Shown: positions 1 to 64,000 of the stretch, one piece after another
Position numbering within the stretch: position 1 is the stretch's first letter
Layout: each line of letters begins with the position of its first letter
Assembly (NCBI RefSeq): GCF_032062105.1
Contig: NW_026920581.1
Coordinates: 1,178,001 to 1,242,000, forward strand
Reading direction: 5' to 3'
DNA length: 64,000 nucleotides
Source of the DNA: Saccostrea cucullata
Taxonomy: Eukaryota
Notes under the pieces: model-generated
What the model was told of the DNA's origin: nothing
The model's input: the letters and a program-made list of their open reading frames with translations, nothing else
Database searches by the model: none
Program-made: the position numbers and the translations under genes

Positions 1-246
1 GACTTCATGACCGTAGATTTTAACTTACCAATGAAAAAAAATTTAAGTATGGCCATTACTTTTGAATGGTTAGTGGAATGGCTTTCATATTTCACTGGTG
101 TATTCCTTGTGACAAACCTTTCTTTGAATTCTAACATTTTTGACTTCATGACCTTGACCTTGGAGTTTGACATTGGTAAAACAATTTACTGGTAACCTTA
201 TTGCATGATCTGCCATATGGGGCATAATGTTTCAGAAACACTTGTT
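1..246 (+). mobile_element. 3' part of a Helentron/HINE-like non-autonomous element
   Basis: Repeated gacttcatgacc units; ends in ggggcataa-tgtttcagaaaca-cttgtt (short hairpin plus T-run), the same end architecture as 48987-49565. Confidence 0.5.
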
Positions 247-281
247 ATCTGCATGTATTTATTTTCTGAAATGTTTCCTAG

Positions 282-1888
282 GTGATGGAAATTGTGAGAC
301 AAGGGACACGGCCAGACTCCCTGAACAATGGAACGAGTGTAGAGATGTTACCACAGTATAAAGTACTGATGCATACATGCTGGAACGCAAATCCTGACAA
401 TCGACCCAAGTTCACACAGGTAAAATAGAACAGATTACAGGGGACATAACATCGTAATTTATTAAACATTGCCACGCAGCACTGTTAAGGCCTACTACGA
501 GAAATCAACAGAAAATAGACGTGCAAAAAAGGGGGATTTTTTAAAAATTGAATTTATTTTAATTAAGCTGTTTTATTATCACAGAACTTTAATACTTATG
601 GAAATAGCATAGTATAACCCACTCTGTACTGTATGAAGTTTAGTCCCATCAGTGGACAGTCACGTGATGAATGCATAGTTTGTGTACTGAATGTAGGTCA
701 TTAACAAATTTCAATATCGCAAGGGCATACATGTACCCTAGTTGAAATTTAAAATTCAAGTTATTAATTGTTTCTGCATACTTTGTAGTTTCTGAAAAGT
801 GCTGCTGCTTTGAATAGAATTTGCCTTTTAATAGTTAAATTTTCAAGGAAATAGGCCAATGTCGAAATATGTTTGACTTTTACCAAATATTTTGTGTACT
901 TATAAAATCACGCCCTCAATTTAAAGAAAGCAGCAGCTTTTTTCAAGTTAAGGAAAATATCCTTTATCTATATTCAAAAAATGGTTCAGATCTATGCATT
1001 GTATGCCCTTGCGAAAGTACGATTTTATGAGTCATCTCGATGTAAAATATACGTAACCTGTACATAAAAACACGACATACGGTAACTAATAAAATACATT
1101 CTCTTGGTAGTTAATTAATATTCGCACTAAAGAAAGGATATACATTGATATTACTGGTAATCGATTAATTAAAACCTGTAAATAATATTCCGTTTAATAA
1201 TAAAACGCATTTTTCATTGTTAAAAAATTCCTCAATCTGCCTCTCACAGCACATGAAATACGTCATTTTTACCAATATGACGTCATGTTTACAAGTTCAT
1301 CACGATCAGTACTTTGTTTATAACCAGCTACATGGCCAGGGGATATAACTAGCAACTTTTTTTAATGCATTGACAAGTTATATTTTGTTTATTATGCTAA
1401 TACAGTTAAAAGTTGCAAATTATTTCATTTCCAGGTATTATGAGAAATGCATAAAAGTCATATTTTTGTGTGACGTCACAGTAAACTTTTCCCGTATAAA
1501 TTAAGCCCCGCCCCCTTTTCAAGCCTTAACAATGCTGCGCAGTTTGCATTTTTTGGTTGTTTTTTTTTTCTATGGGAATCATATGGATAAGTGAATAATA
1601 CATGTCATGTAGTTTATACATAATATACATACTTTTGATCAATAGAAATTTACTGCTGAAGTAAGGACATCTAAGTACATTTATAAATGTTTACAGAATT
1701 TTGTTAAATGTTGCATTGTCTTGTTTGTTTAGTCTATATACTTAATCAATTTATAATGACTGAACCCCCAAAAAATACTACAGGTAGCCACAAGGCTCAA
1801 AGAAATCTTGTCCCAGGCCAGGACGTACCAAAAAAACGTGGTCAACAAAAAGAAGCAGTCGGGCAGCTCCTCTGATCTCAAATCCTGA
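282..1888 (+). CDS. 3' end (last two exons) of a protein kinase, probably tyrosine kinase or TKL type
   Basis: Exon 282-419 (ttcctag|...|gtaaaa) reads VMEIVRQGTRPDSLNNGTSVEMLPQYKVLMHTCWNANPDNRPKFTQ, which contains the kinase subdomain XI motif CW-x3-P-x2-RP-x-F. Exon 1784-1888 (tacag|) continues in phase 0 as VATRLKEILSQARTYQKNVVNKKKQSGSSSDLKS*. Upstream exons lie outside the window. Confidence 0.85.
489..1525. mobile_element. TTAA-flanked non-autonomous DNA element in the kinase intron
   Basis: TTAA at 485-488 and 1526-1529, termini GGC...GCC, and an internal inverted repeat tcgcaagggcataca (~718) / tgtatgcccttgcga (~1000). Confidence 0.5.
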
Positions 1889-2668
1889 CAACCGTGCCAT
1901 TACATCATCCATATCAACTTCCTGTGAAACGTCTGCTTATTTTTATACACATTGAAATTGGAGAGGAGAATGCGATATATATCCTTTAGTATGTGTTTGG
2001 GAATGTGATAAATATATACCAGTGATTTATTCAAATGAGAAATTAAAACTTTAAAATAAGTTTGTATACTTACCAGTTATATAAATCCAATCTTTGTTTT
2101 ATTTTATCCATATGTATAGATTGACAACACAATATACGTGTAAGAGTGCCTTAGTTATGTAATCCACTCTATTAAGTATTATGACATGCTGTTATGCATT
2201 GTTATATATATCTGATTTGTGATATATATGAATTATTTTGAATTCAGTAGTTTATTGTATATATGTACCTTAATGATAGAAAGCCATTAATTCTAGTGAT
2301 ATATTTTACACGTTTTATCATTGTGTGACTGAATTTGTTACGGATTATAAGAAGAATGAATGATTCTGTCCGTTTCCAGAGTGTTCCATGTTTATTACCT
2401 GACTGCTTTCATTGTTAAATGTGATTCTGCTTTCTCAGTTACTCATATCTAGTTATTTTACAAATTTTGTACTTTGTTATTTATGGGTGAAAATTTCGTC
2501 AAAATTTAAGGAAAAAAAATGAATCCAAAAAGAAAGTATTCTTCCAGTCTACTCATAGTGTCTAATTGTACAGTGTCTTTAATTAAAAAAAAAACAAAAC
2601 AAAAAGCACAAGATGTGCTAATTTTGGCTGAGATTATGTTAGGTCTTTCAGGGTTATTGTTGTAGGGT

Positions 2669-2855
2669 ATACTGTATAAAGGGAAATTTTAGCCCCCGTA
2701 TTAATTTCGCCCCTTCAGCCCTACCCTCATTTGGCCGAATTAAACTGGGGCAAATTCAATGCATACTGTACAAAACTATGACTGGGTGAATTAAAAGGGG
2801 CAAAATTGTTTGCATTTGTAAAGGGTCGAAAATAATATAATCTTCGTATACAGTA
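2669..2855. mobile_element. Tc1/mariner-like MITE
   Basis: tactgtata...tatacagta termini (TA-flanked CTGTA/TACAG) with repeated ttcgcccc/ggggcaaa motifs. Confidence 0.5.
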
Positions 2856-3125
2856 TTCTTTTTTAAGTCAATCTGATTTTGAAAGTTGTAGATGAATGGA
2901 TGCCTCTATTGCATCATGCAGAGTGTATTGATGGTAGCTGTAGAAATGTTCATCAACATCTGCATTAAATCATTAGGTTAGTTGTTTAAATTTTAACTTT
3001 AACCTTCAGGTGACACAGAAATGGCAACAATATTAATTAAAGACACGTTGGATCACACCCCATTGTGTTGGTAGGTGGTGATGTGTCAAGAAACGTATTA
3101 CATGTATTTTTGTTTTCTGTTTTAG

Positions 3126-3359
3126 TACTGTAAGTCGTTTTAATTCCACGGTGTTAAAATTTCACGATATCCCAAAAAGTACCAATTGCGATGGTTTTAA
3201 TTTCACGCTGCAAGAATAAATTCAAAATTTCCTATACGTAACATTAACATTATTAAAAACTAACAATAACATTCACGATGGGTTTAATTTCGCGGAAAAT
3301 TAATAAATCGCGAACAGAGCGAAATTAAAACCATCGTGATTATTTGCAAATCTACAGTA
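3126..3359. mobile_element. Tc1/mariner-like MITE
   Basis: tactgta...tacagta termini with repeated tttaatttc(a/g)cg motifs and their complements. Confidence 0.5.
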
Positions 3360-4544
3360 TTTGATGTAATTACAAATTTACTTGGTGTTGAATATGTTTT
3401 TCCTTTGATTTTTTGTAATATTTATATTTGTAACTATCAGAAAGGATGTTGGGAATTGATGTTGTTGACTAGTTTTATGTGTAATGTGTATTGAATCATA
3501 AAAACTTCTTACCTCATAAAAATCCTATGCATCCTCTAATTTTACATTGAACAGAACCAACTGTTTGTATAAAAGATTTGATTTGTAATTGACTTAGAAG
3601 CCTAACAAATCACATATTTCTATAATAAAGGTATGTTGAAAAAGTTAAAACTTTATGGGAATACTGGTACATGTATAGATATATTTGATTGATTTTTGAC
3701 AGTGTTAATTGAGGTTATAAAAGTCTGGAAAAGTAGAGTGTATATTTTAGATTAGATAATCAAGGAAATGAATATTGTACCAATTTCAAAACCATGTAAC
3801 TTTATGGATTATTCAAGGAAGGGGATGAACTACCTGCAATTTAAAAGGCCTTTTCTGTGTATTTTGGGGGATTAAACATTTCATTTATTTTAGAATTTAT
3901 TTCATATGGATAATAGCTACTCATCAGAGGAAATGAGAAAAGTATATATCCAGAGAAGTTATTGAATTATGCTGTTATTTGTAACAAAGTGAAAGTTAGG
4001 TGAATTTTAAAAATTGACTACCTCAATACATGTATGTGTTGTTTTTACCTGAGTTCAATTTAATTGATTCTTACTGGGGTATTTACCAGCATTACTAGAT
4101 TTAATGTAAATCAGTGGATTGATTTTTTTTTTTTTAATAAATTGATTATTTTTTTTTTTCACCATTACATTTCTATAAAAAAAAATCAAAGAAAAGTACA
4201 TGTATATAGGATAAAAAAGTTCAATCTAGGATGAATTGCCCAATCTATGATAAAACTCAGCTGTGTGTGCTAAAATGAATGTACCTTATGTATTCTAGTT
4301 AAACTGCTTTAAGTAAAGTTGATCTTGTACATTTAGATTTACTATAAAACTGTATACATTGTTATTAAATCAGTGCAATAATATATTGACATTTTTGATT
4401 AATACAGTGGTATAATTATATTCCAATTGATTAAGACAATCCTGACCTTTGTTTTATGTAACCAGAGTATATTAAATAAATATATACCAAAATTATATAT
4501 GGCTTATATATTTCAGAGGGGAATGAGAAAAGAATGTAAAGAAC

Positions 4545-4880
4545 AAGGTTCACTTTTGCCTTATTTGGCCCTGTGAATTTCTGAAAAACCGGAAACTGCT
4601 TAGTTTTAGTTCACAATGCATTGAATGTCACTTAGATCTTTGGTGATTGCATATCTATCAAAAATGTCATAATTTTTTAGCTAGTCAATGCATTATGACA
4701 TTACAAAATGCATGTTTCCTCATTTTCTGAAAAAGTCTACAGAAACTGCCAATTCTAATAGCTATTTTTAGATATTTAATATAGAGTGCAACCTCTGATC
4801 TAAAATATGCAACTAGTAAATGATAAAACTGTTTCTGAAGATTGAAAGACATGTTTTATTTTGTAGACCAGAGTGCACTT
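4545..4880 (+). repeat. Diverged copy of the MITE family at 28685-29268, in opposite orientation
   Basis: gccttatttggccctg(t/a)gaatttctgaaaaa...ctagtcaatgcattatgac aligns by eye to the reverse complement of ~29090-29265. Confidence 0.6.
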
Positions 4881-5573
4881 ATATTATTTTTCTTCATTGA
4901 AAGTACTGAAATATACCTGTTAAATTCAAGAATATTGCAATTCATAAAGCCAGTTCTCCAAGACCTGGACTTAGAGAAGATAATTTTTAATAGGGAATGA
5001 AAGCACTAAGTCTCTATTTTATTTTAATGCTTCAAATAGAACATCAAGTGTTAATCAATCAATTGGTATATCTACAGGGCCATTTTATGCATAAAGTGAA
5101 CTGAGCTCTTTGAAGATGTTTGTGACTGGATTTAGGACAAGAAAATCGAATCCTAAACTGAGGTGCAAAAAATTGGTTGTTTGCCCTCTTCTAATTCCTG
5201 ATTTTCTCATCCCATCAACATGTATTTTGAAATTTTTCGGAGGAAAAAATTGCCAAAAAAAGTACAGAGTAATCTTTTTATACAGAGTCAAGAGGACATG
5301 GAAACATTAAATATTTTAAAGATGGCCTGAGTTACTCAAGTGATATATTTTTCTGCACAGAAAAAAAAACAAGATGTTGTTCTAATTTATTTCTTTAAAA
5401 AAATCATGTATACAATTGAAAAAAAAATATTCGAAGCAATGAACACATTGTGGATTTTTTTTCAACATTTGTTTTTCTGTACTTAATCTGTTTGATTTTT
5501 CAGTCAATAAACAAGTAAGATGTAGATGTTGCTGATTTGGTCATGTGACAATTTCCAAACACTGCTGACTAGG

Positions 5574-8500
5574 TCATGTGACATTCTCCACATCCGTAAC
5601 ATCAGGGTCCTCTAGTTTTTCAGTAACGTCTTTTAAGATTTGGATACTTTCTTTTTTCTTCTTTAATCTTTCATTTAATTCTTGGATCTCATATCTTATT
5701 TTTGTTTTAGCTGCTAAAATTTTCTCTGCAGTTTTCTCTTTCTTCTCTTCAACTGCAAAAAATTAAACATTGGTGGTACTGTATATGATACCTATTACAT
5801 ATTTGATAGAAAAACTTATTGAAAATTTTTTAGAAACCAGAAGATAGGCATTGCTACCAATTCCTCACCTGACAGAAAGATTTTGTTTTGGATAGTTTTG
5901 ATTCATATATCTCCACAAAAGATAGAGTTTGAATTTTTTATTCATTAATTTCTTTATTCTAAAACCAAAAGGAATTTTATGACAAGAATACAACAAATAG
6001 GATTTTGTAACTCTTCTATTTTAGAAAGGTTGAGATGGTTTACTTAGCTTGCGAGGAATTCATAGCCATTGACTGTTCATGGTATTCATATTCAGTTTTA
6101 TAAAACCACTACTTACAATCAGTTTCATGTTTGTATGCTCCTATAGCCACAGGCCTTGTGCTGTTCAACAGTTGCTGCATCATTGCTGTTGGGTCTTGAA
6201 AGATCTGAAAATAAAACACTTCTTTATCAAAATAACTTAAAAAAATAAATTTTAAAAACAAAAAGATATGTTCATGAAATACTTATGCCTCCCCTTGGAC
6301 ATACTTGCAAAGAAATTGAATGAAATCTGCAAATAACTAGAGAATTGTTTTAGTCCAGGGGGCATAACTGTTAAAAATTGCTCAATCTTGCACAAAACAG
6401 AACTTCACATTGACATTCTTATGATAAATCTGTATACCAAATTTCATTTCAGTATGTACAGCTTCTGCAAAGAAAATTAATAGAAACTGTTGGTGGGCCG
6501 AAAGACAGACCGACGAACAGATAGACAGAAGCAAAGCAATATGCCCTCCCTTTCTGGAAGGGGGCATAATAACTTAACAATGCACACGTTTAGAAAAATT
6601 TTGATGCAAGAACTAGTGGCCCATACATTAAATATATTGAGTTTAAAAAATATCTTATATTTTAGGCTTTTTAATTACATACATGTACACTGTACAGATT
6701 TGGATCTTTTTTTCTGAATCCTAATTTAGAGCTAAATCAGTTAAGTGAAATTCTCTTTCCTGTTGGCTTTTGTTTTTTGTATCATACCATTTCATCATAG
6801 TATTCAGCAACAAGGGACTTTTTTCCAAGCATGATGTCAGTCTCACTTTGAAACAGCTTCAGTAAATGATAAATAGTGACCTAGGAAGAACAAAAACAGA
6901 AACGTAATGCATTCATGTCAGATGTATGAAGAAGTAACTGTGTTATGAGAATTTATTCATGTTCTATGCTACATGAAATATGCATACTTTGACGCTCTTG
7001 GCAGAATTAAAGTATCTAAATGTAGCAAGTTTCCATATTATACAGGACATTTTTTTTAATGAATATGACAATATTATAGCAATAGTATATGCATACTAGT
7101 ATTCTCTGGTGTGATAAAACTGAATATTATTTTTATCATTTATTCCAAGCTCTCTGACTGGCTCAAATTTGATCACATGATTTAGTATATAACAGCATAA
7201 AGACTTGAGTTACTATTTTTAAAATCTGAAATGCATATAGACTTGATGTTTCTTAAAATGGAGATACTTTTTTTTGGTAAAACAAAAAAATAGTACAGAT
7301 CAACTCATCAAGTATGACTTGATGTATCTGAAAAAAAATATTTACTACAACTTCTATTATTATTTTTTCATGTTCCTTAATTGATGAGACGTATCAATGC
7401 CTTGATGCCTTGAATTAAGATCTACTTTATATTAAAACATATTGTATAACTTTGTCAAAAATTTATACAAAACGTAATCAAATAAATTAAGTATTTTGAA
7501 TAAGTAAATCCTCTGAATTACTCCGTCAATATGAAGGAAACACATGAACATTAAATAGCTTAATTTATTTTGATCTCTAGTCTCTAAGCGTTAAAGAGAG
7601 AAGGCTTGTGCCTTGTTCCCATTATTTTCAAATTTTGTTTTGTCAATCTATGTAAAAAATAATATAACAAATGTAGCCCTTTAATTCGGTCAATCCATAG
7701 ATATATCGACTTCACAGAAAATCATATCGACCTCGCACTTCGTGCTCGGTCGATATGCTTTTCTGTGAAGTCAATATATCTATGGATGGACCTCATCAAA
7801 GGACTATATTTATATAATGATGAATAAAACTTACTGGTCTTTCATTTGGATCATTGAAGTAAATCTTTATAACCACTTCAAATTCTCCCCACCCCGTTTC
7901 TGTGACTTCATATGGAGGTTTAGTTACCACTGAAAAATGAAAACATTACTATACTGCAGAAACTTTGTTCTAACTTGAAACCAGATAATTAAAGTAATTC
8001 TTTTGTGTATTAAGTTTTGTGATTGATCTTATTATATTTAAGTATATTTTAATATTCAAACAATAAAATAAAATAATTTAATGAATACACCAGTTCATTA
8101 CTGAACTTTGTATAAACTCAGCTTGATGCCCATAAAGACAACAAAGAATAGAAATGAATTTTTAAGTAGATCTACCACGATATCAAGAAAACTACATAAA
8201 ACATTACAAGTAAAACTTGCATTATCTGTAACAGTTGAACATGTTAAACAATCAATACTTTGATTCAATCTGAAATAAGCTTTTCAAACTGTCTCTGTAC
8301 CTCTGTTTGGGTTAGGGTAGCTCTCATGTAGTTTGAAGTTAATTTTCTTCACATATGTTGACAGATCCTGAAGAGTCAGGTAAGTAAAACTTTAAAGCAA
8401 TACGCTACACATTTATAATTTCAGAGTATAAAAAAATAAACATTGTTTTCTACATATACCTTTTAAAATCACCTTTATAGCTTTAAAGGATACACTTCAT

Positions 8501-9059
8501 ATTATACACACTGCAGATTGTACCTCATTTTTGTAAGGTTTGACGTAAACCGTCCATTGATGTGTGTGACCATCCTCATCCCTCTTCTTTCCAAAATAGC
8601 GAGATATGTTTCCATAAATGATTGGCTTTACAATTGTCAGGCCCTAAGTAAGATATGCAGAGGACTTTGTTGATTTCCAAATGTTAACACAACACTTAAT
8701 AAAAATACTAAGGAACAAAATACTGAGAAAATCCACTCCGTACATATATTTAAAAGTATTTAGAAAGTTTACACACACTTTTCTCTTATTATAAATTTAC
8801 CGGTAATATGTTCTAATAAAAATGCCACCTCCTTTTTCATTAAATTTCAAGCACCATTTAGAGCTGATCCTCTTTGCAATGTAGGTACATATGATACAGA
8901 TCAACTCTGATAAAAGCTGAGAGCTAAAACAGGTTGATCCTGCTGCTCCATTCCATTTACTTTTGTGAATAAAATAATATTTAAATTGTTATTCTGACAA
9001 GAGTTATTATCCTGCTGTACCTTTATTCTGCCTCCAGAATCTGGTCCAAACTCAGCCAT
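5574..9059 (-). CDS. YEATS4: YEATS domain-containing protein 4 (GAS41/Yaf9 homologue), 226 aa, 7 coding exons
   Basis: Exons 9059-9021, 8643-8524, 8367-8301, 7929-7835, 6880-6788, 6204-6117, 5752-5574; all GT-AG and phase-consistent (681 nt). Protein [128 protein letters not shown]...[13 protein letters not shown]... closely matches vertebrate YEATS4. An acceptor at ~9070 implies an upstream non-coding exon. Confidence 0.97.
6258..6570 (-). mobile_element. Short Helentron/HINE-like element in a YEATS4 intron
   Basis: Same family as 58763-59222: shared ataaatctgtatacc/aaatttcatttca core, gacag microsatellite and atgccctccc...ggggcataa end. Confidence 0.65.
7673..7810. repeat. Long near-perfect palindrome (Crypton-like hairpin element)
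   Basis: tccatagatatatcgacttcacagaaaatcatatcgacc-tcgcacttcgtgctc-ggtcgatatgcttttctgtgaagtcaatatatctatgga. Confidence 0.7.
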
Positions 9060-9215
9060 TTAATAATGTCCTGAAATATATACAATAAAATACATAAATG
9101 GTATGCTACATTGTCTGAACCCAAAGGTTTTCTCTTCATTACCTTACATATATTCAATCAGGTTGAGTGAAGTATGTGTTATGCAGAGGAAACAAAAATA
9201 TATGTGTAAATAACA

Positions 9216-9311
9216 TAGCTGCAAAACTCTAGCTCTCCGAAAAAATTTATTGACAGACTGGTCTGTCAATATGTATTTTTCAGAGACTGAGAGCCACAGT
9301 TCTGCAGCTAT
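9216..9311. repeat. Small palindromic MITE
   Basis: tagctgca...tgcagcta termini and central attgacagactggtctgtcaat; related sequence at ~18305-18470. Confidence 0.5.
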
Positions 9312-10104
9312 AATTAATAAAGATTATGTAGTAGCATTCATAGACTTGCATAACTCATTTACAAACAAGTGATTGAGGAAAAACGTAAAAATTTCATACA
9401 CAATGTTTTGCTTTACACACTTATTCTGAAGCTAAGGTGTAAGCAGGTCCAGTACAATCACTAGACTTAGCTACGTAGGTAGAATTACCTTTGTATCATA
9501 TTTTACTTACCGCGGGTATCTTTACCTATTTTAATGCAACTTTTCAATTTTTTACCTTTCATTAAAAGAGACAAAAAATTGCAAGTAAATGACTATACAG
9601 GGAGGTTCTAAAAAAACAATCCATTGTTTGCAACAATATTACCTGTCAATGACTATACATGAAAAAAAACAATCCAAAGCAGACATCTGACGAGAAGATT
9701 GTGACGTAACACAAAACTTCACACTTAACTGAAATTAATAATATGTAGTATTTCCGACCTATCATCAGGTTAATCAAAATTGGACTTTTTTGTCATTTCA
9801 TTCAAGGAGTAACTGTTTTAACTGCCAGGCAAACAATTTCTGGGTCAACTTCAATATAAGGGTATGTAGTCCCTATGCGGAAGCTTGTACATATATAAAG
9901 TAGTGATTCAGTTCTATTGTCGACCGGAGCCAGTTGACATTTTACCATTTCTACTTTCAACTTTTAGAACTTTGATTGCAATTGCACAGAAAAAAAAAAC
10001 ATTTCTTCAAGAATGACTTTTTCATGAATTGTTTTCAGATGAGTTCAAAGTTGTGATCAATGCATCAACATAAGATTTTCTGCACATCCTGAAAAAAATG
10101 TTTT

Positions 10105-10951
10105 TTAAAGCGAGCGCAGCGTCGCAAAGCGACGCTCACAAAGCGAGCTCAATAGACTAACGTGTAAGAACAGAGAAAATTCGGAATGAAATCTGTACAT
10201 ACGTCAGGCAATTTTTTCTGTGAAACATTCCCTTTACTACCCAATGTCCTTTGCGCAAATAAATAAATACTAACATACAGCATAAACGGCTTTCAGTATG
10301 TAGAAATCTTTCAGAGAAACAAAAAATAACTCTGCAATTTTTTCAACCCAAATTGCACTAGGTCTATAGTTTCAAACAGACGCTCGGCTGTCTCCGTAAG
10401 CTCAGACGAGCTCTGTGACGTCACAGGTAGTCGAGATGTCTCGCGCGGCTTGATGTTTGACGTGGCTGATCAATTTTTTCAAGTGTTTTTGATGGTATAA
10501 CTGCCAGGTCCAGCACAATACCCCGATAAAGGTTTATAGCTTGATAAAGCTATATAGCTTTATCAAGGTATTTAAAATACCTTGATCAAGGTATTTTATG
10601 TAATGAAAATTCAAAAAAAATCTTTAAAAATTAATTACTGAAAGTCGAGTTCTGAGTTGTTGTCAGTAAATTCACCCATGCATGTAAAGTACTCAAACAC
10701 AAACAAATCAGTAGAAAAACGTGTCGTGTGAGGAGACGTTATTTCATGCTTTCTTTTTGATACCAGAGCGTTTTCATGCACGAGTAGACACACTGACAAA
10801 AACTCAGAAGAGAACATGAAATACCTTGATCAAGGTATTTTAAAATACCTTGATGAAGCTATATAGCTTTATCAAGCTATATACCTTTATCGGGGTATTG
10901 TGCTGGACCTGACTGCGCTCCAACGCTTACGGTCACACCGTAAAACATATT
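10105..10951 (+). mobile_element. Helentron-like non-autonomous element (middle layer)
   Basis: T-run start; subterminal IR agcgagcgcag / ctgcgctccaacgct; 5' hairpin agcgtcgcaaagcgacgct; 3' hairpin ttacggtcacaccgtaa. Confidence 0.55.
10505..10911. mobile_element. MITE with ~90-bp TIRs and 5-bp TSD (inner layer)
   Basis: caggtccagcacaataccccgataaagg...cctttatcggggtattgtgctggacctg; TSD ACTGC at 10500-10504 and 10912-10916; TIRs built from palindromic sub-units such as aaataccttgatcaaggtattt. Confidence 0.85.
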
Positions 10952-13864
10952 AAAAATAAATTGATTTGGTAGCTAAATAAAGCTACCTCAGGTAGGTAAA
11001 TAAAGCTAAGTAGGTAAATAAAGTTACGTAGCTAAATCTAGTCATTGTACCAGACCTCGTAAGAAAAGGAAATAAAATCTCTTTATGTCTGCTAAAAACA
11101 ACATGGTGTTTGAATGAATAACAACGTTTGAATTGCTATTTATATTAAAGTAATATAACATAACATAAAATTCCATGCTTAACAAAAACAAAATTTTAAA
11201 AAATCATGCATACAAACCAAGCAGGTGCTCTATGTCACACTAAACCCTACTTTGTCTATGAAGATCAATGTAACAATAAACGTTCAACTGATTAAGATTC
11301 ATTTTGAATATTATAGTTACCTTCTTTACAGAAGAGTTCCAACAACAAAAGGAAAAACCTCTAACAGACTTACAGAGAAGATTTGGTAAATAATCAGCTT
11401 TCTTTTAACATGACATTGATTTTTATTACAAGATGCAACAGTTTTGTTAAATATGCAATCATGTATTATATATGGAATTAACAAAATTTCTTTCTTAGAC
11501 AATCTTAGTTTATTCTATCAGTGAAGATGTGGTCTGACATCTAATATCTAAGCTCATGTTCTGTTGTCATATTTGAAATCACCTATCAGTCTATAAGTTT
11601 TGAAATTTGCCTGAATGTTTTTAACGTCTTGTGTATTTTTTTGCAAATAAGTTTTTTTTTTATCGAAAAATTGCATTTGCAAACAAGCCTGTTGTTTTTG
11701 ATAACAGAATTTGCAAAATGTTAAATGATTGACTCTAAAAGAAGTTGTTGATATCCTTGTATCACCAACGTAATTGTCAATAGTCTTCCTTTTTTAAAAA
11801 ATATTCTTAAGGTGAACTTGATTTTGCATATTTTTTCAACTGGTAGACAATTAAAAACAGGGAGTAGTGAAAATTGTTGGAAATGGTGTTCCTGATTTGA
11901 TAGTCAATAGTTTTTTTCATCAGATTCTGAAACACTACATACAGGTACACAAACACCAAACTTGCTCAAATTTTTGACCCTGTAGTATATGATATACTAG
12001 GGGTCAAAAATTCAAATGAGTTTTGGTGCCTTTGATACAGGCAAGAGTATATCAGGTGGGATTTCACAATAGAAAACTTAAAGAAAATTGAATGCAATCA
12101 TAATGTTTATCATAAAGAAGAAGGTACAGTTTGGGCTTTATTTAATGTTCTTTAAAAGTTATGAAATTAGCTTTAACAATAATTGAGTAGAAGAATACGA
12201 TAAATCAGTAAAGACTATGGCACGAAGGTCAGCACCATTCTGGAAATATGACGTCAGTAATTTGGTACATTTCTATGTTCAATGCAAAACCTCAGAATGA
12301 CAAATTTCTGTGCTTAATTTCCTTTAGAAAATAGTGCTTGCCACCGTCGCCCACTTCAATTTTTTGGATATACATCGATGTATTATGTAAATTGCAATGA
12401 AAAATCACATATCTCAAAATCTATAGTAGTCTCTCTCCAACACAGGAGTTATGTTTCTTTTGTAACAATTAAGTAGAAAAAGTTACTGACTAGACCAGTG
12501 GCCTGTTGAACAAAATGAATGTTGGCCAAAACTTTCCAAGATTTATTTATCTCCAACGGAAATGTTCTTGAGCATCAGAAATGATTTAGAAACATTTTCT
12601 CAGTTGAACATGCAGGTCTCTGGATTTGAACTTGGAACTTTGAACTCTAGAAGTGTCCTTTACCAACAGCAGGGATGGGGTAATCGTAATCAGCTGTAAT
12701 CGATTACAGTTTGTCAAGTGATCATGAGTAATCAGTAATCATACATTTTTCTGATTACAAGTAATCGTAATTTAATCGATTACTCTGAAAAAAGGCCTGT
12801 AATCATGATTACTTTTTGATTACTTTATGATTACAATTACTAAAACAAAGTTCATAAAATCACGTTTTTTAATGATATTCAGTGAATATTTTCAGTGTAC
12901 CTATTTCTTTATAAGCAAAAGTTATTATAAAATCAGAAACTATATTTAGTTATATCTTCTTCTAATGCTTCCAGAAATGATTTTAATCAGGTCCATTGTC
13001 CAGGCAATGAGTATATAAATTCTATCAGTTCCTAGGTATAATCAGTTGTCAACTAGTCATTTCAAAATACTTGAGCAGCTTGGCCATTTTTACTAAGATA
13101 TATCTATTGAAAGAAAATTACTTTCAATAACAGGATCATTCTAAAGTTTGATTTTTTGGTTTTAATTAGTTAACATGCACTTGATGTAACATTTTCTTTT
13201 CCCTATAAATCCTTGATTTAACTTTTTTAAAAATCAAATGTTCCTTTTTTGCGCCATGTATTCTAGAAATCACCAATGTGTTTGATTTACAGTGTACATA
13301 AAAAGATATGTGTATTAATTTGTTTTAAAAAAAGGTATTAAGTTAGGTCAGCTTGGGTATTAACAATTATTAAACTATACATTCAACTGTTAATGTGATA
13401 AATCTTGTAAAAACATCTATTAATTGGCAGTTAAATTGAAAAAGTTCATTACTTATCACTTAATAATTATCAAGAAAGTCAATTAATTATGTAACAGTTC
13501 TCTATTGAATATCTTTATCCCTAACTATAATTCTGTTCAATTTGATTTATAAATTCCCCTCTCTCTCTCAACAATAACACAGATATCTACTTGCATTAAT
13601 TTGAAGATAGAGATAAAATGATATAATATAAAACTCATGCATCTATATGAAGAAATGGACCACCAAATTTTGTCTAAAATCTACCTTAAAAATTTAAAGG
13701 TCAAGTAGAAAGATATATGAAAATCTAAGTTTTTCTGGTTTAAACACTTCGCAAATATTACCAAAATAAAATGCTGGATTATAATTTGCTTTATTAACAG
13801 CAATAAACCATTTAAACTGGTATTAAATATACACCTGCACCGTAACCAATCTCTTTACAAACAA

Positions 13865-13901
13865 GTTATCTCCCTTCGAGAAAATGACGTCATTCGAGAC
13901 A
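13865..13901 (+). promoter_or_regulatory. Putative promoter module of the transposase (GTTATCTCCC plus CRE-containing 18-mer)
   Basis: ATGACGTCATTCGAGACA at 13884-13901, 65 nt before the ATG; exact inverted copy at 22012-22029. Confidence 0.55.
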
Positions 13902-13966
13902 CTCGCCCAAAGGACGCTGAAGAGGGTAATGAGCGAGAGATAAGTTCTTGTCAATTTTGTGAAAAT

Positions 13967-16900
13967 ATGGTGCAGTGTGCCGCACTTAACTGCACAATAA
14001 AATCTGGCCAGGGAATTAGCCTGTATTTGTTTCCGAAAGATCCCAAATTTAGAAAAATTTGGACTCTCAAATTGAGAAGAGACGGTTTTCATCCTACTCA
14101 ATACAGTAAACTTTGTGAACGACATTTTGACAAAGATCAATTCTCGATAAATCCTGACATTGCAAACAACGTAAAGTTTCAGTTAAAAAACAAGATCTTG
14201 AAATCAGGAGCTGTGCCATCTCTATTCGATTACACGGATCCCAAAGAAAAAAGGCTATCGGTTAAAAGATCAGCTAGCCCCACGTCTCAGCAACATGACA
14301 TTCACAGGCCAGACGTTAGCATGGTTGGTCGTTCCAAGTCAGATGCCCTTGCGAAAATCACCAAAAGAAGGCGCTATAACGTAAGAAAATAATTTTGAAA
14401 ACCACTATTTAAAACATTTTAATATTTTGCAATATAGAAATATGGTTATTTAGGGTGACCGGTGACTTCAATGTTCAAATATTGATAAAACAAGTAGAGG
14501 AAATTCGACCAACATATGCACATCTTCAAAACGTAAACATGGTAACAATGTTAATAGTTTAAGTTAATATTCGGAACTGATTAACAAAATGTTAACGGAC
14601 GGTGGTCAATAATAATTATTTTTGTTTAGGCATATGCATTCCTAGTCATTTATTTTGATCACGAATGTATTTTTATCACAAGAGTGGCGAATCATATCAC
14701 GAATATCTATGTGTATATAAACAAGGTAACGTGTATTTTAACACATATGTTATAACATGTACATGTATAATGCACTGGCGCATTTAGAGGGGCGGCAGAT
14801 TTAAATGGAGGTTCAGCCCCCCCCCCCCCCCCCCAATGTGCAAAATATATCAAATTTTATTTTGGTGTGACAATATGCCCCTTAAAGTATCAAGTTAATC
14901 TGGGTCCTTAGGACATTTATCATTTTAATGATAGAACATTCTATCTACCCTAACCCCAGACTAGTACCCCCTTTTTTTCAAGATTCCTGGATCGGTCACT
15001 GTATAATGCACCAATGTATATTTTTGGATTATTTAATTGCTTGCGCTAAATATAGATGAGTATTGATGCATTGCAGATTTTAGATGCCAGTGATATTGAC
15101 AATGATGAATTACCACAACCACAAGATGATCAAAGATCAGGTGACACAGTCTGTCCAGCAAATTTTAAAGAAACAAACGTTCAACATGTTCAGTGCTATT
15201 CCACAATGTCCCAGACAACATATGATGTAGTTGTAAGTTTACTTAAATGTTTATGGCTGCTCCTTTTAAAAAGGGGAGGTCTGGTTCAAAAGGGGTAAAA
15301 AATTATGATTTGAGTTTTTGATATTTCTTATGATGTGCATGTTATATACATATACATGTACCACATTTACTTAATTTTTCATTATAATCATACCAATATC
15401 TTCATATCAATATAACCAGTAAACCTATTAATGAGAATAACATGACATGATTGATATACTGTACAAGATCAAATGTTTGTTGCACTTCCCCATTCCATTA
15501 ATTTGATTCTTTGGGTTTATTTTAGAAGCGACGCCATGTAAAACTACAAACAGAAATAAACATTTTATCTCCTCCTGATGTGGAAAAGGTTTCTACAGGA
15601 ACTCAGACTGAAGAGAGAATATCTGAATATCTTGACAACAGCTTCCTGACATCCACAGATGAAGGGGATGACAATGACACAGACTCAGACTGGGTTCCGG
15701 AAAGTGAGAATGAGGAGCACGATTCTGAACAAGACATTAACCCTGCTAAGGAAAGAAAGTTTATAGTTTTTGAATCCTGCTTAGATCAATTATTTACATC
15801 TTGCTACAATTGGATGCCAATGTACATTAAGAAAGACTATCATAGGCTCATACATTAGCATTAAGAGTTTATGTGAAAACTGCAGTGCTCAGAAAAAATG
15901 GGAAAGTCAGCCTACATCTAGTGCTATGCCCCTTGGTAATTTAATCATTGCAGGAGCTGTGTTATTTTCTGGGGGCAGTGCTCACAAATTCTTAACATTG
16001 TGTAGACATGCTTCAGTTCAGATGTTCAGCATTGGAACATACATGAAAATTCAGTCATTGTATTTAGTCCCAACTATAGAAGATGTTTGGCAAAGAGAGC
16101 AGTTACATCTCTTTACAGCAGCACAGGAGTCTGGAGAACCTTTGAGGCTGGGTGGAGATGGACGGTGTTGCTCACCTGGCCACACAGCCAAATATCTTTC
16201 ATACACTTTGATGGATCTGAAGACAAACAAAATCCTGGATACACAGCTTGTGCAGGTAATTACAAACTATCAAAACAATGAAAAAATGCTTAATTTGAAA
16301 TTATTATTTTGACATTATGTTTTAAATAGATATTTCTTAATTTTCTTGAAGTAAAATTGAACTATGAGACAGAATTTAATTTTTTTTGTTGTTGCTTTTA
16401 ATGAACCATGCTTATTTTTAATCATAGAAAAATGAAGTTAGAAACTCGTATGCCATGGAGCTGGAGGGTTTACAAAGAGGGCTTGCCAGAATTGCAGATG
16501 AGGATCTACAGATTTCACATTTGGTTACTGACCGCCATTCTCAGATAAAAAAGTACATGCGTGAAACCCATCCAGAAATAATACATTGGTTTGATTGCTG
16601 GCACATTGCTAAAGGTAACTTTCCTTTATAATTATGTATACTCTATACATCTGATCATATGTTAAAAAATTATTTTACAAGTATCTTTGAGTTTTAAAAC
16701 ATACATAAACATGTACCTTGATATAAACATGTATAAAGTAAAAATTCATTTGTAAGCTAACTTGGGCCCTGCCTCAAGATATAAAGTGTACATATAATGA
16801 CAAAACTGTCTGATTTTGATAGTGTATAAAAACTTGTTAAATAATCTGTGTTCAATGTCATGAATAATAATGAATTATATTTCATTGAAAATATTCAAAA

Positions 16901-17230
16901 TATGATAAAATAGTATATTTATGTATTGAAATTAGTGAAAAAATCAATTAATTCTTGTCTCAGGAATTTACAAGAAGTTAGAAGCTGTGAGCAAGAAGAA
17001 AAACTGTGAAATTGTTGGAGATTGGGCAAGGTCCATCAGCAATCACACTTATTGGTGTGCAATGAGTAGTGGCGGAGATGGTGAGTTGGTGTACCAGAAG
17101 TGGTGTTCTATTTTGAATCACGTGTGTAATGTTCATGAGGGGCATGGTGCAGAGTTTCCCAGGTGTGAACATGGAGATCTTGAAGACCGTCTTTGGATTC
17201 GTAGAGGTACACACACATATAAATCTATAC

Positions 17231-17277
<47 letters not shown>

Positions 17278-19551
17278 GAGAGTTATTATAAGTTATTATA
17301 TATATTTTAATATCTAAATATATATATAGTAATTCCTTGTATCCGTTTAAGTTTTTAATACATTTTAAAGTCAAGGGGAATGAATATGATGAAAATCACT
17401 TCGCAGTAAGTGTCAATTCATTATAAACAAGTTTGTTATATGTGTGGTTTACTGCTTAATTAAATACTAGCTTTTCCTGTAAAAGACTGTTGCCCCCCAC
17501 CCTTATTTTAATATTTCCAGCATTAGAACTCCAAAAATACATCCTTTATGACAAGATATCAATGTTTTTAGGTTCCAAAGCTTACGATGAGTTGGAAAAG
17601 GTTGTCAAAGGCCGGCTTCTTTTGACAGATATCAGAAAAATGTCTCCTGCAGAACAGACTTCTGGGCTTGAGGCTTTCCACAAGGTGCTCTGTCATTTTG
17701 CCCCTAAGTTTGTGCACTTCTTCCATGCACAAATGGAAGCACGGTACGTAATTAACTCTAAGGAACTTTGAAAATTGAAAGCTTTATTTTGAGGTGTATT
17801 GCATGAATTACTTAAGCCTTTAATTTACACTAAGGTTTTTTAGCTCACCTGAGCTGAAATTCAAGTGACCTTTTCTGATCACATTTTGTCTATAGCCCGT
17901 CTGTCCAGCTGTCCATCCGTCTGTAAACTTTTCACATTTTTGACTTCTCCAGAACAATTTTTCGACCAAACTTGCCACAAAGGGGAATCAAGTTTGCTCA
18001 AATGAAAGGCCACACCCCTTTTCAAGGGGAGATAATTAAGAAAAAGTGAAAATTTGGTGGCATGTTTCAAAATTCTCTTTTTCAAGAACCACTGAACCAA
18101 GAGTTGAAACATATACATGTATGTGAAACTTTCCTTACGTTGTGTAGACTAAGTTTGTTAAAATGATGAACTCTAGGGGTAAGTTTTACATAGTACTGGT
18201 AATCACTAATGTATAGGAATAAATCTTTAAAAATCTTCTCAAGAACAGCAAAACTATGATTGGTAATGTTGATATGGAATCATCCTCAGGTAGTGAAGAT
18301 TAAGAATATATTGACAGACTGAATAGCTACAGTGCCACCAATTGAAAAAATGTGTATTAAAAGTGCACAAAAAAGTGTGCACAGTTCTGTATTAATTCTT
18401 TCAAATTCTTACCTCAATTGCAAAAAAGCTAGATTTCAAAAAAATTCTTACTCCTCAGTTCTGCAGCTAGATTCAAATTTGTTCAAATCAAAACCCCCAC
18501 AATGAGGGGCCACAATGGAGGATCAAATTTTTACAAAGGAATATATAGGAAAACATGTTTAAAAATCTTATATTCAAGAACATCAAAGCCATTTGTTATA
18601 TTAATGTGGAAGCATCTTTAGGAAGTCTAAAATTTAAGTCCCCCCTCCCCCATTGAACATGTATTTTTTCAATACTAAACTGATTTGTGCTTTTCAGAGC
18701 AAATGTGCTCAAGTGAGTGATGTGGCCCATGGGCCTCTTTTTCTATATGAAAAGTTTCATAAAATTATTTTCAGAATCACTTTTTATAACTTTTTATAGG
18801 TTATATTTAGCCACATTGCATTTTAATGAAAATTCAACCAGGGAGCAGGCAAAAAATCAAGATGGTGATATGATATACAGTGTTTCATACCCAAAGGGAA
18901 GGAAGGGTGAAGGAGTTGCCAAAGAAGTAAAAATTCAACAAACTTTTAGTAAGTGCATGAATATAGTTATATACCTCTTCATTTAAATTCTCAAGCCAAA
19001 AAGTGTTATCCTTGTAAGATACCAGTATTGTATGTTGGCCTTCTACAAATAAGTTTTTAATATAGACTGATACTAGAGGTATTTGAAAGGAAGGTGATTG
19101 CCAAAATTTTAAGCTTCAGTAAACTATCAATAATAAATCATTTTTGAGTGCATCGGAATGTACGGAATAGGTAATGCAGTTTTAATATTAATTACTAAAA
19201 CTCCTTGGTTTGCAAGGAGTATCAAATACCTGTACAGGGTATAATAGGGTTTCTCGATGGAGATAAGATTTAATTTTTCACATGGAAAAATAGGATTCCT
19301 TTTTTATATCTGGTCTTGTAGAAATAATAAATCCTGCATAATGTCCAGTTGCTTGCTTGTTTCAATTGACAGATTATGTGAATGAACTGTTTGAAGACCT
19401 CATCTTCAGGAGAGAAGTCCACAATTCTTATGGAGAGGCGAGAGCAGCCAAAGCAATAAATGAGAAAGAAAGACCGAGACCAATTGCTCAGATGGAAGGA
19501 AGGGCTAGAAAAGAAGACATTGTGGCTACTCATAGATCCAGATTTTATTGA
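13967..19551 (+). CDS. Kolobok transposase: THAP DNA-binding domain, DDE core and H2CH motif (~750 aa if one frameshift is corrected)
   Basis: Exons 13967-14380, 15056-15232, 15526-16255, 16428-16614, 16964-17206, 17572-17743, 18800-18948, 19373-19551, all GT-AG. THAP: C-x4-C...P...W...CERHF...AVPSLF. Core motifs: GGDGRCCSPGHTAKY (D1), LVTDRH (D2), FDCWH, NHVCNVH...CEH, QTSGLEAFH (E), LHFNEN. The frame changes at ~15811 in exon 3. Confidence 0.88.
14773..15001. mobile_element. Small MITE in transposase intron 1
   Basis: cactggcgcatttag...ctggatcggtcactg imperfect TIR, internal poly-C, flanking duplication TATAATG. Confidence 0.6.
17230..17282. repeat. Compound (TA)n(GA)n microsatellite
   Basis: Directly visible in transposase intron 5. 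Confidence 0.9.
17839..18741 (+). mobile_element. Helentron/HINE-like element in transposase intron 6
   Basis: Starts tttagctcacctgagctgaaa, has a gtcc/gtct microsatellite, ends caagtgagtgatgtggcccatgggcctcttt; same family as 35060-36115. Confidence 0.8.
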
Positions 19552-19556
19552 ATAAA
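19544..19556. terminator. Bidirectional poly(A) signal TTTATT-G-AATAAA
   Basis: AATAAA on + at 19551-19556 and on - at 19549-19544, between and overlapping the two convergent stop regions. Confidence 0.6.
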
Positions 19557-19579
19557 TATAATATTTCCAAATTCTATCA

Positions 19580-21957
19580 TTATTCTGGATATTTAAAACC
19601 ACAATAGGTTTGGGAAGGAAAAGTCTGTCTGATTTTGCTGACAACACAAGATGGTAGAATACGTCTATTCTTCTTCCCAAGAATATGATAAACCCACCGA
19701 ACAAATCTTCTGTAGGCAAAATGTCTGTAAAGTCTGAAATATTGCAGAGGATATGCTCAACATAATCCTATATGTGCACTTATTTAGGCCTAAATTAAAA
19801 TGTTTGTTTGCCCTTAGCTGACCGAACTATCGAAATTAACCCGACTCAAAATATTTTATTGCTTTTTTCATTTACAATTTTTTTTTACCGTGGTAGTTGA
19901 ATCATTTCAACCCAGTTTAAAAATGTTCTTTGAGGTCATTTAGATGCTTAATTTAGTAGTGACTAGTTTTACTTATAAATATAATGGACTACCTTTTTTG
20001 TTTATTCAGTGCTTGCAGCCCTTACCTCCTTAGATATTGGTGAGAATATAGGATGTGAAATCGACACATTCTGAGGATTCAATTTTGTTCAAAGAGGGAC
20101 ACTGGTGTTAGGTTGGGGTTAAAACTGGGGATTAAATTTTACATGACGTTTGGACCCACGTTCTTTCAAAGGAATTTAGATGGAATTTTTTTCAAAACAA
20201 CCTTTTGAAGAGCAGCAAGAGGAAAATGACGCAGTCGAGCATTGTGACCCTCATGCTTCTTGTTATAATTTTAAGAAGAGAAAATTAAATATTTCTCCTA
20301 CCTACCTGCCCATTGTTAAAAAAATCTGGGTTGGTAAAGGGCAAACAAACATTTTTTTTTAAATATTCGACTAATCATTTATTACATGTACTTTGGACTG
20401 AAAGTTTTGACAGTAAAAAGGGGGAGAGGTGGCCATATCACTCGGAAGAAAAGGAAAATGATACCTGAACAGGAAAGACAAAATTGTGAGGAAAAGTGGA
20501 CTTTCCATGAGACTGAGTTGATCTTTTTTTTTAATTGTCATTATTTTGTGAATTGTAAAGTAAAATTAAATCCTTGTTTTGATATTTCAACAGGTTTGTC
20601 CCTATTTATTGAAATACCTAGCAGGGAACATTTAGGACAATTACACGCTTAGTTTCGACTTTCAGTAAGCCTGGCATTCTCGACGTTACCTAATTAACTT
20701 CTGAAATTTACACAGCTTCCTTCACTGTTGAAATGTACATATGATAGAAATGCGGCCGAATGTCAACTGGTGTAGTAAATAGCCAATTAAAAGTTCTCTA
20801 ATGGCACAGAGGTGGGGTATAAGTCGTCTCATCGTTGTCAACAACAATTTTAAGTTCCTGATGTTATTAATTTCTTTACCGATGAGAATCTACTAGTATT
20901 CGCTATTACGTAGCGCCGGGAATGCCACGCCCTACTGAAAGTCCAAACTAAGGGGAAAATCATCCTAAAAATAATTTAATAGAAGGTGTAGGTTCTTCCG
21001 CTTACAGCTAGGGGCTTAACTGGATTATAGAGTAACTGAGGATTACATCATTATATGCAGGAAAATTCTCCGGCCCCTGGGTCTTAGGGAAACCCTGTAA
21101 TCAACAATGCTGAAATTCCCTTTGGAAGGAACACCTCCCTCCCTTGACCTGTCTATGAAACTTACTCATGGATGGGTTCTCTTTCATTTTGTCTGCCATT
21201 ATCCTGTATGTATTCATAGTAAGAAGTCTCCAACACATAATGATTTAAACAATTTACGATGAAACCTTCATGCTCAGTAATACATTGGAGAGATTTCTCA
21301 TCGACCTTTCCATTTACTATGTTGGTGTTTCGGCAGCATTTGTTTTCCCTGCTAGTAGGCATTTCCACACAGTTTCCACAATTACACCTGAAGTGAGGGC
21401 ATAATAAATCTCGCATTTGGGTTCTGGTTAAAAAATTGTTAAACACTGTATCATAGAACGTTCAGGCAAACAAATCTGACAAGCAAATAAATAAATAAAT
21501 AAGGAGACATAACTTTAAAATTCCTGTATTGATTGATTGATTTTATGTTATTTAACACCCCTCTCTAAAATTTTCACTCATAAGTCATAAGGAGACGCCA
21601 CCACTGATATCAGTTTTACCTTAAGATGTTTCCTAATATGTACGCCCGGGAGCCTGATGCATGTCATTTTATTTTTGTGGCTAAACGTAATATACATGTA
21701 AAAACACAATAAATTAATTAGGCCTAACCTACATACCAACTCTCGACAGGTTCCCTAGTGACGTCTTCAGAGCTTGTCGGCGATTCCCTTCCCGATTCCG
21801 AGTGCGATTCATGATGATCACTTTCTGACAAACTATTACATGTATTAGTAGAACGATCTTTACCCAAAGGTTCAAACATGTATGGCTGTATATGCAGTGT
21901 CAAATCAACTTCGGGTGTTTCACCGTCACTGTCATTATCTTCCATAAAACGAGCCAT
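19580..21957 (-). CDS. Kolobok accessory protein (KolX-like), homologous to the P2X7 C-terminal ballast domain, 198 aa
   Basis: Exons 21957-21737, 21387-21166, 19733-19580 (597 nt, GT-AG, in phase). Acidic N-terminus with QPYMFEP, then WCNCGNCVEMPTSRENKCC...QCITEHEGF...CLN...LYRHFAYRRFVRWVYHILGKKNRRILPSCVVSKIRQTFPSQTYCGFKYPE*. The last exon is missing from the supplied ORF track, which shows a different frame there. Confidence 0.9.
19797..20356. mobile_element. MITE in KolX intron 2
   Basis: Inverted repeat aaaatgtttgtttgccctt / aagggcaaacaaacatttt. Confidence 0.6.
20648..20952. mobile_element. Second MITE in KolX intron 2
   Basis: ~48-bp imperfect TIR cttagtttcgactttcagtaagcctggcattctcgacg / cgccgggaatgccacgccctactgaaagtccaaactaag. 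Confidence 0.7.
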
Positions 21958-22011
21958 GTCGTAATCGGAGCGTTATGATATATGGTGAGTCGATCTTTGT
22001 TTTGATATTGA

Positions 22012-22045
22012 TGTCTCGAATGACGTCATGAACAGGGGAGGTAAC
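22012..22045 (-). promoter_or_regulatory. Putative promoter module of the KolX-like gene (GTTACCTCCC plus CRE-containing 18-mer)
   Basis: The minus strand reads GTTACCTCCC...ATGACGTCATTCGAGACA, 54 nt before the ATG at 21957. Confidence 0.55.
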
Positions 22046-35094: not shown

Positions 35095-35923
35095 CACTGT
35101 GGCTAGGCAAAGTATAAATTGGTTTATTATTGAAAAGGTAAAATCCAAAAGTAGTCCCATGAACAATCATGGATTTCTATCTTAGAGAAGAAGATTTTTA
35201 AAGAATTTTCCTATATATTTCTATGTAAAACTTTGGTCGGCCATTTTGGCCCCGCCCTACCCCTGGGGGTCATGGTTTGAACAAACTTGAATCTACACTA
35301 CCTGAGGATGCTTCCATATAAATATGATGAATTATGGCTTGGTCATTCTTGAGAAGAAGACTTTTAAAGAATTTTCCTATATATTTCTATGTAAAACTTT
35401 GGTCGTCCATTTTGGCCCCGCCCTACCCCCGGGGGTCGTGATTTGAACAAACTTGAATCTACACTACCTGAGGATGCTTCCATATAAATATAATGAATTA
35501 TGGCTTGGTCATTCTTAAGAAGAAGATTTTTAAAGAATTTTCCAATATATTTCTATGTAAAACTTAGGTCAGCCATTTTGGCCCCGCCCTACCCCCGGGG
35601 GTCATGATTTGAACAAACTTGAAACTACACTACCTGAGGATGCTTCCAAATAGATATGATGAATTATGGCTTGGTCATTCTTGAGAAGAAGATTTTTAAA
35701 GAATTTTCCTATATATTTCTATGTAAAACTTTGGTCGGCCATTTTGGCCCCGCCCTACCCCCAGGGGTCATGATTTGAACAAACTTGAATCTACACTACC
35801 TGAGGATGATTCCCCATAAGTTTCATCTTTCCTGGCACAGTGGTTCTTGAGAAGAAGATTTTTAAAACATGCCACCAAATTTTCATTAATTGCCAATTAT
35901 CTCCCCTTGAATGAGGGCGTGGC

Positions 35924-35970
<47 letters not shown>

Positions 35971-35972
35971 AG

Positions 35973-36003
<31 letters not shown>

Positions 36004-36071
36004 TGAGAAGAAGTCGAAAATGTGAAAAGTTTACAGACAGACGGACAGACAGACGGACGCCGGACAAAATG

Positions 36072-36115
<44 letters not shown>
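35060..36115 (-). mobile_element. Intact Helentron/HINE-like element with ~4 tandem ~167-bp units
   Basis: aacaagaggcccatgggccacatcgctcacctgag...gagccttcggctcaggtgagctaaaa; (gacag/gacgg) microsatellite; units recur at ~35186, 35353, 35520, 35686. Resembles the oyster ~166-170-bp satellite-bearing elements. Confidence 0.88.
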
Positions 36116-36117
<2 letters not shown>

Positions 36118-37404
36118 CAAACAGAATCAGGAGTCCAAAAATTAATTATTCAGGTCAAAAGACTATATGCGGTATATTGCATATATTTGCCCCCACAAAA
36201 GACAAATTTTGAAAACTTCCTGAAATGTGCTGAATTCAATAAATTGTATGAGAAATATTAATTAACAGAAAATATTATAGTGTCAAAGCAGTGAATTCAC
36301 AATTTTTGTTTTTATGACGTCACAAACTATCCTTTTTCAAAAAGAGGACAAAATGGACAAAATTTCAACAATTTTAGCTTTAAAATTTATAGAGCGCAAG
36401 TTTGTTCAGGAACAATATTGACATATTTCATTGATGTTATCATTCTACACATTATATCAAAATATTGATCCTGAACACACATGCGCTCGGTGACTTTTAC
36501 TCAAAATATCTACAAAATATGTACATTTTTCTGTAAAATTCATAAAAAACTGAAATTTACGTCATGTTTGTGACGTCATTACGTACATATGGCGTCATTA
36601 CTTATGAAAATATTCAGTGCTTTGAAGTCAGCATATATACTCCCCTGTTTAAGAACTTAATTAAATATATCTCCATCAAAGTTTGATTTGGGGGGCAAAT
36701 ATTGGTTATTATCGAATAAAGTTCTTTGCAATATCTCTAAATATTTGTATATTTCATTATTGGAATAGTTTCAGTATTTAAATATTTTGATTTTGCTGAA
36801 GAAAATAACTTTCTTTCAGAAAAATAGATAAATGAAATCATATCTTTTGAATTACCGGGGTATGTGTTTCAATTTTTTTTGACTTGTGTGTTTTTATGCG
36901 AATAGGTAGCTAGGTTTTTGAAAGATGGGTGGACGCTAAACAGAGAAAAAACTTGGAATGGCTTATTGACTTTTCATGTAGGCATATTTCATAAAGTGTG
37001 TATTTTAAAGCAATATGAGCTGCATTTTTGAAAATTTTATTTTGCTGTTAAAATGTGTTATTTTGATAAAATTGTATGCAACTTAAATCTTCTTGATCAA
37101 TCACACTAAAATAAAGCAGAAGAAAGACTTTTATATACAATCCAATATAGAGTTTTATATAAGAAATCATTATAGTATAGGACAACAATAATGTAATTTT
37201 GATTCATCAAAGCTTATAAATAGTTCTTCCATCGCAAATATGAACAACAGAAGTTTATTAACATTTAAAAGTTTAAAGGCACCAATGATATACTCAATAT
37301 TTGAATTTCTTGCTGCCCTATATCATATTAATCTCTATAGCCTCATTGTGACATCACTTTAGTGTGAGTTTTATGGTGTACATTTTTATGTGTGAATATA
37401 CACA

Positions 37405-38340
37405 ACAAGAGGCTCATGATGGGCCACATTGCTCACCTAAGCAGATTGGCTAGAAAAAAAAGAAATCAATTATGTATTGAAACAACCTGATTAAAATCAG
37501 ATCCTTTATCTGCCCACATAGATCACTACACAAGGATCTGAAGAAACCCCATTCAGGATTTGAACAAATTTGAATCTCTGCTTCCTAAGGATGATTCCAT
37601 ATAAATTTCACTAATCTTGGCTAAACTGTTCTTGAAAAGAAGATTTTTAAAGATTTATATATTTCTATGTAAAACTTTGACACTACACCATTACCCTGGG
37701 GACATGATTTGAACAAAATTAAATCTAAATTATGTCAGAAAGCTTTCAGATTAATTCATTATACCCCAGCTACTTCAGAGTGGAGGGTATACTGTTTTAC
37801 TTTTGTGTGTCCGTCCGTCTTGCTGTGTGTCTGTCCGTAACAAATTTTTGGTCGCAGTTTTCTCAGCAACTTATACTCATCACATATGCTTGAAATTTTA
37901 ATACCATCTTTTCTGAGGCATGGTTGCATAGATTTTTGTTCAAATGCAATGTCAACTTCCAGTTTATCCATGCGTCTGTCTGTTTCATACACAACAATTT
38001 TTTGTCACAGAAAGCCTAGATAAAAAAAATCTGCATACTTTGTTGAGTCATGCCATATGGTTGGATTTATTTTATGTGAATCTGATGTCAACTTCCTTTT
38101 TATCCCTGCATCTGCCCTTAACTGAACTTGTGTATATTAACATGATCATAGTGTACATGCATGTATATTCACATCAGAGTGCAGGTATTACTAGTGACCA
38201 TATGCTCAAACACTTCTTGTTTTTTCTAGCCCAATAGGCCAAAGAAACAAAAGAAGATGCCTTTTATATCTAAACTTTTCAAAAATTAACTGATTTCTGT
38301 TTTCCCTATAGGTGAGCAGTGTGGCCTATAGGCCTATCGT
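37405..38340. mobile_element. Degenerate HINE-like fragments with a nested element at ~37758-38222
   Basis: aacaagaggctcatgatgggccacattgctcacct end motif; the inner element starts ttataccccagc with a gtcc microsatellite and ends cttcttgtttt. Confidence 0.55.
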
Positions 38341-38456
38341 TATAATTTTCTGCTGAACTTGCAAACGAAATTTGAGATATTGAAAGTTCTCTGGATGAGG
38401 CAACTTTCTCTGAAGGTATCCAATATTAGTAAGGAAACAAATTTGTTTACTTGATT

Positions 38457-39445
38457 TTTAGCTCTACTGGTCAGAGACCAGAACAGCTTATGCGATAGTA
38501 ATGCATTGGGCGTCTGTCTGTCTGTCTGTCCGTCAGTCTGTCTGGCTGTCTGTAAACAATTTTTCAAAATGCTACTCCTCCTACAGTTTTAGTCTGATTT
38601 CAATATAACTTGGGACATAGGTAGACTACACGGAGATGCATAATTCTATTTATCAGATTTTGATTTTGATGAACAGTGTTGCCATTGTTACTAAAAATAG
38701 AAATTTCTGTGAAATACTTTCAAAATGCTACTCCTCCTACAGTTTTGGTCTATTTTCAATATAACTTTGCACACAAGTAGACTACATTTGGATACATAAT
38801 TCTATATATGTCTGTTTTTGATTTCAGTGAACATTATTGCAGTGATTACAAAAAATGGAAATTTTTGTGAAAAACTTTTAAAATGTTACATAATGTACAT
38901 GTACTTCAAGTAAAGGTTTAGTCTGACAATTAATATAATGTGGTATTCAAGTAAAGGTTTAGTCTGACAATTAATATAATGTGGTATACAAGTAGACTAC
39001 AATGAGATACATAAGTGTCTTTTTTGTTTCTTTGATTGATGAATGATGTTGCCATGGTGACTAAAATTGTAAATTCTGTAAAATTTTATTTAAAGCTACT
39101 CCTACAGTTGTAAGTCTTATTTCTGTGAAATACTTAAAAAATGCTACTCCAAGTAAAGTTATAGTCTGACAATAATATGATGTGGCAATAATATAATGCA
39201 TTACAAGAAGACTACAGTGAGATACCTAAGTGTCTTTTTTTGTTTCTTTGATTTGATGAATGATGTTGCCATGGAAACAAAAATTGTAAATTCTATAAAA
39301 TTTTATTTAAAGTTACTCCTACAGTTGTAGTCTTATTGCAATTTTGCCACAAAAAGAAAATCAATCAAGGACTATTTCTCTCTTAATTCCTTTGTTATAT
39401 AAGTACAAACCAGTAGAGCTGCTGTCTCGACCGAGACTTCTGGTT
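38457..39445 (+). mobile_element. Older, diverged copy of the 156-bp-unit element
   Basis: Same head and tail (ccagtagagct...gtctcgaccgagacttctggttt) with degenerate units. Confidence 0.85.
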
Positions 39446-40710
39446 TTTTCTTGTGACTGTAGTCTTAAGAGAAGGAAAGCTACCATCAATTATCTCCAAA
39501 TGAAGATCTCCTAGTCTCTCCTAAATTGAAGTGAGAGTTAATTGCAGTCTTCTTACCCAACATCATCAGCACGCATGTATTTTCTGAAGCTAAAAACCCA
39601 AACTTTAATGGGTTTAGGGTCATAATTATGCTTTGTTCCTCGCCAGGCATCTTTTGAATTCCATCTGACAATACCAGATTTGGGCACTCTCTTGACACAC
39701 TGTTTCTTTATGTATAAAGGAAGTAAAATTAATTGGTGTTTCCCCGGAAGAGAGATTAGATTTTTTTTTTTTTCAAGGAACTTGTTATTTTTGATAGATC
39801 TTCCTTAAGAAAATTATAACTAAGGAATCAGTGATATTGATTTGATTTTATTATGAAATTTATTTTTCTACATTTGTAAAATTGCCAGAGATATCTACGA
39901 GTTATAGACATTTACAAAGCAATCCATGTTGTTCAAATAAAACAGATTTTGTGTTGATTTTTCTCCATTTTGTATATTGGTTGTTTAAGCTTCTAGAATT
40001 ATGTAAGACTTGATGTAACAAACTCTAAGGCAGTAAATATCTTGTGAATTTTTAGATGTACAGCCATTTTTTCTTATCAATACAGTGATATTTTGTAAAA
40101 AAGCACTTAATTTGCTTTTACAAATGTGTCACTGAATAGTAATAAAAAAAAATTACAAGTGCAAACATGGTAATGAACTTGAATATAATTATAAATTATT
40201 GGCTTAAAAAAATGTCTTTAAAAAAAAGAAAGAAAGAAAAACAGACTCAATATTTCTTAGATTTTAATGATAAATTCTTGGTCTAGCTATAAGATTGATG
40301 TGCTCTTATTAAGAAAATTCATGCAATTTCAGTCTGATAGCACTTGTATTAAAATAAATGCTTTTAATGATTTACAACAGGAACTTTGCAAAAAATTAAG
40401 ATCTTTTTCTTGTAATAAGAATGGTGCTTTGATATTTTGCAGGGAAATGATGTGAGAGATTCATTTGACTTCAGCAAGACGTGCGATCTTCCATCTGCTA
40501 TGCAATACACACTATGCAAGATATTCTAAGCAGTATTAAAAATTCCAAATTCTTCCAAAGACACGTTTTCAGTAAAGAAAAAGGTAAGGATTTCTAGGAA
40601 ATTATGTGGCAAGTGGAAATTTAAAGGATACGTCATACATATTTTTTTTTTTTTTTTAAAGTTGTATGCTGGGCTTAATCTGTTGTTTGAAAGAATTAAA
40701 TATATTTTTT

Positions 40711-41074
40711 TATAATTTAATTCTGGTTGTAACGCTGTGTTTGATTGGATAAAAAATTTACTTTATATCGTATAAAATGGGTTGCCTACGTCACAATGAC
40801 TTGCGTCAAAAACGTATCAATCCGCCTGACGTTAAATTCAAATTTTGCCCAAATTGAAGTCATTTTGTTAGAACAATCATCTTTTTTTCTTAAATCAAAT
40901 GAATGAAAATAAAATTATAAGGAATGAATTTAATAGGTACCCATTTTATACAGTATAAACTGGGTTGGAACAGTTTATGCTTTTTTATAAACCGCTTCGC
41001 GGTTTATAAAGCGTAAACTGCCCCAACCCAGTTTATACCATATAAAATGGGTAGCTATTAAATTCATTCCTTAA
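40711..41074 (-). mobile_element. Hairpin element (Crypton-like), diverged copy C
   Basis: Palindrome ~40917-41074 centred on ataaaccgcttcgcggtttat, with the tail on the left, i.e. inverted relative to copies A and B. Confidence 0.7.
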
Positions 41075-41175
41075 GTAAAAGTAACAACACCCCCCCCCCC
41101 CCCCAACCCGTCATTAATACTTCAATCATGAGGTTTATAGTCACTGTAACTGTGCCTTAGCAATTTGGATTATAG

Positions 41176-41242
41176 TTAGCTCTACTGGTCAGAGACCAGA
41201 AGAGCTTATGCGATAGTAATGCGTCCGTCGTCCGTCCGTCTG

Positions 41243-41275
<33 letters not shown>

Positions 41276-42902
41276 AATTTTTCAAAATGCTACTCCTCCT
41301 ACAGTTTTGGTCTGATTTCAATATAACTTGGCACACAAGTAGACTACACTAAGATACATAATTCTGTGTATCGGTTTTTGATTTCGATGAACGGTGTTGC
41401 CGTGGTTACTAAAAATAGAAATTTCTGTGAAATTCTTTCAAAATGCTACTCCTCCTACAGTTTTAGTCTGATTTCAATATAACTTGGCACACAAGTAGAC
41501 TACACTAAGATACACAATTCTGTGTATCGGTTTTTGATTTCGATGAACGGTGTTGCCGTGGTTACTAAAAATAGAAATTCCTGTGAAATTCTTTCAAAAT
41601 GCTACTCCTTCTACAGTTTTCGTCTGATTTCAATATAACTTGGCACACAAGTAGACTACAATATGATACATAATTCTGTGTATCAGTTTTTGATTTCGAT
41701 GAACGTTGTTGCCGTGGTTACTAAAAATAGAAATTTCTGTGAAATTCTTTCAAAATGCTACTCCTTCTACAGTTTTAGTCAGATTTCAATATAACTTGGC
41801 ACACAAGTAGACTACACTAAGATACATAATTCTGTTTATTGGTTTTCGATTTCGATGAACTTTGTTGCCGTGGTTACTAAAAATAGAAATTTCTGTGAAA
41901 TTCTTTCAAAATGCTACTCCTTCTACAGTTTATGTCTGATTTCAATATAACTTGGCACACAAGTAGACTACAATATGATACATAATTCTGTGTATCAGTT
42001 TTTGATTTCGATGAACGGTGTTCCGTGGTTACTAAAAATAGAAATTTCTGTGAAATTCTTTCAAAATGCTACTCCTCCTACAGTTTTAGTCTGATTTCAA
42101 TATAGCTTGGCACACAAGTAGACTACACTAAGATACACAATTCTGTGTATCGGTTTTTGATTTTGATGAACGGTGTTGCCGTGGTTACTAAAAATAGAAA
42201 TTTCTGTGAAATTCTTTCAAAATGCTACTCCTTCTACAGTTTTAGTCAGATTTCAATATAACTTGGCACACAAGTAGACTACACTAAGATACATAATTCT
42301 GTGTATCGGTTTTCGATTTCGATGAACTTTGTTGCCGTGTTTACTAAAAATAGAAATTTCTGTGAACTTCTTTCAAAATGCTACTCCTTCTACATGCAGT
42401 TTTAGTCTGATTTCAATATAACTTGGCACACAAGTAGACTACAATATGATACATAATTCTGTTTATCAGTTTTTGATTTCGATGAACGGTGTTGCCGTGG
42501 TTACTAAAAATAGAAATTTCTGTGAAATTCTTTCAAAATGCTACTCCTCCTACAGTTTTAGTCTGATTTCAGTATAACTTGGCACACAAGTAGACAACAC
42601 TAAGATACACAATTCTGTTTATCAGTTTTTGATTTCGATGAACGGTGTTGCCGTGGTTACTAAAAATAGAAATTTCTGTGAAATTCTTTCAAAATGCTAC
42701 TCCAAATACAATTTTAGTCTGATTATAATATGAATGTGGCATGCAAGTAGACTGCACTAAGAACATAAAGAGACTTAATCAAGGATCATTATTCTATTTA
42801 TTGCTGTTGAAAAGTTTCAATTTCCAACTATTAAGTACTTTTCTCTTCCTTTGCTATAAGTACAAACCAGTAGAGCTTCAGTCTCGACAGAGACTTCTGG
42901 TT
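41176..42902 (+). mobile_element. Third copy of the 156-bp-unit element (~9 units)
   Basis: Head and tail almost identical to 31737-34068; units run from 41283 to ~42690. Confidence 0.9.
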
Positions 42903-42989
42903 TTTTGTTATACTGAGTGAGTGACTGTCCACAGAAAGTTGTCAAGATTGAATTGAAATGTATTAATACATGTACCTGTAATATTTATC

Positions 42990-43900
42990 TATAAGATAAG
43001 ATAAGATAAGATTTATTAATACCAATTTGGGGCCCATCAGGGCATACAAGTAATAAGGAAAAAAAAACATACAAGCAGAAATTCAAAATTGATAGCAGTA
43101 ACTAACAAAAGATAAATGATGTTACAGCAGTTGGGGATTACAACATACATAATCAATATACTGTAAATAAAAGTTTGTTTAAAGTATTTCTATATATTAC
43201 TCTTTTGTATTTATTTGTTTCTTTGTTTAACATTGCATAATTTGCTATTTCTTATTTTAAAGATATTGATTAAAAAATTACCCAGCTTGATAAGCAACAT
43301 GTCATCTTCATTAGACATAATCCATAAAAATTTTTCTTTATTTGTTAAAGTATAGAAATTTTTATTACTTTTAGCAATAATATTAAAAAAGTCATCTCTA
43401 TCATGCTTATATAATGGACATTCAATCAGTGAGTGTATCTCATCTTCCACACAGTTCATGTCGCACATTCTACAAATTCTTTCATTTCTTGCAAGGGTGG
43501 TTTGCTCTCCAGCAGAGTTTAGTTTTTTTTCGTACCTTCCACTTTCTATTCTGAGGTTATGTGAACTCACTCTAAATTTGCATATAATTTTTCTTTGTTC
43601 AAAATTTTTTGATAATAAATACTTTTCAATTTCAAAACTTCTTTTTATATAGAAATATGTTGTAAGTTTACCCGATAGACAACCATCATCTCTTTGTTTA
43701 AACCAATATTGAAGGAAATCTTCTCTAATAATTTTTTTCAGATGTTTCTTTAAAGTTATTAGTTTCATTGATTTACATCTTGACAAATCTATGCCCATTC
43801 TGTTACAGAAATATGTTACATTTGAAAACTAACTATTTACATTACAACTGTCCAAGATAATGCTTTCTTTGTATGCACTGTATAACAAAGAGTCTATATG
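42990..43900 (-). mobile_element. 5'-truncated non-LTR retrotransposon (RTEX-like 3' end)
   Basis: ORF 43211-43798 has FRVSSHNLRIESGRY...RICRMCDMNCVEDEIHSLIEC (post-RT CCHC knuckle). The 3' end is AATAAA followed by a (TCTTA)n tail at ~43017-42990. Confidence 0.8.
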
Positions 43901-44959
43901 CATAGCTCTGCACAAGCATGGTTGGACTTGGTATGGGGCCATCAGCAATTCTACAATTTGGTTATAACAAATTGGTTAGAATTAGACTTACAAGTTGACT
44001 ATTGGATCATTAAAAGCGGGGTCCACTGTATGATTAGTACATTAAACTAATAATGTGTGAAACGAAAAACACTAAATTTGTGTTGTTCAGAAACGTTTAA
44101 AAAATACAGGAATTGATTTTATTTTACTGCACATGCTATACAGAGAAAAAGAATTGCTCAAAATGGATCCAAAACTAATTTTTTAAGGTATTAAAAGGTT
44201 TGACACCAGCCCTCTGGTATGGAAGCTTTTTGACATAAATCCTCAAATTGGCGAAGAGACGTCAGTGATTTTTCTGTAAATCCAGTGATTCATTATTCAG
44301 CCAAAGATTTTTTTTCCAAGTTCAACATTTTCTGCCTGCATAATAAGTAGCTCAGACAAGGCCTTCTCCATTTAGTAAGACATGAATCTAACTGGATTGT
44401 GCTGTATGGCTTTGACTGGCAGTTTTTGATAGGTCCTAATTGAATCACAAATTTGATTAAGTGATGAATAGATATTTCTGGTGCTGGCCTGCTTCAGACA
44501 GCTACTGCGGGCTGAAAAGTGTTCACCAACTCCATTACAATATGCTTTTATTTTGATCTTGTTCTGTATGCAATGTTCAAATATTTGGCAGAACTGTCAA
44601 TACTTGAAACCTTTTTAGCATACCTGAACAAACTGAAGTTCAAGTGGGGTTTGTTTGCTGTGTGTCGGTCAGTCCTTGTTATACGAGTACCTGGTACCTG
44701 TAAATGGTAAAATTTTCAGCATATCATGTCTTTGTTTTTTACATGGTCTGCTTACTCAAGCATCAAAATCAAAGCAGTGTTCAATTGAATGCTTTATGAA
44801 CCATGACATGATTATGCAATAACTTTCTGCTACCAACCATCACATCCTAAAATTTTTTGGATGATGCTTGAACGAAATATATGGAGATAGCGATCTAAGT
44901 ATTCAAGCTCAAATGTCCATAAAACAATACAAAATTATATAGGGCGGAGCAAACATGCA

Positions 44960-45385
44960 CCTCTAAAACATCAGAGTTGGTATCAAGTGCCATGGAGGTG
45001 TGAGCATCCCCTGTCGACCAGTCACACCAGCCGTGTGCTCCTTGTAATGATGGTAAATTGCTGCATAAGTAAGGGAAGTTGAAAAGTTAAAATCATCATG
45101 TTTATCATAAAGCTTGGTTGTTAGATTAACATGAATGTCTTTTTCAAGTAAAATATCCAAATATGAAGATGTGTTAGGTTCTGTGGTATCTTTTATCTCA
45201 AGCTCACCAGGATATGAATAACCATTGTTAATTGAAAATATGTCGTTGATATATTTAAATTCGAGTTGAAGGCCACAGTAAGGTTTTTTTTTCCACATAT
45301 AAGATTTTGGAAAAATTCTGCTTCATATGAATACAATAATAGGTTTGCTAATAATGGGGCACAATTGGTACCCATGGGAAATTCA
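44960..45385 (-). mobile_element. Degenerate Penelope-like reverse transcriptase fragment
   Basis: PMGTNCAPLLANLLLYSYE, YINDI (decayed YIDD) and SYLDI...TKLYDK.DDFNF across frameshifts. Confidence 0.75.
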
Positions 45386-46237
45386 AAAGATTGTTGGAAA
45401 TGCTAAATTTGGTAGAATTGTACATGTTGTATACCAGAATTTTTTTAACATACTATTGCATTTTCTACTGATGTTTTTTTGTTGTTGTAGTTTTGGTTTT
45501 GCTTTTTTGTTTGGAAATTAATTTCATTTTTTTTGCCTAGATGTCCTTGCTCAAAAGTACAGTTAGAATCAAGGAAAACTTAGGCAATTATGAATCATTG
45601 ATTATTTGAAACTTATGGATTCAAGATTAGTAATAATAAAATAGTGTTAGTGTTAAATCAATTAAGGCAGACCCTACATCATTATTGCTTTGTTGTTAGG
45701 AAAAACTTTTCCATTTAAGTTGGATTAAATTCATATAAAATGTACTTTAATTTTAATCAAAGCTGTAAAAAATGGACAGTTACGCAATATGGGAGTCATT
45801 AGGAAACATAATGGCTTTTGACTAAAAACTGTTGTCATTTCCAATCTGTAATTGACTCGAAAAAGCCAGAAATTTACAAGTAATTGTCTGAAAGTCCACA
45901 TGAGGCTTGATGTTTGTGCAATTCTATGTTCAGGATTATGTTGTTTGGTTCTTCAAATAGTCCTTCCGCACCCTTAAAAGGTCATTTCCACAGTGTTATT
46001 TTGATACAATCAAATTACAGAGAACAGTTAACAGTTAAATGTTTGTTGGTAATGAAATAAATGGGGGAAAGATAATTTATGTACAAATCATTAGATTAAT
46101 TGCAAGAATGAGGTCATTCAAAGAAAAGAGGGAATGAAGCATATCATGCATTATTATGCTTCCTGTCAGTTTGTCTCTATATAACCCATAATTCCTACTA
46201 TTCTCGCATAGTGGTCTAAGGATTTATATAGCGTTAA

Positions 46238-46452
46238 CGAGGCTGGGGGGTGGCAGCCATTTTCAGACTATTTCTATCTCCTTTAAAAGGAGAGCTCCAT
46301 ATAAAGATAAAGAAAATGATCAAAATTTAAAACTAAAATTTATGATTTTTTTCTTTGTCAAATGAAAGTTGACAGCTTAAGATACCATATCTAAAAAAAT
46401 AAGTGAAATCTGGTGGTTACTTTGTGGTTAAATTGTTGACCCTCCAGCCTCC
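46238..46452. mobile_element. Kolobok-like MITE
   Basis: TTAA at both flanks (46234-37, 46453-56); TIR gaggctggggg / ccctccagcctcc. Confidence 0.65.
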
Positions 46453-46515
46453 TTAACATACTATGCCGAAATAGTGCACGGCTTTATTTACTGAATAAAA
46501 TTCTTCAAAGCACAT

Positions 46516-46581
46516 GCTGGGGATCGAACTCAGGACCATGAGATTGCCAGTCGGATGCCTTATCGATTACGCCACAGAGAC
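46516..46581 (-). other. tRNA-derived sequence (SINE head or pseudo-tRNA)
   Basis: Minus strand gtctctgTGGCGTAATCGataaggcatccgactggcaatctcatggtcctGAGTTCGATCCccagc has Pol III A and B boxes at tRNA spacing, but the anticodon and acceptor stems pair poorly. Confidence 0.55.
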
Positions 46582-48405
46582 GATCACTGATTGGTAGAAT
46601 TTTGTTAAATATATAAACTTAATTTATACAATTGACACAAGAAGGAGAAAATAGACAAATATTATTTGAAAACAGTTATATTATTCTAAGGAACTTTAGA
46701 TTAATGTGTACAACAAACTTTCAAACTAATTACATACAGATCGTTAGATGAACTGATTTCATAGGGTCATATGACGCTTGATTGAAGGAATTGTAAAAGA
46801 AAATTATCAATGAGAATCGACATCTGCAAACAAATAAGGCTTACTAACAAAACAGAAAATAAAGATGAGTTGCTTTGGGACAGAAAATCCCGACTTATTT
46901 AGAGAAAATACTAGTAACTAAAATAACTAAGCATGCAAACAATTTTAGCATGAAGATTTTGAATGAGTTCTTACGAGTGCGCTGTGTAAGCACCGATATT
47001 TTCCGGCTCGTGCACCATGTGTCAAACCCTGCCTACTATTTAGGCATATAAGTAAATGCATAATGCAACACTATTATATAAATATTGTAAAGTTGGCCCC
47101 TGTTTAATGAATGTGTGTGGAGGTGTCTATGAAAAAAAAACAACATTAGTAATAATTTACGGGTACTTGATTAAAAAAGGATGAGAAAAGAGGTCTTTTT
47201 AGGATATACTTAATTTCCATGCCCCATCCCACTTTAATTATTCTATTTGTTTAGTACTTTCAGACATACAGTGGTAGAAATATGGATAAATTTGACCTTG
47301 ACCTGTAGCTGGGTGATGAACCTAAAAAAAAAGTATTTGACAAAACAGTTACAAGTCTTGCAAAAAGAAAAAAAAGAAAGAAAAATTTTACAAGTGTCGA
47401 GGCTTATTTCTATCTTTAAGTTATTACAATAGCTATATAAACCAGACCTGTTCATGTGGTACATCTGTGCAAGTTTTATGCATTGAAAGCATAAGTCTGT
47501 AAATCGCCTCATTTGATAGAGAGCTACATTGCAAGATGCAGTGACTAAAATTGAAAGGAAATGGGATTTAGCTCCTGTCCAGTGAATTGCATAGAAGTAA
47601 TGTACATAGCACTATATTTTGTATATATATACATGCAGCATATGTCTAATGCAGCAATTTTGAAATAAACCATATTTGGAGTGTGCCCCAGAGGGGAATA
47701 TTTCTTCCACTAGAACATCTTCAGTTGATGTTTGGATGCAAGACAAAAGCATATATCTTGTATTCCCTTCCTATATAATAATAAAAAAAAGAAACAGACT
47801 ATCTTTATTTGCTGCATGTTCCAGATAAACATGAAATGTAGACTTGGTAGTTTTTATGAATTATCAGTTTCTGTTAAGAAGGACTCAGGAATATTATATT
47901 GATCATCTATCAGAACCTCTTTTTAAATGTGACCAAATTAAGGGCTCAGTGATTTATTATTTGGTGGGGGATATAAAGATTGGAGATAGTTTAGTGAGTG
48001 GTGACAAGGACCTGGGCTCTCAGTTGAGATGTGAGATAACATGAGTTCTGTGCTTATTCTGAGGGGAGGGAGTCGGGTGTTTGGAATCAGTTACTCCAAC
48101 AACAGGCCAGACAGTTACAGGTATATACTGATAAATTTTTATCGATGTAAACAAAAAATTGTATGCATAGATTGACCAGCATAGTTTTTTGGAATTTTTA
48201 TTTTTATAGTTGAAATTCATTAATGATCAAAGCTTGAAATATATTTTTAAAAAAACTTTTTATGATGTTTAGAATTTTTTCCTACCAGGTATTTAATTGC
48301 CATCATCATTTTAACCTATACAAATTTTTTTTGTCATTGTATAGAACTTTGAAAAACTTAGGTGAAAAACTGAGACTTTTGCTGCTAAACGTATATTCAT
48401 TTTAC

Positions 48406-48784
48406 TTAAGGAATGAAGCTGATTTCAACTTATGTTATCCGATATAACATAACTTGGGGCAGTTTACGCTTTATAAACCACTTCATAAACCGCGAAGCGG
48501 TTTATAAGAAAGCGTAAACTGCCCCAAGTTTTGTTATATCGGATAACATAAGTTGAAATTAGCTTCATTCCTTATAATTTAATTTCTATATAGATAATGA
48601 GACAATTATTTCCCCCGGAAAAGGGCTTCAAAATGAGCATTATTTTAAAAGTAACGTCAAGCGGAGTAATACGTTTTTGACGTAAATCATTGTGACGTAG
48701 GCAAGTTATGTTATACAAAATGTTATATGTTACTCTGAATGATTCAGCCAATGAAATTGCTTGATACAAGTGAAATTAAATTAT
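48406..48784 (+). mobile_element. Hairpin element (Crypton-like), copy B
   Basis: Palindrome 48407-48574 plus a tail highly similar to 24624-24990. Confidence 0.7.
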
Positions 48785-48986
48785 TTACAGGTATAGCATG
48801 TATGTGGATGTTAATATTTTCATTTTGAAAGAAAACAATTTTTCTATCTAGCTGCCCTTAAGTCAAGATAAAAAAAAATTGGTTTCTCTTGTAAAATAAT
48901 TCTAAAGATTCGATATGATAATTCTGAGGCAGAAAAAATATAAGCAAAGTGTGTTTTATAGTTTCAATAGGCTTGCATTATATGAT

Positions 48987-49565
48987 TTTTATGCACCCTT
49001 ATTAATAGATCGGGGCATATATTGTTTTTGTACTGTCTGTTTATTTGTTTGCCTGTTTGTCGTTCTGTCTGTTGTCAACTTTAACCTTCGCAATAATTTT
49101 TGAACCGTTAGAGATAGTGACTTAATATTTGGTATGTATACTCCATTAATTAAGCTCTTTAAAATGACACCAAGGTCAATGACCTTGTGACGTTGACAGT
49201 GACCTATATGGTAAAAATAGTTTTTCGAACTTTTGCCATAACTTTTAAACCATAGGAGATAGAACTTCATATTTGGTATGTTTACTCCACTAATTCAGTT
49301 CTTCCAAATGACACAAAGGTCAATGACCTTGTGCCCTTTCTTGTGAACTATATGTTGAAAAAAAGCTTTTTTGAACTAACGCCACAACTTTTAACCATGG
49401 AAGATAGAGATTTCATATTTGGTATGCATACTCCACTAATTCACCTCTTCCAAATGACACCAAGGTCAATTACCTTGAGACCTTGAATGTGACCTGTATG
49501 CAAAAAATAGCTTTTTCGAATTTTGTTGCCGCTGGGTGCTTCGTGTTTCACAAACACATCTTGTT
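48987..49565 (+). mobile_element. Helentron/HINE-like element with ~130-bp internal repeats
   Basis: tttttatgcaccc...cggggcatat head, tgtt microsatellite, three aaatgacaccaaggtcaatgaccttg units, gtgtttcacaaacac hairpin and cttgtttt end. Confidence 0.75.
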
Positions 49566-52500
49566 TTTTCTTATTTTAAATTTTGATAACTTAAGTTTAA
49601 CAAAAAATGAAATCCATTCTTTAATTGTTCTTTAATTCTTCTTTAGAATAATTTTGTAAATTTCAAAAGTCACTATAATCATCTCTCTTGTGATCCATAT
49701 AGAAAAGGATAATTTCTACTGCTAGAAGTTTGTGCAATTTAAATTCTTCAAAAGCGCCGTTCATAAATTTTTGCACTTTTGAAGTAATTTGTAAATTTAA
49801 GCAATTTTAGTTGTCCTAGTCATGGCAAAGAAAATTGCTAGACAGTCAGTACACATAAATGGATTTTCATGTAAAATGCACATTTATATTGCATATTTTG
49901 CAACAATGATGGAGTCTGTTTAGTTAAGGAACGCGTACATTAAAAACCCGTTTTTGCACTTGATATGATTAAAGAAAGTGTTTGTTGGGTATCACAAACA
50001 TTAATCACAAACATCATTGTCATTAATTTTTATTGCTGTTCGAAATTTGATGGCTCCAACTTCAGAAGTGATAACATGGAAACAATATCCAACGAGAAAG
50101 CCTTTCTCGGATCATTCTCCATATCCAAGGCACCATTCAATTCTCATTTTCTCCCAAATGATTCATCTTTCATTACCTGTGCATTGATTTTAATTGGGGA
50201 TTCATTTCGCAGATAATTAATGGTGTGTACAATAGTTGATGAATATTTCAGCAGTTCGATGCCTTAGTCCCATTGTAGCTATTGTCTTTCCCCTGTTTAC
50301 TTGCCCATTTGAACACCATTCCGATGTGATGGCCTTTTGATTGCTGAAGAAATGTTAAATTTCCATTTTTCCTTGATGGGTTCAGAGATTCCCACTTAAT
50401 ATTGTTCTATGTTTAGCTTTTTAAGCATAAGCATTAATTAGAATTTCATTACTTTACTTTAACAGAATTCGGTCAAACAGGTACATGTATCAATGAATTG
50501 ATGCTCTTTAGATAGTTATATTTGATGCTCTCTCAGTATACATTCATTAATAAATTTTTAGAAAATTGGATTTTTAATACTTTAATTCAATTTACTGTTG
50601 TTAACATGCATTGGTATAGTTTGGTAAGATTTGTCTTAGGATAGCTCATTGTTAGAGGTGCTTACTTATCAAGAGTTAAAACAATTTTGATGCAAAGTTA
50701 TGGACCAAATTTAATTTTACACACTTTATCCTACCTCTACAAAGATGAGCTTATGCTATGTCTGCCACATTGGCTTTAATATTGGCATCCCAATTATGGA
50801 AGCAAACTCATTCCCAAATAACTATCACCATCTAGGGATGGGCACTAACAGACTTCAGATGCTAGATTTGACCTACGTTTTCAAGACAGGAGGTCAGGAA
50901 AAGTTCTAGGAGCAAGTTCCTTCTCAATTACTAATAACTATGTGCTCTGACTGCACCAAGCCTATTAGAATGATGCATCATTGGATGAACACCACCAAAT
51001 TTGCTTTAGATACTGTCTCTGACCAGTTGTCTTCAAGATGAGTAATTATAGGGGGAAAAGTATGGAAGATGGAAGAAGTGCATGCTCAAGGAAATAAGCC
51101 CCCTTTGGACCAACTTGCATCATGGATGATGCAACTAGGATCCTACTGGTTGGAATTGACCTCTACTTTCCAAATGAGTTCTCGGATTTAAAATGTTTGA
51201 GCAAGTCCATTCCTTAGGAAGCCATACCTGTTTCTAAGTAGCATGAATTATTACCTATAGAGATGGACACTATACTTGACTTGCTATGGAGACTGGAGCT
51301 GACCTACATTTTCATATATGTCTTCTCTTTCATGGGTCATCTTCTCCAGAACCATTGGGCCAGGTTCTTCCACCAAAGTTGTCACAGAATGTTCTAAGAT
51401 AAAAAAGATTCATTTTTTCAAATGAAGGACCACATACATGTATCTTCCAAAGGGGGTTATTAAGAAAAGGTAAAAATTGGGTAGGTTCATTCAAAAATCT
51501 TCTTCTCCACTGAGACAGGAAAGATGAAACTTGTATAAAAAGCTTCTTGATATGGTGTGGATTCAGGTTTGTTCAAATCATGCCCTATGTGGATAGGGTG
51601 GGACCACTTCGATCAATCAAACTTTTCCATTGGTATATATTTAATAAAAATCTGTAAAAAATCATCTTCTAAGGAACAACATAGGTAGTGTATTCTAGAT
51701 AACTCAAAGCAGGACCTCTTGATATTGATGTGGAGACATTGAAAAACATTCAAAAATACTGAAAAATCTCTTTTATATGGAAGTATCTCCATGTTGTGAA
51801 TGTTGAAGTCTGTTCAAATCTTCATCACTGGGGATAGGATGGAGCTACAGTGGGCAATAATAGATTTATAAAGAATACATATGGAATTTTTTTTAAATGG
51901 TATACAAATGGACTTACATTAAGGTATACAATGTATATACTTTTGTATATTTGTTTGACAAATGTTAAAAAAGGCAGTGTTCCTCGATACTGATTTTTGT
52001 CCAGTTTTAATAAAACTTGACACACAGAGTCTTCTGGTAATCCAAAGGTCAATATTTTCTTTATTTGAACTGCTGTAGATTTACAGTAATATTTGTCTCC
52101 CTTCTTAGTGAAAAGAAAAAACCCAGTAGAGGTACAGACTTAGCAGAGACTTTGGTTCAATTTTGCAATGCTCTGCATAAGAGGTGCTTAATGCAATTTG
52201 TCTTTACATGAAATCTTACCTAATGAAGCCTCATATTTTGGCACCAAGAAATGCAAAAAAATAATGAAAAATCAATTTTATATAACAAATGACAGATATT
52301 GCAAAGTGATTTTGGCTGTTCTATTAAGTGATCTTTGAGATTTACTATAATAATGTTTTACTTAATAAGTGCAATTCAGGTTCAGTAGAGTTCTGCTTTA
52401 CTGATGTACATGTATATACCCTTTGCATGGTGCTTTTGTATGGTAAAACTATTATACCAGTATTAGAGTAACAGAAAGTCAGGCTTAGCTACTGTGAATA

Positions 52501-55111
52501 TCATTGTCTTAACCATATGTTCATTATCTAAGTGTCCAATAATTCTTCTTGAGCAAACACTTTAAAGTGCCAATCCGAACTGTTAATTAAGCATATCTGA
52601 AGGAAAAGGCTATTTTCTGTAGAAGGTGGATTCACTGGTAAACATGCAACTATGAATTTAACCAGCAAAGTACAATCCCTGATTGCTCTACAGAAATTGA
52701 TGTTATAGAGGTGTTGCTGAGCCAAAGAGGTAAGCCATAAAAAGAGTGATTTATTTGCTCTCCAACTAAATGTCTTATTTCATAAGCAATTGAGCTTTTC
52801 ACACGTCTTTGAAGGTTTTGCAATGCCACTTTATATTACTATGAGTTTATTGATTGTGCATTATCCCAGTGGAATTAATGATGTTTGTATGACCAATTTA
52901 CATAATAATGCAACATGCATTATTCACACTGAAGGAGATTCAATGAATTAAGACCATTCTTCATCCAAAAACAGCACATTTTATGGCTAGATCAAACCTC
53001 CAATGATAGAGTAATGGCAACAGGAAATTAGAAACTTGGGATTGCAGAGATTTCTTATGGCTTTTAAATGCAAGTAAACCATGGTCCACTTAATAATTCT
53101 GCTGACAGATTGACCAACACAACTAATGGGATGATAGTAAACTTAATGTCACTTGTCACTGATTTTCATTTCCCTCTTACTGGCGTACAAGACATGCACC
53201 AGTATTGTTTTTAACGTGGAAGTGTAACTAGCAGCTTATGATGTCATACCATCCTAGTAATGTCACTAACCTAATGATGTCATACAGTATTAGTAATGCC
53301 ACTAGGTAGGATGATTTAGAGGTGTCATGATCAGTTTTTAAAAGCCCAGGCCACTTTTCAATGAAATGGGTTCTCATTTTAATCAATGTCTGGGCTCACT
53401 CCCCCTACCAAGGATATAAGATTCTGTATTTTGATTTGCCATTACCCCCACAACACCCACCCATTCATCTTTGATGTCCCCTCGCTTAGACGCCCCAAAA
53501 CAATTTGCTATTTTTCAAAATATTTGCTTCTTGATACCGGTATATTCCTTTTTTTCTTTCTGAATTTATTGTGTGTGGATAACTATGTTGGATAGGTGTA
53601 AGCATCCTTTCTTCAATTAATTGCAAGCTTTCTATTTGTTAAGTAAATTAAGAGAATATTTTTTTTTGTTTTCTGTTCATTTTTCTAAGTGTATGAATTG
53701 AATGAATTTTTGGTACTTTAAGGGAGGCATTCTTAAACAATGATTAATTGCTTTGAAAAATGAGTAAAATGAACAAGTTAAAAAGTGTTGAACATCTAAA
53801 GTTGTTGTAAAACAAATTGTAATAAAATTGTCTGTATTGTCAGGAAGTAAATTAAGGTAATGATGTTGTCTCTGCCTTAATTTGAACAGAATTGATTTTC
53901 AGCCTGAAGTATTTTTAATTGAAATTAGCAATCTAAAATTGCCTCTAGTTTTTTCCCCCCACTAAATTGGTTTTAACGTATTCTCTGGTCAAATATTGTC
54001 GGAGCTTCCAGACTACCGAATAAAGCCTATAGGCTTTGTTTTCTCTTATTATGGTGTGTGCTGATATGATAGACAGTGCCAATAAATTCCCCCACGAGAG
54101 TTAAATCCCATTTCTGGAAATATCCTATTAAAGTTCATGAATATTCACATCAAAAAAAGAAAATGATTGCAGTGCATTGTATTTGTTGGCATAACATGTC
54201 ACTATGCTCGTATCGTTGTTGAACAAGAATCATAGATTATTGGGAAATCTTGCAAGAGGCAGAGCTTTAAGGTAGCTAGGCTCATCCTTCCCCTGCAATG
54301 TCTGACTTTTGTTGCAACCAGAAAGATGTATGAAAGAGAGCAGGGCTGTCTGGCTCAATCAATTGAACCCTGGGTGATATATATGAGGTCGTGATCTAAT
54401 AAGGGGAGATAATTAACTTTGTTCCTCTCGGATGAATCATTATGACGACTGAATTGGTGTCAGTGTTTTCTGACAGGTGAGTTGCAATGTGGTTGAGTTT
54501 ACAGGTTTCTCTTGTAAAGTTAACAATTTTTTATCTGTTTGGAATGCTCCGGCAGATTTCACTGTTTTTCCTTTCTGTATTACTTGTCAGATAGGGTAAA
54601 ATATGGAAACAAGTGCATTTGAAACTATTAAGGTTACAAAACTTTTAAAAGCACAGGGATTAAAAAAAATAACTTTGTTGCAATTGTGAATTCATTATAA
54701 GCATGTTCACTGTAACCATGATTTACTATTATATTTTTTCTTAAGTTTTTGGAATGAATTCATGAAAGATAATGGTGTTGTATTATTCATGGTATATATA
54801 TGTACCGGTATATATAATACAGTCAAACCTTATTAGTGCATGCTTAATGGAACAGACGAAAAACCTCTAAAATGTCCAAGATTTCTGATATCAATATTGA
54901 GACTAATATTGTGACATTTAAACACAGTCCCAATTTCACCAATTGAGTGTAAATTTCACACAGTAGGTGTGTGTCTTTTGACAGGTACTTTATTGTGTGA
55001 ACTAATAACCATCTTCAAATTAGCAGTGTTCAAGATACCCAAGTTCTTTATTTAAGCCGCCAGAAATAATATCAAACATTTGAGTGACACTGTAAATTGT
55101 TACATTTCAGG

Positions 55112-58100
55112 ATGCCAATAAAGGGGAAGTATGTGGCGGGCAGACAGGTGTCACGGTGGGATGCGGAATCTGACAACGTAGACATTCAATACCGTCACTT
55201 CGACAACCCAGCGTCTCCCGGACTTGTGGAGTTCTTCTCTGGCAGGAAAGGAAACGTCCTCAAAGTCCTGCTTCTTGTTGTCTGCTTCTTTGTCGGTCTT
55301 ATCATCGGTTACGTCATAAGAAGAAATATACATGAAAAATACATTGCTCCCTTAAACACACCTACACCCATGCCCATTCCAAGAATTTACCAGGTGAGCA
55401 AAAAGTTCTGAAATGTTTTCATTTTCAGGTTTTCAGTTTGTGGAGAAATTGAGAGATTCATTAACCTTATAAAGCTTCATACAAAGATATACAGTCCACA
55501 AGCATTTAATAAAATGATGATTATATTTTTTTTAAGTCCAAAGCTTTGTATCTTTACTTTTTTCCTGATCTGACATTTGAAAAACAAATTTGAAATGCCT
55601 CCTAGTATGCTCCAACTTTCTTTCACATCATCAAATAACCTTAGATCATTTCCTTTTCTTTATCAATTTTCAAAAAAAGAATAACAAAAACTAGAGGTAC
55701 TGTGAGCGATGAGCTCACTAAATGATACCCCCCGCTTCCCATATGGTTATAACTGGTGAAAAAGTCCATGTTTTCCTGTGGCCGGGAAACCCAAAATATG
55801 TGTCGGATCAAAAAGTAAAATAGGAGGTGCACAATGGCAATATGTAATAAAGATTCTGTGAAAGTTTCATCAAATTTCATTCAGTGGTATGAGAGGAGTT
55901 GCGGATAAGAGATGGGTACCCCAAAGCGTAACAGACGGACGGACGGACAGACGGACGGACGTACAGACGGACGGACGGAATTAACGATTACTATATACCC
56001 TCCCGCTTTTCAAGCGGGGGGTATAACTAACATTGAAATTATGAACTATTGTTTAAAAGTCTGCCTAAAGCAATAATGAGCTCAAGATTGGAGTTCTTGT
56101 ACCTATGGGATTAAAAAACTCTAAAATAAAATCAATACAGCATGATGTACACAATGCATCACTGTAAACTGTAGATCAAATTGCATCTGCTGCACAATTT
56201 TCTTCATTCTATGAAACTACAGAGAATTTATTACTTTTACTTTGTATGTCATGTCTCAGCTGTCTTTGCATTAACCTTGAGATTTCTTAGTTTTGTAAAG
56301 AAGCCTATTTTCTCAAGGATAAGAGACATGGAGAAATATTACTTGAAAGAAAATTGACAGAAGACAAATATACCAGTAGCTGAACCTGGTCCCTGTTTTA
56401 GGATTTTGGTCTCATGGTCCATCTTTTCCCCTTGCATCTGATTTGTTGAATACCTCTAATAAGAAGTCACTTGTGAAGACATTATGGTCACATTGAGTAG
56501 TAACATGTATTTTAAATGCAATAAAACCTAAACCAATTTGTTGTATGAAGAGTTCACAAAACAAAAGCATTTCCAAATAAAATCAAGTAAAAATTTCCAC
56601 AGTTCAAAATATTGCATCATACCAGAAATTCAAAGACAACAATAGTTAACCAATAGCAGAGGTTCATTCTTTTAATTTCCTCATCCTAGTGTCAAAGGTC
56701 AAGGTCTAAACCAACTTTAATGCAAGTAGTATGGAAAACACTTCTTCCTTATACTTCAACAAAATATGGCATTTAGTCATTTACAGTAATTAATTATCAG
56801 TCCAATCATCTTTCCTTTTGTCTATTTTGTCTTACAGCACTTGCCCAGAATATATTTTTACCTCCCCTTTTCCAAATTGTGCACAAAACTTTTCCCAAAG
56901 ATGCCTACGCATGTAGGGTTTGCATTGATCTTGTACCAATTTCAAGATCAAAGGTCAAGGTAAAAAAAAATCAGCACTGCATGTGTAAAAATAGAATTAT
57001 GTGAAGGCTGTGCCATGACCTTGAACAATGCAAGTTTGTAGGTCAAAAGTCAAGGACATACCAGATTTCTGTGTGAAGCATATTTTCCTTTGCCCTTTAT
57101 CCAAACTTTATATTTATGTAGTGTATTCAGTCAGGTACCAAAGACTCCAAACATGGCTCTACTTTTTCAATCAGGTTGATAGAATTTTTGCATATTGATT
57201 ATTTAGTAGGATGAATGTTAAGGAAAAATCATGAAAATTTTGCAAGATTGTGGAATGAGAGCCATAAATGAGAGAATATTTGCTAAGTTCTAAATGAAAG
57301 AAACAGTGTGACAGAGCTTGTTATAGCACAGCATACACAAAAGCTTTTACATAAAACTGGAGTGTTCACATGTAGGCCTATGTCATTACCTGAGGTAATG
57401 CTATGGAAATTAATCTACTTCAAGTAACTTACAGAGGCTGCCAGAAGACTCTGGAACCATGCTGGGAAAAACAGAGGTGCCTCTGTCTCAAAATTCAAGT
57501 TCCTGTGAGTAACCCTTTTGCAATTTAAGCATAGCTGTGAGGAGAATTGGCGCAGAAGATGTCCGACTAATCTAAAATATTAGTTACGCATGCCATAAAT
57601 TGCTCCAAGTCTTGTTTCATTATATATGGCTATGGCAGCCATTGGAAGTTTTTATGAATCAATGAAAAGTTGGGCCCTTCCTTATGATACACTGTGTGCT
57701 GGTTTTTCTATAGACAATGGGGATTCAGTAAATAAGATTTCTGGTACATATGTCTTACTTGCCAGTGTCTTTTTTGCCCCGAAAACAAGGTTTTTAGAAG
57801 TATCAGATCTTGTTTTCTATCGCTTCGCTTTTCTCAGTTTAAGCGACCAGTAATTCAGCTTTATGAGAGACGTGCATTAGGAATCATGGCTAACAATCAA
57901 AGAGATGTAGAGAGCAATTTGATCAGGCCGTAATACATCTCAATCAAAATAATGTACAGACACTCCAAAAATATAAAACAATAGCCCAGGATGAGGAATT
58001 GGACTGGGACCTAATTCTGAATGGCCCGAAGGCTTGCTGCATATGATTTATAAGTATATACTACTCGCATGGGAGCTGTGAAAGGGAGACCAGATTTTGA

Positions 58101-61100
58101 GGGTTTTCCACGATCAATAGCCCTGTCTTTCAAACAATGCCTCTGACCTTCCTGATAATTGAGTTTGGAATTCATTTTATGGCACACAACATCTCAAGGG
58201 TGGAAGAGATCACTTGTTCTTGGCCTCTAAATTTGATTTTTGAATTCCATCATTTTTCTGTCCTGTCACTTTGCTTTTGTTTTGTCAATACTGAGGGATT
58301 GTTAGGGGCATTGTGCTGTGGGGATATTTTGCTGAAGGTTTTGCTGAAGGTTGAAATGATGTGTTGCATTAAAGGCTAGATTATATCATATGAAATGATG
58401 AAATCTCCATAGGGAGGGAGAAGGCTCAAATACTAATGGAGTTGCACTCTGAAAGCAACAAAAACATTCAGATATTAAGTGAGATTACACAATGTTTCTA
58501 CTTTTCGTAATGTTCACAGATTAATTTCTGCTATTATTTTTCCGTTTATTTGATCCAAGTGAGGAGCTGTCTTTCTTTAGGACCAAAAGATAGTTATCTT
58601 ATTTCATTATTTCATGAACACCCTTATGTTTCATCTTGAGTGGAGCAAGTGAGTGAACATTTTTGAGATGCAAATGAAAGAAAAACTTGAAGTACAGTCA
58701 AATCTCATTTTCTCAAACTCTATGGGACCAAGGTCAAGATATCGATGGTAAAATACTTAAAGAACAAGAGATGTTTGTAAAACACTAATGCCCCCCTCCC
58801 CCAAATTGGAATTTTTCTAAGTCCAAAAGGGAATAACACCATCAAAAATAGTGCTACTGTACCCAAAACCGAACTTGACCCAGATATTCATCTGATAAAT
58901 CTGTATATATACCACATTTCATTTCAGTATGTGCAACCTCTGTGAAGAAAATGAACAGAAACTGCAAATAATTGGATTTTTTCTAAGTTCAAGGGACATA
59001 ACTCTGTAAAAAATGACTTGATCGTACCCAAAACCAAACTTGACCTAGATATTCTCATGATAAATCTGTATACAAAATTTCATTTCAATATGTGCAACCA
59101 CTGCAAAGAAATGAACGGAAACTTGGTGGACCAACAGACAGACCTACCGACAACCGACGGACAAACCAACCAACAGACAGCAGCAAAGTAATATGCCCTC
59201 CCTTCTTTGAAGAGGGGCATAATAAGTGGTTGGGACTATCAAATCACTTCAACAAATACATGGTGTTCAAGATATTCGAGTTCAAGATACCAAAGTTCAC
59301 CTGTACAGTATTACATTGTACTTAATTTTTAAAGCTGTGGTTAGATTCCTAGATCCTTATTGATGTCCCAATGCTTCTACAGAGTCTGGAATTTTATCTG
59401 ATTCTTAGTTAAATATGTATGAAATCTGCAGTAAAAAATTCCATGCGGCTGACATTTACACGTATCTATATAGCAGTATACTTGGAGGTGGCAATGTCCT
59501 ATGGGAGTGCTATAGTGAATATGAGAACTACAAATGTACAAGATAAAGGGCAAAAGCTCAGCAACACTACGTTCTGTGAAGAATGAAATAACGCCATATT
59601 TGATCAGTCATGTCAACATGAAATATACATGTACTATGTAACCTCAGACATTTAAGTAAGATTAAGGGGGTGTTGACTTCATCTCTGTCCAACATTATTG
59701 TTAGAAATGTAGATGTACGAAAACAACCTCTTTTTGATACCACATTTGGGACTATTTCAGATCAAAATTAGTATTTTATTATGCACTCTTAATGTAACTG
59801 TTGCCATTTTTAGGCCCATATTTCAAATGAGATTTACTTAGCAATGATGAATGAAAAAAATCATCAAACCAATCTGCTGTGCAAACAAGAGATAATGAAT
59901 TGAACCCATTGTATTCTAATGTCATGACAGCAAAGCACTTGAGAGGCAGGTGCAATATTTTTGTTTTAGTTTTAGAAAGAACTGCACTAAATTATGGGTT
60001 TATGTTCATCATTCATTTTTTCTTCATGACTGTACTTTTAAAATTTTGGCTGAGAAGCATCCTCTTGGTAAATGACACCCTCCTCATAAACAGCTTTTCC
60101 AGTTCCATTCCATTCCATTACATAAATTTAAAAGTTAAAGAAGTTGTGATTGTTTTGTTTTTCCTGTAACAAAAATTTACACTGAAACAAAATTAACCTT
60201 AAAGTTCAATCACTATGGAACACAAATGCTCATTCATAATGCCAATTTAGATTCCTCGCTGGTTGTAGGAGGGTACTTTTTACGACATATTTTGAGAATT
60301 TTTACCTTGATGTTTTTCATTAGAAATATAAAAGATGTAGATTTTAGTTCCTAATACAATCTTTGTCATATTTTGATGTTGTAAATGTATAAATATGACT
60401 TATTTTTCAGGATTATGATCCCTCCATTAGACAGAGTCTACAAGATGACCTACAGGACATTGTCAATATTGAAGATCACATCAAGTGAGTAGGAGCAGGA
60501 TTCAAATGTAGTTCATGGCATACTGGTGTAGGAATTCAATATTTTCTTAAAGAGACAGAATTTTTGTTTATGATTCGACTATTCTACCAAGAGACAGATG
60601 TAGGCAAAAATCTTTCCTTTTCTTCATAGATAATTTGAATTTACATACACCAGTAATTACATCATACTTGCTGGAGTGGGGTGGGGGTCCTTAAGTTATA
60701 AGATCTTCAGTTAATTAAAAAACCAAAAGTATCGCTTTTTAAGATGGTCTTTTAGTGTTATTTGCCTTTGGTCTGCACTGTAGTTTTGAAGAAGCAGAAT
60801 GTAATGGATAATATCTCAATTGAAACAATTTGTGTTGTTTTGTCTTTCCGTGTCCATGAGTGGGGGCCCTTAAAAAATTGCAAAAATTTCAAGCTTGAAG
60901 AATTTTCTATATCCTAGCATAATAGTTATATGTCCCTGTTTTACAATGACTTTATAATAGTGCATTTGTATAGCTAATAATCAATTACATGTAGACATAA
61001 TTGTGCATATAGACAATCAAGCTATCATCTATCAGTTGTAATTAACAATGATTGAATTCTTGCTTGGATTATTATAGTGTTGTGATCGATTATGCTGCGG

Positions 61101-63219
61101 ATGGATTTACATGTCCCACGTCGATGTTTTGTAGATGTAAACAATGCTAATTGAATCCAATTGTATATAAATAAAAACAAAGAAATGGATAGATTAGAAA
61201 ATGTGCAAGATCAAAAAATCTAGATATGCAGTTTGTCATTAGATATACCTGTATATCATAATGGTTATTTCCCATAGAACTGAAATAGCAGGGGACACTA
61301 AAAAGTAAAATGGGGCTTCTGGTTCCTTCTCTTACAGAGGAAATATCAGTACTTGTTTAACTGGAAAAATACAATGTTATAGGTGGGGAAATTCCTTGAC
61401 CCTCAAGTCAAAAGGACAACCCCTGTCATAACATGATGTATAAATTAATTATTACAGGATATGGACATCAGCTATTGGACTTGCTGCCGTGGGATCGACT
61501 CTAAAAGTGGTGATGGGTACACACGACATGTGGCAGTATTTCCCTCTGGACGGTCTGTCCTGGACAAACTACACAGTGTTACTGTCATATCCATTTCTGT
61601 AAGTGTCTCAACAGTGGCTCTACATATACAGGCAAACCTTGTTATCTCAAACTTGACAGATCAAACTTTGATATTATAAAGTATATCTCAGAATTCTAGA
61701 TAACAAGGGTCAAAATGTAAAGGACTCCAACACAGTTTGACCTTTCTCTTGTATTTGAGGTAATGGTGTTTGAGGTAAATAGGTTCAACTGTATTTTGTT
61801 CAGTGTTAATTTGTCTGTCTACAACATGTATAAATTATTTCCAATATCATTTATATCCAACCTTATATTCATAAAGGTACTTGGACACAGATTTGAAGTT
61901 ATTATTTTCTCTATAATATATATATATATTAATAGCATTTTACAAAAAAATTAATTTTTTTTTTCGTTTAAAAGATATTGAAATTTCTAATTTTTCGGCG
62001 GGTTTGATTGACATATCGTACATATCCTTGCACTCTCACAAGTTTAATTTTATTCTTAATCCTTAGGAAAAGTGGCAATCTCGTTTTGTATAAATGAAAA
62101 ATATTAATACTATAATCCAGAAAATTCTGTCTCTGTGTCGAAAGCAAAACAAACACACAATATATTGTCATCCGTGCAGTTGTGGTAAGCTGCCTATGTG
62201 TTTGACGCACCCGGTGAATTCTAAATATAAACAATAACAGAACTGAGCCCTGTCATCTCTTAGTTGAATGACGATACTTGTGAAGGTGTTTTGCTTTCTA
62301 ACATTTTTTTAAAATTATTTTTCTTGATAAAAGTTTTAATATTTCTCATTAAAACACATCAAAATTGCCACTTTTCCTAAGGATTAAGATTTTTGAAAGT
62401 GCAAGGATGTGTTAATCAAACCCGCCAAAAAATTTAAAGTTTTAATAACTTTTAAATGAAATAAGATTTTTAAATAATTTTTGTGTGAAATGCTATTAAA
62501 ATATATAATTCGTGATATTATACAGAAAAAATGAGAAAATATTAACTCCAAATATGTGTCCAAGTACCTTTAAGATATATATGAATCGTGAGAACTTTTA
62601 AGATATATATGAATTGGGAGAACTTAAGTGCATGGAGTTGGACCTACTCTCTTTACATGCATTTGTACCCCAGAGACCAAAAGGTAAGGTTGAGATACTG
62701 GCTGTGGTGTGCGCCTCAGAAAGCATTACATATAGAAACTGAATTTTTTTTCATAAGTGTGACCCTTAAAAAATATATAGATTCATACATTGACTTTCTA
62801 TTCCTGGCTTGAGTATTCCAGGAATGTATTCTGTCAAATTATCAACTGTCAGGCACGAGAGGAAAATTAATTGATCAGGAATAAATGCTATTGTCAGCTT
62901 TATTAACATGACAAATAACATTTCCCATGGTGCTGCAATTTAACACTAGCTCCGTATCCCATTCAGAATGTGTCATATTCAGCCACCTAGGACATAAAGA
63001 TACTACAGGTCTATTTTCAGTGCACTTTATCACAATTTGACAGCTTTTGTTAATAGTAGTAAATAATATATTCCCTTTAACAGGCAGAGTCCAAACAGAA
63101 CCAGTATAACCCTGGAACAGCCAGACGGCAGCACTGTATGGAACGCCAGCTTCAACCTCTCCTCCGAACATCCGGAGCAGATGCCATTTAATGCGTACTC
63201 ACCGGAGGCATCTGTGAAG
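55112..63219 (+). CDS. Glutamate carboxypeptidase II / NAALADase / transferrin-receptor-like (peptidase M28B) type II membrane protein, first four coding exons
   Basis: Exons 55112-55393, 60411-60484, 61458-61598, 63084-63219 are phase-consistent. Signal-anchor VLLLVVCFFVGLIIGYVI, then W-QYFPLD...NYTVLLSYP...PN...PFNAYSP, matching the GCPII W..FGLD...YDVLLSYP...PN...PFSAFSP region. A probable upstream exon ends at 54476. The gene continues beyond the window. Confidence 0.82.
55689..56026 (-). mobile_element. Short Helentron/HINE-like element
   Basis: aactagagg-gtgagcgatgagctcac hairpin, (gacg)n microsatellite and cccgcttttcaagcggggggtataa end. Confidence 0.7.
58763..59222 (-). mobile_element. 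Short Helentron/HINE-like element with a two-unit internal repeat
   Basis: aacaagagatgtttgtaaaaca...atatgccctcccttctttgaagaggggcataa; same family as 6258-6570. Confidence 0.7.
61875..62569. mobile_element. Kolobok-like MITE with long TIRs
   Basis: ataa|aggtacttggacaca...tgtgtccaagtacct|ttaa; the inverted match continues to ggcgggtttgatt / aatcaaacccgcc. Confidence 0.75.
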
Positions 63220-64000
63220 GTGATTATTGTCACATACATGTATATTACTTTTTAGGTACATCTACCCACAGGTCACACCCATTTATATTACCCCCTTAGA
63301 TGCACCTACCTAATTGTCAAACCAATCTGTATTAGATCCATCTGGATTCAAATTCAGTTAAATTATTATATCCTTTGGGGAGGACTCCATGTTCTGTAGA
63401 AATAATGGGAGAGGACTATCTAAGTTTTGGGAACTTGTGTCAAATCCCTTTGACATGTTGTCAATAGATTATGATCAAAATAAAGGGGGAAGGGTCTTTT
63501 AAAAATTTTCTTTCAAAGAAAAGCAGGCCCAAGGTGACTCAGGTGAGCAATGTGGCTTATGGTTCTCCTATACACTGAATGAGGAAAATAAATATCTATA
63601 TATAAAAGTTAAATCAGTTTGTTTATGACAGTATTTTCTTCGGGCAAATATTTCAAAGATGTCTCTGATGAGACTTTAGTATGTCCTTATTTTGATATTT
63701 CTTGAAAAAAAATATCTATGTCAACACAGGAAACTTACTATATTCCTCAGTGACTTCTTATTGTAGGTAATATCGGCCCATCCTTCTGGTAATTAGAGTC
63801 ACCAGCAATAATTCTGAAAGTTGATCCCGTAAGCCGATTTCTCGGGGATTTCCATTAAGTACACTGATACTGACATAGAAATGAATTATTAAATTACAGA
63901 GATCCTTTGTGTATAAGGAATGGGAACATTTCTAAAGAAAAGTACCTATCTGACTAGCATTTTTTTCTGAAGTCTGGAGCAGATGTTCTATCCTTTCCTG

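Follow-up and report, generated by a model that had tools for sequence, protein, structure and literature searches.

The 64,000-nt stretch of Saccostrea cucullata DNA analysed here (hereafter the window) contains a 198-aa gene that resembles the cytoplasmic ballast domain of the P2X7 receptor and lies inside a DNA transposon, which raises the question of what such a protein does for a mobile element. The initial annotation had named it KolX, the second gene of Kolobok elements, and had seen in it a possible zinc- and guanine-nucleotide-binding partner of the transposase as well as a plausible source of the domain found on P2X7.

The locus holds a single copy of a Kolobok Kol0 cut-and-paste transposon that has spread recently in S. 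cucullata, an assignment based on the TTAA sites, the RR..YY ends, the THAP-DDE transposase motifs and KolX, the features by which this lineage is defined (PMC9587614). The element measures 8,503 bp and is bounded by 10-bp terminal inverted repeats (TIRs), the left of which (AGGTCAAGTA, 13698-13707, plus strand) is the same in sister copies L012-L014 and pairs with the right one (22191-22200, minus strand), and by matching TTAA target-site duplications at 13694-13697 and 22201-22204 (no strand). Its termini read AG..CT (AGG..CCT), that is 5'-RR and YY-3', as Kolobok requires, and the TTAA duplication required of this superfamily is present in the window element and on both sides of three complete sisters (L012, L013 and L014) with unrelated flanks. 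In a fourth sister, known in part (L011; C10121), the last transposase intron is interrupted by a 2,355-bp insertion, at the position of window 19301. At least five copies exist in the genome, about 99.6% identical (pairwise 99.5-99.8%), and a search with KolX exon 2 returned five 100% matches and approximately 100 more distant ones. The window flanks are the two halves of an older repeat, contiguous (within approximately 10 bases) at loci such as C22729, C9955 and C23415, and because both flanks join into one uninterrupted repeat at these other loci, the element ends are confirmed. Two other identities were rejected: piggyBac, by the termini and a transposase of the wrong type, and KolobokP, by the absence of 450/660-bp direct repeats at the ends and by a second gene that is KolX, not a His-Me nuclease.

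Several further repeats and genes were seen in and around the element. The older, high-copy repeat that hosts it (approximately 12670-13697 and 22201-22430) bears GTAATCGATTAC-like subterminal repeats, and its halves are contiguous at many loci. Intron repeats were found at 19791-20361 (25-nt inverted ends) and at 20631-20969 (37-nt inverted ends), with 20634-20966 missing from an older relative (L015), and an intron stretch at approximately 17835-18740 resembles other repeats of the window. The intron repeats are common to all young sisters and were therefore mobilised together with the element. Elsewhere, two B-box/NHL (TRIM-like) genes typical of oysters lie on the minus strand at 25392-27074 and 29963-31612, the second split into two ORFs; a 195-aa ORF (43211-43798, minus strand), for which a Pfam search returned no match, looks like the zinc-knuckle region at the C-terminus of a LINE reverse transcriptase; and short MITE-like elements with long near-perfect inverted arms occur at 10505-10911, 24625-24780 and 48407-48574, the last two belonging to one family.

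The transposase gene occupies eight exons on the plus strand. Exon 1 (13967-14380) encodes the THAP domain (PF05485, E = 2.8e-14), and exon 2 (15056-15232) is predicted from AG/GT sites, phase 0 and a frame check, with an uncertain acceptor. Exon 3 (15526-16255) carries the first catalytic D (GDGR), and exon 4 (16428-16614) the second D (TDRH) with the C/DxxH signature (DCWH); the match of exon 4 to MULE PF10551 fell short of the cut-off (E = 0.0022). Exon 5 (16964-17206) contributes a His/Cys zinc finger between D and E, exon 6 (17572-17743) the catalytic E (GLEAFH), and exons 7 (18800-18948) and 8 (19373-19551) the remainder and the stop; the exon 5 junction agrees with a relative's contig (L031), which also covers exons 6 to 8. 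The Kolobok signature set (THAP domain, DDE triad, C/DxxH, and a zinc finger ahead of E) is thus present, with catalytic roles assigned from motifs and not from alignment to Repbase; in sister L012 the corresponding residues are GDGR 408, TDRH 475, DCWH 497, the His/Cys cluster 530-573 and GLEAFH 616. The frame is open for 750 aa in L012, L013 and L014. Comparison with these sisters revealed a private 2-bp deletion after 15810 in exon 3 of the window copy, either a real mutation or an assembly error, which shifts the frame to a stop at codon 308; since its transposase is frameshifted, this copy could move only by a sister's enzyme. The two genes are convergent, with stops 28 bp apart, so that KolX does face the transposase as first described, but the transposase it faces is frameshifted in the window.

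KolX lies on the minus strand in three exons. Exon 1 (21737-21957, 221 nt) encodes an N-terminus that is acidic (18 D/E, 4 K/R), predicted to be disordered and marked by a conserved PY..EP motif, exon 2 (21166-21387, 222 nt) six of the seven zinc-site cysteines, and exon 3 (19580-19733, 154 nt) a basic segment (11 K/R, 2 D/E) with the motifs RH.AYR, LGKKNRR, LPSC, IR..FP and Y.GFK. The exons sum to 597 nt, that is 198 aa and a stop, and are separated by GT-AG introns of 349 and 1,432 nt. This exon model, the enclosing TIRs and RefSeq XP_062590783.1, which is identical to window KolX when exons are compared singly, agree with the intact three-exon gene of the initial annotation, and four more 198-aa RefSeq models cluster with that entry. 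All the ballast motifs listed there occur in order in the joined exon frame (WCNCGNC 74, ENKCC 88, QCIT 108, YRHFAYR 150, ILPSC 173, KIRQTFP 181 and YCGFK 191), but the F of the quoted YRHFAYR is private to the window copy, with L in four sisters. Window KolX has three private amino-acid changes relative to its sisters, which fits drift after insertion.

We searched the window KolX exons singly, with the exon join frame-checked, and used database proteins P0003 and P0010 for full-length searches; P0010, the RefSeq protein encoded by a sister copy, differs from window KolX at three residues and also served as the fold model. Exon 3 alone passed the cut-off for PF20478 (E = 6.7e-10) and matched rat P2X7 546-594 in the PDB (E = 4e-5). 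Exon 2 alone matched PF20478 weakly (E = 0.058), and in the PDB its sole match was a chance defensin, with P2X7 not found. P0010 aligned to rat P2X7 473-594 (E = 1.8e-10), including all seven cysteines, such that KolX C75, 77, 80, 91, 92, 109 and 177 correspond to rat C477, 479, 482, 498, 499, 506 and 572. In its AlphaFold model, pLDDT was 80-92 for most of residues 71-190 and below 50 for the disordered N-terminus (9-65). Foldseek returned only P2X7 entries under E 0.01 (best E = 3.5e-5), and in a VIA structure search of 48,161 chains 6u9v scored Z 11.3 (rmsd 4.1 over 122 residues), the next chain reaching 3.4. No nucleic-acid-binding fold appeared among the 48,161 chains, every other Z being ≤3.4.

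PF20478 is the only Pfam domain on the 198-aa sister protein. The P2X channel domain is absent, as had been claimed, and a true P2X7 receptor gene is ruled out on that ground; the RefSeq label 'P2X purinoceptor 7-like' on these oyster genes is misleading, since they are transposon genes, not receptors. Ballast homology, the seven matching cysteines, the KolX identity and a transposon source of the P2X7 domain, all proposed at the outset, are supported by these data and were already published. Kojima & Bao 2022 (PMC9587614) describe KolX of Kol0 as having the cytoplasmic ballast fold and seven cysteines, trace P2X7 to the fusion of KolX to a P2X4-like gene, and regard Nanor as a probable domesticated KolX. 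Rump 2020 (PMC7016195) describes the stand-alone ballast domain across animals, including oyster. The ballast-homolog family comprises 1,663 clusters at 50% identity, and an ESM Atlas search for relatives without PF20478 gave a single match at 0.81, which is chance level. A profile search with PF20478 also uncovered another group of ballast genes in the genome, more diverged and with a different exon structure, the best of them (C4725, C165 and C19697) having the domain nearly whole in one frame.

Conservation was assessed over 149 homolog rows (122 complete rows for residue combinations), in which the seven cysteines were 96-100% conserved, this and the following percentages leaning high because homologs had been ranked by their similarity to the query. 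We take the seven to be the zinc-site cysteines of P2X7, which McCarthy 2019 reportedly identified, and by analogy with P2X7 they very probably coordinate two zinc ions and stabilise the fold. The nucleotide site is less completely kept. The rat P2X7 GDP residues are R546, H547, R574, R578 and K583 (PMC7016195), and window KolX has R, H, V, R and S at the equivalent positions. Across the 149 rows, R546 (97%) and R578 (95%) are nearly invariant, H547 is matched in 24% (Tyr 53%, Phe 12%), and R574 and K583 are each matched in approximately 2%, with Val (83%) and Ser (67%) in their places. Two of the 122 complete homologs have basic residues at the R574 and K583 equivalents, and none of the 122 has all five rat residues together. 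Other positions of the domain are well kept, namely Y550 (97%), G590 (KolX G193, 89%) and F591 (KolX F194, 88%). Jointly, R151, R171 and R183 occur in 111 of 122 homologs, with H, Y or F at 152 in 110. R171 is a KolX-specific arginine (95% conserved) that aligns to rat 566, and because it is adjacent to the equivalents of A567 and L569, which contact GDP in rat P2X7 (PMC9859053), we infer that it could substitute for the lost phosphate-contacting residues.

Two further parts of the P2X7 site bear on this point. The C-terminal helix-loop, which clamps GDP in P2X7, whose soluble ballast binds GDP at 2.6 uM (PMC9574498), is well conserved in KolX. The P2X7 cavity is also partly built by helix a9 of the neighbouring subunit (PMC9859053), and this helix lies outside the KolX-P2X7 aligned region and is absent from KolX. 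Of the GDP residues, invertebrates retain R546 and R578 alone according to Rump 2020 (PMC7016195), where it is nevertheless proposed that the stand-alone domain may still bind GDP. The proposed guanine-nucleotide binding is thus favoured by the retention of these two arginines in the family and weakened by the variable H547, the loss of R574 and K583, the absence of any homolog with all five residues, and the missing a9; GDP binding by KolX is plausible. The pocket is conserved and basic; a free guanine nucleotide and a nucleic-acid phosphate are both possible ligands. Residue conservation suggests that the arginine pocket (R151, R156, R171 and R183 with the C-terminal Y.GF clamp) probably binds some phosphate-bearing ligand, of which a free guanine nucleotide would be the single likeliest, if at rather less than an even chance. 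H113 (86%) and C120 (91%) are likewise conserved in KolX and unmatched in rat P2X7, and are possible extra metal ligands.

KolX and the transposase travel together. At 14 of 16 more distant KolX loci, transposase exons lay tail-to-tail within 10 kb, and at the other two no transposase was found within that distance. Eight complete elements of distinct families hold KolX inside TIR pairs after TTAA, and the same layout of KolX and transposase recurs in Mytilus and Priapulus. Since synonymous sites are saturated between distant Kol0 families (pS 0.73-0.89), which leaves dN/dS undefined, pN was compared instead, and it was about equal or lower in KolX ballast exons than in transposase exons at 10 of 10 distant loci (for example 0.139 vs 0.153 and 0.316 vs 0.379). 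KolX is under purifying selection with constraint like that of the transposase, and was therefore kept by selection while the element spread. Co-inheritance and constraint together demonstrate that the element benefits from KolX, but not that KolX touches the transposase. Evidence of expression comes from relatives. A 1,385-nt Logan contig (L031), whose protein clusters with Crassostrea gigas sequences, joins KolX exons 2-3 and transposase exons 4-8 on opposite strands, with one split codon at each junction and exon boundaries as in the window, and contig L032 joins KolX exons 2-3 alike, exon 1 being open in that frame as well. We read both as spliced transcripts.

The two ends of the element mirror each other inside the TIRs as well. 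An 18-bp inverted repeat with the CRE-like core TGACGTCA lies at 13884-13901 (plus strand), 187 bp from the left end and 83 bp ahead of the transposase ATG, and its counterpart at 22012-22029 (minus strand) is 172 bp from the right end and 72 bp ahead of the KolX ATG. TGACGT or its complement occurs 158-196 bp inside both ends in 7 of 8 complete elements (background 0.00064 per base), and in five of the eight the core sits within a 17-18-bp inverted repeat (shuffle maxima 14-16). In the Priapulus element the motif is 206 bp from both ends. The repeat was recorded at L016, L017, L023, L026, L029, L030, L033 and L034 (KolX end only for L034) and is common to Kol0 families with saturated synonymous sites. 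It may serve the two promoters as a common site for a host bZIP factor, or may be where the transposase binds inside the ends; P elements likewise carry internal inverted repeats (PMC7776569), and L032 reaches well upstream of the motif, which counts against a simple promoter reading. At the shared 3' end, back-to-back AATAAA hexamers (19549-19544 on the minus strand, 19551-19556 on the plus strand) are predicted poly(A) signals, the use of which would bring the 3' ends of the two mRNAs into overlap. Contig L031, which carries both genes, implies such overlap and is in keeping with the hexamers at 19544-19556; overlapping ends suggest a possible short dsRNA. Neither the subterminal CRE-like repeat nor the overlapping 3' ends of Kol0 were found in the literature searched, and the repeat, a minor feature that seems not to have been reported, could be of use in locating the promoters or end-binding sites of Kol0.

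What, then, does KolX do? Our preferred reading, held with slightly more belief than doubt, is that it would be an accessory subunit of the transposition complex, stabilised by zinc and acting through its arginine pocket. In the Harbinger transposon, a second protein of Myb/SANT type recruits or imports the transposase, and by that analogy KolX is likely to serve the element that carries it, assisting transposition as an accessory partner. Whether mirror-image promoters at the two ends, with their shared CRE-like site, cause both genes to be made together is an evenly balanced matter. The accessible texts of PMC9587614 and PMC7016195 give no role for KolX in transposition, a search that was thin on subscription journals found no later publication assigning one, and the function of the ballast GDP and zinc sites is unknown in P2X7 too (PMC9859053). 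A precedent for a nucleotide is offered by the P-element transposase, a THAP-DDE enzyme that requires GTP for end pairing and strand transfer, uses its own insertion domain for this, and is the only transposase known to do so (PMC7776569). Because that enzyme belongs to the same C/DxxH group as Kolobok (PMC9587614), a KolX nucleotide site acting in trans is a sensible hypothesis. We nevertheless regard it as unlikely that a nucleotide in the KolX pocket gates end pairing or strand transfer in this way, and give a similarly small chance to the full scheme, in which Kol0 would have a two-subunit transposase, KolX supplying the guanine-nucleotide site in trans and CRE-containing mirror-image promoters co-expressing both subunits. 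If this were true, the P2X7 GDP/GTP site would be what remains of a site for a transposition cofactor. Most Kolobok lineages are without KolX or have nucleases or helicases in its place (PMC9587614), and since they transpose lacking it, the Kolobok transposase fold can in general do without KolX. The suggestion that KolX regulates or targets the transposase is conjecture; what supports a role in transposition is co-inheritance and equal constraint.

Other readings explain part of the same evidence. KolX might instead use its basic C-terminal face to bind RNA, or the ends or subterminal repeat of the transposon DNA, and so recruit or import the transposase, GDP binding having come later in P2X7. 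Exon 3 is strongly basic, K/R are conserved at 151, 156, 160, 168, 171, 183 and 195, R171 and the LG[KR] loop are KolX-specific, and R574/K583 are absent, being lost outside mammals according to PMC7016195. Yet the fold search, with its other Z scores ≤3.4, yielded no nucleic-acid-binding match, the transposase already has a THAP domain of its own, and the residues common to KolX and P2X7 are those lining the GDP site, so this reading has a minor share of our belief. A host-directed factor that raises expression or survival of the element through anti-silencing, transcription or signalling, with no transposase contact, is also unlikely, and a little more so. It would suit the acidic, disordered N-terminus, the two domestications of KolX for host roles as Nanor and P2X7 (PMC9587614) and the action in transcription proposed for Nanor (PMC7016195); no host target is indicated, however, and an effector acting in trans would aid non-carriers, yet KolX is constrained like the transposase, an objection that holds equally for transposases themselves.

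The tail-to-tail arrangement invites the further idea that KolX represses or limits transposition, either as a protein inhibitor or through 3'-overlapping antisense RNA from the convergent gene. The stops 28 bp apart, the back-to-back hexamers and both spliced genes on opposite strands of L031 accord with it, but an antisense role would not keep seven cysteines and an arginine pocket across phyla, and the predicted 3' overlap is merely tens of bases, which makes repression improbable. That the gene is a passenger captured from the host, or a Nanor-like gene domesticated there, and does nothing for the element is scarcely credible: the RefSeq name and the two loci lacking a nearby transposase are what speak for it, whereas KolX lies within TIRs in another phylum as well as in at least eight distinct complete elements here, and its divergence keeps pace with that of the transposase. 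Linkage, TIR enclosure and the parallel pN values largely rule this out.

The closest known system is Kolobok Kol0 of the Kolobok-1_XT type, which shares with the window element the TTAA, RR..YY ends, THAP-DDE transposase, C/DxxH signature, internal zinc finger and KolX with seven cysteines. The P2X7 ballast (PF20478; PDB 6u9v, 8tr5) has the fold of KolX, its seven cysteines and E496, R546, Y550, R578, G590 and F591. Unlike P2X7, KolX has no channel and no a9-a12, carries V at R574 and S at K583, and is variable at H547 in the family; it adds the conserved R171, C120 and H113 and an acidic N-terminal tail. Nanor and the ZCD proteins (PTHR36981; PMC7016195) resemble KolX as stand-alone ballasts that keep R546 and R578 and for which GDP binding has been proposed; that paper did not recognise the transposon, and PMC9587614 treats Nanor as a domesticated KolX. 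The P-element transposase (PMC7776569) is like Kol0 in its THAP-DDE architecture, C/DxxH group, internal inverted repeats and guanine-nucleotide precedent, but its GTP site is an insertion domain in the same chain with a fold unrelated to the ballast (no such structure match), so the parallel is a functional analogy only. Because the homology and the origin story are already published, the locus adds no new class, and it shows no difference in kind from published Kol0; what it offers is an S. cucullata family that is young and includes three copies with open frames, and hence a direct route to KolX function and to the role of the ancestor of the P2X7 ballast.
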